Source of the DNA: Planctomycetota bacterium
Lineage (GTDB): Bacteria; Planctomycetota; UBA1135; UBA2386
DNA length: 64,000 nt
Direction: 5' to 3'
Assembly: GCA_965228735.1 (NCBI GenBank)
Contig: OZ245838.1
Location: forward strand, 6,432,001-6,496,000
The translations under genes and the position numbers were made by a program. This document shows positions 1 through 64,000 of this stretch, piece by piece; within the stretch, counting starts at the first letter, position 1, and each line of letters begins with the position of its first letter. The notes beneath the pieces were generated by a model that saw only the letters and a list, made by a program, of their open reading frames with translations, had not been told where the DNA came from and did no database searches.

Positions 1-177
1 ATGTTCGAGAAGCGCGACTGGTCGCAGAAGCGGCCGGACCTCGGCGACGTCGATCCGGGCCGCGTGCGGAACGGCAACTGCAACGTGCTGTTCGCGATCG
101 GCTTCGACGAGCTCAAGGTGCGGTTCGAGTACTGGCACCCCGAGTGGCAAGTGACGGGCATCATCCCGCCCCAGTGA
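1..177 (+). CDS. 3' end of an upstream protein of unknown function (partial)
   Basis: Frame 1 is open from the window edge (MFEKRDWSQK...WHPEWQVTGIIPPQ) to TGA 175-177, with GC-rich third positions. The stop overlaps the GTG start of the next gene (GTGA). Confidence 0.6.
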   Translation: MFEKRDWSQKRPDLGDVDPGRVRNGNCNVLFAIGFDELKVRFEYWHPEWQVTGIIPPQ

Positions 178-1106
178 GCGACGCTGCAGCGACGTCGGCG
201 ACCATGCTCGAGTGCGTTCCCAACTTCTCCGAGGGCCGTGATCCGGCCGTCGTCGACGCGATCGCGGCTGCGATGACCGCGGTCGCCGGGGTCGGCTGTC
301 TGCGATCCGAGCTCGATGCCGACCACCACCGCGCCGTCATCACGATCGCGGGCCCGGCCGACGCGGTGCAGGAGGCGGCGTTCCGCGGCGCGCGCACGGC
401 CGTCGAACGGATCGACCTGCGGCGGCACACCGGCGTGCACAAGCGGATGGGGGCGCTCGACGTCTGCCCGTTCGTGCCGCTCGCCGGTGCGACGATGGCC
501 GACGCGGTCGGCGCCGCGCGGGCGGTCGGCGCCCGCATCGCCGACGAGCTGGCGGTGCCGGTCTTCCTCTACGCCGAGGCCTGCACGCGCGAGCAGCGCC
601 GCAAGCTCGGCAACGTGCGCAACCTGCAGTTCGAGGGCCTGCGCGACCTCGTCGGCCGCGATCCGGATTACGCGCCGGACTTCGGGCCGGCCCGCGTGCA
701 CGAGAGCGCTGGTGCGACCGCGGTCGGTGCCCGGCGCTTCCTCGTGGCCTACAACATCAACCTGCGGAGCAACGATCTGCAGCTCGCGAAGGACATCAGC
801 AAGGCGGTGCGCGAGCAGGGCGGCGGATTGCCCGGCGTGCAGGCCATGGGCTTCTTCCTCGACGGCAAGCAGCTGGCGCAGGTCTCGATGAACCTGCTCG
901 ACTTCGAGCGCACGTCGATCCGCACCGTCTACGATCGCGTCGCTGAGCTCGCGGCCGCGCGCGGCGTCGAGGTCGCGGAGAGCGAACTCATCGGACTCGC
1001 GCCCGCTGCCGCGCTCGATGCCGACCTCGCCGCGCACATCAGACTGCCGGACTTCGATCCCGAGCGGCAGATCGTCGAGCGCCGGCTGGCGGCGCTCGCG
1101 AACTGA
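174..1106 (+). CDS. ftcD: Glutamate formimidoyltransferase (formiminotransferase domain only, no cyclodeaminase)
   Basis: Motifs ECVPNFSEGRD, DADHHR, IDLRRHTGVHKRMGALDVCPFVP, GARRFLVAYNINL, QVSMNL, ESELIGL. Start placed at GTG 174, coupled to the upstream stop. Confidence 0.92.
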   Translation: MSDAAATSATMLECVPNFSEGRDPAVVDAIAAAMTAVAGVGCLRSELDADHHRAVITIAGPADAVQEAAFRGARTAVERIDLRRHTGVHKRMGALDVCPFVPLAGATMADAVGAARAVGARIADELAVPVFLYAEACTREQRRKLGNVRNLQFEGLRDLVGRDPDYAPDFGPARVHESAGATAVGARRFLVAYNINLRSNDLQLAKDISKAVREQGGGLPGVQAMGFFLDGKQLAQVSMNLLDFERTSIRTVYDRVAELAAARGVEVAESELIGLAPAAALDADLAAHIRLPDFDPERQIVERRLAALAN

Positions 1107-1140
1107 GCGTCGCCCCGCGCGGTCTGCCGCCGCGGCGGCG

Positions 1141-2322
1141 CTACATGTCGCTGGAGCCGTCCGCGCCCGTCGGGTCGGTGAGCCGGATCCGGATCCGTTC
1201 TTCGCGCGGGGCGTCGGGCAGGCCCCGGATCAGCGTGACCGCGATCTCGTCGCCGGGCTTGCGGCTCGCGAGCACGCGTGGCAGCTCGCTGAAGCTGCGC
1301 ACCTGGCGGTCGTCGATCTTGACGATCACGTCGCCGTAGCGCTCGATGACGCCGCCGCGGCGACCGTCGCGGACGACGAACGGGCGGATGCCGGCGGCCG
1401 CGGCGCCGAGTCCCTCGACGACCTCGGTCACGATCGCGCCCGACGTATAACCGGTCTCGGGGTCGAGCCGCAGGTTGTCCCACTCGGTGCGGACGCCGAG
1501 CACCGCGGTCGTCGGCCGGTCCTGCAGCAGGCGCGGTACGATCTCGTTCACGGTGTCGACGGGCACGGCGAAGCCGATGCCGGAGTTGGTGCCGCTCGGC
1601 GAGTAGATCGCGGTGGTCACGCCGATGAGGCGGCCGGCCGAGTCGAGCAGCGGGCCGCCGGAGTTGCCCGGGTTGATCGCGGCGTCGACTTGGACGAGCC
1701 CGTGCATGAGCACCGTGCCGCGAGCCTGCTTGGCCTGGATCGTCCGATCGGTCGCGCTCACGATGCCGGTCGTCATCGTCTGGTCGAACCCGAACGGGTT
1801 GCCGATCGCGATCGCCGTCTGGCCGACGCGCAGGTCGCCCGAGCTGCCGAGTTCGATCGGCTGCAGTCCCGCGACGCGGCCGCGCAGCTGCAGCACCGCG
1901 AGGTCGTGGTTGGGGGAGCTGCGCAGCACGTCCGCGCGGTAGTTGCGCCCGGCGACCGTGACCTGCACCTCGCTCGCATTCTCGACGACGTGATGGTTGG
2001 TCACGATCGTGCCGGCGTCGTCCCAGACGAAGCCGCTGCCCGAACCCTGCTGCTCGGCGACCCGCCAGCCGTTGCGCACGACCGACGATGTGTTGATGTG
2101 CGCGACCGACGGCGAGCAGCGGTCGAACACTGCGATGAACGACTCCTCGAGCGGCGCGAGCTCCCCGCGCGGTGCGATCGTGCGTTTGGTGACGATCGGC
2201 GCGGGGTTGAACATCCCGGCGCGGTCGAGCACGAGGTAGGCCGCCAGCGCGAACGCGGCGCCGGCGACGAGCGTCGGCAGCAGACTGCTGCCGCGGCGGG
2301 GGTACTGTTGGTAGGTCGTCAC
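1141..2322 (-). CDS. HtrA/DegP-family (S1C) serine protease with N-terminal membrane anchor and one PDZ domain
   Basis: GSGSGFVWD, TNHHVV (His), DLAVL (Asp), DAAINPGNSGGPL (Ser), C-terminal PDZ (GDVIVKID). GGGAGGA lies just upstream of the GTG start. Confidence 0.92.
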   Translation of the reverse strand: MTTYQQYPRRGSSLLPTLVAGAAFALAAYLVLDRAGMFNPAPIVTKRTIAPRGELAPLEESFIAVFDRCSPSVAHINTSSVVRNGWRVAEQQGSGSGFVWDDAGTIVTNHHVVENASEVQVTVAGRNYRADVLRSSPNHDLAVLQLRGRVAGLQPIELGSSGDLRVGQTAIAIGNPFGFDQTMTTGIVSATDRTIQAKQARGTVLMHGLVQVDAAINPGNSGGPLLDSAGRLIGVTTAIYSPSGTNSGIGFAVPVDTVNEIVPRLLQDRPTTAVLGVRTEWDNLRLDPETGYTSGAIVTEVVEGLGAAAAGIRPFVVRDGRRGGVIERYGDVIVKIDDRQVRSFSELPRVLASRKPGDEIAVTLIRGLPDAPREERIRIRLTDPTGADGSSDM

Positions 2323-2409
2323 GGGTCCTCCCTACGATGAAAACGCAGAATACTCGAACAGGGCGTAGTAGGACGCGACGGCCACCGCGCCAAATCAGGC
2401 CGGGCCAGA

Positions 2410-5229
2410 TCAGGCCGGATCCGGCCAGAGCTGGCGCCATTCGCCGCGGTCGCCGGGTGCGTCGACGCGGCCCTGCAGCATGCGCGCTGCCGCGGGATGC
2501 AGCTTCACGTTCTCGAGCGCCGTCTTGCTGAGCGCCTCGCCGCATGCGTCGGCGATGCCGGCCGGGTCGAGCCCGTGATACGCGTAGACCTGCTTGGGCG
2601 TGCCGGACTTGCTGAACTTGACGACCGCCTTGCTGACCTGCTGCACGCCGACGACCGAACCGAGGTTGTCGAGCAGGCCGATCTCGCCGTCGTGCACGGA
2701 CACGATCGGGACCCGCCGGCCGGCGAGGTCCACGGCGTCGCCCGCGCCGAGCCCGCCGTCGCTCCCGCCCGCCGGTCGCAGGTGCAGGTCGCCGCTGACG
2801 CCGAGGCGCTCCAGCAGGTGGGCGTGCCCGTTCTGCCTGCCGAGTTCGCCGCACAAGAGGTCGGGCGAAGTGACGACGGTGACGTTGGCGTAGACGCCGC
2901 GGTCGAGCAGCTGCTCGGCGGCACCGACGGCCTCGGGCACGAGCGCGCCCATGACGAACAGCTCGACGACGTTCTCGCCGGGCTGATAGCCGCGGTAGCC
3001 GCGCCAGTCGATCAGGCGGTAGCCGCCCGCGAGCGCGTCCTGCTGCAGCTGCGCCATGATCGTCGCATCATCCCGATGGGTGACCTCGGCCTCGTGCATG
3101 CCGCCGTCCTCGGCCGTGAGCCCGAGCTCGACGCCGTCGGGCAGGTCCGTCTTGTTGGCGGCCTGCTTGCGCAGCCACGACAGCAGCATCTTCTGGTCGA
3201 GCGCGCGTGTCACGGCGCGGATGAGCACGCCGCTGCGGCCTTCGTTGTCGCGCTCGAAGTGGCGGCGGATCGCGTCGCACAGGATCCACTCCATCTCGAT
3301 CGCGAACGCCGGCTCCCAGGTGATCAGGTTGGGGATCTGGATGTCGCTCTTCCAGCTGTGCTGCGCACCCTCGGGCGCGAGCGTCACACCGCTCGGCGTG
3401 CCGACGAGGACGAACGAGCTGCGCCAGTAGAGGTTGTAGTAGAGCTGGTCGAGCGCGCGTTTGATGAAGAAGTCGTAGACCGTCATCATCGGCAGGAACG
3501 GGATCCCGGCGACGTGATCCATCTTGCCGAAGCTGCCGAGCGCCGTCATGCAGTTGGCCTCGGCGATCTCGAAGCGGATGTGGCGTGTCCAGGCCTCGTC
3601 CGTCGGCGCGAGCTCGGGGCGCAGGCGCTCGTGCAGATCGAGCTTGTCCTCCCAGTTCTCGTCGTGCTTCGGCCCGAAGATCTTCTCGTCCATCGCCGGG
3701 TTGATGTTGGTCGACGTGCCGACGTCCGGCGCCATCGTCATCATCAGGTCGGCGAGCGGGTTCCAGCGCGCTTCCTCGGCGGTCGGGTTCTTGCCCGCCT
3801 TGTTCTCCTTGCCGGCCTTCGCGAGCTCGTCGTAGACGCCGATGCGCACGAGCTTGGCCGCGAGCTGACCCCACATCCACTGCGTGTGGGTCGTCGGCGC
3901 GAGCTTGAGGTTGATGTCGAGGCTCTCGGGCATGCCGCCCTGCTCCTCGATCTGCGCGACGACGCGCTGCCGGTTGGCCTCGGCCTGCGTCTCGAGCGCC
4001 TCGATGCCGAGCCGCATCGCGAGGCCGCGCTGGGTCGCGTACTTGCCTTCTTCGCTCTCCTGGTCGAAGCGCTGGAACGGGCGCTCCAGCGACAGGCCGT
4101 GCTCTTCGAGGATCGCCTCGACCTCCTTCTCGTCAGGCAGCGCGGAGTGGTTGCCGTTGGCCGCGACACACTCGAGGCCGCGCCCCTTGATCGTGTGGGC
4201 GACGATCAGCGTCGGCGTCTGCTTGTCCTTCTTGCTCTCCTCGAAGGCGTCGACGATCGCCGCGAGGTCGTGACCGCCGGTGTCGAAGAACAGCTCGACG
4301 ATCTCGTCGTCGGACAGCGACTCGACGAGCGCCTTGCAACCCTTGTCGGCCGCCACGGCCGCCTGTCGCATCAGGTCGGCGTCACGCTTCCAGATCAGCG
4401 CCTGGTAGTGGTAGTCGGTGAGCCCGTCCTCGAGCACCCGCTTGAGGGCAGCGCCGCCCTTCTTCTTGAACACCTTCTCCCGGAACGTGCCGTGGCGCAG
4501 CTGGATCACCTGCCAGCCGTTCGCGACCGCCGTGCCTTCGATGCGATCCGCGTCCGTGCCCTTGAGGCCGCGGTTGTTGGGGATGCGCGTGCCGTCGAGG
4601 TTCTGACGGTTGTAGTCGACGATCCACGTGACGTTGCCGAGCTCGCGCTCCGCGACCTCGGGCAGCACCTCGAGCAGCGAGCCCTCGCGGAACTCGCTGT
4701 CGCCCATCATGCACCAGAAGTGCGGCTCGTCGACGTCCCAGCCGTGCTGCCGCGCGTAGCGGTAGGCGAGCGACAGGTAGGCCGCCACCACCGGGGGGAT
4801 GCCCACCGAGCCCGACGGCAGGAAGCGCCAGCCGTCCGGGTCGGCCTCGGCGTGGTAGCTCTGGAACACCGCCTTGCCGTCGTGCGAGAACGAGCGCAGC
4901 CGGTGCATCACGGCTTCGGCCGCTTCGTCGTCGAACCAGTTGCCGTCCGGATGCCGGAACAGGCCCATCGCGTGGTTGAGCGCGTGGTCCGCGGGCGAGG
5001 CGTGCGGCTTGCAGCAGACGAAGTCGCCGGGCTCGCGCACGTGCAGGTGCAGCGCCGCGAGGAAGTCGAGGCTGCTCGCGCACGCGGCGGGGTGGCCGCC
5101 GACCTTGGGGTCGGTCTTGTCGGCGTCCTCGCGGTTGTTCGCGATGTGGATCATCGCGACCATGTGGGCGAACGCGCGCTTCGTGATGCGCTCGATCAGC
5201 GGGAAGTCGGGCTGGCTCGGGGACTTCAT
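2410..5229 (-). CDS. AceE-type (homodimeric) pyruvate/2-oxoacid dehydrogenase E1 component, TPP-dependent
   Basis: KVGGHPAACAS, KPHASP, QSYH, TPP motif GDSE...NRQNLDG, YDFFIKRALDQLYY, GTPSGVTLAPEGAQH. Start moved to ATG 5229 (MKSPSQPDF); the ORF-track extension overlaps another gene. Confidence 0.85.
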   Translation of the reverse strand: MKSPSQPDFPLIERITKRAFAHMVAMIHIANNREDADKTDPKVGGHPAACASSLDFLAALHLHVREPGDFVCCKPHASPADHALNHAMGLFRHPDGNWFDDEAAEAVMHRLRSFSHDGKAVFQSYHAEADPDGWRFLPSGSVGIPPVVAAYLSLAYRYARQHGWDVDEPHFWCMMGDSEFREGSLLEVLPEVAERELGNVTWIVDYNRQNLDGTRIPNNRGLKGTDADRIEGTAVANGWQVIQLRHGTFREKVFKKKGGAALKRVLEDGLTDYHYQALIWKRDADLMRQAAVAADKGCKALVESLSDDEIVELFFDTGGHDLAAIVDAFEESKKDKQTPTLIVAHTIKGRGLECVAANGNHSALPDEKEVEAILEEHGLSLERPFQRFDQESEEGKYATQRGLAMRLGIEALETQAEANRQRVVAQIEEQGGMPESLDINLKLAPTTHTQWMWGQLAAKLVRIGVYDELAKAGKENKAGKNPTAEEARWNPLADLMMTMAPDVGTSTNINPAMDEKIFGPKHDENWEDKLDLHERLRPELAPTDEAWTRHIRFEIAEANCMTALGSFGKMDHVAGIPFLPMMTVYDFFIKRALDQLYYNLYWRSSFVLVGTPSGVTLAPEGAQHSWKSDIQIPNLITWEPAFAIEMEWILCDAIRRHFERDNEGRSGVLIRAVTRALDQKMLLSWLRKQAANKTDLPDGVELGLTAEDGGMHEAEVTHRDDATIMAQLQQDALAGGYRLIDWRGYRGYQPGENVVELFVMGALVPEAVGAAEQLLDRGVYANVTVVTSPDLLCGELGRQNGHAHLLERLGVSGDLHLRPAGGSDGGLGAGDAVDLAGRRVPIVSVHDGEIGLLDNLGSVVGVQQVSKAVVKFSKSGTPKQVYAYHGLDPAGIADACGEALSKTALENVKLHPAAARMLQGRVDAPGDRGEWRQLWPDPA

Positions 5230-5336
5230 GGGGCGAAACACGGTACGGGGAACCGGCGCCGCTCGCCACTCTCGGGGGGCTCTTGGAACGTTTTCCGGGA
5301 CTCCGGCCCGCTCCGCGACCGGGCCCCGGGCCCGGC

Positions 5337-5945
5337 CTATTCGTCGTCGTCGAATCCGGCGTTCTGCAGCGAGCGCTCGAGGTCGCGCGCGAGCCGATTG
5401 CGCGCGGCGCGGGCCAGGCCGGCCAGGAGGAATGGCGGCCACAGGAAGTGTACTGCCTGGACCATCTGAATGACCTGGTAGCGCACCCCCATGTGGTCGT
5501 GGGCGAGCGCGAAACGGGCCAGGACGAAGTACAGCGCGATGATGGCCACGCCGCCCAGTGCCGTGAGCCAGTGCCCGGCAGTGACCAGGCCGCTGCTCGT
5601 CTCCAGCTGGTAGGCGACCACCGTGCGGTCGTCGGTCGGCCGCGATCCGGCGCGCAGCGAGCCCGCGTGCCGCAACCTGCCGCCGCCGCCCTCCCAAACG
5701 AGCGCGTCGGGGTGCGATTCGAGGAGTGCGATTCGGCTCAGCGGCGAGCCGACGACGCCGCGTTGCAGGAGTGCTTTCGCACTCCGAACGATCGTCGCCG
5801 GCGCGGCGTCGACGACGACCTCGCCGGTCGACGGAACGCTCAGCCGGCGCGCCGAGGTCCATACGAACACGGTGCCCGCGAGCCAGAACACGGCGGCGAT
5901 CGCGGCGATCAGGTCGAGCAGGATCGCGGCGGATTCGAAGTCCAT
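5337..5945 (-). CDS. Hypothetical membrane protein (about 3 TM segments)
   Basis: Hydrophobic segments at the N-terminus and two near the C-terminus. TATGCT lies 8 nt upstream of the ATG. Confidence 0.7.
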   Translation of the reverse strand: MDFESAAILLDLIAAIAAVFWLAGTVFVWTSARRLSVPSTGEVVVDAAPATIVRSAKALLQRGVVGSPLSRIALLESHPDALVWEGGGGRLRHAGSLRAGSRPTDDRTVVAYQLETSSGLVTAGHWLTALGGVAIIALYFVLARFALAHDHMGVRYQVIQMVQAVHFLWPPFLLAGLARAARNRLARDLERSLQNAGFDDDE

Positions 5946-6031
5946 GGCAGCGCAGCATACTCAGTGACCGCGATCATGGCAGTCTGCCCGGAGCGGTGAC
6001 CGTCGCGGCGCGGCTTCGTAGAAGCCCCCCG

Positions 6032-6961
6032 ATGCCGACTCCGCTCATTCCCCGGGTCGCGGCCGCCGCGACGCTCTCGCTCCTCGCCGTCGACCTCGTC
6101 GCCCAGCGCGCGACCCCGACCGCGAAGTTCGGCGACTTCTCGACGACGATCTCGCACGGCGTGGTGAAGGTCGGCCAGCACTCGCTCGCGGCGTTGCCGG
6201 TCGGCGGCACGTGGCGCCTCGGCAAGGATCACGCGAGCACGTGGTCGACCGACGTGCCGCTCGTCACGGATGGCGCCGTGATGCCGCCGGGCGAGTATCG
6301 CGTGAGCCTCGAACGGGTCGCCAAGGACCGCTGCGTGCTCGTGGCGAACGGCTCGGGGCACGCGCTCGGTCGCAAGGAGGCCAGCGGCGACTTCCGGCTC
6401 GCGGGCAAGCTCGCGACGCTGCCGCGGCCGAGCAAGAAGCTCGCGATCGACTGGGACCTCCCGAAGCCGCTGCCCAAGGACGCGACGACCGTGAACGCGA
6501 TGCTCTCGGTGCAGTTCGGCGAGGACCAGTGGACGGGTCAGGTCACGCTTCCGGCCGGTTCGACGCAGAAGGTCGGACGGTTCCGCGTGTCGACGTTCGC
6601 GCTCGAGAAGTCGGTGTTCGCGGCGGCCGACAAACCGATTCCGGTGGCCGTCGTCGAGGCCGGCCGCGGCCGCAAGAAGACGTCCTACAACCTCGTGCTG
6701 CAGGGCGATGAGGCCAGGCTCGTGCCGTGGATGGTCGCCCCGACGACGCACTTCGGCTTCGGCGAGATCGTGCCGCCCGACGCCGCGGCCATCACGCGCG
6801 GCACGGTCGAACGCCAGGATCTCGGCGAGGAGCTGCCGGCGGCGACCCTTGGTTTGCGCGACTCGGCGTACGAGAAGGGCAAGCCCGGCGACCTGCGGTT
6901 CACGTTCGCGGTCGGCAAGGAGTTGCTGACCGTGCGCGTGCCGGCGCCCCGCAAGCAGTGA
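6032..6961 (+). CDS. Secreted hypothetical protein with a DUF2911-like N-terminal part
   Basis: Signal-peptide-like N-terminus (MPTPLIPRVAAAATLSLLAVDLVAQ). The segment WRLGKDHAST...MPPGEYRVSL resembles the DUF2911 WRxGAN...PAGxY segment. Confidence 0.55.
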   Translation: MPTPLIPRVAAAATLSLLAVDLVAQRATPTAKFGDFSTTISHGVVKVGQHSLAALPVGGTWRLGKDHASTWSTDVPLVTDGAVMPPGEYRVSLERVAKDRCVLVANGSGHALGRKEASGDFRLAGKLATLPRPSKKLAIDWDLPKPLPKDATTVNAMLSVQFGEDQWTGQVTLPAGSTQKVGRFRVSTFALEKSVFAAADKPIPVAVVEAGRGRKKTSYNLVLQGDEARLVPWMVAPTTHFGFGEIVPPDAAAITRGTVERQDLGEELPAATLGLRDSAYEKGKPGDLRFTFAVGKELLTVRVPAPRKQ

Positions 6962-6962
6962 A

Positions 6963-8177
6963 CTACGCCATGCGCTCGACGTAGGCCTCGATGCGCGCGA
7001 GGAAGTCCTGCGCCAGCGTCGGCCCCTCGAGCGTGCACACGTGCTCGCCGTCCTCGAAGACGGGCGACCGCGGCGCTTCGCCCGTGCCGGGCAGTGAGAT
7101 GCCGATGTGCGCGGCCTTGCTCTCGCCCGGGCCGTTGACGACGCAGCCCATCACGGCAACCTGCAGCCCGGCGGCCTGCGGCTTGGTCTTCTGCCACTCG
7201 GGCATCCGCGCGACGAGGAACTTCTCGACCTCCTGCGACAGCTCCTGGAAGTAGCTCGACGTCGTGCGGCCGCAGCCGGGACACGCGGTGACCTGCGGCA
7301 GGAACGGGCGGATGTCCATCGCCTGCAGGATCTGCTGCGCGGCGCGCACCTCCTGCGTGCGCGGCCCACCGGGTTCCGGCGTGAGCGACACGCGGATCGT
7401 GTCGCCGATGCCCTGTTGCAACAGGATCGCCAGTCCCGCGGCCGAACTCACGAGACCCTTCATGCCCATGCCGGCCTCGGTGAGTCCGAGGTGCAGTGCG
7501 TGGTCCGTGCGATCGGCGAGCGCGCGGTAGACCCGCACGAGCTCCTGCACCTTGCTGATCTTGCAGCTCAGGATGATCTGCTCGCGCGCGAGGCCGAGCT
7601 CCTCGGCCGCGGCCGCCGAGCGCAGCGCGCTCTGCACCATCGCCTCGAGGAATACGGACGTCGCGTCGAGCGGCACCGAGGCCTTGGCGTTCTGCTCCAT
7701 CAGCGAGTCGAGCAGCTCCTGGTCGAGCGAACCGGCGTTCACGCCGATGCGAACGGGCCGATCGTGATCGATCGCGCACTGCACCATCGTCGCGAAGTTC
7801 TTGTCGTGGTTGGCTCCCTTGCCGACGTTGCCCGGGTTGATGCGGTACTTGGCGAGCGCGTCCGCGCACTCCGGGTACTTCCGCAGCAGCACGTGGCCGT
7901 TGTAGTGGAAGTCGCCGATGAGCGGCACGGCACCCGCGCCGAGGTCCGTGAGCCGCTGGCGGATCTCGGGGACGGCCGCGGCGGCTTCCTGCGTGTTGAC
8001 CGTGATCCGGACGATCTCGCTGCCCGCGTGGTAGAGCTCGGCCACCTGCGCGGCGGTCGCCGCCGGATCGGCCGTGTCCGTGTTGGTCATCGACTGGACG
8101 ACGACGGGCGCACAGCCGCCGACCGTGACGTCGCCGACCGCGACCGGGGTCGTCCGTTTGCGTTCTGGCAGGAACAT
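6963..8177 (-). CDS. ispG: (E)-4-hydroxy-3-methylbut-2-enyl-diphosphate synthase (MEP pathway)
   Basis: [78 protein letters not shown]. Confidence 0.97.
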
Positions 8178-8269
8178 GGGGGCGAACAGGATAGCGGCCC
8201 GGCGCCGCGAGTCAGGCCCGGACTTCCCGGTGGCGCGTCTTCCGGGGGCCGCGGATCCCCCGCGGCGCG

Positions 8270-8779
8270 TCAGCCCTGCAACAGCTGCAGGATCCGGCCG
8301 CAGTGGTGGGCGTCGTGCTCGGCGACGAACACGCAGAGATCGAAGAGCCGCATCGGCTGGTCGAGCCGCGGGTGCCGGGCGCTCCTGGCGAACGCCGCCG
8401 CGTCGCAGCCGGCCAGTCGGTCGACCCACGCGCCGCGGGTGCGGGCGAACTCGCCGACCAGATTCGCGAGCGTTCCCGCGTTGTGATCGGCCGCGTGGCT
8501 CTTCGTGTTCTGCAGGTCGGCGGCGGTCAGGGTCTCGGCGCCGCCGAGGATCTCCTCGGTGCGCGTGCTCCACAGCTCCTCGAGATCGAGCAGGTGGCCG
8601 ACGTTCTCCTGGATCGACCAGCGCTCGCCGTCGCGCGCCGTCGCCGTGCCCGGCGCGAGGTCCTGGCAGAACGCGTGGATCTGCAGCGGCGTCGCCATGA
8701 GCCGGGCGAGCACGTCGTGGAAGTTCTCCGGCGCGAGTCCGAACTCGAACCGGCGCTCGAACCAGGGTTGGCGGGTCAT
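8270..8779 (-). CDS. DinB-family protein
   Basis: [17 protein letters not shown] and AEHDAHH metal-binding histidines. Start at ATG 8779 ([11 protein letters not shown]), with TACACT 6 nt upstream. Confidence 0.85.
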
Positions 8780-8910
8780 GGGGTCAGTGTAGGACCGGAC
8801 GCGACGGCGTCGTTCCCGGTTCTCGGCGCGGGTGGCTGGATCTTCGCCCGGGACGGAAGGGCCCGCGAAATCCATGGTGGCCGTTGGCATGCGGCACTAG
8901 TTTCGCGCCG

Positions 8911-10311
8911 ATGAACTCTGATCGGTTGAAGATTGATCGGGTGAAGGGGGCCGGCCGATCGGCGGTTGTTCAGGTGAGTCTGATCACCGCCTTACTGGCG
9001 CAGGGTAGCGCGCCGGTCGAGCGCTCGGGCGATGTGTTTCGGCTCGTGTTCCACGCGGCCGACCTGCCAGAAGACGTGGCCGCGTCGCTCGCCGACGCCG
9101 CGAGCGCGCGACTGGAGGCGTTCTCCGAGCACGTCCGCAAGTTCTGTGGCGTGCGCGGTCGGGGGGCGCAGACGATCCACCTCTACCGTGACCTCGGAGA
9201 ATACGGAAAGGCGGCGAACGAGGTGCGGGCGCGTCGGTTCCCCGGGTCGGGCTACGTCGATGACGGCGTCGGTCACGTGGTCCTGTTCCCGACTCTGTCG
9301 CCCGAGGTCATTCGCGGCCTCGGTCGGCTCGGCATCGACTTGCCTCAGACGACTCGCAACGCCCTGCTGCGGGTCGCGGCGGAGCTGCAGATCGCGCCCG
9401 CGGTTCCGAAGGCCGACGCCGGCCACTGGATGCTCAACGCGCTCGTGATGGGCGCCGTCGACTCGGCGGTCAATCCGAAACGCGAGCTGGGCGTCGACTT
9501 CGAGTTCGATCTACGGCGGATGGCGATGACGCAGATGCTGGCAGACGGGCATTCGTTGAGCATTGCCGATCTGAAGCGACCGCCGACGGGGCAGCGCGAG
9601 GAGAACGACTGGATCTGGCGGAATCACTACGCCGCGCTCGTAGCGGCGGTGTGCGAGGACAAGTCCTCGCGCTGGGCGCGGCGCTTCCTGCGATACAAGT
9701 TCAAGCCGCCGCGCGGTGGTCACGATCTGACTCAGCACTTTCGCCATGGCGCTCTCGAGGCCGTGCTCGGTCGCGACATGGCGAAGGCGGAGTTGCGACT
9801 CGGTGAGGTGCTGGCGCGGCCGGGCCCCACGTGGCAGGCGTCCATGCCGTTCGCTGAGCAGCACGGTAGCAAGTGGATCCTGGCGGGGGGCGGCGAGAAC
9901 GGGCTGGCGTTCGTCCGGAGTGTCGCGGAGTTGCCCGAACTCGACTACTTCATCGCGGGGCGCTTCGAGCTCGGTGCCGGCGTGAAGAATCAGGTCCAGG
10001 TCACGTTCGGCTACGACGGCAAGACCACGATGGCGGTTCTGATGTCGGCAGGTGGCGTCCGGGTCAGCGAGTTCGGGCACGAGAGCGGGAAGTGGCGCCG
10101 GCTCGCCGCCGGCGTCGCGCCGATCGAAGACGGGGAGCCGTTCGATCTCCGGATCGAGCTCGATCGTCGCGAGCTCCGGGTCCTGGTCGGCGGCGACATC
10201 GTGTGCCGGTGGCGGCGCACGGCGCGGGCGATGCACGGCCTCGTGTCGATCGGAGCGCAGGAACGCATCGTCATCGTCGAGGATCTGCAGTTCGGCAAGC
10301 TCGGCCAGTGA
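8911..10311 (+). CDS. Hypothetical protein with a C-terminal beta-sandwich (concanavalin A-like) domain
   Basis: Long ORF with normal protein composition. The C-terminal beta-rich segment reads FDLRIELDRRELRVLVGGDIV...HGLVSIG...IVEDLQF. Start uncertain. Confidence 0.6.
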   Translation: MNSDRLKIDRVKGAGRSAVVQVSLITALLAQGSAPVERSGDVFRLVFHAADLPEDVAASLADAASARLEAFSEHVRKFCGVRGRGAQTIHLYRDLGEYGKAANEVRARRFPGSGYVDDGVGHVVLFPTLSPEVIRGLGRLGIDLPQTTRNALLRVAAELQIAPAVPKADAGHWMLNALVMGAVDSAVNPKRELGVDFEFDLRRMAMTQMLADGHSLSIADLKRPPTGQREENDWIWRNHYAALVAAVCEDKSSRWARRFLRYKFKPPRGGHDLTQHFRHGALEAVLGRDMAKAELRLGEVLARPGPTWQASMPFAEQHGSKWILAGGGENGLAFVRSVAELPELDYFIAGRFELGAGVKNQVQVTFGYDGKTTMAVLMSAGGVRVSEFGHESGKWRRLAAGVAPIEDGEPFDLRIELDRRELRVLVGGDIVCRWRRTARAMHGLVSIGAQERIVIVEDLQFGKLGQ

Positions 10312-10355
10312 GACAAGCGTGAACCGCGGCTGGCGGGTTCGGTATGGTCGCGGCG

Positions 10356-11558
10356 ATGGCCGCGGTTCCGTCTCACCTGCTCGCATCCGGTCGCTGGCGC
10401 GTGCTGCTGTTCTGCTGGCTCGGTTGGGTCTTCGACTTCTATGACCTGATCCTGTTCGCGTTCACCAAGCGCACGATCGGAGCCGAGCTCGGTCTCGATG
10501 CGATGGCGGTCGGCTGGGTCGAGGGTTGGTCGCTGCTCGCGACGGCGATCGGCGCGCTCTGCGCGGGGCGGATCGCGGATCGGGTCGGACGGCGGCAGGG
10601 CATGGTGTTCTCGATCGTGCTGTTCTCGCTCGGGGCGCTGCTGACCGGCGCGGCGAGCGGGTTCTGGTCGCTGTTCGTCGCGCGCTTCGTCACGGGGCTC
10701 GGTGTCGGCGGCGAATGGGGGATCGGGCACGCGGTCGTCGCGGAGCACTGGGCGGGCAGGGACCGGGATCGCGTGCACGGCATCTTGCAGGCCGGCAGCC
10801 CGGTCGCGATGGCGGGCGCGGCGGCCGTCGGTTGCTTCCTCGCGCCGTTGCCCGAGGTCGGCTGGCGCGCCGTGTTCTACGGCTCGGCCGGGTTGGCCGT
10901 GCTCGCGTTCGCCGCGCGGTGGGCGATGCCCGGGCCGGACCGCGCCGTCGAACGCGCTGCACCGATGCCGGTCATGGCGTTGTTCCGGGCGCCGCACCTG
11001 CGCGTCAGTCTCGCTCTGCTCGCGGTGCTGTCGCTGCACATGGCCGGGTTCTGGTGCGTCTACGCCGAGATCCCCGCCGCGCTCATGCAGCAGCACCGCG
11101 TGCCCGTGCAGGAGGTCGGCTGGTATCAGATCAAGGTCAACGCGGTGCACGTCTTGGCCGACGTCGCGTTCGGGTTCCTCGCGGCGCGCCTCGGTCGCAT
11201 CCGCGTGTTCGTCGCGTTCTGCCTCGTGTTCGCGGCAGGCCACTGGCTCGTGCTGCAGTCGCTCGGCGCGATCGCTGCCGACTTCTCGACGTTCACCGTC
11301 GTCATCGCCGCGATGGGGCTCGGTGCCGGCACGTGGTCGTGCTTCGGCGCGCTGTTCGGTGAACACTACCCCGTGGCGCTGCGCGCGACGGCCGCGGCGC
11401 TGTTCTACGCCCTCGCGCGCTCCGTGCAGTTGCCGCTCAAGCCGGCGATCGGCACGGCGATCGAATCGCACGGGCTCGCGCCCGCTTTGTGGGTGGGCAT
11501 CGCCTGCGCGCTGTTGTCTGCAGTTGCGGTGCTGCTACTGCCCCGGCGCGGGGTCTGA
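10356..11558 (+). CDS. MFS transporter
   Basis: GWVFDFYD, motif A GRIADRVGRR, ARFVTGLGVGGEWG, about 12 hydrophobic segments. Start placed at ATG 10356 (ATG 10344 is the alternative). Confidence 0.9.
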   Translation: MAAVPSHLLASGRWRVLLFCWLGWVFDFYDLILFAFTKRTIGAELGLDAMAVGWVEGWSLLATAIGALCAGRIADRVGRRQGMVFSIVLFSLGALLTGAASGFWSLFVARFVTGLGVGGEWGIGHAVVAEHWAGRDRDRVHGILQAGSPVAMAGAAAVGCFLAPLPEVGWRAVFYGSAGLAVLAFAARWAMPGPDRAVERAAPMPVMALFRAPHLRVSLALLAVLSLHMAGFWCVYAEIPAALMQQHRVPVQEVGWYQIKVNAVHVLADVAFGFLAARLGRIRVFVAFCLVFAAGHWLVLQSLGAIAADFSTFTVVIAAMGLGAGTWSCFGALFGEHYPVALRATAAALFYALARSVQLPLKPAIGTAIESHGLAPALWVGIACALLSAVAVLLLPRRGV

Positions 11559-12752
11559 GGCTTCCTCGGCCTCTCGGTCGCGGAAGAGCAGCACGAACAA
11601 CACGAGAATCGCGAGGGCGCCGATGCACGGCCAAAACCAGATCGTCGCCCAGTCGGTCGCCGCCTCGGTCTTGTTGTTCTCGACGAGGCGGAACATGATC
11701 TGCGCGCCGAGGAACATGCCGAGTCCCTGCGTGATCCACACGAGCAGACTCTGCGCCTGACCGCGGATCTGCGCCCGCGCCTTGCGGTCGACGTAGATCT
11801 GACCCGTCACGAAGAAGAAGTCGTAGCAGATGCCGTGGAGCAGGATGCCAGAGAGCACCATCCACGCGATCGGTGTCTCGCCCGCACCGCCCGACCACAG
11901 GCCGTAGCGCAGCACCCACGCCGCCATGCCGACGGCGAGCATCCACTTCACGCCGAGCCGCGCGAAGAACAAGGGCATCACGAGCATGAAGCCGACCTCG
12001 GCCCATTGGCCGAACGTCATGTAGAAGCCGGGTTCTTCCCAGACGGTGCCCGCGAACTGGTTGCCGTAGCTGTAGTAGCCCGCGAGCGGGATGCAGATCA
12101 GGAACGAACACAGGAGGAAGACGACGAACGCCGGTTGCTTGAAGAGCTCGAGTGCACCCAGACCGAGGGTCTCACTCAGCGAGACCTGTTTGCCGGCCGC
12201 TGGCGGCGGGGTATGGGGAAGCAGGAAGCACAGGACGCCCATCGCGATCGAGCTGTAGCCGGCGACGGAGAACATCACGGCGTCCGTGTCGGCGCCGAGT
12301 CCCTTGCTGACCAACGTGACCGCGGCGATCCAACCGAGCGTGCCGAAGACTCGCGCGAGCGGGAACTGCTTCTCGGGGTTGTCGATGTGCGCGAACGCGA
12401 CCGTATTCGTCAGGCCGAGCGTCGGCATGTAGCACAGCATGTAGGCGAAGATCAGCCACTCGAACTGCGCTGCGTCGCCGGCAGCCGTGACGCTGGGTAC
12501 GTAGAACATGATGCCGCCGCCGATGAGATGCATCGCGGCCAGCACGATCTGCGACGGGAAGTAGCGGTCCGCGATCAGTCCGAGGAAGAGCGGCGAGATC
12601 ATCGCGGCGATCGGGCCGGCGGAGTAGACCCAGCCGGTCGTCGCGTCGGTCCACCCGAGCTCCGGAACCAAAGTCCCGGCCGTCACGTACCAGCTCCCCC
12701 AGACGAAGAACTGCAGGAACATCATCGCGCAGAGCAGCGGGAACTTCGGCAT
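11535..12752 (-). CDS. Nucleoside permease (NupG/XapB/YegT-like MFS)
   Basis: MMFLQFFVWGSW, ADRYF, YMPTLGLTN, RVFGTLGWI, GILLHGICYDFFFVTGQIYVD. Overlaps the convergent MFS gene by 24 bp. Confidence 0.9.
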   Translation of the reverse strand: MPKFPLLCAMMFLQFFVWGSWYVTAGTLVPELGWTDATTGWVYSAGPIAAMISPLFLGLIADRYFPSQIVLAAMHLIGGGIMFYVPSVTAAGDAAQFEWLIFAYMLCYMPTLGLTNTVAFAHIDNPEKQFPLARVFGTLGWIAAVTLVSKGLGADTDAVMFSVAGYSSIAMGVLCFLLPHTPPPAAGKQVSLSETLGLGALELFKQPAFVVFLLCSFLICIPLAGYYSYGNQFAGTVWEEPGFYMTFGQWAEVGFMLVMPLFFARLGVKWMLAVGMAAWVLRYGLWSGGAGETPIAWMVLSGILLHGICYDFFFVTGQIYVDRKARAQIRGQAQSLLVWITQGLGMFLGAQIMFRLVENNKTEAATDWATIWFWPCIGALAILVLFVLLFRDREAEEASDPAPGQ

Positions 12753-12795
12753 GGGCGGGGATTCTGGCCCCGACAGCACTTCGACTCCAGCGCGC

Positions 12796-14613
12796 TTACG
12801 CGTTCGCCGTCGAATCCGCCGGCTCGACGCGGGTGTCGATCGGGCGGTCGCGGCGCGAGAGGCGCAGGGTGAAACGCGCGCCGCCGCCGTCGCGATCCTG
12901 GTAGTCGATCGTGCCGCCGTGCGCGAGGGCGACCTCCATGGCGATGCGCAGACCGATGCCGATGCCCTGCGGCTTGTCGACGAGCACGTCGCCGCCCTGG
13001 GTGAACTCCTCGAAGATGCGGCTCTGGTCGGCCTCCGGGATGCCCGGGCCGCGATCGAGGATCTCGATCGCGACATCGTCCTCGGCCGGTGTGACACGGA
13101 TCTCGACGACGCCGTCCTTCGGGCTCCATTGCCACGCGTTGTGCAACACGTGGTAGATGGCGTCGGTCACGCGCTCCCGGTCGGCGCTCAGGTGGACGGC
13201 GGCGGCCTCGAGCCGCCACTCGATCGGTTTGAGCTGCAACACTCCGGCGAGGCGCGACCGCGCGTTGCGGCAGAGCTCGACGACGTCGACGTTGCTCACC
13301 GTCCACTCCGTGCGGTCGCTCGCGAGGCTCGCATACTCGAGCGCGTCGCTGATGCGCGTGCCGAGCCGTGCGGCCTGTTCGAGGATCGTGCCGAGGAACT
13401 CGGTGCGGTCTTCCGACGAGGCGCTGTCGCCGAACTCCTGCAGCATCTCGGCGGACGTCTGGATGCCCGTGAGCGGGGTGCGTAGCTCGTGGCTGATCGA
13501 CATCAGGAAGCCGTCCTTGGCGCGGTTGGCCGCTTCCGCGCGCACTGCCTTGTCCGCGGCCTCATCGAACAGTCTCTGCATCGTCGTCGCCATCGTGTTG
13601 AACGACTCGCCGAGACGGCCGACCTCGTCCTGGCTGTCGATCTTCACGCGGGCGCCGAGGTCACCCATCGCCAGCTGCTTGTTCGCCAGCACGAGTCGCC
13701 GCAGCGGCTGGCTCAACCGCCGCGCCGTGCGCGACGCGAACCACAGGCCGAAGAGCGTGACGATCGCACCGAGCGCGAGCAGGTAGAGGATCGCTTCGTC
13801 GCGCAGTTGCACGATCGCATCGACGTCGTGCGGCAAGAACGTGATGATGCCTTCGTTCGTGAGCCGGATCGCGAGTCCGGGCCGCGATTGGCCGTCCACC
13901 TCGATGCTCGCCGTCCGCCCGGCCGGCGGCAGATCGCCGTGCCGGAGCGTCGCGAGCTCGTCGATCAGAAGATCCGTTGGGCTGTGTCTGAGCCAGACCT
14001 GACCCGCGAGCCGGCCCTCGTGCATGAGCACGAGGTCGTTGCCGATGCCGCTGCCGAGCGTGCCGGCGAACGCGTCGTCGACCGGGATGCCGCGAACGAG
14101 CACCGCGGCGACCGCGTCGTCGGCAACGATCGGCGCGAGGCCGGCAAACATCAACGTGGCGCCGTCGTGCCATAGGTGAACACTCGGGGTCCCCGTCAGC
14201 GCGGCTTCGACGCCCGGCCAGTTCGACATGTCCGCTGCGATCGCGAACGACGCGTTGCGACGGCCACGGACCTGCCCCTTGTCGTCGAGCACGACGAGCG
14301 CCTGGTCGGGTCCGCCATCACTCTGGATCGCGTCGAAGCCGTCCTCGAGCGTTGCCTGGTCGACCCCTTCGATGCTGGCGAGGGCCGTGAGCAGCGGTGT
14401 CTGCGCGAGGAAGTCGGTCTCTTCGCGCAGGTCGACGCGGAGGCGTTCGATCGCGCGGCCGAGGTTGCGGTGCCCTTCGGCGACGCTGTTGTCGACCTCG
14501 CGGGCGGCGAAGTCGTTGATGCGGCCCACGAACACGGCAGCCGCGACCGCGACGAAGCCCGCGATGAGCGTCGTCGTTCCGAGGACCAGGCGGCCGCGCA
14601 GATCGAGCTGCAT
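12796..14613 (-). CDS. Membrane sensor histidine kinase (periplasmic sensor domain, HAMP, HisKA, HATPase)
   Basis: Two TM helices flank a ~240-aa extracytoplasmic region. HAMP (DEVGRLGESFNTM), H-box SISHELRTPLT, N-box LHNAWQW, DRGPGI, GIGIGL. No receiver domain. Confidence 0.92.
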   Translation of the reverse strand: MQLDLRGRLVLGTTTLIAGFVAVAAAVFVGRINDFAAREVDNSVAEGHRNLGRAIERLRVDLREETDFLAQTPLLTALASIEGVDQATLEDGFDAIQSDGGPDQALVVLDDKGQVRGRRNASFAIAADMSNWPGVEAALTGTPSVHLWHDGATLMFAGLAPIVADDAVAAVLVRGIPVDDAFAGTLGSGIGNDLVLMHEGRLAGQVWLRHSPTDLLIDELATLRHGDLPPAGRTASIEVDGQSRPGLAIRLTNEGIITFLPHDVDAIVQLRDEAILYLLALGAIVTLFGLWFASRTARRLSQPLRRLVLANKQLAMGDLGARVKIDSQDEVGRLGESFNTMATTMQRLFDEAADKAVRAEAANRAKDGFLMSISHELRTPLTGIQTSAEMLQEFGDSASSEDRTEFLGTILEQAARLGTRISDALEYASLASDRTEWTVSNVDVVELCRNARSRLAGVLQLKPIEWRLEAAAVHLSADRERVTDAIYHVLHNAWQWSPKDGVVEIRVTPAEDDVAIEILDRGPGIPEADQSRIFEEFTQGGDVLVDKPQGIGIGLRIAMEVALAHGGTIDYQDRDGGGARFTLRLSRRDRPIDTRVEPADSTANA

Positions 14614-14614
14614 C

Positions 14615-15595
14615 TCAGTACTTCTTGCGGTAGCGCTTGCCGTGCTTGTTGGTGTGCTGCACGCGCGCTCGGGTCTCCCGGACGGTGAGCGGCACTACCT
14701 GCGCGATCCCGTCATGGACTTCGATCGTCGTCGGCGGTGGCATGCCGAGCGCATGCCAGACGCGGAGCCGATAGCGCCCGTCCGGGACGTCCGGAATGGC
14801 CCAGTAGCCGCGCTCGTCGGTCACCGTGGCGCGGTCGTTCTCGAGAACGAGCACGCTGGCCGACATCTGCGGGTGGATGTTGCAGTGCACCTTGACGAGA
14901 CCGGCCCGGTCCATCGCGACCTCCTTCGACCTGCCCTTGCCGTAGGTGCCGAGGTCGAACGCCTTGGTCTTGGACTTGCTGAAGACGTTGTGGAACACCA
15001 CGTCGTCGTTGGGGAAGCGCACGACGGTGCCGCGCGTCACCGTGAGCACGCGCGGCGCGAACTGGCGGCCCTGCTGGGAGATAACCGGCTTGCGGGCGGC
15101 GGGGGGCGACGGCGGCAGCGCGTCACCTTCGAGGAACACCACGACGCCGCCGCGATCCTCGTGGGCAGCGCCGTCGCGCGCGAGCAACTCGATGCGACCG
15201 TGCAGCGCGTTGCCCCGGTTGGGGAACAGGCCGCGGGCGGCGTTGTCGTCGCGGACCTCGAGATGACAGCTCGTGCAGGCCCGCCGCAGCAGCGCGAAGT
15301 CGTGCCGCCGCAGCGCGGCATCGGGCGCGCTCCCGAGCGCGCGAGCGCGGTCCCTCACAGCCGTGAGCCAGCGCGTCCCGCCCGGGCCGAACCGAGCCGC
15401 GCCGGCCAGCCCGCTCGCCGTGTCCACGATCTTCGCCGTCGCCGCGGGGTTCGTCGTGTCGCGGTCGAGCGCGCGCTCGAGCTCCTGCACGGCCGTCGCG
15501 AACGCCTGCATCGCCGCCGTGGTCGACGGCGCCTCCTGCGCGCTCGCGGCGCCGGCCACGCCGAGCAGCGCCATTGCGCGCGCGAACGCCCGCAT
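14615..15595 (-). CDS. Secreted fusion: class II (cytochrome c'-like) heme domain + MauL-like cupredoxin + carboxypeptidase-regulatory-like domain
   Basis: Signal peptide (ASA-Q). A helical domain ends in CTSCH. Cupredoxin motifs QFAPRVL...FPNDD..FHNVFS...CNIHPQM supply His/Cys/His/Met ligands. Tail DVPDGRYRLRVWH. Confidence 0.8.
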   Translation of the reverse strand: MRAFARAMALLGVAGAASAQEAPSTTAAMQAFATAVQELERALDRDTTNPAATAKIVDTASGLAGAARFGPGGTRWLTAVRDRARALGSAPDAALRRHDFALLRRACTSCHLEVRDDNAARGLFPNRGNALHGRIELLARDGAAHEDRGGVVVFLEGDALPPSPPAARKPVISQQGRQFAPRVLTVTRGTVVRFPNDDVVFHNVFSKSKTKAFDLGTYGKGRSKEVAMDRAGLVKVHCNIHPQMSASVLVLENDRATVTDERGYWAIPDVPDGRYRLRVWHALGMPPPTTIEVHDGIAQVVPLTVRETRARVQHTNKHGKRYRKKY

Positions 15596-15597
15596 CG

Positions 15598-16860
15598 TCA
15601 GAACGCCAGGACCAGTTCGGCGGCAACGAACTTCCGCGTGTCGTCCGCGAGGCCGCTGAGGTCGGTCGCGCGCGCGTGGTCGAAGCCGACCTCGAACTTG
15701 CCGAGCAGGCCGGGCGCGAACGTCCGGACGACGCCCGCGGATACGCGTTCGGCCTGCATGAGATCGAACCCGTAGCTCGCCATGCCGTTGAAGTAGGGCT
15801 GGCCCTCGAACTGGTAGCCCTCCTGCGAATCGAACGTGCTCACGCCGCTGTAGCGCAGCGCCACCGTCCAGTCCTCGTTGAGCACGACGGACGGCTCGAC
15901 GATCCAGAACCCGAACTCGCGGTCGAACTGGTCACCGATGTCGTTGATCTGGCAGCCGCCGAGCTGCCACTGCAGCTGGAAGCTCTCCGATGGTTGCCAG
16001 ATGCCGTCGAACGCGCCGACGAGCGCATCGATGTCGGTGCTCGGGCTGGCGCCGCCCGCGCCGCCGCCGACCGGCGTCAGCACATTGCCGCCGAAGCACA
16101 GGGCCGTCGCCGGAGTGTTCTGCACCCAGTGGCAGCTCGCGCTGAGGTACAGCGACTCGCAGGGCTCGGCCCAGAGCTTGCCGGTCAGCGCCGGTGAGAT
16201 GCCCGTGCTCGACTGCCGGTCGTAGGTGCCTTCGGTGAACGAGAACACCCAGCCGCAGTCCCCGAGGTCCTCGAAGAGCTGGATGCCTTCGTCCCAACGA
16301 TAGGTCGTGGGCAACGGGATGCTGACGAGCCGGTTCCGCGGCGCGTCCTCGAGGAAGTAGTACTCCCCGAACGGCAGGTTGAAGCGTCCGGCCTTGAGGC
16401 CGACAGCGCCGTCGCCGTTCTCGTCGCCGAAGCCGAACGGATCGTGGAGCTGCAGATAGACCTCGTTCACGCCGACGCCGTTGGCGTCGTTGTCACGGAA
16501 CCAGTCCCACTCGACCTCGACGACGACCGTGCCGGTGTCGCGCAGTTCGGCCTGGAAGAACATCAGCGCCTGCTGCACACCGAGCGCACCATCGGGGTAG
16601 TTGCCGGTGTCGTCCGTCTGCATGTAGCGCGACGCGAGGAAGCCGTAGACCTCGAAGCGCTCGAACCAGCGGTCGAGGCCCTGCTGGACCTGACCCGCGG
16701 CTTCGCCCATGTCCGCGAACGACTCGTCGGAGAGGTCGATGCCGCCGTCGGTCGGCGGGTCCTGCGCCAGCGCCGGCGCGGCGAGAAGCAGGACGGGAAC
16801 GAGCGCTCGCAGCGCACCGAAGCGGCTCGCGCATCCGCGGAAGGGAGTAGGGGGAACCAT
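15598..16860 (-). CDS. Putative outer-membrane beta-barrel (porin-like) protein
   Basis: Signal peptide (ALA-Q), amphipathic beta-strand pattern, LKAGRFNLPFG loop motif, C-terminal ELVLAF ending in Phe. Confidence 0.75.
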   Translation of the reverse strand: MVPPTPFRGCASRFGALRALVPVLLLAAPALAQDPPTDGGIDLSDESFADMGEAAGQVQQGLDRWFERFEVYGFLASRYMQTDDTGNYPDGALGVQQALMFFQAELRDTGTVVVEVEWDWFRDNDANGVGVNEVYLQLHDPFGFGDENGDGAVGLKAGRFNLPFGEYYFLEDAPRNRLVSIPLPTTYRWDEGIQLFEDLGDCGWVFSFTEGTYDRQSSTGISPALTGKLWAEPCESLYLSASCHWVQNTPATALCFGGNVLTPVGGGAGGASPSTDIDALVGAFDGIWQPSESFQLQWQLGGCQINDIGDQFDREFGFWIVEPSVVLNEDWTVALRYSGVSTFDSQEGYQFEGQPYFNGMASYGFDLMQAERVSAGVVRTFAPGLLGKFEVGFDHARATDLSGLADDTRKFVAAELVLAF

Positions 16861-16911
16861 GGAACGGTGTCCGGCTCATCGGCCGCGAGCCGCCGCGGGC
16901 TTGAAGCCCAT

Positions 16912-16927
16912 GCGAACGAACGTTCGC
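16912..16927. promoter_or_regulatory. Palindrome GCGAACG-AA-CGTTCGC upstream of the porin/cytochrome/kinase operon
   Basis: Perfect 7-bp arms. A near-identical copy lies at 18104-18119. Confidence 0.4.
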
Positions 16928-16992
16928 GCTCGGCCGTCCGGGTCGTCGGTGCCGCCGGGCCCCGGAGGTTCCCCTGCGCTAGACGGGGACCA

Positions 16993-18072
16993 CTAGCCGC
17001 CGTAGTAGCGACCGAAGCGGTTCTTGAGGAACGCCTCGTAGTCGACGCTCTCCATCCGCAGGAAGCCGCTCTCCGGCAGCTTGCCGTCGCGCAGCAGGTC
17101 GACGATGCCCGTGACGCCGGCCGCGGTCGTGATCTGGATGCCGCTCCAGTTCTCGCCGTCGATCTCCTGGTGGTAGATCGTCTTGGCGTAGGTCCGTTCG
17201 GTGAGCCGCCCCTTGTACTGCCCGGTCGCGCTCACGTAGATCACGATCTGATCCTGGAACGTGGCCGGCAGCGCGCGCTCGAAGATCGCGCGCAGTTCGT
17301 CCTGGTGGTCCTGCATCTGCAGGTCGAGCAGCAGCAGCTTGAGCAGCTCGCAGTGGCCGGGGTAGCGGATCGTCTTGTAGTTGACGTTCTTCACCCGGTC
17401 CTTGAGCGTGATCGCGAGCGTGCCGAGGCCGCCCGACGTGTTGAACGCCTCGTACTCGACGCCGTCGATCGTCAGCCTTTCGAGCTGCTCGAGCGGTGGC
17501 ACGGTCGTCAGCTCACCGTTCTCGACGGATTCGCACGGATTGCAGTACTCGTTGATCAACCCCTCCGTGCTCCACGTGAGGTTGTACTTCAGGCGGTTGC
17601 TCGGGAACCGCGGCAGCGCACCGACGCGCAGGTTGAGGTCCGTGACCTCGGTCATCGACTTCATCAGGTGGTTGGCCACGATCGTGATGAAGCCCGGCGC
17701 GAGGCCGCACTGCGGGGCGAACAGCGTGTTGGCGCCGTCGGCGAGGTCCTTGACCTGCTGCGTGACCGCGACGTCTTCCGTGAGGTCGAAGTAGTGGACA
17801 CCGTTTTCTTTCGCGCGCTGCGCGATCAGCGGGTTGCAGTGGTACGGCGCGCAGCTGATCACGGCCCAGGCGCCGTCGAGGATCGCGTCGAGGCTCTCGG
17901 CACTCTCGAAGTCGACCACCTGACCCGTGACGTTGTCGTACTTGTCGTTGAGGAACGACACGGCCGGCTCGGCCACGTCGCCGACGCGGACGCGGTAGTC
18001 GCCCGACTTGGCCATGAGGTGACAGACCATGCGGCCGATCTTGCCGGCGCCGAGGATGACGAGTTCGTGCAT
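16993..18072 (-). CDS. Saccharopine dehydrogenase / lysine 6-dehydrogenase family oxidoreductase
   Basis: Rossmann LGAGKIG, YFDLTEDV, PQCGLAPGF, LKYNLTWSTEGLINEY, YEAFNTSGGLGT, YKTIRYPGH. Confidence 0.88.
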   Translation of the reverse strand: MHELVILGAGKIGRMVCHLMAKSGDYRVRVGDVAEPAVSFLNDKYDNVTGQVVDFESAESLDAILDGAWAVISCAPYHCNPLIAQRAKENGVHYFDLTEDVAVTQQVKDLADGANTLFAPQCGLAPGFITIVANHLMKSMTEVTDLNLRVGALPRFPSNRLKYNLTWSTEGLINEYCNPCESVENGELTTVPPLEQLERLTIDGVEYEAFNTSGGLGTLAITLKDRVKNVNYKTIRYPGHCELLKLLLLDLQMQDHQDELRAIFERALPATFQDQIVIYVSATGQYKGRLTERTYAKTIYHQEIDGENWSGIQITTAAGVTGIVDLLRDGKLPESGFLRMESVDYEAFLKNRFGRYYGG

Positions 18073-18103
18073 TGCAGTTCTGCGTTCGGGCCTGCGCGCC
18101 GGC

Positions 18104-18119
18104 GCGAACGACCGTTCGC
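18104..18119. promoter_or_regulatory. Palindrome GCGAACG-AC-CGTTCGC upstream of the saccharopine dehydrogenase-like gene
   Basis: Arms extend to 9 bp (18102-18121). Matches the 16912 site at 15 of 16 positions. Confidence 0.4.
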
Positions 18120-18274
18120 GCGAGGGCCAGGCCGGGGTTCTGGGCGAAGCATTGTTCGGATCGCAACCCGCGGGCGCAAGGCCGGTACGGGGATTCGCGC
18201 GCGGGCTTGCCGACTGCCGTCGAACGGCCGGTGGCAGGGTCGCTACGCGTCTGCCGCGGCGCTGCCGTGCCGCT

Positions 18275-19744
18275 TCAGGGCCGGTCGAGCGCGGCTTCGA
18301 GGCGGTCGCAGAGGGTCTTCAGCACCTCGATGCGGGCGAAGCGCTTGTCGTTGCCCGGCACGAGGTGCCAGGGCGCTGCGCCGGTGCTCGTGTGCTGGAC
18401 CATGTCGTGCACGGCGGCAGCGTAGTCCGGCCAGCGCTCGCGATTGCGCCAGTCCTCCGGTGTGATCTTGTGCTGCTTCCACGGCAGTCGTTGCCGGTCT
18501 TCGAACCGCCGCAGCTGTTCGTCCTGGTCGATGTGCAACCAGAACTTGGCGAGCACGTCGCCGTTCTCGACGAGCTGGGACTCGAACTCGTTGATCTCCT
18601 GGTAGGCGCGCTGCCACTCGTCGGCGCGGGCGAAGCCCTCGACCCGTTCGACGAGCACGCGGCCGTACCACGAGCGGTCGAAGACGATCATCCGGCCAGC
18701 CCGCGGCACATGGCGCCAGAAGCGCCAGAGGTAGTGGTGGGCGCGTTCTTCGTCGGTCGGCGCGGCGATGGCGACGACGCGAAGCAACCGCGCATCGACC
18801 GCGCTCGCGAGCCGGCGGATCGCGCCGCCCTTGCCCGCGGCATCGGGCCCCTCGAACACCAGGACCGTGCGGCGCTGCTGCTCGCGGGCGCGCCACGCGA
18901 GCGCGTTGAGGCGTACGCGGTGTTCGTCGAGGGCGATGTCGTAGGTCGCCTCGTCCAGTCGTTGCGACAGGTCGACGCTGTCGAGCACGTTCGCCGGCGT
19001 GGCCGCAGTGGCGGACGCCGGCGGGGCGGTCGCCGTCTCGTCCGCGCGCGCCAGCCGTTCCTGCATCGCGCGCAGCAGGAGCTGTCCCGTCGTCAGGTCG
19101 CGGTGGCGTTTGTCGCTGGCCTCGACGAGATGCCACGGGTTCGCGTCGGTGTCCGTCTGCGCGATGGCCAGTTCGGCGGCGGCGCGCACGTCGCGATACC
19201 GCTGCACGCTCTGCTCGAGCAGCGGCGATGTCGTGAAGCCGCTCTCGACGTCCTTCTCGAGTCGCTTGCGTTGGGCTTGGGCCGTGAGGTGAAACCACAG
19301 CTTGATCAGCAGGGTGCCGTCGTCGGTCAGCATGCGCTCGAACTGCGCGGCACGGTGCAGGGCGCCTTCTAGGCCGGGACGGTCGAGGTCGCCGCGAACG
19401 CGCTCGACGATCGGCTGCGTGTACCAGCTGCCGAACAGGATCGCGGTCCGCCCCGCTCGCGGCAGCCGGCGCCAGAAGCGCCAATAGCGCGGCCGTTCGT
19501 CCTCTTCGGAGCTCGGATCCCAGAACGAATGCGTCGTGACGCGGCGGGTGTCGAGCCACTTGTACAGGCGGTTGACGACCGCGCCCTTGCCGGCGCCTTC
19601 GATGCCGGCGACGACGACGATGACCGGGATCGCGCGCGCCGCGATCTCGCGCTGCGCTGTCAGCAGACCGGTGCGCAGCTCGGGTTCGGCCGCGGCGAAC
19701 GTGGCCTTGTCGACCTTCTGGCCGACTTCGACGGCTTCGAACAT
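18275..19744 (-). CDS. pap: Polyphosphate:AMP phosphotransferase (two-domain class II PPK2)
   Basis: N-terminus MFEAVEVGQKVDK. Duplicated PPK2 domains with GIEGAGKG and EGPDAAGKGG; also FDRSWYGRVLVERVEG and KITPEDWRNRERW. Confidence 0.93.
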   Translation of the reverse strand: MFEAVEVGQKVDKATFAAAEPELRTGLLTAQREIAARAIPVIVVVAGIEGAGKGAVVNRLYKWLDTRRVTTHSFWDPSSEEDERPRYWRFWRRLPRAGRTAILFGSWYTQPIVERVRGDLDRPGLEGALHRAAQFERMLTDDGTLLIKLWFHLTAQAQRKRLEKDVESGFTTSPLLEQSVQRYRDVRAAAELAIAQTDTDANPWHLVEASDKRHRDLTTGQLLLRAMQERLARADETATAPPASATAATPANVLDSVDLSQRLDEATYDIALDEHRVRLNALAWRAREQQRRTVLVFEGPDAAGKGGAIRRLASAVDARLLRVVAIAAPTDEERAHHYLWRFWRHVPRAGRMIVFDRSWYGRVLVERVEGFARADEWQRAYQEINEFESQLVENGDVLAKFWLHIDQDEQLRRFEDRQRLPWKQHKITPEDWRNRERWPDYAAAVHDMVQHTSTGAAPWHLVPGNDKRFARIEVLKTLCDRLEAALDRP

Positions 19745-19910
19745 GACGGTGGGGACAGGGGACGGATCGGCCCGGCGTGGGGCGTCGCTCGCCGACGGCC
19801 TGGTTGTAGTCGATCGTGCGCGCGGCGCCCAGGTCCACGGCGCGCCGAGGGTTGCTTCCACTTCGGGGGCCGTCGAGCATGCTCGCGTGGAACACTCGCT
19901 GCCGGACCGA

Positions 19911-20891
19911 ATGCGCGCGATCGTGACGCGGCGCTATGGACCGGCGGAGCGGCTGCGGATCGGCGAGGTCGCGCGCCCACGCGTGCGGCGCGGTGCGGCG
20001 CTCGTCCGCGTTCGCGGCGCGACGGTGACCGCCGGCGACTGTGAGATGCGGGCGTTCGAGATTCCGCTGATGTTCTGGCTGCCGGCGCGGCTCGCGCTCG
20101 GAATCACCGGGCCGCGGTCGGGAATCATCGGCCAGGAGTTCGCGGGGGACGTCGTCGCCGTCGGCGCCGACGTGACGCGCGTCAGTGTTGGCGATGCCGT
20201 GTTCGGCCCGACGGGGCCGGCTGGTGGCGCCTACGGCGAGTTCGTCGCCGCGCCGGTCAAGCGGCTCGCGAAGATGCCGCGCGGGTGGAGTTTCTCCGAC
20301 GCCGCGACGCTGCCGGTGGGCGGCCTCAACGCGCTGCACTTCCTCCGCATGGCGAAGCTCGCAGCCGGCGAATCGATGCTGATCCACGGCGCGGCCGGCG
20401 CGATCGGCACCGCGGCGCTGATGATCGGCAAGGCGCGCGGTGCCGTGGTGACGGGCGTCGATCGCGGCGACAAGCTCGACGTGCTGCGTGAGCTCGGGGC
20501 CGATCACGTCGTCGACTGCACGCGTGAGGACTACGCCGCGGACGGAGCGACGTTCGACGTCGTGTTCGACGTGGCGGGCAAGATCACGGTGAACGACGCG
20601 CTGCGCGTGCTGCGGCCGCGCGGCCGCCTGGTGATCGCGAACCCGCGGTTCTGGAAGCTGATGCGCGGCCTGCTCGCGAGCTTGACGAGCAGCCGCAAGG
20701 TGATGTCGGGGATCGCGGGCGAATCGGCTGCCGACCTCGACGAGCTCGCCCGACTCGCGACCGACGGCACGCTGCGGCCCGTCGTGCGGCGGCGGTTCGA
20801 CATCCGTGACATCGTCGCCGCGCACCGTTTCGTCGAGAGCGGGGACAAGGTCGGCAACGTGGCCATCGACGGCTGGGGGGAGGCCAGATGA
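19911..20891 (+). CDS. NAD(P)-dependent medium-chain dehydrogenase/reductase (quinone oxidoreductase-like)
   Basis: MRAIVTRRYGP, GQEFAGDV, GAYGEF, IHGAAGAIG, LGADHVVD, FDVVFDVAG, AHRFVESG. No Zn-binding Cys cluster. Confidence 0.88.
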   Translation: MRAIVTRRYGPAERLRIGEVARPRVRRGAALVRVRGATVTAGDCEMRAFEIPLMFWLPARLALGITGPRSGIIGQEFAGDVVAVGADVTRVSVGDAVFGPTGPAGGAYGEFVAAPVKRLAKMPRGWSFSDAATLPVGGLNALHFLRMAKLAAGESMLIHGAAGAIGTAALMIGKARGAVVTGVDRGDKLDVLRELGADHVVDCTREDYAADGATFDVVFDVAGKITVNDALRVLRPRGRLVIANPRFWKLMRGLLASLTSSRKVMSGIAGESAADLDELARLATDGTLRPVVRRRFDIRDIVAAHRFVESGDKVGNVAIDGWGEAR

Positions 20892-21119
20892 GGTGGAGGT
20901 CGTGACGGGCGCGATCGATACCTACGCGAAGGGCAAGCTCGACGCGGAAGTCCTGTACGGCGCTCCCCTGCTGCGGCTCTGCGAGTCGTCGACGTTGCAG
21001 AACGGCGGCCAGGAACCGCCGACCCGAGCGTCGTGCGTTCGATCCTCGAGCGTTGTCGCGACCACACGTCGGTTTATCTGCGGATCTGGACGAACCGTCA
21101 GCTCGCGCGACTCGAGTGA
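20892..21119 (+). pseudogene. 3' remnant of a paralogue of the downstream HEAT-repeat gene
   Basis: A frame lacking a start upstream of the similar segment ends at TGA 21117-21119 and reads ...AERRPGTADPSVVRSILERCRDHTSVYLRIWTNRQLARLE*. This resembles the neighbour's C-terminus ...GERDPGIDARIDADRLRRTLEQWQSHTFWWQREWATEQLARLP*. Confidence 0.55.
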
Positions 21120-21163
21120 CTCGCGGGGTTCGCAAGCGGGGCGAACCGTCCTACTCTCCACTC

Positions 21164-22594
21164 ATGGGAACGAAGCCCGTCAGCCCGGTCCGGGTGCTGC
21201 TCGTGGTGGCCGCCATCGGGCTCGCCGGTTGGTCCGGCTACCGGATCCTGACCGCGGAACCGCCGCCGCCCGACTTCGATGCGATGTCGACGCCGGAGCT
21301 CGTGCGGTGGATCGCGGAGTGTGGCGATCCGGTGCCACGGAACTCGTCGGAGCCGTACCTCACCGCCTCGATGTCGCTTCATGATCGCGATCGGCTCGCC
21401 ACCTGTCGCGAGCTCGTCGATCTCGTTTGGATGCCGGAGTCCGACCTGCGCGCGCCTGCGGTTCGCCATCTCGGGAGTTTGCTCTACGGGCCTCCTGGAG
21501 CCGCAAGCTCGGAGCTCGCCGCGAGCGAGCGGGCGACGTTCGAGCGGGTCCTCGACGACGCGCTCGACGACGCCGACTTCGCGGTTCGGCTCGAGGCTTG
21601 GGCGGCCCTCGCGGAGACGTGGTGGTCCGAGGTTCCGCCAAGCGTCCCCGCGGCTGTCGGCCCGATCTTGTCGGAGGCTCTCGCCAGCGCGGACGCACGG
21701 GTGCGTGCCAAGGCGTACTGGGCGGCGCGCGGGACCGGCCCCGCGATCGTGGGCCAGTTGCCCGACCTCATCGCCGCGCTCGACCGCGAGACGCCGGAGG
21801 GGCCGCTGGACATGCTGCTCATCGCCGTCGGCAGTGTCGGCCGGAACAGTTCGGAGGCGGTGCCCGCCATCATCGACTTCGTCGACCCTGACCTCGACGG
21901 CGAGCGCGACGGTGACGAACCCAATGTGCGGTTCTTCGCGATGACCGCGCTCGGGACCGTCCGCGATGTGCCTCCGGAGCAGCTGCAATCGCTGTTCCCG
22001 TTCCTCGACCTGTCGCCCGACGATCCGTTGCACGCAGCCGCGCTCGGTGTGCTGGCGAAGCACGCAACCGAACCGGCCGACGTCGAACGCGCGTTGCATA
22101 CGCACCTCGGCAACGCCCGGCTGTTCCCCGAGTACGAGGCTCAGCCGTGGCTGGCCGCGGTCGGTCGACTCGGTGCGCGAACCGTCGGAGAATCGAAGGC
22201 TGCGGCCCTCGCGGTGCAGGCCCTCGAGGATGCGCTGACGAACGTGGAGGACGACGTGCGGCCGTTGGTCCGCTCCGCGCTGCTGCAGCTCGCCGCCGGG
22301 CGCGGCGATGCCGCGCTCGTCGCGCGCTACCGCGAGCCCGTCGCGCTCTGGCTCGACGGGCGTCTCCGGTCGATCCATGAGTCGGGCTCGCGATGGGGCC
22401 GGGCGCCGGACACGGAGAACGTGGTTCCCGCGATCGAGGCGTTCGTCGCGCTGATCGAGGCCGGCGAGCGCGACCCGGGGATCGACGCCCGAATCGATGC
22501 GGATCGGTTGCGCCGAACGCTCGAGCAGTGGCAGTCACACACGTTCTGGTGGCAGCGCGAATGGGCCACCGAACAGCTCGCGCGTCTGCCCTGA
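21164..22594 (+). CDS. Membrane-anchored HEAT/PBS-lyase-repeat protein
   Basis: N-terminal TM helix. Repeats such as LDDADFAVRLEAWAAL, LASADARVRAKAYWAA, EPNVRFFAMTALG. TACTCT lies 6 nt upstream of the ATG. Confidence 0.75.
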   Translation: MGTKPVSPVRVLLVVAAIGLAGWSGYRILTAEPPPPDFDAMSTPELVRWIAECGDPVPRNSSEPYLTASMSLHDRDRLATCRELVDLVWMPESDLRAPAVRHLGSLLYGPPGAASSELAASERATFERVLDDALDDADFAVRLEAWAALAETWWSEVPPSVPAAVGPILSEALASADARVRAKAYWAARGTGPAIVGQLPDLIAALDRETPEGPLDMLLIAVGSVGRNSSEAVPAIIDFVDPDLDGERDGDEPNVRFFAMTALGTVRDVPPEQLQSLFPFLDLSPDDPLHAAALGVLAKHATEPADVERALHTHLGNARLFPEYEAQPWLAAVGRLGARTVGESKAAALAVQALEDALTNVEDDVRPLVRSALLQLAAGRGDAALVARYREPVALWLDGRLRSIHESGSRWGRAPDTENVVPAIEAFVALIEAGERDPGIDARIDADRLRRTLEQWQSHTFWWQREWATEQLARLP

Positions 22595-22671
22595 GTTCCG
22601 CCCGGGAACGCGGCGGAGTTCCCGAGCCCGCGAGCGATCGCCCGGGCAATGCGCTACCCTCGTCATCCGCG

Positions 22672-24948
22672 ATGACCGACGTCAACGACTCCGCAGAGCA
22701 AGCCGCCGGCGAACGTCCCGGTGACGTGATCGGGCGCTACAAACTGCTGCAGGAGATCGGCGAGGGCGGCATGGGGTCGGTGTGGGAGGCCGTCCAGTCC
22801 GAGCCGATGAAGCGCAAGGTCGCGCTCAAGATCATCAAGCTGGGCATGGACACCAAGGAGGTCGTTGCCCGCTTCGAGGCCGAGCGCCAGGCGCTCGCGC
22901 TCATGGACCACCCGCACATCGCGAAGGTGCTCGACGGCGGCGCGACCGCGAGCGGCCGCCCGTTCTTCGCAATGGAGCTCGTGCGCGGCGTGCCGATCAC
23001 GGACTACTGCGAGCGGCACAAGCTCGCCGTCGCCGATCGCCTGCGGCTGTTCGCCAAGGTGTGCGACGCGATCCAGCACGCGCATCACAAGGGCATCATC
23101 CATCGTGACATCAAGCCGACCAACGTGCTCGTCGCGCTGCACGACGGCAAGCCCGAGCCGACGGTCATCGACTTCGGCATCGCGAAGGCGACCAACGCGG
23201 AGCTCACGCAGAAGACGCTGTTCACGCGCTATCAGCAGATGGTCGGCACGCCCGACTACATGGCGCCCGAGCAGGCCGAGAAGTCCGGGCTCGACGTCGA
23301 CACGCGCGCCGACGTCTACTCGCTCGGCGTGCTGCTCTACGAGCTGTTGACGGGGACCAAGCCGTTCGACGTCGACGGCGCGCTGCAGAAGGGCTACTCC
23401 GAGCTGCTCCGCACGATCCGCGAGGACGTGCCGGCGCGGCCGTCGACGCGGATCCCGGCGGTGGGCGGTCGCGTCTTGCGCGGCGAACTCGATTGGGTCG
23501 TGATGCGCGCGCTCGAGAAGGACCGCGCGCGGCGCTACGACACGGCGGCGGCATTCGGCGCCGACGTCCGGCGCTATCTCGCAGGTGAGCCGGTGCACGC
23601 CGTGCCGCCGAGCGCCGGGTATCGGTTGCGCAAGTTCGCGCGCCGCAACGTGGCGGTGCTCGTCGGGACGACGCTCGTTGCCACCACCGCTGGCACGATT
23701 GCGTACTCGATCTGGGCCAAGATCCAGTCCGACCACCGCTATGTCCAAGAGCACTCGCAGCAGACCCGCACGGCGCTCGAGGTCGCGAACTTCGCGCTCG
23801 ATGCCGCGATCGAGGCGCCGATCTCGAGCACGACGGAGTGGCTCGAGGCCGAGCTCGCACGCGAGCAGGTCCTGAACGCGCGCGGTACGCACAAGGTGCG
23901 GCATACGGTGCACGCCGACTACGAGGCGTTCATGGCGCGCTACGCCACCGCGCGCGCCGAACGCGACCTCGCGCTGCGCCTCGAGGACGTGTTGATCGCG
24001 CGGGCCGCGCACGAGGATCTCGCGAGCTGGCAGCAGATGGAGCGCGAGCTCGCGGGGTTCTTGCGGGAGCACGGTGCCGACGTGGACGAGACGGATTCGA
24101 TGGTGGTCGCGGCTGCGATCCGCGAGCACCCGCTGCGCGAACGGCTCGTCGACGTGCTCGAACTGTGGATCGCGACGCGGGCGCAGATGTCGGCGATGGG
24201 CGGGCCGCGCGCGACGGCCGCGACGATGCAGCCGTGGGCCGACGCGATCTACGCGGCCGACGACGATCCGCTGCGCACCGGCATCCGCAAGTTGATCTAC
24301 TCGGGCCGCATGCCCCCGCCGCCGGACGCCGTGAGCGCGCTCGTCGACGGCGTCGACTACGACACGCTGCCGCCGCGCACCGCGTCGTGGCTCGCGATGC
24401 TGCTCGCGATGTCGGGGCAGCAGGATCGCTCGGATCAGCTGATCCGCGACCAGCTGCGGCGGCACCCGCAGAACGTGATGCTCAACTTCGACTACGGCCT
24501 CGGGCTGTCGAAGTTCAGCCGGCACCAGGAAGCGATCCGGATGTACGCGCGCGCCGTCACCGTGCGGCCCGAGGCGGCCGGCATCTGGCGGATGATGGGG
24601 GCGTCGCTGCTCGCCGTCGACGAGGTCGAGAACGCGATCGAGGCCTACGCCGAGGCCTGCCGGCACGCGCCCGACCATGCGCCCGTGTGGCTCGATCACG
24701 CGCAGGCGCTGCTGCGGGCCGAGCGGCTCGACGACGCGGCCGCCGCGGTCGAGCGCGTCGTCCGGCTCGCGCCATCGCACCCGGGCGGGCCCGCGACCAA
24801 GGGACGCATCGCGCTGCTGCGCGGCCAGCCCGCGGCGGCGCTCGTTCAGCTCGAGAATGCCGAACAGCTCGCGCCGGCCGGATCGCCGTGGGCGGCCCGC
24901 GTCGCCGAGTGGCTCACGGAGTGCCGCAAGCAGCTCGGCAACGACTGA
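22672..24948 (+). CDS. Ser/Thr protein kinase (Hanks type) with TM segment and C-terminal TPRs
   Basis: IGEGGMGSV, VALKII, HRDIKPTN, DFGIAK, GTPDYMAPEQ, DVYSLG, GELDWVVMRALEKDRARRY, followed by TPR-like helices. Confidence 0.95.
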   Translation: MTDVNDSAEQAAGERPGDVIGRYKLLQEIGEGGMGSVWEAVQSEPMKRKVALKIIKLGMDTKEVVARFEAERQALALMDHPHIAKVLDGGATASGRPFFAMELVRGVPITDYCERHKLAVADRLRLFAKVCDAIQHAHHKGIIHRDIKPTNVLVALHDGKPEPTVIDFGIAKATNAELTQKTLFTRYQQMVGTPDYMAPEQAEKSGLDVDTRADVYSLGVLLYELLTGTKPFDVDGALQKGYSELLRTIREDVPARPSTRIPAVGGRVLRGELDWVVMRALEKDRARRYDTAAAFGADVRRYLAGEPVHAVPPSAGYRLRKFARRNVAVLVGTTLVATTAGTIAYSIWAKIQSDHRYVQEHSQQTRTALEVANFALDAAIEAPISSTTEWLEAELAREQVLNARGTHKVRHTVHADYEAFMARYATARAERDLALRLEDVLIARAAHEDLASWQQMERELAGFLREHGADVDETDSMVVAAAIREHPLRERLVDVLELWIATRAQMSAMGGPRATAATMQPWADAIYAADDDPLRTGIRKLIYSGRMPPPPDAVSALVDGVDYDTLPPRTASWLAMLLAMSGQQDRSDQLIRDQLRRHPQNVMLNFDYGLGLSKFSRHQEAIRMYARAVTVRPEAAGIWRMMGASLLAVDEVENAIEAYAEACRHAPDHAPVWLDHAQALLRAERLDDAAAAVERVVRLAPSHPGGPATKGRIALLRGQPAAALVQLENAEQLAPAGSPWAARVAEWLTECRKQLGND

Positions 24949-24958
24949 CGGCGCCCGG

Positions 24959-25669
24959 ATGACGTCGACGCACCTGTTCGTCCTGTGCCCGCCGTTCTCG
25001 GGTTCGACGCTGTTGTGGCGGCTCATCGGCACGTCGGGCGCGGTGTCCGTATTGCCAAAGGAGGGCCAGTTCCTGCCGGAGGTCGAGGCGGTGATGCGGC
25101 AGGACCCCTGGAACCGCGAACGCGAGCTGCCGTGGCCGCGCATCAAGCGCGCCTGGGACGGCTACTGGGATCACGACAAGCCGGTGTTGCTCGAGAAGAG
25201 CCCGCCGAACCTCGTGCACGCAGCGGCGATCGCGCAGCATTTCGACCCGGTCCGGTTCGTCGTGATGGTGCGTGAGCCGTTCGCCCATTGCGAGGGACTC
25301 ATGCGCCGCAACGGTTGGAGCGTCGAGCTTGCCGCCGCGTTCAGCGGGCAGTGCCTGCGCCAGCAGCAGCACAACGTCGAGCGGCTCGACGGCGTGTTGC
25401 GCCTGACCTACGAAGAGTTGGCGCGCGATCCGCGGGCCGCCGCGCACCGCATCGAACGGTTCCTGCCGGCGCTCGGGCGACTCGACGCGGAGCGCGAGTT
25501 CAAGGTTCATCGCGGCGATGCCGCAGGGGACCGCGTCGTCGAGGCGGCCGTCGAGGACCTCAATGCGGAGAAGATCGCGCGGCTGTCGGCGGCGCAGGTC
25601 GCGGCGATCTCGGCCGGACTCGCGTCCTACGAGGACGCGTTGCGGTATTGGGGCTACGCGCTCCGCTGA
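24959..25669 (+). CDS. Sulfotransferase family protein
   Basis: PAPS-binding loop PPFSGSTLL, LEKSPPN, VMVREP, LTYEEL, C-terminal WGY. Confidence 0.82.
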   Translation: MTSTHLFVLCPPFSGSTLLWRLIGTSGAVSVLPKEGQFLPEVEAVMRQDPWNRERELPWPRIKRAWDGYWDHDKPVLLEKSPPNLVHAAAIAQHFDPVRFVVMVREPFAHCEGLMRRNGWSVELAAAFSGQCLRQQQHNVERLDGVLRLTYEELARDPRAAAHRIERFLPALGRLDAEREFKVHRGDAAGDRVVEAAVEDLNAEKIARLSAAQVAAISAGLASYEDALRYWGYALR

Positions 25670-25723
25670 ACGGCTCGGCCTCGGTGGTCGTGGTGCGGGG
25701 CGCGCGTTCGCGAGACTTGGCGC

Positions 25724-25826
25724 TACCGAACCCGCTTCAAGTCCGCCACCCCGCTCCCGCTGTAAGCTGGGTATTGCGGTGGGGTCGTGCGCGGTGACCG
25801 GTGGCGGAAACGAAGCGGGTTCGGTA
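25724..25826. repeat. 103-bp element with 27-bp imperfect terminal inverted repeats (MITE-like or structured RNA/terminator)
   Basis: TACCGAACCCGCTTCaagTCCGCCACC (25724-25750) pairs with GGTGGCGGAaacGAAGCGGGTTCGGTA (25800-25826) at 24 of 27 positions. Lies between convergent genes. Confidence 0.75.
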
Positions 25827-25849
25827 CCGCCTCCCTCACGGATTGACCG

Positions 25850-26866
25850 TTACTGGGGCTTTCGGCCGACGACGATGCTGATCCAGGCTTCGTCCATGTC
25901 GCCCTTCGCGCGGCGGCGGAACACGCCGTTGCCGGTGCCCGAGTCGTGGTCGGTGCCCTCCCACAGCACGTGCGTGTCCTCGAAGCCGGCCTCTTCGAAC
26001 AGCTCGATGATCTCGGCGAGGGTCCAGAGGCGCCAGTCGTAGACGAACGCGTTGTGCATCCTGGTGCCGTCCTTGAACTCGAAGTGGATCGCGCACGTGA
26101 TCTCGTGGCTGATCGGATCGTAGACCCGCTGCTCCCACTCGTAGACGAAGCCCTTGTGCTGGATGCGGTCGGTCTTCTGCTGCATCACGTCCGGACCGCC
26201 CCAGGCGTCCATGAACATGACGCCGCCGGGCTTCAGCGCACGGAAGCAGCTCTTGAGATACGCGCCGAGCTCCTTGCGCTTCTTGAACACCGAGTAGCTG
26301 AAGTTGAGGGCGTTGATCGCGTCCGCCTTGGGTGAGCGCACGTCGAGCACGTTCTTGTTGAAGAGCTTGAGGCGCTTCTTCTGCTCGTCGTTCAGCAGCG
26401 GGTTGACGTTGTGCTCGATGCCCCAGTCGAGCGTCGGTTGGTCGAGGTCGACGCCGATCGCGATGTTGTCGGGGTGCAGCAGCACGTGGTGGCACGACAG
26501 CACGGCCGTGCCGCAGAAATCCTCGCGGAACACGCGCAGGTCACGGCCCGTGTACTTCTTGAATCGCCGGGAGTAGAACTGGGCGTCGTCGGCCGGCGCC
26601 TGCACGGAGCGCTGGTAGAGCACGTGCCGGTCCGCGGTGCGGGCCGTGAGCTTCGGCTGTTGCTTGCGGGCCTTCTTGCCGGCGCGCGCTTTCGCCGGAG
26701 CCTTCTTGCCCGCCGCGCCCTTCTTCGCCGTCGCGCTCGCGCCGGTTCGGGTCTTGTCGGCCCCGGTCTTGTTGCGCCCGGTCTTGTTGGCCCGGGTCTT
26801 CTTGTCGGCCCGGGTCTCGGGAGACTCGTCGCTGACCATTGCACTTGCCGTTCCGCTTGCCGCCAT
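25850..26866 (-). CDS. Class I SAM-dependent methyltransferase with Lys/Ala-rich N-terminal extension
   Basis: LYQRSVQ, REDFCGTA, GVDLD, ALNFSY, LKPGGVMFMD, AFVYDWRLWT. Start may be 26866 or 26839. Confidence 0.82.
   Translation of the reverse strand: MAASGTASAMVSDESPETRADKKTRANKTGRNKTGADKTRTGASATAKKGAAGKKAPAKARAGKKARKQQPKLTARTADRHVLYQRSVQAPADDAQFYSRRFKKYTGRDLRVFREDFCGTAVLSCHHVLLHPDNIAIGVDLDQPTLDWGIEHNVNPLLNDEQKKRLKLFNKNVLDVRSPKADAINALNFSYSVFKKRKELGAYLKSCFRALKPGGVMFMDAWGGPDVMQQKTDRIQHKGFVYEWEQRVYDPISHEITCAIHFEFKDGTRMHNAFVYDWRLWTLAEIIELFEEAGFEDTHVLWEGTDHDSGTGNGVFRRRAKGDMDEAWISIVVGRKPQ
26746..26818 (-). repeat. Imperfect 15-18-bp in-frame tandem repeat (TRADKK/TRANK/TGRNK/TGADK/TR)
   Basis: Recurrent (c/g)ggtcttgt units on the + strand. 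Confidence 0.7.
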
Positions 26867-26921
26867 GCGCTGTTCGTAACGCAATGGCGGCCGAGACTCC
26901 ACAGCGGAGCTGCCGCCCCCG

Positions 26922-28907
26922 CTACCGGTCGGACGTCACGCAGCGCGCGTCGCCGCGGCGGCGCGCGTGCGTCTTGCGGAACGAGGCGTCCGCCGTCCAC
27001 GGCCCGAAATCGACGTCCAGCGGCAGCAGCAGCACGGTGTCGCGATCGGCCTCGTGCCGGCGGCCGGGCTCGAAGTCAGCCGTGTAGCGCGCGACCCTGC
27101 TGATGCGCACGTCGTCGACCTTGCCGCGGAAGAACGACACGGGCCGGCCGCGGCGGTCCGGGTCCGCCCCGATGTAGAGCGGGTGACCGTTGCGCGTGCG
27201 CTTGCCGCTGCCCGCGCTCTTGCTGACGAGTTGGCCGTCGAGGTAGAGCCGCACCTCCTTGCCGTCGAACACGCCCGCGAGGTGGTGCCAGCGTCCTGGC
27301 TGCAGCGCGCCCTTGTCGCCGCGCGCCGACACGTACTTGCCGTTGAGGTGGACGGAGAAGTCCGGTTGGCCGTCGCTGCAGAACAACGCGAACTCGCTGC
27401 TCTCCGTCTTCGCGAGCACGGCGCGCCGCCCCTGGAACTCGTCGCCGTTGAGCCAGAGCTCGACCGTCAGCGGCCCATCCGCGAGCTCGAACCGGTCGGA
27501 CGCGATCGCGAGACAGTCGCTCCGGCCGTCGAGGGTGAGCACGCCGTCACGATCGGTGCGCGCCGCGTCCGCGATGTCGGCCGGCGGCGGCAGGTCGAGT
27601 TCGTTCGTGCGGCTCGGGATGCTCATCCGCCGCCCGGTCGCGAGGTAGTCGCAGCGCGTCTCGAGCGCGGGCATGGCGAACTGCAGGCGCTCGGCGAGCG
27701 GCGCCTCGTCGTCGATGAAGCGCCGGATCCCGAACTCGGTGTTCGCCGACTCACCCGGCGCGATCACGAGGTGCTGGTGGTCGGGGCTGAACTGCCAGTC
27801 CGGCGTCCCCGTCGGCACGATCTCGAGTTCGATCGGGCGCGTCGTCGGGTTGTGATACGCGAGGGTCACGAGCGCGTTGACGCTGCCGTCGCCGTTCATC
27901 GCCTGCTTCGCGGTGCCGCCGGCCGCGACCTTCTGGATGCGCGGCTGCAGCGCGCGGTTGAGCTTGCCGATGTCGTCGCTGACCTGGCCCGTGATCTCCT
28001 GCGGATCCATCACCGTGCCGACCGGGAGCGTCGCGACCTTGATGCCCTCGGGGCGAACCGTCACGACGTTGAAGTGGTGCAGGTAGCCGCCGTCCGGCAC
28101 GTCCATCGACAGATGGCCACCGACGGTCGCGAGCGTGTAGTACTGGATGCCGTCGACGACGCCGTCGAACCGCATGCGGTGGATGTGGCCCGCGAACACG
28201 GCCGCCACGTTGCCGTTCTTCTTCAGCAACTCGTGGCAGCGCTCCCAGTCGTTGCCGTACTGCGGCAGCCAGCGCGGGTGATGCATGAAGACGAACACGT
28301 GCCGCGCGTCCTTCGCCCGCTTCAGCGTCTGGCCGAACCACTCGAACTGCGCTTCGCTCATGCGCTGGCACGACGGCTTGCCGAAGTTCTTCTCACCCGT
28401 GTCCGGGTTGCCCTCGTCGGTGTAGAGCGCGATGAACCAGCACTGCTTGTGCTCGACGGCATACCACAGCGGGCCGAAGTGCTGCTCGTAGTTGTCCTCG
28501 TGCTCGTTCCGCGGCCGATTCGGCCCGCGCCAGTAGACGTCGTGGTTGCCAGCGACCGGGAACCACGGCATCGAGAGCTCGGCCATCGTCTCGTTGTATT
28601 CCTTCGCCTGCGCGAGCCACTCCTTCGGCTGGTTGTAGCCGTTGATCAGGTCGCCGACCGTGAACACCAGGTCGGGATCGAGCAGGTTGGTGTCGTAGAC
28701 GGCCTGCTCGAGCACCTTGATGCCCTCGGCCGGACCGCCGGTTCGATCGCCGTAGACGATGAAGCCGAACGCGTCGTCTTCCTTCGGCAGCGTCAGCAGC
28801 TGCCGGCCCGCCTTGCGGTCGGTGTGGAGGCGGGGGGACTGCGCGGGCGCGACCGCAGCACCGGTGAGCAGCGCGGTCAGGGTGACGAGAATCGTGTGGC
28901 GACGCAT
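26922..28907 (-). CDS. Secreted calcineurin-like metallophosphoesterase with C-terminal LamG-like jellyroll domain
   Basis: Signal peptide; GDRTG, VGDLING, AGNHD, MHHP, FAGHIH; LamG motifs WHHLAGVFDG..LYLDG and FRGKVDDVRIS. Confidence 0.88.
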   Translation of the reverse strand: MRRHTILVTLTALLTGAAVAPAQSPRLHTDRKAGRQLLTLPKEDDAFGFIVYGDRTGGPAEGIKVLEQAVYDTNLLDPDLVFTVGDLINGYNQPKEWLAQAKEYNETMAELSMPWFPVAGNHDVYWRGPNRPRNEHEDNYEQHFGPLWYAVEHKQCWFIALYTDEGNPDTGEKNFGKPSCQRMSEAQFEWFGQTLKRAKDARHVFVFMHHPRWLPQYGNDWERCHELLKKNGNVAAVFAGHIHRMRFDGVVDGIQYYTLATVGGHLSMDVPDGGYLHHFNVVTVRPEGIKVATLPVGTVMDPQEITGQVSDDIGKLNRALQPRIQKVAAGGTAKQAMNGDGSVNALVTLAYHNPTTRPIELEIVPTGTPDWQFSPDHQHLVIAPGESANTEFGIRRFIDDEAPLAERLQFAMPALETRCDYLATGRRMSIPSRTNELDLPPPADIADAARTDRDGVLTLDGRSDCLAIASDRFELADGPLTVELWLNGDEFQGRRAVLAKTESSEFALFCSDGQPDFSVHLNGKYVSARGDKGALQPGRWHHLAGVFDGKEVRLYLDGQLVSKSAGSGKRTRNGHPLYIGADPDRRGRPVSFFRGKVDDVRISRVARYTADFEPGRRHEADRDTVLLLPLDVDFGPWTADASFRKTHARRRGDARCVTSDR

Positions 28908-28977
28908 GGTGACGAGTATCCGCGAGTCAGGCCAAGATCCGGTGAGGATGCGCGAAAAGGTGCATGTGCTGGAGCGC

Positions 28978-30624
28978 CTACGGGATGACGAGGCGCATCG
29001 CGTCCGACGAGATCACCAGGTTGGCGGCCGTCGGATCGAGGGCGACCCACTGGATCCAGTACGTGCCCGGGGCGGCTTGTGACGGCGGCACATGAAAGAT
29101 GTGACTGTTGTATCCGCTGCCGTCGGGCGAAGTCTTCGTCGCGCCCAGCGGCAACGCGAGCAACGCGGGGCTGACGCCGAGGTGGACCTGCATCCCGAGG
29201 TAGAGGCTCGGCGCCGGCGACCCGACGAGGTCGACCATCAGTGCCGTGAACAGGCCCGGCGCGATCCGGTCGACGCCGACGCCGAACGTGTCGTTGCCGT
29301 GATACACGGTGCCGAGCGCCGAGATCCTCGGAGGGCGCGGGGTGTGCGGTGCCGTGCCGACGCCGAACGCCGTCGGCACGCGGACACTCTCGATCCAGAG
29401 TCGGGGGCGGTCGAACGGCGGCAGCTCGCTGGCCACGCGCGGGTCGGTCAGGCTGTGAAGCAGCGCCAGCAGCGCCGCGCGGCGGCGCGGGGTCAGCTGG
29501 CCGCGGATCGCGTCGACGAGGGGGTCCCGGTTGTCGGCGTGATCGCCACCCCGATCGTAGAACGCGAGCACGTCCGCCAGGGAGCTGCCGCTGCCGTCAT
29601 GGAACCACGTGCTGCGCAGCGCCACGTTCCGCAGGTCCGGCACCCGGAACTTGCCGCGATCCGCTGTGGCGCCCGTCACCTGCGCGCGCCCGAGATCCGT
29701 AGCCGGTGGTCGCACGCCGGTGTTGCGGAAGTCCTCGTGCACGGGGCCCGTAGCGAGAACCGCCGCGCTCAGGCCCGTGTGGCAATCGGCGCAGAACCGC
29801 TCGAAGACGGTCAGGCCGTGGCGCGCGAGCGGCGAAAGCGTGCCCTGTCCGGCGAGGTAGCGATCGAACGGCGATCCGTCGCTCACGAGCGTGCGTTGAT
29901 ACGCGGCGAGCGCGAACGCGATCCGGGTCGGCGTGATCTCGGGTGTGCCGAACGCGCGGGCGAACAATGCCGGGTACCGTCGGCCGCCGATCCAGCTCTG
30001 CATCGCGGGCGGCACGCGTTCCGCGACCGCGAGGGGGACGAGGCGCTCGATCAGCGTGGTGACGTCGCGCCAGTCGCGATCGACGTGCGCCATCTCCGCC
30101 GTGCTGAGCAGCGGCTCGAGGGCTTGATGTTCGAGAGCCGCATTCGCGGTCAGCACGATGTCGCCCGTCCTCGGGTCGCGGAACACACCGTCGGCGCGCC
30201 CGTCGACGAAGACAGACGGTTGGTAGGCGGAGTTCACGAGCGGTGGCGCGCGACGGTGCGAGACCTGCCACTGCACGCCGAACGTGGCGTTCGCGATCAT
30301 CAAGCCGCTGCTGTCATGCAGCGGGACGCCGGGTGAGCCGCGGCCGTCGTCGGCCGTCCCGAATACACCGTCGGCCCCCGGATGCACGCTGCTCGGTGCC
30401 CGAGGATCCGTGCCGTCCCGGCCCGGCACGTGGCACGTGCCGCACGCGATCGCGTTCGAGGACGCGAGCTGTTCGTCGTAGAACAGCGCCTTGCCGAGCA
30501 GGACCTTGTCGGGCGTGGTGGGGTTTCCCGCGGGCGTCGGCGGAGTCGGCCAGATCGACTGGGCTCGCACAGCGGCGAGCGCGACCAGGAGCACTGCCAG
30601 GAATACGTATGCGAACTGACGCAT
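28978..30624 (-). CDS. Diheme cytochrome c peroxidase / MauG superfamily protein with extra C-terminal domain
   Basis: Signal peptide; LGKALFYD, CGTCH, SPFDRYL, CADCH, GKFRVPDLRNV, FHDGS, VLAFYDRGG. Confidence 0.88.
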   Translation of the reverse strand: MRQFAYVFLAVLLVALAAVRAQSIWPTPPTPAGNPTTPDKVLLGKALFYDEQLASSNAIACGTCHVPGRDGTDPRAPSSVHPGADGVFGTADDGRGSPGVPLHDSSGLMIANATFGVQWQVSHRRAPPLVNSAYQPSVFVDGRADGVFRDPRTGDIVLTANAALEHQALEPLLSTAEMAHVDRDWRDVTTLIERLVPLAVAERVPPAMQSWIGGRRYPALFARAFGTPEITPTRIAFALAAYQRTLVSDGSPFDRYLAGQGTLSPLARHGLTVFERFCADCHTGLSAAVLATGPVHEDFRNTGVRPPATDLGRAQVTGATADRGKFRVPDLRNVALRSTWFHDGSGSSLADVLAFYDRGGDHADNRDPLVDAIRGQLTPRRRAALLALLHSLTDPRVASELPPFDRPRLWIESVRVPTAFGVGTAPHTPRPPRISALGTVYHGNDTFGVGVDRIAPGLFTALMVDLVGSPAPSLYLGMQVHLGVSPALLALPLGATKTSPDGSGYNSHIFHVPPSQAAPGTYWIQWVALDPTAANLVISSDAMRLVIP

Positions 30625-30631
30625 GGTCGGA

Positions 30632-31504
30632 TCACTCGCCGCCCGCGAGATGCCGCGTGATGTTGCGCCAGAGCGGCTGCGTGTAGCGATTGCCGTGCGG
30701 GTTCCGCCACTGGAAGAACTCGTCGCTGCCGATCCACGCGGTGCGGCCCTTGCCCGCGGTGCCGACGGCGACGACGAGCGCGGGCTTGCGCGCGACGGGG
30801 TTCTGCTCGTCGACGAGCAGCGCGCGGCCGGTGGGGGCGAGGCCGAGCGCGAGCGGCACGTAGCCGATCGGGGCGAGCTTCGCGAACGTGTCGCGGACCG
30901 ACGCGCCGTTCGTGCCGGGCTCGAGCACGAGGGCCGGGTCCGCGTTCGCGCCCGCGGCGGGCGTCACGCGACCGCGCTGGCGTTCGTAGCGCACGTCGCC
31001 CTGCGCCGGGGGACGCAGCAGCACGGGCAGGCGCCGTTCGAGCGCGTTGCCGCGGAAGTACTCCGGCACGGTCGGGCCGCAGACGAACGCGACGCCGCCG
31101 CCGTTGTCGAGGAACGTCGCGAGCGCCGCGCACCAACGGTCCTGCTCGGCGGGCTTCCCGAGGTCCTTCTCCAGGAGGTCGCGCGTGACATCGTGCAGAT
31201 ACACGACGTCGAACGCGGCGAGCTCCCTGGCCGTCCGCGGCAGCGCGACGGAGTTGAACGGTGAGTCGGCGTCGCCGACGAAGCAGGTGTCGAGCCGGAC
31301 GCTCGCGACCCGGGACAGGTCGTTGCGCAGGTAGCGCCACGCCCAGTTCGGCGCGCCGCTCACGAGCAGCACGCGCACGCGCCGATCGGGGGCTTCGCGG
31401 TTCGGCTCACCGGTCTGCGCGACGGTCGCCGCCGGCACCGCGAGCGTCGCGATGAGTGCGACGAGGAACGGCAGCGTGATGCGATGCGTGGTCGCCGAGG
31501 TCAT
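30632..31504 (-). CDS. Secreted protein with class I glutamine-amidotransferase-like fold
   Basis: Signal peptide; VRVLLVSGAPNWAWRYLRN, FDVVYLHDV, GGGVAFVCG, GKGRTAWIGSDEFFQW. Ends 7 bp before the peroxidase start. Confidence 0.65.
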   Translation of the reverse strand: MTSATTHRITLPFLVALIATLAVPAATVAQTGEPNREAPDRRVRVLLVSGAPNWAWRYLRNDLSRVASVRLDTCFVGDADSPFNSVALPRTARELAAFDVVYLHDVTRDLLEKDLGKPAEQDRWCAALATFLDNGGGVAFVCGPTVPEYFRGNALERRLPVLLRPPAQGDVRYERQRGRVTPAAGANADPALVLEPGTNGASVRDTFAKLAPIGYVPLALGLAPTGRALLVDEQNPVARKPALVVAVGTAGKGRTAWIGSDEFFQWRNPHGNRYTQPLWRNITRHLAGGE

Positions 31505-31543
31505 GCCGCCGATCGTATCGTGAGCGGCTGCCGCGTGGGCAGG

Positions 31544-32345
31544 TCAGCGGTCGTTGTCGCGCTGCCGTTGCCGCGGCGCGAGCAACGGACCGAGCAACTC
31601 GGCCGCCTTGCCGCTGGCCGCCCGCGCGCGGCCGAAGTCGATCGTGAACGACAGGTCGGTGCCGTCCCGTTCGAGCTCGACGTTCTGCAGCAGCGGCGCG
31701 ACGGCGCGGAACTTCGGCGACTTCGCACCGCGTTCGAGCAGCGTCGTGATCGCGGCCGCCGTGACATCGAGACCCGCGTCCGCCTGCGGATGCCGGAGCA
31801 CCGCCTCGATCTGCAGGTGCGGGTCGTCCGGATCGCCGGTCGCGAGCAGCCGCACGAACAGGTAGCGCGGGCGTTCGCCGGGTTCCCATTCGACGCCCGG
31901 GAACAGCATCGGGAACAGGTCGCCCGCGAGCTGGTCGTCGCCGAGGTGTGCCGCGCTGTAGGCGAGCAGCCCCGGTTGCCGTTCGGACAACAGCGACAGG
32001 ATGTCGGGCGCCGGGCGACCCGGCCCGCGGTCACCGGTCAGCGCGGCCTCGAGCAACCGCCAACTGCCGCCGATCACCACGTTCGGCGTCGGCTGGCAGT
32101 GGACCGTGTCGTCGCGGCGCATCATGGTGAGCGGGCCGACCTTCTCCTCCACGAGTCCCAGCTGCACCATCATCGGCGGCAACTCCAGCGCGGCGTTGCC
32201 CTCGAAGATCGTCACGGACAGATCGCGCGGCCGTGGCCCATCCGAGCCCGGCGGCGTGATCGTCGCGCGGTCGAGCTTCGCGAGCGGCAAGCCGAGGAAT
32301 TGCTCCGCCTGCGAGCACGGCGAACGCGAGGAGCAGTCTGGACAT
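31544..32345 (-). pseudogene. Frameshifted secreted hypothetical protein
   Basis: GGAGGT followed by ATG 32345 gives MSRLLLAFAVLA. The protein-like body (QAEQFLGLPLAKLDRATI... to stop 31544) is in another frame, with the switch near 32312. Confidence 0.55.
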
Positions 32346-32425
32346 CGGGCTCGGACCTCCGGCCCGCCAAGTTACCATCGCTCCCACGCGCCGAGGCCCC
32401 CCTCGCGATCGCGCGCCCCCGAACG

Positions 32426-32746
32426 ATGCCCAAGACCTGTAGCAGCTGCCGCGTCGCGTTCCCCGATGGCGCGACCCGTTGTCCGCGCTGCGGCGCAGAT
32501 GCGGCCGCAGCGCAGCCGATCGTGGCGGGGGCGGAACGTGACATCCCGCGGCCGGGCTACGGCGAACTCGGGCGTGACGAGGGCGGGATCGAAGGCCGCT
32601 TCCGCTACGGGGCGCTCGTGCCGTTCTTCGGCATCGGCCTCTTTGCCGCGATCGGCGCCCTGCTCGACGGTCGGAACGGCGCGTCGATGGGCGCGGTGAT
32701 CGGGCTCGTGTTCTTCGCTCTGATCGCGCCGCTGATCTCGCGATGA
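32426..32746 (+). CDS. Small zinc-ribbon membrane protein (106 aa)
   Basis: CSSC...CPRC at the N-terminus and two C-terminal TM helices. ATGA overlap with the next gene. Confidence 0.75.
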   Translation: MPKTCSSCRVAFPDGATRCPRCGADAAAAQPIVAGAERDIPRPGYGELGRDEGGIEGRFRYGALVPFFGIGLFAAIGALLDGRNGASMGAVIGLVFFALIAPLISR

Positions 32747-33831
32747 CCACCAGCGCAACACGAGAGCCGATCCGACTCGGGATCGTCGGAGCCGGGCGGC
32801 GGCGGAACGGGCTCGGGCCGTTCCTGGCGATGCACGCCGAACGGGCCGGCTTCGTCGTCGCCGGCGTCGCGGGTCGCGATCGCGCGAGCGCCGAGCGCGG
32901 CGCGGATGCAGTCGCGGAGCGCACTGGTCGAAGGCCCGACCCGTTCGAGTCGGCGCGCGCCCTCGCGGCCGCAGTCGACTTCCTCGCGATCTGTTCGCCG
33001 GCGGACGTGCACCTCGAAGGTCTCGAGGCCGCGCTCGCGGCGGGCATCGGGTGCCTCTGCGAGAAGCCGTTCGTGCTCCCCGACTCGACGGATCGCGGAC
33101 TCGAACTCGTCGATGCGTTCGAGCGCCGCGGGCTGCCGCTGTTCGAGAACTGCCAGTGGCCGTTCGCGCTCGGGGCGGCTCGCGCGCTGCATCCGACGCT
33201 GGGCGACGGCGCGCCGAACACCCTGCGCATGGGCCTCGCGCCGGCCGCCGGGGGGCGCGCGATGATCCTCGATTCGCTCTCGCACACGCTGAGCCTCGCG
33301 CAGGCGCTCGCCCCGATCGATCCGGCGGGGCGGGTGCAGAACGTCCGCGAGGTCGATTCGCGCGCGAATGCCATGACCAACGTGCTGCGCTTCGAACTCG
33401 CGATGCGACCGGCGGGCTGGCTCCGCGTCGAGCTGGTGCTCGAGCGCCACGACGCGCAGCCGCGGCCGGCGTGGTTCGAGGTCGACGGCGCGCGCGTCGA
33501 CCGCCGCATTGGTGAGAACTACTCACAGTCGCTGGCAGCGCCCGACGGTCGCTCGGAAGCGATGCCTGATCCGTTCGCCGCGCTGGTGTATCGTGTTCGG
33601 GATCAGCTGACCGCCAGGTCACCGAGGCTGACCTCCAGGTCAGTTCGAGCCCCCGAAGTTTCGCCGCCCGCCGCGACGCCACCGCCACCGCCACCACTAC
33701 CGCCCGCCCTTGACCGATTCCTCGGCCCCGTCGCCATCCGAACGCGCCTTCGCTGCTTCCGCGCCATCGTCGAAGGACTCGACGACGGGCTCGACGAAGG
33801 ACTCCGCCCGGCCGGTCGCGCAGTTCCATGA
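32743..33831 (+). CDS. Gfo/Idh/MocA-family oxidoreductase
   Basis: IRLGIVGAG, AICSPADVH, LCEKP, DSLSH. Pro-rich C-terminal tail. Confidence 0.78.
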   Translation: MTTSATREPIRLGIVGAGRRRNGLGPFLAMHAERAGFVVAGVAGRDRASAERGADAVAERTGRRPDPFESARALAAAVDFLAICSPADVHLEGLEAALAAGIGCLCEKPFVLPDSTDRGLELVDAFERRGLPLFENCQWPFALGAARALHPTLGDGAPNTLRMGLAPAAGGRAMILDSLSHTLSLAQALAPIDPAGRVQNVREVDSRANAMTNVLRFELAMRPAGWLRVELVLERHDAQPRPAWFEVDGARVDRRIGENYSQSLAAPDGRSEAMPDPFAALVYRVRDQLTARSPRLTSRSVRAPEVSPPAATPPPPPPLPPALDRFLGPVAIRTRLRCFRAIVEGLDDGLDEGLRPAGRAVP

Positions 33832-35044
33832 CTTTGCCGCCAAGCTGCAGCAGCCCGAGCTGTGGCCCCGGGTCGTCGACTACGTGAAGTGGCAGCGCGC
33901 GCTGCGCCGGGCGCAGGCCGACGGCAGCAGCGAGCAGCCCGCGATGCCCGATTTGGCGCCGCTGTCGATCAACCTCGACCTCACGACGGCGTGCAACTAC
34001 GCGTGCGACCACTGCATCGACTGGGACATCCTCAACAGCAAGGTGCGGCACGAGGACGCCGACCTGCGCGCGTCGATCGCGCGCATGCAGGAGCGCGGCC
34101 TGCGCAGCGTCATCCTGATCGGCGGCGGCGAGCCGACGCTCTACCCGGGGTTCGCGAGCATGGTCGAGTTCTTGAAGGGGCTCGACCTGCAGGTCGCCGT
34201 CGTGAGCAACGGCAGCCGCAACGATCGCGTGCTCAAGGCGGCGCCGTTCTTCACCAAGGGCGACTGGGTCCGGCTGTCGCTCGACGCGGGCAGTGACGAG
34301 GTCTTCCGGCGGATGCACAACCCGTCCAAGAAGGACCTGTCGCTCGACGAGATCTGCGGTTGGGTGCCCAGGATCAAGGCGGTGAATCCCGACGTGCTCG
34401 TCGGCTTCTCGTTCGTGATCACGTGGCACGGCGGTTCGCGCGGCGACGTCAAGGTTGTCGAGAACATCCACGAGATGGTCGCCGCGGCCGAACGCGCCCG
34501 CCTCGCGGGCTTCGACTACATCTCGTTCAAGCCGTTCCTCGAACGACAGGCGGACGGCGCCGAGGTCATGGACCCGCAGAAGACCGCGGCCGAGCTCGAT
34601 GCGGTGATCGCCCGCATCCGCGCGGCGGTCGACGAGGCGCGCGCGGCGGCCGCCGGCTCGGCGTTCGAGGTGCTCGAGAGCACCAACCTGCGCGTGCTGA
34701 TGGCCGGCAACTGGCGCGACTACACGAAGCAGCCGAAGACGTGCCACATGCAGCTGCTGCGGCAGGTCGTCACGCCGCTCGGCACGTTCAATTGCCCGGC
34801 GCACCGCGGCGTCGACAAGGCGATGGTCGGGAGCAAGGACGTGTGGGCCGACCCGGCCAGCGGCCAGCGCGAGTCGGCGCGGCTCCTCCGAGACTTCGAC
34901 GCGAGCCGCGAGTGCAGCGAGGTGACGTGTCTCTATCACGGCACCAACTGGTGGCTCGAGTCGCTGATCGACGCCAGCGCCGAGGTGCCGGCGGAGTTGT
35001 CCGCCGGGGCCCCGATCGCCGCGCGCGGCGACACGTTCCTGTAG
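33710..35044 (+). CDS. Radical SAM protein with C-terminal Cys-containing (SPASM/twitch-like) region
   Basis: CNYACDHC, IGGGEPTLYP, VSNG, VRLSLDAG, four further Cys (KTCH, FNCPAH, RECSEVTC). The TTG 33710 start is uncertain. Confidence 0.88.
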   Translation: MTDSSAPSPSERAFAASAPSSKDSTTGSTKDSARPVAQFHDFAAKLQQPELWPRVVDYVKWQRALRRAQADGSSEQPAMPDLAPLSINLDLTTACNYACDHCIDWDILNSKVRHEDADLRASIARMQERGLRSVILIGGGEPTLYPGFASMVEFLKGLDLQVAVVSNGSRNDRVLKAAPFFTKGDWVRLSLDAGSDEVFRRMHNPSKKDLSLDEICGWVPRIKAVNPDVLVGFSFVITWHGGSRGDVKVVENIHEMVAAAERARLAGFDYISFKPFLERQADGAEVMDPQKTAAELDAVIARIRAAVDEARAAAAGSAFEVLESTNLRVLMAGNWRDYTKQPKTCHMQLLRQVVTPLGTFNCPAHRGVDKAMVGSKDVWADPASGQRESARLLRDFDASRECSEVTCLYHGTNWWLESLIDASAEVPAELSAGAPIAARGDTFL

Positions 35045-35186
35045 ACTGCCGGTGGGATTCGGGGCCGCCGGTCGCCGGCCATGGCCCGATCGCGGTCACC
35101 GGATCGGGCACGTTGCCGTGACCGCGGCCCGTGACCCGGCTATTCCGGTCGACCCCACTCGGATCCCACCTACCCAGAAGGCCTCG

Positions 35187-36740
35187 ATGATCCGCTGCCC
35201 GCTCCCCCTCAGCGCGCTCGCGCTGTCCGTAACTGCTTTTGCCATCGTTGGTTGCTCGAACAGTTCGAGCGAATCCCCGGGGCCACGCCCGCCGGAACTC
35301 GGCGTTGCCGAGGTGACACCGCCGCCCCAGACCACGGTCATCCCGACCACGGGTTTCGCGGTCCGGTTCGCCGAACCGCTCGACACCGGCGTCGCTGGCG
35401 TGCTCGCGGGGCCGATCATCACGGTCAGCGACGGCAACGGGCCGGTCCTCGGGACCGAGAGGTACGTCGAGGCCGTGAACACGCTGTTCTGGGACCCCAC
35501 CGGCGCCATGCCGCGCGGGGCGAGCATCGAGGTGCGGGTGCATGCCGGCCTCGCCGGCACCGCCGGCTCCGTTCTGCTGGCGGACCTGGTCTACCCGTTC
35601 CGCGTCGCGAGTGCGCCGCCGGCGCCGCCGGTCGAGCTCGCGGCGAGCATCCCGAACGACGACCTGTTCGTCGCCATGTACTCCAACGGCGATGCGCAGA
35701 TCATCGCGGCGGACCAGTCCTGGCGCTTCAGCGTGACCGGCACGTTCGTCGCGCCCGAGCCGATCCCGGTCGGCCCGACGAGCGTGATCACGGGTCTGCA
35801 CCTCGATGCGCAGACGCGGGCGAGCGCGGTCATCGTCGATTCGACCCTGGGTGGCCCGACGGTCGGGGTGAGCCGGCGTTCGGGTTTTGGCGTGTGGGGC
35901 CCGGCCGAGCAGGTGATCGCGCCCGCTCCCGGAGCGATCACGAGCGCGAAGCTCATCGGCAACAGCAACGGCGATCTGCTCGTGCACGCGACGCGCACGA
36001 CGGGCTCGATCGTGCAGACGATCATGCGCTGGTCGCTGCGCGACACGATCAACGTCTGGCTCGACGTGCCGCCGCCGACGTCGACGCCGTGGGCGGGACT
36101 GTTCGCGGCCATGGACGACCGCGGCCAGGTGAAGACGATGCACGTCGCCCGCACGTCGCCCAACTTCCTGCTCGTCGACGAGTACGAGCTGCCGTTGCCG
36201 TACGTGAATACCCGGTCCCTCGCGACGGGCGCTGCCCTGTCGGCGGTCGGCTTCGCGATGAGCGAGGACGGGACGATGCGGGTGGCCTGGCGCGATCACA
36301 ACCGCGGCTTCCTGCAGCGCCATTCACCGCCCGGTGGTCCGTTCGGAGTGGAGGTCTTGCTGAACACTGCCCTGGTCGGCGTCAATCAGTGGACCGTCGC
36401 CCCGACCGGCGCGGTCATCGCGCGCGCCGGCCGCACGGTCTTCCGTTCCGAGGCCGGCGCCGACGAATGGACCGAGGCCGAGCTGCCGCAGGAGCCGCTG
36501 GCGCTCGCGATGTCGCCGCGGGGCGAGATGGCCGCGATCTGTTTCGAGCTGCCGGATGTCTGGTCGCTCGTGCGCTGGCGCGCCGGCGAGCCGATCGATC
36601 CGCCGGTCCGGATCGCCGACCTGACGTCGATGTTCAACGCCGCGCGCGCGGCCGCCGTCGGCGTGAGCGCGTCGGGCCACGTGGTCGCCGTGCTGTTGCC
36701 AGAGGTCGGTGGCAAGGTCTTCGCGGTGCGCGTCGACTGA
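35187..36740 (+). CDS. Lipoprotein with Ig-like (Big_5-like) domain and beta-rich C-terminal region; tandem paralogue 1
   Basis: Lipobox-like IVG-C, VRFAEPLD, clear similarity to the next gene. Confidence 0.72.
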   Translation: MIRCPLPLSALALSVTAFAIVGCSNSSSESPGPRPPELGVAEVTPPPQTTVIPTTGFAVRFAEPLDTGVAGVLAGPIITVSDGNGPVLGTERYVEAVNTLFWDPTGAMPRGASIEVRVHAGLAGTAGSVLLADLVYPFRVASAPPAPPVELAASIPNDDLFVAMYSNGDAQIIAADQSWRFSVTGTFVAPEPIPVGPTSVITGLHLDAQTRASAVIVDSTLGGPTVGVSRRSGFGVWGPAEQVIAPAPGAITSAKLIGNSNGDLLVHATRTTGSIVQTIMRWSLRDTINVWLDVPPPTSTPWAGLFAAMDDRGQVKTMHVARTSPNFLLVDEYELPLPYVNTRSLATGAALSAVGFAMSEDGTMRVAWRDHNRGFLQRHSPPGGPFGVEVLLNTALVGVNQWTVAPTGAVIARAGRTVFRSEAGADEWTEAELPQEPLALAMSPRGEMAAICFELPDVWSLVRWRAGEPIDPPVRIADLTSMFNAARAAAVGVSASGHVVAVLLPEVGGKVFAVRVD

Positions 36741-36825
36741 CGGCCGACGGCACGCGACCGACGGTGCGGCGCGGCCGCCGCGGCAGGGGGGTGACGGCGT
36801 CCCCCGATCGGCTTCCAATGGGAAC

Positions 36826-38391
36826 GTGCTCCGATGCCCGTCCCTCTCTGCGTTGATCGTGTTCGCGGCGGTCGGCTGCTCGAACGGCGACGAAGCGGCA
36901 GGCATCGTCATCGAGCCGCCCGGCCTGCAGGTCCGCGCGTTCGCGCCGTCGAACAACGCGACCGTCGCGCCCGATGCCGACGTCGTGATCGAGTTCGAGG
37001 AGCCGCTCGAGCTCGCGGGTGGCACCGTGGTCGCCGGCGTGTTCACGGTCACGGATGCGGTCGGCGAGTTGCCGGGTGCCGTGCGCTACGATCCGGTGGC
37101 CTGGCGGCTCGCGTTCCTGCCGGATGCGCCGCTGCCGCTCGGGAGCCGGTTGACGGCCCGGCTGGCCGGCGGCCTGCGAAGCGCGTCGGGCAAGGTGCTC
37201 GCGGCCGACCTGACCTTCTCGTTCCGCGTCCGACCCGGTGTCGCGACGTCGCCGGTCGTGCTGGCGCCGGCGCTCACGCTCGCGGGATCGCCGGGGCCGC
37301 GCGTGTTCGTCCGAATGCACGGCGACGGCGACGGCGACGCGCAGATCGCCGCGGCCACGTCGTCGTGGCGGTTTTCGAGCAGCGGCGTGGTCGGCCCGAC
37401 CGAACACTTCGCCGGGGGCGAGGTCCGCGGGCTGCACGTCGATGCTTCGTCGCGCGTGAGCGCCGTCGTGATCGATCGCTCGGCGAACCCGGACGTCGTC
37501 GGGGTGGTTCGGCGCGACCGCGACGGCAACTGGGCGGCGCCGGTACCGATCGTGCCGGGGCCGGGCGGCGCGCCGACCTCGCCGCGGCTGGTCGGGAACG
37601 CTAGCGGCGACCTGCTGGTGCAGGTCCGCACGGTGTATCCCTCGCCGTTGCCGTTCGTCGACGAACTCTACTGGAGCGATCGGCGGACGCCGGGGGCCTT
37701 CGTGCCCGTGCCCGTGGCAGCAGGCGTGCCGCCGGCCGGGCTGTTCGCGGCTCTGGACGACTCGGGACAGGTCACCACGAGCCATGCGACCGTCGGCGGT
37801 GAGTTCGTGCTCGCCGACCGCTTCGCGGTGCCGCCGGTCGGTGGCCGGGTCGCAGCCTTCACGGTGGCGAGCGGCATCAACCTGCAACCGGTCCTGTTCG
37901 GCGTGAGCGGCGCGGGTGCCACCAGGGTCGTCTGGCGTGATCCCGGGCGCGGCACCTTCGAGCGTCGCGCGCCGGCCGGGGCGGCGTTCGAGTCGGAGGT
38001 CGCCCTCGCGATCGCGCCCCCGCCGGTCGGCCAACCGCTCACGACCCGAAGTGGTGCGGCGGCCTTCGTGACGTTCGACGCGATCCAGCGGTCGATCGGT
38101 GCCGCTCGTCAGGACGATTGGCAGACCGCCGAGTTGCCCGTCGCGCCGCTCGCGGTCGCCATGTCGCCGCGCGCCGAGGTCGTCGTGTTGGCGCACGAAC
38201 GGCCCGATCGCTGGCTGCTGATCCGATGGCGCGCGGGCGAACCGATCGATCGGCCCGTCGTGGTCGCGACGTTGCCGTCCCCGTTCGCCGCCGTGCGTGC
38301 CGCTGCCGTGGCGGTCGATGCCGCGGGGCGGGTCGTCGTCGCGATCCTGCCCGAGTCGGGTGGTCCGCTCTTCGCCGCGCGCGTGGGTTGA
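36826..38391 (+). CDS. Lipoprotein with Ig-like (Big_5-like) domain and beta-rich C-terminal region; tandem paralogue 2
   Basis: Lipobox-like AVG-C; PSNNATV..D..VVIEFEEPL...LAFLPDAPL...LTFSFR. GTG start at 36826. Confidence 0.72.
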   Translation: MLRCPSLSALIVFAAVGCSNGDEAAGIVIEPPGLQVRAFAPSNNATVAPDADVVIEFEEPLELAGGTVVAGVFTVTDAVGELPGAVRYDPVAWRLAFLPDAPLPLGSRLTARLAGGLRSASGKVLAADLTFSFRVRPGVATSPVVLAPALTLAGSPGPRVFVRMHGDGDGDAQIAAATSSWRFSSSGVVGPTEHFAGGEVRGLHVDASSRVSAVVIDRSANPDVVGVVRRDRDGNWAAPVPIVPGPGGAPTSPRLVGNASGDLLVQVRTVYPSPLPFVDELYWSDRRTPGAFVPVPVAAGVPPAGLFAALDDSGQVTTSHATVGGEFVLADRFAVPPVGGRVAAFTVASGINLQPVLFGVSGAGATRVVWRDPGRGTFERRAPAGAAFESEVALAIAPPPVGQPLTTRSGAAAFVTFDAIQRSIGAARQDDWQTAELPVAPLAVAMSPRAEVVVLAHERPDRWLLIRWRAGEPIDRPVVVATLPSPFAAVRAAAVAVDAAGRVVVAILPESGGPLFAARVG

Positions 38392-38469
38392 GACGCACGC
38401 CGGCCCCTGGCGTTTGCCGGCGGCGAGGCTGGCATCGTCGCTGCGGCCTCGTTCTAGTGGCGCCCCTCG

Positions 38470-39879
38470 ATGGCCCATTCGCAAGTCGTCCGCGTCTACA
38501 GCACCTACCAGGATCCCGATCACGAGTGCCCCTGGCAGAGCCTGGCGCCGCGCGGCAGCAACGGGTCGGGCGTCATCGTCGGCAAGGGCGAGATCCTGAC
38601 GGGCGCGCACGTCGTGGCCAACGCCACGTTCGTGCAGGTGCAGAAGCCGAGTGACCCGACGAAGGTCGTCGCGAGCGTCGTGTCGATCTGCCACGAGGCC
38701 GACCTCGCGTTGCTCGCGGTCGACGATGCCACGTTCACCCGCGGGGTGCCGGCAGCGAAGATCGGAGACCTCCCGCACCTGCGCGACGCGGTGCAGGTCG
38801 TCGGCTACCCGATCGGCGGCGAGGAGGTATCGATCACCGAGGGCGTCGTGTCGCGCATCGAGGTGCAGCGCTACGAACACAGTCAGCGTCACCTGCTCGC
38901 GGTCACGGTCGACGCGGCGATCAACTCGGGCAACAGCGGCGGGCCGGTGTTCGCCGGGCGCAAGGTCGTCGGCATCGCGATCCAGTCGATGCAGGACGCG
39001 GAGAACATCGGTGAGATGGTGCCCGCGCCGATCATCGAACGGTTCCTGCGGGCGGCGCGGGCCGGCGAGCAGAACGTCGCGGTGCCGGGGCTCGGCATCA
39101 CGACGCAGCCGCTCGAGAACCCGGCGATGCGGTCCTACCTCGGCATGAAGGCGCGCGACTCCGGGGTGCTGGTCACCGCGGTGCAGTACGGCTCGAGCGC
39201 GTGGAACAAGCTCCGCGCGGGTGACGTGCTGGTGTCGATCGGCGGCATGCGCATCGCCAACAACGGCACCGTCCAGTATCGCGATCGCTTCCGCTGCCAG
39301 TTCGACGTCGTCGTCGGCGACTGCTCGGTCGGCGATCGACTCGAGGCGCGCGTGCTGCGCTCCGGCAAGAAGCTCGAGCTCGTGCTCGACATGACGGAGA
39401 TGTGCTGGCTCGTGCCGCGCATCGAGTACGAGCAGCTGCCGACGTGGTTCGCCTTCGGCGGCCTCGTGTTCCAGAAGCTCACCGTCGACCTGCTGCGGAT
39501 CTGGGGCGACAGCTGGTGGGACAAGGCGCCGAAGGAACTGCTGCACCTCTACTACTCCGGCCTCCGCAAGCCGGGCCGGCAGGAGGTCGTCATCCTCGGG
39601 CAGGTGCTCGCGGACGCCGTGAACGTCGGCTACGAGCCGTTCGTCAACGACGTCGTCACGGCGGTGAACGGCAAGAAACCGGCGAACATGGCCGAGTTCG
39701 TGAAGCTCGTCGACGCCAGCGAGGACGAGGTCTTCGTCACGTTGTCGAGCGGGGCGTCGGTCCTGTTGCCCGCGCGTGAGGCCCGAACGGCGAACGAACG
39801 CATCGCGGCGCGCTACCAGTTGCCGGGCGATCGGTCAGCAGATCTGCCACGGCGGCGGGCGCCACGTCGGAAGAAGTGA
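38470..39879 (+). CDS. Deg/HtrA serine protease of the plant Deg2-like type (protease + two PDZ-type domains)
   Basis: TGAHVV, EADLALL, GYPIGGEEVSITEGVVSRIE, DAAINSGNSGGP, FGGLVFQKL, VLADAVNVGY. Confidence 0.88.
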   Translation: MAHSQVVRVYSTYQDPDHECPWQSLAPRGSNGSGVIVGKGEILTGAHVVANATFVQVQKPSDPTKVVASVVSICHEADLALLAVDDATFTRGVPAAKIGDLPHLRDAVQVVGYPIGGEEVSITEGVVSRIEVQRYEHSQRHLLAVTVDAAINSGNSGGPVFAGRKVVGIAIQSMQDAENIGEMVPAPIIERFLRAARAGEQNVAVPGLGITTQPLENPAMRSYLGMKARDSGVLVTAVQYGSSAWNKLRAGDVLVSIGGMRIANNGTVQYRDRFRCQFDVVVGDCSVGDRLEARVLRSGKKLELVLDMTEMCWLVPRIEYEQLPTWFAFGGLVFQKLTVDLLRIWGDSWWDKAPKELLHLYYSGLRKPGRQEVVILGQVLADAVNVGYEPFVNDVVTAVNGKKPANMAEFVKLVDASEDEVFVTLSSGASVLLPAREARTANERIAARYQLPGDRSADLPRRRAPRRKK

Positions 39880-40153
39880 GCCCGGCGGGGCCCGCGATAG
39901 CGCACGGCGCAACCCGACGGACGGTTCGGCGTAACCGATGCGTGGGGCGCTGAGCCGCCGACGAGCGGCCGACGCCAAGATCGACGGTTCGCCGTCATGG
40001 GTCGCGGCCGAGCCCGCGCGAAAGCCTCGCGCTACCCACTTTGCGGCCCTGGGAACGACGCTACACTTCGTCCCGCTTCGGCTACAGCAACCACGCCCTC
40101 GTCTCCCCGGTTCGCTCCCTGGCCACCTGTCCCTTCGAAGCGCTCTGCCCCCG

Positions 40154-42211
40154 ATGGAGTTCCGGTCTCTCGTTCCGTGCATCGTCGCGACCGCCGCGTT
40201 GGTCACGGCGTCGTTGTCGGCTCAGATCCCGCTCTCGGCGCAACGCAGCGACAACCTCTACGAGTTGTTCCCGAGCCGCGTGCACACGCTCGTCAAGGCG
40301 AGCTACGACCCGGACGATCGGGTCAACGCGGTGTCGCAGGGCAACGACGACGGCTTCAGCGGCCTCAACCTCTGCGAGGCCTATCGCTATGACGACAACG
40401 GCACGTCGGTCGCCGTGCTCGCGGACATCGAGGGGCGCGCTGGCGTCATGGGGCTGTTCTTCCGCAACTTCTGGAGCGACTCGTACGGGTTGCCGCGCTT
40501 CAAGTCGGAGAACAACCGCACGCGGTTCTGGCTCGACGACCAGGTCCGGCACGACCTGCCGTTGCTCGACTGCTTCCGCCCCGCGGGGCATCCCGAGGGC
40601 CAGGTCGCGCCGTTCGACGGGCCGTTCACGCTCGGTCGCGCCGGCGCGCACGTGACGAGCGCGCAGCTGCAGTGGGACCAACGGTTCCGGCTCGCGCTCG
40701 ACGACGACTCGTTCGACAACGCCGCGCGCTTCCATCGCGTCGCGGTGACCCTGGCGTCGCCCGAGGGCGACCTGCCGATGCCGGACAAGGCCGATTGGGA
40801 GCGCATCGCGAGCAACCCGGGGCAGTGGCCGCACAGCACTTCGCGGCGCCCGACCACCGTGGCGTTGCCGGTTGGACCGAACGGCGGCACCAACCACGTC
40901 GTGATCAACGGTCCCGGGACGATCCTCGAGCTCACGTTCGAGGTGCCGGAACACGGCGACTGGCGCGACCTCTGGGCGCGCGTCACGTTCGACAACGCGA
41001 CGACGCCGCACGTCGACATGCCGCTGCGCTACTTCGGCGGGATGATCGAGCCGCCGTACACGTATCCGGTGCACAGCCTGCTCATCGACAACGACGGCGG
41101 CACGCGGTGCACCTGCTGGTTCCCGATGCCGTTCCGGCAGAACGCGCGCATCGAGGTCGTCAATCGCGGCACCACCGCGGTGCCGGTGCAGTTCACCTAC
41201 GCCGACGTGCCGGGGCAGCCGCAGGGTGACTGGGGCTACTTCACCGCGTGGTTCCGGCGCGAGATCACGGGCACGGGCGAGCCGTTCGTCGGGCCGCGAC
41301 TGACGGACTGTCGCGGCACGTTGCGCTTCCTCATGCTCGAGGACTTCGCCGACACGAGCGGGCGCATTCCGGACATGAACATGTCACACCTCGAGGGTGA
41401 CCTCTGCATGCGGATCAACGGCACGCGCGGTGACGATCACACGTTCGCCGCGTCGGAGACGAGCATCGGGCGGTGGGGGTGGTACCTCACGCCCGCGGAC
41501 CAGTCGTTCACGACGGACCAGTCGTTCCAGTCGTCGCTGCGGGCGCGCTTCCTCACGCCGACCGTGATCGAGGGGCGGCGCATCCAGGGTTCGACGTTCA
41601 TCTTCGATCCCGTGCACTTCGTCGACGGCATCGAGATCGTGCTCGAGCACGGGCTACAGAACACGTCCAACGCGGACTACTCGCTCGTCGCGTTCTTCTA
41701 CCTGCAGGACGGCAGCGCGCGCCGGCAGATCGCCGAGATCGACATCGGCAACATGAGCCCGACCGATCCGCGCAGCGAGCCGAACAACGACGTGCGGTTC
41801 AACGCGTGGAGCACGTACGTGCAGAGCGGCAACTTCCTGCGCGACCAGTTCTACGGCACGCCGGGCGTCACCGACGACGTGCGGCACATCCGCGATTTCC
41901 TGCGCTTCCGGATCAGACGCCAGCGGGACAACCGCAATCCGTTGACGATCGGTCTGCGGCTCGATCGGCTCGGCGGGCCGAGCACGGGCGTCTGCCAGGC
42001 CGACGTGTTCGTCGACGGCGAGTACGCGGGGCTGATCCACTCGTTCACGCACAACGCCGTCTTCCCGTGGAAGGAGGGCGCGGAGTGCGAGGTCGGACTG
42101 CCGGTCGCGCTCACGGACGGCAAGGCCGGCATGGCGGTCGAACTGCGGCCCCGCGCCGGATCGGACCCGTTCAAGGTCGCGCGGATCTGGGTGTACGAAC
42201 ACACCAAGTGA
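40154..42211 (+). CDS. Secreted DUF2961 (GH172-like) protein
   Basis: Signal peptide (LSA-Q); VLADIEG, GPGTI, DMPL..F, CWFPMPFRQNARIEVVN, LEGD, DPVHF...IVLEHG, YSLVAFFY. Confidence 0.65.
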   Translation: MEFRSLVPCIVATAALVTASLSAQIPLSAQRSDNLYELFPSRVHTLVKASYDPDDRVNAVSQGNDDGFSGLNLCEAYRYDDNGTSVAVLADIEGRAGVMGLFFRNFWSDSYGLPRFKSENNRTRFWLDDQVRHDLPLLDCFRPAGHPEGQVAPFDGPFTLGRAGAHVTSAQLQWDQRFRLALDDDSFDNAARFHRVAVTLASPEGDLPMPDKADWERIASNPGQWPHSTSRRPTTVALPVGPNGGTNHVVINGPGTILELTFEVPEHGDWRDLWARVTFDNATTPHVDMPLRYFGGMIEPPYTYPVHSLLIDNDGGTRCTCWFPMPFRQNARIEVVNRGTTAVPVQFTYADVPGQPQGDWGYFTAWFRREITGTGEPFVGPRLTDCRGTLRFLMLEDFADTSGRIPDMNMSHLEGDLCMRINGTRGDDHTFAASETSIGRWGWYLTPADQSFTTDQSFQSSLRARFLTPTVIEGRRIQGSTFIFDPVHFVDGIEIVLEHGLQNTSNADYSLVAFFYLQDGSARRQIAEIDIGNMSPTDPRSEPNNDVRFNAWSTYVQSGNFLRDQFYGTPGVTDDVRHIRDFLRFRIRRQRDNRNPLTIGLRLDRLGGPSTGVCQADVFVDGEYAGLIHSFTHNAVFPWKEGAECEVGLPVALTDGKAGMAVELRPRAGSDPFKVARIWVYEHTK

Positions 42212-42276
42212 GCCCGCGGGCGGGCTGAAGCGGCGAGCAGGAAGTGACTTAGGAGAAACCAGAGCCATCCACTTGC

Positions 42277-42307
42277 CTAACTGTTCTAGTTCAGCTAGAA
42301 CAGTTAG
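42277..42307. promoter_or_regulatory. YtrA-type GntR operator: perfect 13-bp inverted repeat CTAACTGTTCTAG-N5-CTAGAACAGTTAG
   Basis: AT-rich palindrome ending 4 bp before the GntR start, overlapping a possible TTGCCT-N17-TAGAAC promoter. Confidence 0.85.
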
Positions 42308-42311
42308 CACA

Positions 42312-42770
42312 GTGGTCGTCATCCGAATCGATCCCAGCTCGGCCGAGCCGCTCTTCGAGCAGGTCATCTTCGCCGTGAAGCAGGCCGTCGCGCGCGGCAC
42401 GGGCAAGGCCGGGGACAAGCTGCCGTCGGTCCGTGAGCTCGCGCGCGAGCTCGCGATCAACCCCAACACCGTCGTGCGCGCCTACGAGGTGCTCGAGCGC
42501 GACGGCGTCGTCGTGCGGCGGCAGGGGGCGGGGTGCTTCCTCACCGGGCGCGGCGCCGAGCGTCAGCTCGCGGCGAGCGAGCGGCGGCGGCAGCTCACCG
42601 ACCTGCTGCGCCGTGCCGCGACCGAGGCGTTCCACCTCGGCTTCACTGCCGCGGAGGTCCAGGACGCGCTCGAGCGCAGTCTCGCCGAGCTCGAGTTCGG
42701 CGGCGATGGCGCGGCGAAGGGCCGGGGCAATGGCGACTCGAACGGCAAACAACGCAAGCGGAACAACTGA
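42312..42770 (+). CDS. GntR-family transcriptional regulator, YtrA subfamily
   Basis: IDPSSAEPLFEQV, GDKLPSVRELARELAINPNTVVRAY, GAGCF, short C-terminal domain. Confidence 0.93.
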   Translation: MVVIRIDPSSAEPLFEQVIFAVKQAVARGTGKAGDKLPSVRELARELAINPNTVVRAYEVLERDGVVVRRQGAGCFLTGRGAERQLAASERRRQLTDLLRRAATEAFHLGFTAAEVQDALERSLAELEFGGDGAAKGRGNGDSNGKQRKRNN

Positions 42771-43726
42771 TGAACGTGAACCATCCAGTCGAGTTCGACG
42801 ACGTGCAGCGCTGGTTCGGCAACCGCGCCGTGTTGCGCGGGCTGTCGTTCCGGGTCGAGCCGGGCACCGTCTACGCGCTGCTCGGGCGCAACGGCTCGGG
42901 CAAGACTACGGCGCTCCGGATCCTGCTCGGGTTCCTGCGGCCGCACCATGGCCGGGCCGTCCTGCTCGGTGAGGACACGACGAGCCTGCGGGCCGCGACC
43001 CGCGGTCGCGTCGGCTACGTCAGCGAGGACCATCGGCTCTACCCGACGATGACCGTGCGGCAGGCCGTCGAGTTCGAATCCGGCACGCGGCCGACCTTCC
43101 GGCGCGACTTCGCGCTGCAGGCGATCGACCGCTGCGGGCTCTCGCGCAAGCAGCCGATCCCGCTGCTCTCCCGTGGTCAGCGCGCGCAGCTCTGCATCAT
43201 CCTCGCGGTCGCGGGCGACCCCGAGGTGCTGGTCTGTGACGATCCGGCGCTCGGCCTCGACGTCGTCATGCGGCGCGAGCTGCTCGATGTGCTCATCGAT
43301 CTGCTCAGCGACAGCGGCGCGACCGTGCTGTTCAGCTCGCACTTCCTCAACGACGTGGAGCGCATCGCGGATCGCGTCGGCATCCTGCACGACGGGGCGT
43401 TGCTCGTCGATGCGGGCATGGAGGACCTCAAGCGGCGCGTGCGTCGCGTCGCGTTCGTTCCGAACGGTGATGCCCCGAGCACCGAGGCCCCGATTCCGAA
43501 CGGCGACGACGTGCTGCGGGTCCGCCCGCGGCGGCACGGCGTCGACGTGCTGCTGCTCGATGCCGGACCGGACCGCCTGCGCGAGCTCGCGCAGCACGGC
43601 GAGGTGTCGGAGCCCGAAGCGCTGTCGCTCGAAGACCTGTTCGTCGAGATCGTCGGGCCGGATCAGGGCATCCTGTCGGCGGCGAGCGACGTCGAAGCGG
43701 AGCAGCGCGAGGAGGTGGCGTCGTGA
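42770..43726 (+). CDS. ABC transporter ATP-binding protein (YtrB-like)
   Basis: Walker A GRNGSGKT, signature LSRGQ, Walker B LVCDDP, H-loop SSH. TGATG coupling with gntR. Confidence 0.93.
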   Translation: MNVNHPVEFDDVQRWFGNRAVLRGLSFRVEPGTVYALLGRNGSGKTTALRILLGFLRPHHGRAVLLGEDTTSLRAATRGRVGYVSEDHRLYPTMTVRQAVEFESGTRPTFRRDFALQAIDRCGLSRKQPIPLLSRGQRAQLCIILAVAGDPEVLVCDDPALGLDVVMRRELLDVLIDLLSDSGATVLFSSHFLNDVERIADRVGILHDGALLVDAGMEDLKRRVRRVAFVPNGDAPSTEAPIPNGDDVLRVRPRRHGVDVLLLDAGPDRLRELAQHGEVSEPEALSLEDLFVEIVGPDQGILSAASDVEAEQREEVAS

Positions 43727-45612
43727 ACGGTGCTGACATGGGTCGTGCGCTCCGCAAGAAGGACGCGCCGTGGTTGCTGTTGTTCTCGTTCGGTGGCGCG
43801 ATCGCGCTGCTGACGACGTTCGGTGACAGTGGCTTCTTCAACTCGCTCGTGATGCCGCCTGGTCGGAGCGAGAGCGAGTTCCATGCGGCGTGGATCTGCG
43901 GGCTGGCGCTCGGCGTCACCGTCGCGTCGTTCGACGTCGGGGTCCTCATGGGGGATCACCTGCGGCAACGACCGATCTCCGCGGAGCAGCTGTTCTGGCA
44001 TCGGGTGCAGTCGATGGCACGGGTGCTCGCCGTCTGGTTCGTTGGCGTGCCGATCGCGGCCTGGATCTGGATGGCGACGTTCGAGGGCGCGTATGCCCCC
44101 GATCCGTTCGCGCTCGCCCAGTACTGGATTGCCGTACTGCCGGCCGGGTCGGCCGCGGCGATTGGGTTCGCGGCGCTGTCGTTGCCGCTCGTCTGGTGGC
44201 TGCGGCTCGTCGTCGGCGCCGCGGCGTTCTTCATCGCGTTCTCGGTCGACTACGAGGTCACGATGCTCGCCCACTCGCGGGAGGCCGCATTCCAGGGCGG
44301 CTCCATGCTCGTGCACGTCGTGCTCCACGTGCTGTACACGGTCCTCGCGATTGCCGCGGCGCGCGCCGTCCGTGGCGGTTCGTTCGATCCCGACTTCGCG
44401 CCGCCCGCCGGCCTGCGGTCACTCGGCGGCTTGTTCGGTGTCCTCGCGCTCGCCGCGGTCGGTCAGTTCTGCGTCCTGCAGGCCGAGGTCGCGGCTGCTC
44501 GCGAACTGCGATCGGCGTACCCGCGCGTCGTGTTGCACGACGGTGCCGTGAAACTGGTGGATCCCGAATGGGGCTGGCGCGAACGTCGCCGGCGTTTCGT
44601 CGACCGTGAGCATGCCCTGACGGGTGAGGATGCGCCGCGGGACGAGATCGCCGATTTCAGCAGCCGTCAGACACCGCCGAGTGGCGTCGCGCAGCTCGGC
44701 TTCGACGCGCCGATCTGGCATCGCTACCCGTCCGACGCTGGATTCGGCGATCTGCGGCTCTACCTCGACCACCGCGGTCACGGGTGGCTGCGTGACGATC
44801 GCGGCCGCGCGGCGCTCGAGCCGATCGGCAAGGGCGACGACGGGACGCCATTCATCCCCGGGTCGCGACTTCATCAGGACTGGTCATCGAGCAGAACCTG
44901 CTTCGTGCACGAACCGGGTAGCGGGCGCGTGTACTTGTTCGACCCCGACAACCGCCGGTTCCGCGTGCTGGCGCTGCCAAAGCAAGAGGCCGTGGAGCGC
45001 GTCGGCTATACGGACCTGCCGCTCGGTCTGCTCGCGAGCGAGACGCGGCGGCAGTCGCGAGTCGTCCTGCGTTGCGAGTCCGCGTCCTATGTCTTCCACG
45101 GCGACGAACTCGTCGAGCTGCCGGAGCAACCGACGGAGCAGCCGCGACACGATCGCGCGCCGATCGCCTGGAGTGGCGGCCCGGTCATCCTCCACATCGA
45201 GCTGGAGGCACGCGATAGCCACCCGGCGTTCGAGCACACGTATCGACCGCACACGCTGACGGAGTACGCGCTCGCGGCGCTCGTCGGCGCGCTCGCCAGC
45301 GTGCAGTCGCCGTTCTACGTGGCGTGGTTCCACTCGACGGCATTCGAGTCGCCGAACACCTGGATCTACGTCGCGCTCGCGCTCGCGGTTGCGATCCTCA
45401 GCGGTGGTGTCGTGGGCCGTCGCCTGCGCCGCCTCGGTGCGCCGCCGCGCGTCCGCCAATACTGGCTCTGGCTCACCGTCATCCTCGGTCCGATCGCGCT
45501 GCTGCTGAGCATCTTGTTCGAGCGGCCGCGCGCCTATCGCGATCGCCCGCGCTTCGATGCCGTGCGACCGCGCGTGTTCACCCAACCGGAACTTCAGGAG
45601 AAGGCATCATGA
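43723..45612 (+). CDS. Putative ABC transporter permease with large extracytoplasmic domain
   Basis: About 7 N-terminal TMs, a ~250-aa soluble domain, 2-3 C-terminal TMs. GTGA overlap with the ATPase gene. Confidence 0.7.
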   Translation: MNGADMGRALRKKDAPWLLLFSFGGAIALLTTFGDSGFFNSLVMPPGRSESEFHAAWICGLALGVTVASFDVGVLMGDHLRQRPISAEQLFWHRVQSMARVLAVWFVGVPIAAWIWMATFEGAYAPDPFALAQYWIAVLPAGSAAAIGFAALSLPLVWWLRLVVGAAAFFIAFSVDYEVTMLAHSREAAFQGGSMLVHVVLHVLYTVLAIAAARAVRGGSFDPDFAPPAGLRSLGGLFGVLALAAVGQFCVLQAEVAAARELRSAYPRVVLHDGAVKLVDPEWGWRERRRRFVDREHALTGEDAPRDEIADFSSRQTPPSGVAQLGFDAPIWHRYPSDAGFGDLRLYLDHRGHGWLRDDRGRAALEPIGKGDDGTPFIPGSRLHQDWSSSRTCFVHEPGSGRVYLFDPDNRRFRVLALPKQEAVERVGYTDLPLGLLASETRRQSRVVLRCESASYVFHGDELVELPEQPTEQPRHDRAPIAWSGGPVILHIELEARDSHPAFEHTYRPHTLTEYALAALVGALASVQSPFYVAWFHSTAFESPNTWIYVALALAVAILSGGVVGRRLRRLGAPPRVRQYWLWLTVILGPIALLLSILFERPRAYRDRPRFDAVRPRVFTQPELQEKAS

Positions 45613-47423
45613 GACCCTACGTCTTCGGACTCTCGGCCGCGTGCGCGATGATCGTCGCGTCGGCGGCGTTCTCGCAGGACCTCGCCGACGGCCCGTCGCT
45701 GTCGCCGTTCAAGGACATCCGGCCCGTCGACGGCGGCCTCGAGGTGCAGATCCACGACACCACGTGGTACGCGCTCCTCAAGATCGAGAACGTCGAGACC
45801 GCGAAGCTGTTGACCGAGAGCAAGCGGCTCTGCGGTGGGCGGTGGTGGAAGCGCGTGTGCGAGGACCTGCCCGCGCTGCTGCACACGATCGACGAGGACC
45901 CGGGCCGCGAGGTCGACCTCGTCGTGCGCGATCTCGCGACGGGCGAACGCAAGACGTTCGAAGGCGTCGCGATGACGCACGACAAACGCCAGGCACTGCT
46001 CCACCGCTACCGCGGACGGCTGCCGCGGGCGGGCGCCGAGGCCGCGGATGCCGCGGCCCGCATCCCGGTCTCGGCGGCCGACGTGCGCTCGGACCTCGAG
46101 GCGCTCGAACGGCTGCTGCGCGAGCGGTATTCGTACTTCGACCTGCGCGGCGTGAAGCTCACGACGATGCTGCGGCAGGCGCGCAAGAACCTGAAGGGCG
46201 ACCGCGTCGATCTCCTCACGTTCGCGCGCGAGATCGATCGCATCATGAACGCGTTCGGCGACGGCCACTCCGGCCTGCGCGGCGGCCTGCCGCCCGAACA
46301 GCCGGGCTACCTGCCGTTCCTCGTGCAGCAGGTCGACGGTGGGGTTGCCGCGTTCTTGTCCGACCGTTCGGGGCTCGTCGACGCGGAGCACCCGTTCGTC
46401 ACCGCGATCGACGGCGTGAAGATCGAGCGCTGGCTCGCGGCCGCGGCTGCGCGGGGCCGGCAGGGCTCGGAGATGATGCGGTACCGCGAGTCCGAGCGCG
46501 GGCTGCGAACGATCGGCGTGTTGCGGCGAGATCTGGAGCTGCCCGCGGGCGACACGCTCGACGTCGAACTGCGCGGCAAGGGCGGCACGACGAGCAAGAC
46601 GATGCGCCTGTCCCAACGCAAGCCGATCTACGGCAGCTGGCCGCGCGCGGAGCTGCGGGCCAAGACGATCGAGCGCGACGGCCGGTCCATCGGCTACCTG
46701 CGCATCGGCTCGATGATGTCGGACGAGCAACAGCTCAGCGAGATCGAGGGCGCGATGCGGTCGTTCTCCGCGACCGATGGCCTGGTCATCGACGTGCGCG
46801 GCAACGGTGGCGGTTCGCGCCAGGCGCTCCGCATCCTGTTGCCGTATCTGCTGGCGCCCGACGCCGACCCCGTCGTCACCAACGTCGGCGCGCTGCGACT
46901 GCCGCCGGGCGAAGCGCCGCGCGGCGAGCTCCTGAGCGATCGCGGCCTGCACCCGATCGACTGGGACGGCTACGACGACGCCGAGCGCTCTGCGATCGCC
47001 GACTTCCTCAAGACGTTCAAGCCGTCGTGGCGTCTGCCGCGCGGCAAGTTCTCGCCGCTGCACTTCCTCGTGCAGCGTCACGCCGACAACGAGAACGCCT
47101 ACCACTACGACCAGAAGGTGTGCGTGCTCATCGATCGCGGCTGCTACTCCGCGACCGACATCTTCGCCGCTGCGTTCGGCGTCCTGCCGCAGGTCACGCT
47201 CGTCGGCGAAACGACGATGGGCGGCAGCGGTCGGGCGCGCACGTATCAGCTGCCCGCGAGCGGGCTGCGCCTCAAGCTGTCGAGCATGGCGTCGTTCCAG
47301 CCGAACGGCACGCTGTTCGAGCACTCGGGCGTCGTTCCCGACGTCGCGGTCGAGGCGCAGGCGAGCGACCTGATCGGCGAGACCGACACGGTCCTCGACC
47401 GCGCGATCGATCTGCTACGGTAG
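45609..47423 (+). CDS. Secreted S41-family peptidase
   Basis: Signal peptide; DGHS, IGYLRI, GLVIDVRGNGGG, VLIDRGCYSATDIF, LVGETTMG, GVVPDV. ATGA overlap with the permease. Confidence 0.88.
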   Translation: MRPYVFGLSAACAMIVASAAFSQDLADGPSLSPFKDIRPVDGGLEVQIHDTTWYALLKIENVETAKLLTESKRLCGGRWWKRVCEDLPALLHTIDEDPGREVDLVVRDLATGERKTFEGVAMTHDKRQALLHRYRGRLPRAGAEAADAAARIPVSAADVRSDLEALERLLRERYSYFDLRGVKLTTMLRQARKNLKGDRVDLLTFAREIDRIMNAFGDGHSGLRGGLPPEQPGYLPFLVQQVDGGVAAFLSDRSGLVDAEHPFVTAIDGVKIERWLAAAAARGRQGSEMMRYRESERGLRTIGVLRRDLELPAGDTLDVELRGKGGTTSKTMRLSQRKPIYGSWPRAELRAKTIERDGRSIGYLRIGSMMSDEQQLSEIEGAMRSFSATDGLVIDVRGNGGGSRQALRILLPYLLAPDADPVVTNVGALRLPPGEAPRGELLSDRGLHPIDWDGYDDAERSAIADFLKTFKPSWRLPRGKFSPLHFLVQRHADNENAYHYDQKVCVLIDRGCYSATDIFAAAFGVLPQVTLVGETTMGGSGRARTYQLPASGLRLKLSSMASFQPNGTLFEHSGVVPDVAVEAQASDLIGETDTVLDRAIDLLR

Positions 47424-47427
47424 GCGG

Positions 47428-48765
47428 ATGCTCGCCGCGCTGCTGCTCGCCGTTGCCGCCGTTCCCCTGCCGCAAGGTGACAGCCAGCAGCCGGCGAGCG
47501 GCGCCACGGACCTGCAGGGGGATCTGCAGGGGAATCTGCAGGCCGGCCTCGCGCGGCTCGTCGATGCGTCGAGCGCACGCTCGCGGCGCCTCGTCGTCGA
47601 GCAGCTGGCGGAGAAGGGGCACGCGCTTGACGAATGGCTCGCGGCGTGCCGCGCGTTCGGCGGGTTCGACGGTCTCGACGCCGGGCAGAACCGACAGGTC
47701 GTCGAGCTGCTCGTCGACGGCAACGTGCAGGAGACCGAGGTCTTCCTCTGGGTGCCGAAGAGCTACGACCCGAAGGTCCCGGCACCGCTGCTGTTCTGGG
47801 GTCACGGCGCGGGCGGCACGGGCGCGCGTCAGTTCCGGCAGTGGGAGGCGCTCGCCGAAGAGCTCGGCATGCTGATCCTCGCGCCGACCGAGGGCGGCGG
47901 CCGCTCCGGCTGGGGCTTCACCGGCCGCGAACGGGAGGCGCAGCTGCAGGCGCTGCGCTGGGCGCGGCGGCGCTGCAACGTCGACGAGAACGAGATCTTC
48001 GTCGGCGGCCATTCGCGCGGTGGCCACATGACGTGGGATCTGACGCTGCGATTCCCCGACCTCTGGGCGGGCGCGATCCCGTGCATCGGCGGGCCGCGCA
48101 TGGCGCTCGGCGAACACAACAACCTGCGCTACTGGGGCAACGTGCTGCACCTGCCGATCCGGTGCCTGCAGGGCAGCAAGGACGATCCGCGGCTCTTGCT
48201 CAACCTGCGGCTGCTGTTCGAGGTGCTCGGCAAGCACAAGGCAAAGGACGCGGTGTTTCGCGAGTTTCCCGAGCTCGGGCACTCCTACGAGCTCAGCGGC
48301 GTCGACTGGCGCGCGTTCTTCGCGCTGCGCCGCGATCCGCTGCGGGAGCGCGTGCGCCGCATAGCCGCCGAGCCGGCCGAGACGCGCGCTGACTGGGTGC
48401 GGATCATCGGCTTCGAACGCAACGTGGCGGTCACTGTTTCGCCGCGCGTGAGCGCCGCGGCGTGGGAACGCCTCGACGAGTATGGCCAGCGCCGGCTGCT
48501 CCTCGATCGCCTCGGTCGCCACAACGCCGAACTCGCGGTCCGGCACAAGGGCAAGGGGCGGTTCACGGCGGAGAGCGCCGGGGTCGCGGCGTTCGAGCTG
48601 TTGTTGCCGGCAACGATGTTCGGCAAGAAGAACGCGGTGGAGGTGCGGTGGAACCGCAAGACCCACCGCTTCACCGCCGAGCCGTCGGTCGAGGTGCTGC
48701 TCACCGACTTCGGCGAACGCTTCGACCGGACGTTCCTGCCGGTCGCGCGCATCGAAGTGCGGTGA
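47428..48765 (+). CDS. Secreted alpha/beta-hydrolase (esterase/peptidase-like)
   Basis: VPKSYDP..PAPLLFWGHG, nucleophile GHSRGG, QGSKDD, LGH. Contains a 12-bp repeat encoding DLQG/DLQG/NLQA. Confidence 0.8.
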   Translation: MLAALLLAVAAVPLPQGDSQQPASGATDLQGDLQGNLQAGLARLVDASSARSRRLVVEQLAEKGHALDEWLAACRAFGGFDGLDAGQNRQVVELLVDGNVQETEVFLWVPKSYDPKVPAPLLFWGHGAGGTGARQFRQWEALAEELGMLILAPTEGGGRSGWGFTGREREAQLQALRWARRRCNVDENEIFVGGHSRGGHMTWDLTLRFPDLWAGAIPCIGGPRMALGEHNNLRYWGNVLHLPIRCLQGSKDDPRLLLNLRLLFEVLGKHKAKDAVFREFPELGHSYELSGVDWRAFFALRRDPLRERVRRIAAEPAETRADWVRIIGFERNVAVTVSPRVSAAAWERLDEYGQRRLLLDRLGRHNAELAVRHKGKGRFTAESAGVAAFELLLPATMFGKKNAVEVRWNRKTHRFTAEPSVEVLLTDFGERFDRTFLPVARIEVR

Positions 48766-48774
48766 CCTGGCCGC

Positions 48775-48960
48775 TCACTCGCGGGCAGCCCGCGGTCGCG
48801 CGATCAACGACAGCACGGCGACGAACAGCGCCGAGCCGACGACCGACCACACGAGCGGGAACGACACGTCGTCGAACTGCAGCACGAAGAGCTCGGGCAG
48901 GCCGAGCGCGCCGCACACGGCCGCGATCACGAGCATGACGAGGAACTCGAGGAGGCTCAC
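48775..48960 (-). CDS. GlsB/YeaQ/YmgE-like small membrane protein, apparently internally shortened
   Basis: LLEFLVMLVIAAVCGALG joined directly to LPELF...FPLVWSVVGSALFVAVLSL. GTGA overlap with the upstream gene. Confidence 0.6.
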   Translation of the reverse strand: MSLLEFLVMLVIAAVCGALGLPELFVLQFDDVSFPLVWSVVGSALFVAVLSLIARPRAARE

Positions 48961-49163
48961 GCCGACCTACCTCCGCGCACGAGACCGCCGAGGCCGACGA
49001 TCGTCAGCAGGGCGCCGCCGATGATCAGCCAGAGGGAGCGGTCGGTCGGCGTGCCTTGGAACGTCTCGGAAACTTCGGAGGCGAACGACTCCGAGGCGTT
49101 GAAGCCGAAGACGAGGAGGACGACGCCCGTGACGAGGACGGCCAGGAACAGGAGGCGTTTCAT
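48957..49163 (-). CDS. DUF3185-family small membrane protein
   Basis: G.VLL.FG.NASES.ASEVSE.F.G.PTDRS.WL..GG pattern. Confidence 0.8.
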   Translation of the reverse strand: MKRLLFLAVLVTGVVLLVFGFNASESFASEVSETFQGTPTDRSLWLIIGGALLTIVGLGGLVRGGRSA

Positions 49164-49209
49164 GTGCGATGGGTTTGCAGGGACGAGTCGAACAGGTCGG
49201 TGAGGCGGT

Positions 49210-49380
49210 CTACGCCGGGGAGGTGGCGCGGCGCCCGAAGATAAGGCTCACCACGAGCAGAACGAGGAACACGTAGAACAGGACCTGCGCGATGCTCGCG
49301 GCGCCGGCGGCGAGGTTCGTGAAGCCGAAGACGCCGGAGATGAGCGCGAGCACGAGAAACATGAGGATCCACTTGAGCAT
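49210..49380 (-). CDS. DUF1328 (YtjA-like) small membrane protein
   Basis: MLKWILMFLVLALISGVFGFTNLAAGAASIAQVLFYVFLVL. Confidence 0.9.
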   Translation of the reverse strand: MLKWILMFLVLALISGVFGFTNLAAGAASIAQVLFYVFLVLLVVSLIFGRRATSPA

Positions 49381-49391
49381 GACGGGGAAGG

Positions 49392-49407
49392 AGCAAGCGG
49401 CGTGCCG
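49392..49407 (-). promoter_or_regulatory. Putative sigma54 (-24/-12) promoter CGGCACGCCGCTTGCT
   Basis: GG-N10-GC spacing with GGCACG and TTGCT consensus blocks, immediately upstream of the DUF1328 start. Confidence 0.7.
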
Positions 49408-49550
49408 GGAACGCGCCGCTTCCTGAGGACGAGGCCTCAAGTCATATGTTCGCAGTTGCTTCCGTCGCCTCTGCGATTCCGGGCGCCGGCTGGACGGAAC
49501 CCGCGATTCCGGTCGGTTTCGGAAGCTCCACGGCCGGTTTGCCGCACCGG

Positions 49551-51179
49551 TCAGTCGAGCGTCACGAACAGCGAGTCGTGTGAGCAGAGCAACACCCACA
49601 ACTCGCGGAGGGCGGCGTCGGGCAGTTCGCGCGCCGGCAGATCCGAGCGGCGGCGCAGCCGCCGGCGGAGGTCACCGAGACGATCGCCGTCGCGGCGCAG
49701 ACGCACGTTCTCGTAGTCCGGCGCGGTTGGCAGCGGATCGCGCGCCAGGTGTTCGGTCACGTTCTGCCGCAGCCTGGTGAACGTGCGGTACGGCGTGAGT
49801 CCGAACGGCACGTCGCGGTCCTCGAGCGGGTCCGCCCAGGTCAGCCAGCGGCCCATCTGCGCCTCGAGGTCGGGCAGGCCGAGTTCGGGTGCGGCGCTGG
49901 CGAGTTCGAACGCGGCGAAGATGTGGGCGTAGAGCGGATTCGGCGCCCGGCGACCGACGCGCAGCGCGCGTGCGTTCGCGAGGAACTCGGGCTCACGTTC
50001 GAACGGCTCGTGCGCCGGCAATTCGGGCGGGTGATCGACGCCGCCGAGCACGAGGCCCGTGCGGCGCAGGCGCTCGAGCTCCCGGCCGCGGTGCAGCGCG
50101 CGGGCGTCGGCGGGGCGCAGCACGACCTCGCCGTCGCCCGTGCGCGTCGGCACGCGGCCGCCGAGGGTCTGCAGGCGGGCGAGGCGCAGGCGATGGCGCA
50201 GGGAGTCGGACCGCGCGAACATCGGGTGGGGGCGTTCGGGCCCGGCCTCGCGAGCCGGCGCGTCGTCGCGGCGCGCGCAGACGATGTAGTTGCTGCGCAG
50301 CTCCTGCCAGAGGTCGAGGTAGTTGAGCACGAAGCCCTGGCCGCGGCCGCCGAGGTCGAGACGTTCGGCCATGCGGTCGGGCTGGCCCCACGGCCGGTGG
50401 AACCAGTGCGCGGGTTCGAGGCCGGCGCGCTGCAGCAGTTCGCCGAGCTGGAAGCCCGTGAACCCGCGATCGCCCGCGTGCAGGAACGCGTCGACGACGC
50501 CGGCGTCGTTCTTGCTGTCCTGGTAGTGCAGGAACGCGTAGCGCAGCGGATGACTGCGCGGCAGCGACCGCATGAGCGACCGTAGCGCGGCCGGGTGCGA
50601 GCGGTCGCCCGCGTGCAGGCCGAGCAGCTCGGCGACGCGCTGGATCTGGAACACGCGGGCGCGCGACCACTCCGGGTAGACCATGAGCCGCAGCACACCG
50701 CGCGCGGTCAGCCGGTCGCGCAGCGCCCGCAGCACGCGCTGCGGGTCCGGCAGGTTCATCAGCACGCCGTAGCACTCGACGACGTCGAACTGCCCGGTCG
50801 GCCACGTCGACTCGTCGGTCAGATCGACCGGCGCGAACTCGACGTTCTTCTTGCCGTGCAGCCGGCAACGCCGCTCCGCGATGCGCAGACTCGGTTCACT
50901 GAGGTCGCCCGCGACGATCTCGGCGTCGGGGTTGCTGACCGCGAACGCGTACGGCTGGAACGTGCCGCACCCGGCGATCCAGATGCGCGGCTTCTTCGGC
51001 GCCGGTCCGCTGCCGCACCGATCCCACAGCCAGTCGCAGTGCAGCTCGAACGGATGCGTGCTCGGCAGACTCGCGAGCAGCGGCACCTGCGGGTACGGCC
51101 AGTCGGCGTACTGCTGCCCGATCGCAGAGCACAGCTCGGCGTTCGCCTTGCCCCCGATCGTCCTGGTGCCGGTCGCCAT
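49551..51179 (-). CDS. Class I SAM-dependent methyltransferase with C-terminal extension
   Basis: QYADWPYP, IWIAGCGT, GDLSEPSL, FDVVECYGVLMNLPDP, GVLRLMVY, DAFLH. Confidence 0.8.
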   Translation of the reverse strand: MATGTRTIGGKANAELCSAIGQQYADWPYPQVPLLASLPSTHPFELHCDWLWDRCGSGPAPKKPRIWIAGCGTFQPYAFAVSNPDAEIVAGDLSEPSLRIAERRCRLHGKKNVEFAPVDLTDESTWPTGQFDVVECYGVLMNLPDPQRVLRALRDRLTARGVLRLMVYPEWSRARVFQIQRVAELLGLHAGDRSHPAALRSLMRSLPRSHPLRYAFLHYQDSKNDAGVVDAFLHAGDRGFTGFQLGELLQRAGLEPAHWFHRPWGQPDRMAERLDLGGRGQGFVLNYLDLWQELRSNYIVCARRDDAPAREAGPERPHPMFARSDSLRHRLRLARLQTLGGRVPTRTGDGEVVLRPADARALHRGRELERLRRTGLVLGGVDHPPELPAHEPFEREPEFLANARALRVGRRAPNPLYAHIFAAFELASAAPELGLPDLEAQMGRWLTWADPLEDRDVPFGLTPYRTFTRLRQNVTEHLARDPLPTAPDYENVRLRRDGDRLGDLRRRLRRRSDLPARELPDAALRELWVLLCSHDSLFVTLD

Positions 51180-51212
51180 CCACCGGTGCTATCGGCCGGA
51201 GCGCGCCCCAGT

Positions 51213-51254
51213 CTTCAGCGACTCGCCTTCAGCGACTCGCCTGCAGCTGCCCGC
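51213..51254. repeat. Intergenic 14-bp tandem repeat
   Basis: CTTCAGCGACTCGC twice, plus a degenerate CTGCAGCTGCCCGC. Confidence 0.7.
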
Positions 51255-51280
51255 CTCTCGCAGCCGGCCTTGGATGGGGC

Positions 51281-52414
51281 CTACTCGTCGTCGGCGTCGT
51301 CGCTGCCGTCGAACATCTCCCGGATCTCGTCCCGCGCGGCGTCGAGGTCGTCGGGCGCCTTGATCGGCAGGAAGCGCGTCTCGCGGCCGTTGCGGCGGAC
51401 CTGCAGGAACGAGGTCGACAGATGCGCCGTGAGTTCGCCGATCAGGTGCTCGATCTGCACGGCCGGGCGGTCCTCGACCTTCTTCTCGACGAAGTACCGC
51501 CCGAGCTCGAACTCGCGATCGAGCGCGCTCGCCGTGAACGTCGCCGTGTTGGTGTTGAACACGTCGACGATGTTGGGATCGAACCCCTCCGGGTAGCGCA
51601 CCTGCTCGACGAGCTGCGTGCGGCCGTCGTAGAGGAACGGGCTGCCGCCGACGTCGCCGGGCCACTTCGGCGCGACCTCGAACGTCGCGTCGACGCCGGC
51701 CTGGATGTGGTGCCCGAGGATCACCGGGTCGACGCGCGCGCCGAGGTTGTCGACGTTGCGGGCGAGCAGGTACTTGCCGCCGCCGGCCAGGAACTTCCGC
51801 AGCGCGCCGCTGTCTCGGAGTGCTTGCGCGAAGTCGCCGTGGCCCGGGCCGTACGGCGAGACGTCGCCGTTGTCGAGGCGGAAGATCTCGCCCTTCTGGT
51901 CCAGGCGCAACGACACGAACTGCGTGAAGTGCGTGATCTGCTCCGGATCCGCCTGGAAGTTGTCGTGCGCCGCGAAGTGCTCCTTGGTCTTCTCGTCGGT
52001 CGCGAAGCTGTTCATGAGGAACACCGGGATGCGACCGCCGCACTCCTTCTGCTGTCCTAGCACGTCCTCGATGCCGAGGCCGAGGAACGAGCGGTCGTCG
52101 CCGAGCACCGGCACGACGCCCTTGACGACGCCGCCGAAGCGCGTCGCCATCCCGCCGTTGAGGATCACGACGCCGAGCTCGCCGCGGGCGATCGCCGCGC
52201 GACCGAGCTCGAAGAGCTCCTTGTTGGCCTTGGACGATCCCGCGGGCAGGTTGCTGATCGTGCCGGGCGGCGGCGTGAGCAGCTCGCCTGTCACGGCGTT
52301 GTTGGCCTTGGACATGCGGCCCTCGCCCACGGCGCTCTGCCAGCTGCGGAAGAGCTCCTCGTCGAAGCCGTAGCGGGCGAGGAACTCGTTCTGTTGGTCG
52401 GTCAGTTCGTTCAA
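51281..52414 (-). CDS. UTP--glucose-1-phosphate uridylyltransferase, eukaryote-type UDPGP family
   Basis: LNGGMATRFG..VKG, LMNSF.T, YGPGHGD, NVDNLGA, GG...LVEQ, FNTN, RFLPIK. Confidence 0.85.
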   Translation of the reverse strand: MNELTDQQNEFLARYGFDEELFRSWQSAVGEGRMSKANNAVTGELLTPPPGTISNLPAGSSKANKELFELGRAAIARGELGVVILNGGMATRFGGVVKGVVPVLGDDRSFLGLGIEDVLGQQKECGGRIPVFLMNSFATDEKTKEHFAAHDNFQADPEQITHFTQFVSLRLDQKGEIFRLDNGDVSPYGPGHGDFAQALRDSGALRKFLAGGGKYLLARNVDNLGARVDPVILGHHIQAGVDATFEVAPKWPGDVGGSPFLYDGRTQLVEQVRYPEGFDPNIVDVFNTNTATFTASALDREFELGRYFVEKKVEDRPAVQIEHLIGELTAHLSTSFLQVRRNGRETRFLPIKAPDDLDAARDEIREMFDGSDDADDE

Positions 52415-52475
52415 GGGGCCGGAAAGTTACCCGCGCCCTCGTGTCCAAGCCACAGCTCCGAGCTACACCTGTGGC

Positions 52476-54527
52476 ATGCCGCGATCCGGCGACAGCGACC
52501 CGAGCGACAACGATCCCGCCAGTCCTGACCGACCGGCCACCGACCGGCTCGACCCGCGCACGCCGCTGCTGCAGCTGCCGGGGATCGGTCCGACGACGGC
52601 GGGGCGACTGCAGAAGGTCGGGCTCTCGACCGTCGCCGATCTCGTGCGTTGGTTTCCGCGGCGTTATCGCGAGTTGCGCGCCATCGAGTCGCCCTCGGAG
52701 TCGGCGCTCGGCGAACTCGTGCGGATCGAGGCGACGGTGCACAACGTGGCGATCGCCTGGCTCCCCGGTCGCCGCGCGATGGTCACCGTGACGTTCGCCG
52801 CGGTCGATGGCGTGACGTTCGGGACGCGGTTCTTCAACCAGCCGTGGCTGCGCAAGAACTACTCGGCCGGGCAGCGCCGCGTCGTCGAGGGCCGGCTCGA
52901 GCGCAAGAGCAACAAGTGGCTCCTGGAAGCGGCGCGCATCCTGCCGCGCAACGCGAACCCGACGGGCGAGGTCCAGCTGCGGTATCCGGACGTCGAGGGC
53001 GTGACGGCCGCGCGCCTCATGACCTGGATCGGGCACGCGCTCGACCACGTCGACGTGAGCGCGCTCGCGGCGGATCGCGACCCGTTGCCCGTGGGGCTCG
53101 AGGAGCACGACGGCACGTTCGGCGAGTTGATCGAGGCGATGCACCGGCCACCCGACGTGGCGACCCACGAACGGGCGCGGCTGCACTTCGCGGTGCGTGA
53201 GGCCGTCGCGCTCTTCCGGGCCGTCGAACGCGCGCGCCGGGCGCGGGCCGAACGGCCGGCGCGGGCGTTCCCGGTCGACGATGGGCTCGCCGAACGGATC
53301 CGCGCGACGATTCCGCTGACGCTGACCGCCGACCAGGATCGCGCGGTGCGCGAGCTGTGGCAGCGGCTCGCCGGCCCGGCGGCAGCCGGCGTGCTGCTGC
53401 AGGGGGACGTCGGCACCGGCAAGACCGCGGTGGCCGTCGCGGTCGCGCTCGCCGTGGTTGGCGGCGGCGGGCAGGTCGCGTTCCTCGCGCCGACCGAGTT
53501 GCTCGCGGAGCAGCATCACGCGACCGTCGGCGCCTGGCTGAAAGGGAGCGGGGTGCGGGTCGAGCTGCTGACGGCGACGACGCGCAAGACCGTCGGGGAT
53601 CTGTCCGCGGCGGGGCCGCTGCTCGTGTTCGGCACGCACGCGTTGCTCACGAAGGCGACCGACCTGCCGAGCCTCGGTCTCGCGATCGTCGACGAGCAGC
53701 ATCGCTTCGGGGTGGACCAGCGCATGGCGCTCGTTCACAAGGGCGACAATCCGCACGTGCTCGTGATGACGGCGACGCCGATCCCGCGCACGTTCGCGCT
53801 CACGGTGTTCGGCGATCTCGACGTGCTCAGCCTGCGCGAGCGGCCGGCCGGCTCGCGGGCCGTACCGGCCGTGTCCGTGCGAGCAGAACACTGGGCGCGC
53901 GCGCGCCAGAGCATCGCGCGCGCGGTCCGGCGCGGCGGTCAGGTGTTCGTCGTCTGTCCGGCCGTGGGCGAGGACGGCGAGAAGGGCGGTGCCGTGTTGC
54001 TGCATACGACGCTGCAGAACGAGCTCGCGGCCGACGAGGTGCGGGTCGGGCTCGTGCACGGGCGGCTGCCGACCGAGGAGCGGCAGGCCGTCGTCGAGTC
54101 GTTCCGTGCGGGCGACCTCGACGTGCTCGTCGGCACGACGGTCCTCGAGGTCGGCGTCGACGTGCCGAACGCGACGCTCATGGTCGTCGTGTCGGCGGAT
54201 CGGTTCGGCATCGCGACGCTGCACCAGCTGCGCGGACGCGTCGGTCGTGGGCGGCGGCGCGGGCTCTGTCTGCTGTGCGGTCCGCGCACGGCGCGGGTCG
54301 ATGCCGTGTCCAAGACGACCGACGGTTTCGAACTCGCCGAAGCCGACCTGCGCCTGCGCGGCAGCGGCGAACTGCTCGGCACCGCGCAGAGCGGCTTCGT
54401 CGAGCTGCGCGCGCTCGACCCGAGTGCAGACCTCGATCTGCTGCTGCGCGTGCGCGCGGCGGTGCGCCAGGATTCCGGCGCGGCGTCGGAGCCGGGGGAC
54501 TCGGTGACGAACGAGGTCGCGCGATGA
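52476..54527 (+). CDS. recG: ATP-dependent DNA helicase RecG
   Basis: Wedge domain FFNQPW, LQGDVGTGKT, APTELLAEQH, DEQHRFGV, TATPIPRT, LHQLRGRVGRG, DGFELAEADLRLRG.GE. Confidence 0.96.
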   Translation: MPRSGDSDPSDNDPASPDRPATDRLDPRTPLLQLPGIGPTTAGRLQKVGLSTVADLVRWFPRRYRELRAIESPSESALGELVRIEATVHNVAIAWLPGRRAMVTVTFAAVDGVTFGTRFFNQPWLRKNYSAGQRRVVEGRLERKSNKWLLEAARILPRNANPTGEVQLRYPDVEGVTAARLMTWIGHALDHVDVSALAADRDPLPVGLEEHDGTFGELIEAMHRPPDVATHERARLHFAVREAVALFRAVERARRARAERPARAFPVDDGLAERIRATIPLTLTADQDRAVRELWQRLAGPAAAGVLLQGDVGTGKTAVAVAVALAVVGGGGQVAFLAPTELLAEQHHATVGAWLKGSGVRVELLTATTRKTVGDLSAAGPLLVFGTHALLTKATDLPSLGLAIVDEQHRFGVDQRMALVHKGDNPHVLVMTATPIPRTFALTVFGDLDVLSLRERPAGSRAVPAVSVRAEHWARARQSIARAVRRGGQVFVVCPAVGEDGEKGGAVLLHTTLQNELAADEVRVGLVHGRLPTEERQAVVESFRAGDLDVLVGTTVLEVGVDVPNATLMVVVSADRFGIATLHQLRGRVGRGRRRGLCLLCGPRTARVDAVSKTTDGFELAEADLRLRGSGELLGTAQSGFVELRALDPSADLDLLLRVRAAVRQDSGAASEPGDSVTNEVAR

Positions 54528-55150
54528 GCGCGGATCGCGTCCTCTCTGTCGAGCAGGCCCGCGCGATCGATCGCGACGCGGCGGAGCGCCTGCGGATGCC
54601 CACGATCCTGCTCATGGAGAACGCGGCGCGCTCGGTCGCCGAGGTCGCGCGTTCGATGGGGGAGCGCTTCGTCGTGCTGTGTGGCAGCGGCAACAACGGC
54701 GGTGATGGTCTCGCGGCGGTGCGGCACCTCGGATCGGCGCGGTGCACGATCCACTTGCTGCAGGAGCCGGATCCGGAGCGCGCGCCGGACGCCGCGACGC
54801 AGCTTCGGATTCTGCGGGCGGCCGGTGTCGCGGTCACGGTCGGCCGGGTGCCGGAACCAGCAGCGCACGCCGGTGCCGTGTGGCTCGATGCGCTGTTCGG
54901 CACCGGGCTCACGCGCGACCTCGAGGGCGAGGCGCGTGCCTGCGTCGAGGCGATGAACGCGGCGACCGGACCGAAACTCGCGGTCGACATCCCGTCCGGC
55001 CTGCACGGCGACACCGGTGCGGTGCTGGGCGCGGCCGTGCGGGCGGATGTCACGGTGACGTTCGTGGCGCGAAAGCGCGGGATGACGATCGGGCAGGGGC
55101 CCGCGCACTGCGGTCGGATCGAGGTCGTCGGGCTCGGGCTGCCGACGTAG
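54524..55150 (+). CDS. nnrE: NAD(P)H-hydrate epimerase (stand-alone YjeF N-terminal domain)
   Basis: LMENAA, CGSGNNGGDG, DALFGTG, AVDIPSG, ADVTVTF. ATGA overlap with recG. Confidence 0.92.
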   Translation: MSADRVLSVEQARAIDRDAAERLRMPTILLMENAARSVAEVARSMGERFVVLCGSGNNGGDGLAAVRHLGSARCTIHLLQEPDPERAPDAATQLRILRAAGVAVTVGRVPEPAAHAGAVWLDALFGTGLTRDLEGEARACVEAMNAATGPKLAVDIPSGLHGDTGAVLGAAVRADVTVTFVARKRGMTIGQGPAHCGRIEVVGLGLPT

Positions 55151-55161
55151 CGACGGCGGCG

Positions 55162-55974
55162 TTACTCGAGCCCGTCCCAGAACGCGCCGAGCACGCGCAC
55201 GAACTCCGCCGGGTTCTCCATCGGCGGCAGGTGGCCGGCGCCGGGGATCACCGCGTGCGTGGCGCCCGGGATCGTCGCGACCCACGCGGCGATCTCGTCC
55301 GGCGGCGTGATCGTGTCCTCCTGGCCCGCGACCACGAGCACGGGAACCCGGACGTTGCTCGTCTGGGCCGTGCGATCCGCGCGATCGCGCAGGCCGCGCA
55401 GGTCCGCGACGATGGTTTCGGTGGGTTGCGCCTCGATCATCGTCGCGACGCGCGCGCGGAGCAGCTGGCCGTGCGGGTCGTCGTCGGACCGCACGGCGAG
55501 CAACGCGGTCTGCATCGCGGTGGCGATGGCGCGGCGGCCGTCGGTGATCACGTTCTGGATCGCGTCGTTGCGCCCCTGCTTCTGCGCGTCGGTGTCGCCG
55601 CGCGCGCGCGTGCACGCGAGCGCCAGCGAACTCACGACGTCGGGGTGACGCTCGACCAGCGCCTGCGCGACGTAGCCGCCCATCGACAGCCCGACGACGT
55701 CGACGGGGTCGTCCGTGAGCGTGCGGATCACGGCTGACACGTCGTCCGCGAAGCCGTGCATCGTGTGCACGTTGTTGCCGCACCACGGTGACTCGCCGTG
55801 GCCGCGCAGGTCGATCGCCGCGAGCGTGTGTGACTCCGCGAGCGGGCTCGTCATCACGTCGAGCCACATGCGATGGTCGAGCGGGTAGCCGTGGAGCAGC
55901 ACCGCGAGCGGCCCGCTGCCCGTGAGGTGGACGGCGAGCCGGGTGTTGTCGAACGAGATGTGACGGGTCTCCAT
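55162..55974 (-). CDS. Alpha/beta-fold hydrolase (3-oxoadipate enol-lactonase-like)
   Basis: LLHGYP, DLRGHGES, GLSMGG, GQED, AGHL. Confidence 0.88.
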   Translation of the reverse strand: METRHISFDNTRLAVHLTGSGPLAVLLHGYPLDHRMWLDVMTSPLAESHTLAAIDLRGHGESPWCGNNVHTMHGFADDVSAVIRTLTDDPVDVVGLSMGGYVAQALVERHPDVVSSLALACTRARGDTDAQKQGRNDAIQNVITDGRRAIATAMQTALLAVRSDDDPHGQLLRARVATMIEAQPTETIVADLRGLRDRADRTAQTSNVRVPVLVVAGQEDTITPPDEIAAWVATIPGATHAVIPGAGHLPPMENPAEFVRVLGAFWDGLE

Positions 55975-55999
55975 GGGCGGTGATTACCTGGCTGACAGC

Positions 56000-57292
56000 C
56001 TACCAGCGCAGCCGCAGCGTGCGCGTGACATGGCGCACGAGCGCGTCGGGGATCCCTAGCTCCTCGGCGAGCTCGCGCCACTTCGAGAACGCTTCGGTGA
56101 CCTCTTCGACGATCGCGACGTGACGCCGCTGGGGCAGGCCGGCGTAGTCGGCGAGCGCGGCGAGGTCCTGCATGGTGAAGTCGTTGGTCTTGCCGTTGAT
56201 GCTGAGTTGGTGGTTGCGCGTGAAGTCGCTGCCCTCGGCGTGGCAGAGGTCGTAGGCCGGCGTCAGGCGCCAGTCACCGCGGCGGTCCATCTCGAACGAG
56301 GTGTTCTTGACGTGGTCGTCCTGGTTGCAGCCGACGAGGTTGAAGACGACGCGGCGAAACTGCTGCTCCAACTCCGCCATCGGCATGTGCAACCGCTTCA
56401 TCGTGAGGAACAGCTGCTCGTACGAATACTGACCGCTCTCGTAATAGTCGTAGTGCGCGAGCGCGGCGAACGTCTGCACGAAGCGCTTGCCGCCGGCGTC
56501 ATCGCGGTCGAATCGCCGTGTCATGAAGTGGCTGCGGTCGTTCTCGCGCAGCAGCGCGCACTCGGTCATCGTCACGCCGCACGCCTTGGCGATCTGCGAG
56601 TAGCTGTACTCGAGCAGTCCGAACCCGGCCGGGTCCGCGATGCCCCAGTCGCCGTTGAACTCGACGCCGTCGAACTTGATCAGCCAGTGTTCGAAGCCGG
56701 GCGGCAGATCGAGCTGACCCGAGCGCACCTGTTTCGTCTTCGGGTGGAACGCGATCACGGCCTTGGCGCGCGCACCACCGGCGGAGGCGCCGACGCTGAG
56801 GATGTCGAGCATCGCCTGTTCGGCGTCCTCGCCTGCGAGCCGGGTGTCGAGCGCCGCTCGGCTCGCGAACGCGATGGACGCGAGCTCGACGAGCTGCTCG
56901 ATCTCGAGGGCGCGGTCAGAGAGTTCCTTGCCCGTGGCGGGTTCGAACTCGAGCGCGCCCATGCCGCGGGTGCCCGTGTAGCAGAGCCGGTCGACCGCGT
57001 GGAAGTCGTCGGGCGTGCGGCCCGATCGGGCCAGCCAGACATCGATGAGGCGGTTGCCGTAGCGATCCGGCAGGCTGTCCGCCAGCAGGCCGGGCAAGCC
57101 GTGGAACGCGCGCGGCTGCAGCTCGGGGAACCGATAGATGTGGTGGGGCCGGACCGGCATCTGCAGCGGGGCGACCTCGATCCCGGCCTTGCTGAAGTCG
57201 GGGTCGTATTCGAACCGTGCGAACCGTTCGCCGCGGTCCATCGCGGCGTAGCCGATCACCGTGCCCCAGAGCTTGACCGTCGCGGTCGTCAT
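56000..57292 (-). CDS. hipA: Type II toxin HipA-family kinase
   Basis: N-terminal FEYDPDF...LADSLPDRYG, RGMGALEF, SAGGARAKA, WLIKFD, RRFDR, NQDDHVKN, LTPAYDL. Confidence 0.93.
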   Translation of the reverse strand: MTTATVKLWGTVIGYAAMDRGERFARFEYDPDFSKAGIEVAPLQMPVRPHHIYRFPELQPRAFHGLPGLLADSLPDRYGNRLIDVWLARSGRTPDDFHAVDRLCYTGTRGMGALEFEPATGKELSDRALEIEQLVELASIAFASRAALDTRLAGEDAEQAMLDILSVGASAGGARAKAVIAFHPKTKQVRSGQLDLPPGFEHWLIKFDGVEFNGDWGIADPAGFGLLEYSYSQIAKACGVTMTECALLRENDRSHFMTRRFDRDDAGGKRFVQTFAALAHYDYYESGQYSYEQLFLTMKRLHMPMAELEQQFRRVVFNLVGCNQDDHVKNTSFEMDRRGDWRLTPAYDLCHAEGSDFTRNHQLSINGKTNDFTMQDLAALADYAGLPQRRHVAIVEEVTEAFSKWRELAEELGIPDALVRHVTRTLRLRW

Positions 57293-57633
57293 CGGCGCTC
57301 CTCGCCGCGGCGTTCGTCGCCCCATACGAAGTCGGTGTCGGGTGAGCGTCCGCGGCGACCGCGTCGCCGGCGCGCTTCGGCCATGGGCGAGCGCAGGTCC
57401 TCCGGCAGCAGCGCGTCGATCGCGGCCACGAGGTCGAGCGCCTTCAGCAGCCGGAGCCACGATCCGAGTCGGCTGTCCTTGCCGTCCTCGATGCGCCGCA
57501 GCGTCGCGACCCCGAGACCGGCTTCTTGGGCGAGCGTCTCCTGGGAAAGGCCGCGCTGCTTGCGGATCTTGGCCAGACGGGCGCCGAGCTCCTCGAGGAT
57601 GGCAGGGTCGGGGGTCAAGCGATCGATCTTCAT
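57289..57633 (-). CDS. hipB: XRE-family HTH antitoxin (HipB-like)
   Basis: LGARLAKIRKQRGLSQETLAQEAGLGVATLRRIEDG. ATGA overlap with hipA. Confidence 0.88.
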   Translation of the reverse strand: MKIDRLTPDPAILEELGARLAKIRKQRGLSQETLAQEAGLGVATLRRIEDGKDSRLGSWLRLLKALDLVAAIDALLPEDLRSPMAEARRRRGRRGRSPDTDFVWGDERRGEERR

Positions 57634-57768
57634 ATATCACATATGATCGAATAGAAGAGACATGCTCTTGAATCGATCTTTTATGATCGATCTCACTTCG
57701 ATTCAAGAAAGCGATCATAAAAGATCGATCATGGTCGTTCTTGGCCAAGAATCGATCATTTGAGAGCG
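57634..57768. promoter_or_regulatory. AT-rich hipBA control region with four CGATC-N6-GATCG-type operators
   Basis: Sites at 57634 (ATATC-ACATAT-GATCG), 57674 (CGATC-TTTTAT-GATCG), 57712 (CGATC-ATAAAA-GATCG) and 57753 (CGATC-ATTTGA-GAGCG). Confidence 0.8.
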
Positions 57769-57888
57769 TATTCTTGTCCGGTCTCGGCACCGGCCCGCTT
57801 CCGCGACGCGGCTACCACGGGGCGGGGTGCAGGCTCCGAGCGCCAGCTCGGAGCGCTGGCTCGTGGCGAGTCCGCGGCGCGGTGCCAA

Positions 57889-59199
57889 TCAGCGCAGCTG
57901 CAGCCGCGCGACGCTCTCGACGTGATAGGTCTGCGGGAACATGTCGTAGGCCTCCACGCGTTCGACGTCGTAGCCGCCGTCGTGCAGCACGCGCAGGTCG
58001 CGCGCGAGCGTCTGCGGGTCGCACGACACGTAGACGATTCGCTGTGGCTGCAGCTGCAGCAGCGCCGGCAAGGCTGGCTTCGCGCCGACCCGCGGCGGGT
58101 CCATCATCACGAGGTCGGGGCGTTCGCGGTTCTTCTGCAGGAACTGCTCCGTCGTCGCGCGCACGTAGGCGACGTTGCGCTGCTCGTTGATCCTGGCGTT
58201 GACGCGGCCGAACGTCGCGGCCCGCCGTTCGTCCTCGACGGCGACCACGCGCTCGTAGCGATCGCCGAGCGGCAGCGACAGCAGGCCGACGCCGGCATAG
58301 AGGTCGAAGGCGAGCCCGCCCTCGAGCCCGTCGACGGCGCCCTGCACGAGCTGCTCGACGAGGTGGCGGTTGCCCTGGAAGAAGCTGTCGGGCTCGATGA
58401 GGTAGCGGAAGCGACCGACGCGGTGTTCGACGAGGTCCTTCGGCATCCCCGGCAGATCGGGCGACCACGACGCGCCGTCGCTGCCGCACGCACCCTCGAC
58501 CTGATACGGCAGGTCGCGCTGCGCGAGCGGCGCGAGCACGCGGCGGACGTCGTGCATGCCCTGCTCGAGTTCGGGCGCGAGCACGGGGCACTGCGCGACG
58601 TCGATGACCGAGTGGCTGAACGCGCGATGGAAGCCGAGGACCGGCGGATCGCCGGGCTTGCGCGGCGGTGTCGCGGCCCGTTCCGCCGCGTCCTGTTTCG
58701 CCTGGTCAGGCCGCTCGTTCTTGCGCAACCGCCCGTGCTTGCCGTCGCGCCGCTTGCCCGAGGTCGCGCGCAGCTTGAGCTGTGTGCGCGAGCGGTAGCC
58801 CCACGGCTCGGCGTGGTGCACGACGACCGGCGCCGGCCAATCGAAGCCGCCGGTCCTGACCAGCGCGTCGCGCACGAACTCGCCCTTCTGCTCGACCTGC
58901 ACCGCGTAGTCGACGTGCTGATACTGGCAGCCGCCGCAGTCGCCGAAGTGCTGGCAGCGCGGCTCCACGCGACCCGGCCCCGGTTCGAGCACCTCGACGA
59001 TCGCCGCCTTCACGAACGTCTTCTCCCGCTCCGTGACCTCGACCCGCAGCACGTCCCCGGGCGCCGCGAACGGCACGAACACGACGATGCCGTCCGGATT
59101 GCCGCGTTGCCGCGCGACGGCGCGGCCCCCGAACGCGAGGCGTTCGACCTGGACTTCGAGGGTCTCGCCCACGGCGGGGGCAGTCGGTGGCGCTGTCAT
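57889..59199 (-). CDS. rlmD: RlmD/TrmA-family RNA m5U methyltransferase with TRAM domain and 4Fe-4S motif
   Basis: VFVPFAAPGD, CQHFGDCGGCQYQH, SFFQGN, DLYAGVG, DPPRVG, YVSCDPQTLARD, DMFPQTYHVE. Confidence 0.85.
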   Translation of the reverse strand: MTAPPTAPAVGETLEVQVERLAFGGRAVARQRGNPDGIVVFVPFAAPGDVLRVEVTEREKTFVKAAIVEVLEPGPGRVEPRCQHFGDCGGCQYQHVDYAVQVEQKGEFVRDALVRTGGFDWPAPVVVHHAEPWGYRSRTQLKLRATSGKRRDGKHGRLRKNERPDQAKQDAAERAATPPRKPGDPPVLGFHRAFSHSVIDVAQCPVLAPELEQGMHDVRRVLAPLAQRDLPYQVEGACGSDGASWSPDLPGMPKDLVEHRVGRFRYLIEPDSFFQGNRHLVEQLVQGAVDGLEGGLAFDLYAGVGLLSLPLGDRYERVVAVEDERRAATFGRVNARINEQRNVAYVRATTEQFLQKNRERPDLVMMDPPRVGAKPALPALLQLQPQRIVYVSCDPQTLARDLRVLHDGGYDVERVEAYDMFPQTYHVESVARLQLR

Positions 59200-59276
59200 C
59201 GTCGCGGGAGCATACGGCGAGGTCGAGTACTGCGAGGACACGGAGGCGAAACTCGTCGAGGACGGTTTTGCGAGTC

Positions 59277-60191
59277 TCAATCCTTCGCCTTCGCCTGCAG
59301 CCAGATCCCCGCGCTGACGAGCACCAGCGCGACGTAGAACCGGAGCCCCGGCAGGGCTTCGCCCACCAACGCCCCGATGGCGACCGCGCACAGCGGCTGC
59401 ACGTTGATGTAGAGCGCGACGGTCGAGCCATGCGTGTGGCGCAGCGCCCAGTTGTTGATCAGATACGTGAGCACCGTCGCGCACACGACGACGTAGAGCG
59501 CACACCACGCGATCGGCGGCGTGAGCAGCGTGTCGACGTGCTCCGCTTCCACGTGCAGCAGGCCGTAGCTGCTGATGAACAGGCTCGCCCAGGCGAACAT
59601 GATCATCGTCGCGATCCACGGGTCGAGGTTCTTGCCGATGCGGCGCATGAGCACGAGGTGCAGCGCGAACGCCCAGCCGTTGAACATCGTCAGCACGTTG
59701 CCGAGCAGTGTCGCGCCGCCTTCGGTCGCGTTCGACTCCGGCTCGCCGAACAGCAGGTCGTCCAGGCCGAGGAGATAGAGCACGCCGGTGACCGCGAGGC
59801 CGATCGCCAGGAGGCGGCGCGGGCCGATGCGTTCTTGCCCCGCGAGCCACGCGAAGAGCAGGGTCCAGACCGGGATGCCGACGTTGATCACCGAGCTGTG
59901 CGCGGGCGTCGTCCGTTCGAGGCCCTCGAAGAACAGGACCTGGTTGAGCGCGACCCCGAAGAACGCCGCGACGCCGAGCCAGAGGATGGTCCGGCGTTCG
60001 GGCAGCGCGCGCTTCTGGCGCAGCAGCCAGGCGATCGGCACGAGCAGCGCGGTCGCCGCGAGGATGCGGAACATCGCCCAAGAGCCCGCTGGCACGGCGC
60101 CCAGGACCTTCTTGCTGAAGACGTAGTGGCCGCCGAACAGCACCGACACGGTGAGCAGGGCGAGGTGGACGCGGACGGGGGACGGGGGCAC
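59277..60191 (-). CDS. DMT/EamA-family transporter
   Basis: About 10 TMs in two EamA repeats (GLERTTPAHSS, GQERIG, YINVQP, GEALP). Start placed at GTG 60191. Confidence 0.88.
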   Translation of the reverse strand: MPPSPVRVHLALLTVSVLFGGHYVFSKKVLGAVPAGSWAMFRILAATALLVPIAWLLRQKRALPERRTILWLGVAAFFGVALNQVLFFEGLERTTPAHSSVINVGIPVWTLLFAWLAGQERIGPRRLLAIGLAVTGVLYLLGLDDLLFGEPESNATEGGATLLGNVLTMFNGWAFALHLVLMRRIGKNLDPWIATMIMFAWASLFISSYGLLHVEAEHVDTLLTPPIAWCALYVVVCATVLTYLINNWALRHTHGSTVALYINVQPLCAVAIGALVGEALPGLRFYVALVLVSAGIWLQAKAKD

Positions 60192-60359
60192 GGCGGGCGC
60201 AGGATCGTGACGGCCCGGGGCGGCGATACAACCGACGAATCCGGGATCGGGGTTGCTGGACCACGACATCGCGGGCGGCCCTCGATATCATCCGCGGCCC
60301 CCCCAACCCTGCATTCGGCCCGACCCCTCGTCGAATGCCATAAGAGGTCGCCCGCCCTG

Positions 60360-63275
60360 ATGATCCTCGCAACGAGCCTGTTCTCGCTGACCGTTCTGTG
60401 CCCTGTGGTATCCGCGATGCCGCAGGGTCGCATCAAGCTGCCCGAGCGCGCGCCGCAGCAGGAACCAGCGAACGTTCCGCCGCCGCTGACCGAGATCGAG
60501 CGCTTCCGGCACGACATCGAGGAGCTGGCGCAGTCGCCCGGCCGCGTCGAGCAGCGCCTGCAGTCGATGGCGCTGCAGTACGGCAAGATCAACGACCTCG
60601 TCATCGAGGTCGCGCGCGGCGCCCGGGCGCGCGAGATGACGCATCTGATGCTCGTCGCCCGGCGGTTCGGTGACGGCGACGTCGCGCGCGAGCTGCGCTT
60701 CCAGCTGCTGGCCCGGCGCCTCGGCCGCGCGACCCGCCCGGTCATCGACGCGATGACGTTCCTCATGGGGCCGGAACGCGATCCGGACGACCAGCTCGAC
60801 GAACGGCAGGCGCTGCGCGACGTGATCCGCGGCCGCCAGGCCGGCGCGCGCCGGCCGGCGACCGAAGCGCTCGCGGAGATCGCGACCGCAGCGGACCTGC
60901 CGTTCGCGCTCGAGCTCACGAGTCACCAGAGCCTCGATCTGCGCCTGCGCGGCGTCGACCTGCTCGCGGCCATCGACACTGAAGGCGCGCGCCAGCGCCT
61001 CGTGGAGCTGCTGTCGAAGCCGCCGGCACTCGCGGGTGCCGCGTGCCACGCGCTGATCCAGCTCGGCGAACGCGCCGTGCCGGACCTGCAGGCGATCGTC
61101 GCTGGCCCGCCGATCGATCGCGGGTTCGCCTACGCGGCGTTCGCGCTCGCGGAGATCGGCGACGCGACGGGGCAGCCGCGGATCGATCCGGCGCGCGCGG
61201 ACCTGATCGCCCAGCAGCTGCGCGCGCGCGAGGCGCTGACCCGCAGCCTCGCGGCGATCGCGCTCGCCGATCTCGGGTATCGCGCCGGCAACGGCGAAGG
61301 CACGGTCGCCGAAGGCGTGATCGACGACCGGGCGATCGGCGACGCGCTCGTCGACCTCGTCGACGCGCGCCTGTTCGTGCCCAACCTCGACCTGCTCAAG
61401 TTCCCCGCCGAGCGCCGGCTCACGCGCATGACGGGCCGCGTCGTGCAGGCGGACAGTCCGCTCACGTGGCGGCAGTGGTGGGAGGCCCGCCGCGACGGCT
61501 TCGTCGGCCTGCGCGCCGCGGTCTCGATCGACGCCAGCACCGCCGCGACCGCGGTCGTCACGCTGCGCGCGAAGGGCCCGGCGCTGCGGCTGCTCGCCGA
61601 AGGTCTGACCGAGGTGGCGCCGCTCGAGAACTCGTACGAGGCGTTCCTCACGAGCGAGCAGATGCTCGCACTCGTCGAGGGGCTGCAGCGACTCGGCTTC
61701 GGTGATCCGCGGCTCACGCGCCAGGAGGCCGGTCTGCCGATCGCGCGCTCGCTCGAGGTGCAGGTCGGCCGCGCGCGCGCGTTCGTCGGCGTGCCGGCGG
61801 GCGAGGACCTCGCGTTCGGCGCGCTCGCGGAGCGCGTGGAGGCGGCGCTCGAGTCGCAGCTGTGGCAGCTCTACCGGCACCCCGAGAAGGAGCCGGACCG
61901 CGCCGCGTTCTGGCGCGCCGAGCGCCGCTGGCTGCTGGCCCACGAGAGCCCGGTCGAACGCGGCCAGCGCTTCGCGCGGCGCGTGCTGACCAACTGGACG
62001 ACGTACTCGCCGTGGCTGCAGGCGCGGGCCCTCGAATACCTGTTCGAGCGCGAGGACCGCAAGCTGCTGCTCGGCGAGGCCGAGGGTGATGCCGTGCTCG
62101 CGATCGTGCGCGGCGTGGAAGAGCTGTCGACGCTCGAACTGCGCCTGCTCGAGCTCGCGGCCGGGATCCCCGGCGATCGCATCTGGCGCGAGTGCGTCGC
62201 CGCCGCGGCGACCGCGCCTGGCGGTGGTCGCGAAGCCGTGCGCGCCGTGTTCGCCGTGCTCGGGCCCGAGGCCGTGCTGACCGCGCTCGCCGACGAACGA
62301 CCGGTCGTGCGCCGCGTCGCGATCGACGAGATCGTCGTCGCGCGTGACATGCGCGCCGGCCCCCGGCTCGTCGAGCTCCTCACGGGCGAGAACGAACCCG
62401 CCGAAGTGCGGCGCGCGGCGGCCGAGGCGGCCGGCCAGCTGCGCCTGCCCGCGGCGCAGGATCCGCTCGTGCAGCTGATCATCCAGGCCGAGACCGCGCC
62501 GGCGGTGCGGCGCGCGGCCCTCGTCGCGCTCGGTCGCGTCGGCGGCAAGAACGCGTTCCCCGTGCTCGATCAGGCGCTGCGCGCGCCCGTGCCCGCGGAT
62601 CGCGAAGCCGCGCTGCGCGGCCTCGGTGAGCTGCGCGACCAGCGCGCGGCGCACACGCTCGCCGAGCTCGCGGTCATCGCCAACGGCAAGGACCTCGGCA
62701 ACCTGGCGCGGCTCTACCTCGGCCGCATGGGCGCGCAGCTCGCGGTGCCGGCGCTGCGGCGGCAGGTCAAGACGGCGCAGAACCCGGCGATCCACGACGA
62801 ACTCGTGCTGCTGCTCGGGCGCTACCAGGACGCCGAGACCGTGCCGGCGTTGCTGCCGCTGCTGCGCAACCCGCAGCACGCCGCCGACGCGAAGCTCGCG
62901 CTCATGGGGACGACCGGCCTCGACCTCGAGTCGGCCGACGACCCGTGGAGCATGGTCGAAGCGTGGTGGCGCCGTCACCGCGCCGAACCGCAGTGGCGCT
63001 GGCTGCTCGACGCGCTCGCGGCCGCCGACGTCCCGACCCTGCTGCGGCCGGAGCACTTCCAGCCCGGCGGCATCGAGCCGATCCCCGAGCTCGCGCGCCT
63101 GCTCACCGACCTGCGGCAGCCGCGGCTCTACGTGCTGGCGTCGGCCGTGCTGCGTCAGGTCAGCGGCCAGGACTACGGCGTCGTCGCGATGGCGACGCCC
63201 GCCGAGGCCCGCGCCGGGATCGCCGCGCGTTACCGCGTGCTGTTCGAGACCCGCAAGGCGGCGAAGAACCAGTAG
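60360..63275 (+). CDS. Large secreted HEAT-repeat protein (971 aa)
   Basis: AAGAGGT upstream of ATG, signal-like N-terminus, two HEAT arrays (e.g. EVRRAAAEAAGQL, AVRRAALVALGRVG, DREAALRGLGEL). Confidence 0.8.
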   Translation: MILATSLFSLTVLCPVVSAMPQGRIKLPERAPQQEPANVPPPLTEIERFRHDIEELAQSPGRVEQRLQSMALQYGKINDLVIEVARGARAREMTHLMLVARRFGDGDVARELRFQLLARRLGRATRPVIDAMTFLMGPERDPDDQLDERQALRDVIRGRQAGARRPATEALAEIATAADLPFALELTSHQSLDLRLRGVDLLAAIDTEGARQRLVELLSKPPALAGAACHALIQLGERAVPDLQAIVAGPPIDRGFAYAAFALAEIGDATGQPRIDPARADLIAQQLRAREALTRSLAAIALADLGYRAGNGEGTVAEGVIDDRAIGDALVDLVDARLFVPNLDLLKFPAERRLTRMTGRVVQADSPLTWRQWWEARRDGFVGLRAAVSIDASTAATAVVTLRAKGPALRLLAEGLTEVAPLENSYEAFLTSEQMLALVEGLQRLGFGDPRLTRQEAGLPIARSLEVQVGRARAFVGVPAGEDLAFGALAERVEAALESQLWQLYRHPEKEPDRAAFWRAERRWLLAHESPVERGQRFARRVLTNWTTYSPWLQARALEYLFEREDRKLLLGEAEGDAVLAIVRGVEELSTLELRLLELAAGIPGDRIWRECVAAAATAPGGGREAVRAVFAVLGPEAVLTALADERPVVRRVAIDEIVVARDMRAGPRLVELLTGENEPAEVRRAAAEAAGQLRLPAAQDPLVQLIIQAETAPAVRRAALVALGRVGGKNAFPVLDQALRAPVPADREAALRGLGELRDQRAAHTLAELAVIANGKDLGNLARLYLGRMGAQLAVPALRRQVKTAQNPAIHDELVLLLGRYQDAETVPALLPLLRNPQHAADAKLALMGTTGLDLESADDPWSMVEAWWRRHRAEPQWRWLLDALAAADVPTLLRPEHFQPGGIEPIPELARLLTDLRQPRLYVLASAVLRQVSGQDYGVVAMATPAEARAGIAARYRVLFETRKAAKNQ

Positions 63276-63377
63276 CGGCGGACGGCCGGCGCGCGTCGCC
63301 CGCCAGCGCGGTGTTTGCGGAGTTCTCGCGGCTCGGTATCGTCCGTGCCCTTTCCGACCGCCGAGCCCCCGCCGCCA

Positions 63378-64000
63378 ATGACCGACGTCGTCGCCATCGC
63401 CCAGAAGATCCAGGCCGAGAGCCAGAGCCTGCAGAACGTCCGCGCGGCGCTGCAGAACGTCATCGTCGGCCAGGACGAGCTGCTCGACGGTCTGCTCGTC
63501 GCGCTGCTCGCCGACGGCCACGTGCTGCTCGAGGGCCTGCCCGGGCTCGCGAAGTCGCTTGCCGTGAGTTCGCTCGCGCGCGCCGTCGGCGGCGAGTTCC
63601 GGCGCATCCAGTTCACGCCCGACCTGCTGCCCGCCGACCTCGTCGGCACGCACGTCTACAACCCCAAGACGGGGGAGTGGCAGGTGCGCGAGGGGCCGGT
63701 GTTCGCCAACTTCGTGCTCGCCGACGAGATCAACCGCGCGCCGGCGAAGGTGCAGTCGGCGCTGCTCGAGGCGATGCAGGAGCGCCAGGTCACGCTCGCC
63801 GGCGACACGCGTCGGCTGCCCGATCCCTTCCTCGTCCTCGCGACGCAGAACCCGGTCGAGCAGGAGGGCACCTACGCGCTGCCCGAGGCGCAGGTCGACC
63901 GCTTCATGGTCAAGCTCGTCGTCGGCTACCCGAGCAAGGCCGAGGAGCTCAAGATCATCGACCGCATGTCGGCGATCTCGGCGTCGACCGACGTCGCGCC
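63378..64000 (+). CDS. moxR: MoxR-family AAA+ ATPase (runs off the window end)
   Basis: Translated by eye: [77 protein letters not shown]. Confidence 0.93.

Follow-up and report, generated by a model that had tools for sequence, protein, structure and literature searches.

A predicted blue-copper protein encoded beside a Cache-type receptor as a candidate periplasmic redox co-sensor in bacteria

Introduction

In the LuxP-LuxQ and TorT/apo-TorC-TorS systems, a periplasmic accessory protein controls a membrane histidine kinase; LuxQ carries a double Cache-type domain, and in the Tor system the c-type cytochrome TorC makes contact with the kinase. In Cyc2/rusticyanin and MtrAB/PioABC, an outer-membrane barrel, a c-type haem and a small redox carrier are encoded together. 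Finally, the Myxococcus xanthus CorSR/curA system includes an envelope operon in which a HAMP histidine kinase is encoded with a cytochrome and a protein containing a cupredoxin domain, together with a multicopper oxidase, a copper ATPase and a cognate sigma-54 regulator (PMC3707914).

Here we analyse a triad of planctomycete genes that resembles each of these in part. Its predicted scheme shares with LuxP-LuxQ and TorT-TorS the layout of accessory protein and membrane kinase, but the accessory protein is a cupredoxin with a haem domain rather than a periplasmic binding protein, a linked porin is added, and the sensor family serves seven types of output. The triad also encodes together the same three kinds of part as Cyc2/rusticyanin and MtrAB/PioABC, but its last gene encodes a signal receptor and not part of a respiratory complex. 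The likeness to curA is one of described gene content: the regulator, oxidase and ATPase were not recognised at the triad, which has a barrel, whereas none is named in Table 1 of the curA article (PMC3707914).

Results

The window, meaning the whole stretch of 64,000 nucleotides that was analysed, contains three minus-strand genes encoding a porin-fold barrel (P0001, 420 aa; 15598..16860), a secreted haem c/type 1 copper fusion protein (P0002, 326 aa; 14615..15595) and an orphan sensor histidine kinase (P0003, 605 aa; 12796..14613). A sequence-only reading of this DNA had described three genes lying 2 bp (barrel/fusion) and 1 bp (fusion/kinase) apart, as the open reading frame coordinates confirm. 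Spacing is similarly tight elsewhere, with barrel-to-fusion gaps of -26 to 29 bp across 20 loci and a fusion-to-receptor gap of at most 8 bp in 18/19. An artefact of open reading frames in high-GC DNA was rejected, the triad genes being intact and conserved. They are flanked by genes for a saccharopine dehydrogenase and a nucleoside symporter. A promoter scan was uninformative, with 0 sigma-70-like sites and with 5 terminator-like sites, against 2.8 +/- 2.2 in shuffled sequence, none of them between the triad genes. The DNA is present in 6 sequencing runs from 4 studies, and no RNA run containing it was listed. The same reading had noted that no response regulator lies in the window. This was confirmed: of the genome's 60 Response_reg matches none falls there, and about 260 kb and 350 kb separate the nearest ones from the triad; the cognate regulator beside the kinase that marks a paired two-component system is absent. 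Likewise, no receiver follows the kinase in 12 of the 15 fused loci that have at least 3.7 kb downstream of it.

P0001, for which no Pfam or NCBIfam match was found at E<=0.1, had been called a Phe-terminated, beta-barrel-like protein. Consistent with this, it has an N-terminal hydrophobic signal and a C-terminal Phe, and its predicted structure (pLDDT 82.6) is a barrel of 16 strands, giving the combination of features expected of a 16-stranded porin. The best structural match was OprP (Z 26.9, rmsd 3.1 over 308 residues), compared with Z 11.9 for MtrB. The signal peptide is followed by an acidic, predicted periplasmic segment that contains a conserved VDLS motif and a helix. The mature protein carries a net charge of -39 (-10 to -47 in 31 relatives), which argues against an anion selectivity of the OprP/OprO type (arginine ladder). 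An identity as an OprP/OprO phosphate porin was rejected because a Pfam family match is absent and the barrel is acidic. An Mtr/Cyc2-type conduit was rejected too: P0001 contains no CxxCH, its partner has one haem motif, and the 16-stranded barrel is narrow.

The description of P0002 as a secreted haem c and copper protein was also borne out. Its N-terminus is signal-peptide-like by inspection, and both the haem motif CTSCH (C107-x-x-C110-H111; 15263-15277, minus strand) and the ligand set H202/C238/H241/M244 are invariant in 46/46 fused homologs. The model (pLDDT 92.4) consists of a four-helix class II cytochrome c domain, a type 1 cupredoxin and a transthyretin-like domain, and the mature protein has a net charge of +14. 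In the haem domain (aa 20-122; 15230..15538, minus strand), four helices at 25-114 and a C-terminal CxxCH give the architecture of a class II cytochrome c. Its profile matches cytochrome cb562 (residues 2-106, E 6.9e-5), and its fold matches NaxL (6r6n) at Z 10.8, a value that helical bundles can reach by common arrangement, and cytochromes c' at Z 7.5-8.0. A single-sequence PDB search with the domain returned nothing relevant, and Pfam Cytochrome C' (PF01322) gave a weak match in only 4/46 members. The host genome has a match to the haem c maturation family PF01578 above cut-off.

The haem domain shares with engineered cb562, NaxL and cytochrome c' the four-helix bundle, the C-terminal CxxCH and a distal residue on the N-terminal helix, but differs from class II cytochromes c in that a cupredoxin is fused to it. 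At the distal position NaxL has Cys and cytochrome c' a non-ligand, whereas P0002 has Met. This residue, M29, aligns with Met7 of cb562 and is kept in 46/46 fused homologs and in 20/20. M29 is the likely distal haem ligand, and an invariant Met at this position suggests a six-coordinate His/Met electron-transfer haem.

The cupredoxin domain (aa about 163-252; 14840..15109, minus strand) matches amicyanin (Foldseek E 1.3e-7) and VIA (Z 12.5, rmsd 1.9 over 82 residues), and combines the cupredoxin beta-sandwich with the ligand pattern His...Cys-x2-His-x2-Met. The four ligands are also invariant in a set of 61/61 sequences, and by this ligand pattern the copper site is predicted to be type 1 (blue). 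The domain is inserted in a transthyretin-like (carboxypeptidase-regulatory) sandwich (aa about 129-160 and 254-309). At the C-terminus, a basic tail (14618..14668, minus strand) has the conserved pattern H-x-x-K-x-G-x-x-Y-x-x-x-Y; the tail is missing in some lineages of the wider cupredoxin family. In the ESM Atlas only a 'hypothetical protein' cluster was found (score 0.94), in which Planctomycetota are commonest. Among 1918 candidates none was a longer fusion containing the cupredoxin part, which is weak evidence.

P0003 fits its earlier description as a two-TM kinase with a periplasmic sensor domain. Its order is TM1 (9-27), periplasmic sensor (aa 31-273), TM2 (274-292), HAMP, HisKA (H375) and HATPase_c, the last three each above the Pfam cut-off. 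With its H-box His and intact N, G1, F and G2 boxes, it has the features of a HisKA-type kinase; in the near clade, the sequence of the N box is HNAWQWS. The sensor (13795..14523, minus strand) is dCache_3-like by homology via related loci: P0003 has no dCache_3 match itself, but 8/35 scanned downstream candidates from those loci do. A profile of the sensor matches PctA weakly (E 0.04) and, in the host genome, only the P0003 gene. The domain has a net charge of -20, a conserved motif (P73-x-L75-x-A77...D85-x-x-T88) and no Cys; with only two near-invariant residues, no conserved small-ligand pocket is evident.

A gene-neighbourhood search found the triad to be conserved, the barrel being present in 20/20 haem-fused GTDB loci and the receptor in 19/20, with the twentieth locus interrupted by a contig end. 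Across 80 GTDB loci from several phyla, 73 have a sensor homolog within 4.5 kb of the cupredoxin, a count that is partly circular because 58 of these loci trained the sensor profile. The same criterion gives 25/28 among metagenome loci whose downstream sequence extends 2.5 kb or more, and 0/12 among control loci of more distant cupredoxin-transthyretin paralogs. In the reverse search, the cupredoxin adjoins the sensor match in 4/8 new genomes, including the three best scores; the other four, weaker matches have no cupredoxin nearby. The tree correlation, computed with no housekeeping-gene control, was Mantel r 0.84, which shared descent may explain. The receptor subfamily occurs in Planctomycetota, Myxococcota, Acidobacteriota, Bacteroidota, Gemmatimonadota and Pseudomonadota, where the sensor is joined to seven outputs: histidine kinase, SpoIIE phosphatase, Ser/Thr kinase, HD-type hydrolase, chemoreceptor, class III cyclase and GGDEF-EAL. 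That the sensor is kept while the output varies is easier to reconcile with the cupredoxin as an input component than with a role as regulated output.

These data bear on the idea that the kinase alone senses a small molecule, the porin and haem/copper protein being an uptake or detoxification pair that merely shares its operon. Cache domains usually bind small ligands directly, and the weak sensor homologs without a cupredoxin would fit such a view. However, conserved pocket residues were not seen in the sensor, and the pairing of cupredoxin and sensor is retained where the output is a chemoreceptor, a cyclase or a c-di-GMP enzyme, types that usually do not regulate their own operon. We regard this explanation as very unlikely.

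The other parts of the triad vary. The haem partner is a fused monohaem domain in 20 of the 80 loci and a separate multihaem protein (4-5 CxxCH) in 16, none being detected in 43/80; a globin takes this role in L195, P0120 and Burkholderiaceae. The carriers are thus of three unrelated types, and we infer that electron transfer is the property common to them. A barrel was not detected in 13/80 loci, and the barrels of different lineages belong to different families. Judged from gene content, the constant unit is the cupredoxin with its sensor, around which barrels and haem partners are swapped. The sequence-only reading had proposed a relay from outer membrane through periplasm to inner membrane. 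Conservation of the triad supports this proposal in part, but the loci without a detected barrel or haem partner mean that the module does not depend on a strict chain from the outer membrane to the kinase.

That reading had also pointed to operons of MauL-like cupredoxins with a barrel, a haem protein and a signalling enzyme. Such operons are real: Burkholderiaceae records contain DUF3034, a group 1 truncated haemoglobin, a 'methylamine utilization protein' and an EAL or cache protein, and a Comamonas record contains the cupredoxin and an EAL protein only. The RefSeq operons of Burkholderia THE68 and Caballeronia SBC1 resemble the triad in their order of barrel candidate, haem protein, cupredoxin and receptor, and match the triad family's profiles (cupredoxin 133-150 bits, sensor E 5e-26). 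They differ in that their DUF3034 protein does not match the P0001 barrel profile, and in having a separate globin and GGDEF-EAL in place of the fused class II cytochrome c and histidine kinase. The cupredoxin family itself matches proteins annotated 'methylamine utilization protein', but there were no mau genes among the adjacent genes looked at, and a role in methylamine metabolism was rejected as mau context is absent around the triad. Within the coverage of our literature search, the DUF3034/globin/cupredoxin/EAL operons are known from annotation only.

The haem partners raise a different possibility, that the module senses NO or O2: the gas would either take the place of the Met ligand or bind at an open haem site, and the cupredoxin scaffold would relay the change to the Cache domain. 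Globins bind gases and take the place of the haem domain in other lineages, and with NaxL as the closest fold, gas sensing fits the same data as a redox reading; the resemblance to cytochromes c' and the few weak Cytochrome C' matches point the same way. The complex to which NaxL (6r6n) belongs has been described as an electron/NO shuttle. However, the Met at the cb562 Met7 position points to an electron-transfer haem, gas binding fits poorly with multihaem partners and haem-free versions, and gases have no need of a porin. We hold a gas sensor to be distinctly unlikely.

Because the copper ligands are the only metal site common to all variants, the module might instead sense copper availability, the porin admitting Cu and the apo or holo state of the cupredoxin, rather than its redox state, controlling the kinase. 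The strongly acidic barrels and the lack of a detected haem partner in about half of the loci are in keeping with this. However, copper exchanges slowly at a buried type 1 site, and the repeated recruitment of haem proteins would be left without explanation. In addition, the flanking ORFs scanned beside the triad and in six relatives included no recognisable gene for a copper ATPase, a multicopper oxidase or efflux, in contrast to the curA operon (PMC3707914). Copper-availability sensing is in our judgement unlikely.

The net charges of the parts (barrel -39, fusion +14, sensor -20) are complementary, and would also suit an envelope-integrity sensor of the RcsF/NlpE type, in which the barrel keeps the basic protein off the kinase until failed barrel assembly or membrane damage releases it. 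The conserved non-metal segments (the barrel VDLS and the basic tail) speak for this, as does P0202, a natural protein that joins a degenerate cupredoxin scaffold to the triad's barrel family. This is one predicted protein only, and the Cys copper ligand is missing from it. Two others, P0243 and P0185 (barrel end plus cytochrome), appear to result from read-through across a pair of neighbouring genes, and neither was counted as a fusion. An integrity sensor would leave two invariant redox centres unexplained, and barrels are non-homologous or missing among the variants, so that this role appears highly improbable.

Discussion

Taking these data together, we tentatively favour, at somewhat below an even chance, the view that the copper protein is a redox co-sensor in the periplasm, docking on the Cache domain and receiving its electron input from the haem. 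In favour of this are the pairing of the cupredoxin with one sensor family across phyla, the invariant copper ligands, the recruitment of three kinds of haem carrier, the complementary charges and the P0202 fusion. A small oxidant, reductant or cationic redox species would enter through the acidic porin, which may also keep the basic fusion protein at its periplasmic mouth. The His/Met haem would then exchange an electron with this species and equilibrate with the type 1 copper, and the oxidation state of the copper domain would alter how that domain docks on the dCache_3-like sensor, at the end away from the membrane, leading the HAMP-linked kinase to phosphorylate a response regulator encoded elsewhere. 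The cupredoxin-sensor pair would form the core of such a system, with the porin and haem domain as exchangeable input adaptors; the loci without a haem partner or barrel and the Comamonas pair imply that the haem and porin steps are not universal.

We consider it rather doubtful that the module represents a general extracytoplasmic sense of redox potential, in which a porin admits or presents redox species, an exchangeable haem module, in this triad a natural cb562-like domain joined to the carrier, tunes the choice of donors, and type 1 copper reports its oxidation state directly to a dedicated dCache_3 receptor family with seven outputs. If it did, a porin-cytochrome-cupredoxin chain would end in a signal receptor and not in a respiratory enzyme.

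Our literature search, which covered few subscription journals, found no published study of the cupredoxin-sensor module, and the literature searched yielded no blue-copper protein acting as a receptor co-sensor. As haem and copper lie in one chain, two soluble proteins are enough for testing both electron path and docking, and cultured Polyangium, Chondromyces and Caballeronia strains that carry the module could be used for genetics. The triad is one form of a widespread module that, on the favoured reading, would use a copper protein to tell bacteria the oxidation state of their surroundings. If true, a large and unstudied family of cupredoxins, whose members often bear the label 'methylamine utilization protein', would gain a function, and a subfamily of dCache_3 receptors would gain an input.

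Conservation of the triad

The three close-packed minus-strand genes picked out by the sequence-only reading were confirmed at their coordinates, and encode a barrel protein (P0001, 15598-16860), a haem/copper fusion protein (P0002, 14615-15595) and a histidine kinase (P0003, 12796-14613); successive genes are 2 and 1 bp apart. The genome, of 7.19 Mb, has one copy of each gene, and the closest named homologues come from Planctomycetota. A saccharopine dehydrogenase gene (16993-18072, minus) ends 132 bp upstream of the triad, and a nucleoside symporter gene starts 43 bp downstream. The former also lies directly upstream of the triad at three other loci (L022, L039 and L041), a neighbourhood that could reflect either an old insertion site or a shared promoter region. 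A di-haem cytochrome c peroxidase/MauG-family gene (29001-30624, minus) lies 12 kb away.

In line with the proposal that the three genes form one system, barrel, fusion and kinase recur together in other genomes. The fusion protein was compared with 41 genomes, the window's own plus 40 relatives, and matched to some degree in 22; neither of the two genomes from the same genus (88 and 90% complete) gave a match. The long fused form was present in five genomes besides the window's, in each case accompanied by barrel and kinase, in unchanged order but amid different flanking genes. A relative is encoded by 440 stretches in GTDB. Analysis of the best 80 identified a fused CxxCH in 20, with a P0001-type barrel upstream in 20/20 and a receptor downstream in 19/20, the twentieth being cut by a contig end; the two sets overlap, some loci being identical sequences, and their counts are not summed. 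Genome G147 has a rearranged triad that runs kinase, barrel, fusion, with the kinase broken inside its sensor domain into two ORFs (L214:1938-6192). In G019, a 226-aa ORF (L026:8714-9394) directly upstream of the kinase links the N-terminal part of the barrel with the cupredoxin protein's C-terminal half, and would represent an internal deletion or a misassembly.

Architecture of the three proteins

P0001 matched no family in Pfam or NCBIfam. Its model (pLDDT 82.6, built from a 17-sequence alignment) has a disordered region (residues 1-48), a helix (51-65) and 16 long strands, and its top structural matches are the 16-stranded porins OprP (Z 26.9), DcaP (24.9) and PorB (24.2), with MtrB at only 11.9. 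The mature protein is strongly acidic (net charge -39). A profile search with the barrel family returned 379 representatives (E<=0.001). Among the 150 barrel matches listed is P0202, in which a P0001-family barrel is joined to a degenerate cupredoxin-transthyretin scaffold (residues 78-231, E 2.5e-12) without the copper Cys, a fusion seen in this single predicted protein. P0202 is a 697-aa predicted lipoprotein with a Pro-rich linker and coiled coil between scaffold and barrel.

P0002 was modelled (pLDDT 92.4) as a protein of three parts. A four-helix bundle with CxxCH at its end spans residues 20-122, and the family profile matched cytochrome cb562 over residues 2-106, aligning the invariant M29 (retained in 46/46 and, in a second count, 20/20 fused homologues) to Met7, the axial haem ligand of b562. 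The best fold match of this domain is NaxL (6r6n; Z 10.8, rmsd 1.6, 101 residues). Given no early gap, M29 would align to NaxL residue 32, one of two cysteines mutated in 6r6n, as deduced from the match ranges (22-125 of P0002 against 25-135 of 6r6n). NaxLS is described as two small cytochromes c in complex (PMC8388095) and as an electron/NO shuttle (10.64898/2026.02.25.707902). Residues 163-252 form a cupredoxin with H202, C238, H241 and M244, inserted into a transthyretin-like sandwich (Z 8.1) that is followed by a basic tail. These four copper ligands are invariant in 61/61 loci, haem-free ones included. A haem c assembly gene is present in the genome. Elsewhere, P0120 naturally combines a bacterial globin with a P0002-type cupredoxin scaffold, paralleling the cytochrome fusion of P0002.

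P0003 has two TM segments, HAMP, HisKA with H375 and a full set of ATP-binding boxes. Its sensor alone matched no Pfam family; dCache_3 was matched by 8/35 scanned downstream candidates from related loci. Conserved sensor positions are limited to P73, L75, A77, D85, T88 and some glycines, the domain has no Cys, and the genome encodes no paralogue of this periplasmic part. As had been noted, the window holds no response regulator, and none of the genome's 60 receiver-domain matches falls inside it. Orphan status is typical of these kinases: 12/15 fused loci having at least 3.7 kb beyond the kinase also have no receiver domain, and what was seen in the remaining three is a NarL-type regulator, a sigma-54 activator or a hybrid kinase.

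A wider cupredoxin-sensor module

In 73 of the best 80 of the 440 GTDB loci, the sensor profile has a match no more than 4.5 kb from the cupredoxin (58 of the 73 had trained the profile), and four of the seven negatives lie no further than 900 bp from a contig end. Among metagenome loci, those with 2.5 kb or more of downstream sequence gave 25/28, two being training loci and a few duplicates of GTDB loci; more distant cupredoxin-transthyretin paralogues, used as a control, gave 0/12. A reverse search, in which up to 10 candidates were scored in each genome, found the sensor in 10 of 251 genomes of the phylum. Cupredoxin adjoins it in four of the eight genomes outside the training set, the top three scores among these, and four weaker matches have no adjacent cupredoxin.

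Outputs of the 35 scanned proteins comprise 12 HisKA kinases, four hybrids, one HisKA_3/PAS kinase, seven SpoIIE phosphatases, five Ser/Thr kinases (one without the sensor), three HD-type proteins, a chemoreceptor, a class III cyclase and one family-less protein; a GGDEF-EAL output occurs in Burkholderia, and a Comamonas record has only cupredoxin and an EAL protein. Members of six putative barrel clusters lie near the cupredoxin in 67 of the best 80 loci, by profiles derived from those same neighbours and with two small clusters taken as barrels by assumption. Haem partners in these 80 are 20 fused monohaem domains, 16 separate proteins with 4-5 CxxCH and one globin, with none detected in 43; globin partners elsewhere are P0120 and Burkholderiaceae records. 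The trees of cupredoxin and sensor are congruent (Mantel r 0.84, 0/999 permutations), and fused loci cluster together in both midpoint-rooted trees; this agreement, compared without a housekeeping control, may reflect shared descent.

Several variants were observed. L048:381-3819 encodes a 244-aa Phe-ending protein and cupredoxin, followed by a receptor of inverted layout that the sensor profile missed; its Ser/Thr kinase is N-terminal, and an apparent periplasmic region lies at its C-terminus. L148, recorded as Bifidobacterium, closely resembles acidobacterial L149, with identical neighbour clusters and spacing, and its label is probably a binning error. The myxobacterial version (L140-L144, L146, L154, L157, L158, L165, L166, L170, L180, L182, L183 and L197), present in cultured Polyangium and Chondromyces strains, comprises barrel, cupredoxin, a cytochrome carrying 4-5 CxxCH and receptor, and in many cases a small conserved gene without a Pfam match comes next; where scanned, the barrel is BBP2-like and the receptor a SpoIIE phosphatase.

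Proposed mechanism and relation to known systems

The relay from barrel through haem/copper protein to kinase first proposed is plausible, and the invariant core of the unit is its last two genes, the cupredoxin-bearing fusion and the sensor-bearing kinase. The analysis establishes the gene anatomy, the folds, the metal ligands and the genetic linkage; as to function, we tentatively favour a redox co-sensor, in which the cupredoxin would report its oxidation state to the sensor. The cupredoxin would act as co-receptor because it is constant while outputs, barrels and haem carriers vary; oxidation state would be the signal read, since three unrelated haem carriers have been recruited and the P0002 haem looks six-coordinate. 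In the weakest step, the charges (fusion +14 and sensor -20, against -39 for the barrel) and P0202 suggest that the porin might bring in the stimulus or tether its basic partner. Among rival readings, sensing of copper availability is unlikely and sensing of NO or O2 slightly more so, independent sensing by the kinase is improbable, and sensing of envelope stress is highly improbable.

The triad would work like LuxP-LuxQ or TorC-TorS, but it is a member of neither. It differs from CorSR/curA (PMC3707914). The P0002 cupredoxin shares homology with proteins that carry the annotation 'methylamine utilization protein', but lacks a mau context. An identity as an Mtr/Cyc2 conduit was rejected. No study of the cupredoxin-sensor module was found in searches of the openly accessible literature. 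The triad is real and conserved and appears to be an undescribed envelope signalling unit; within a widespread cupredoxin-dCache_3 module, it represents the variant with a fused haem c domain, found mostly in planctomycetes.
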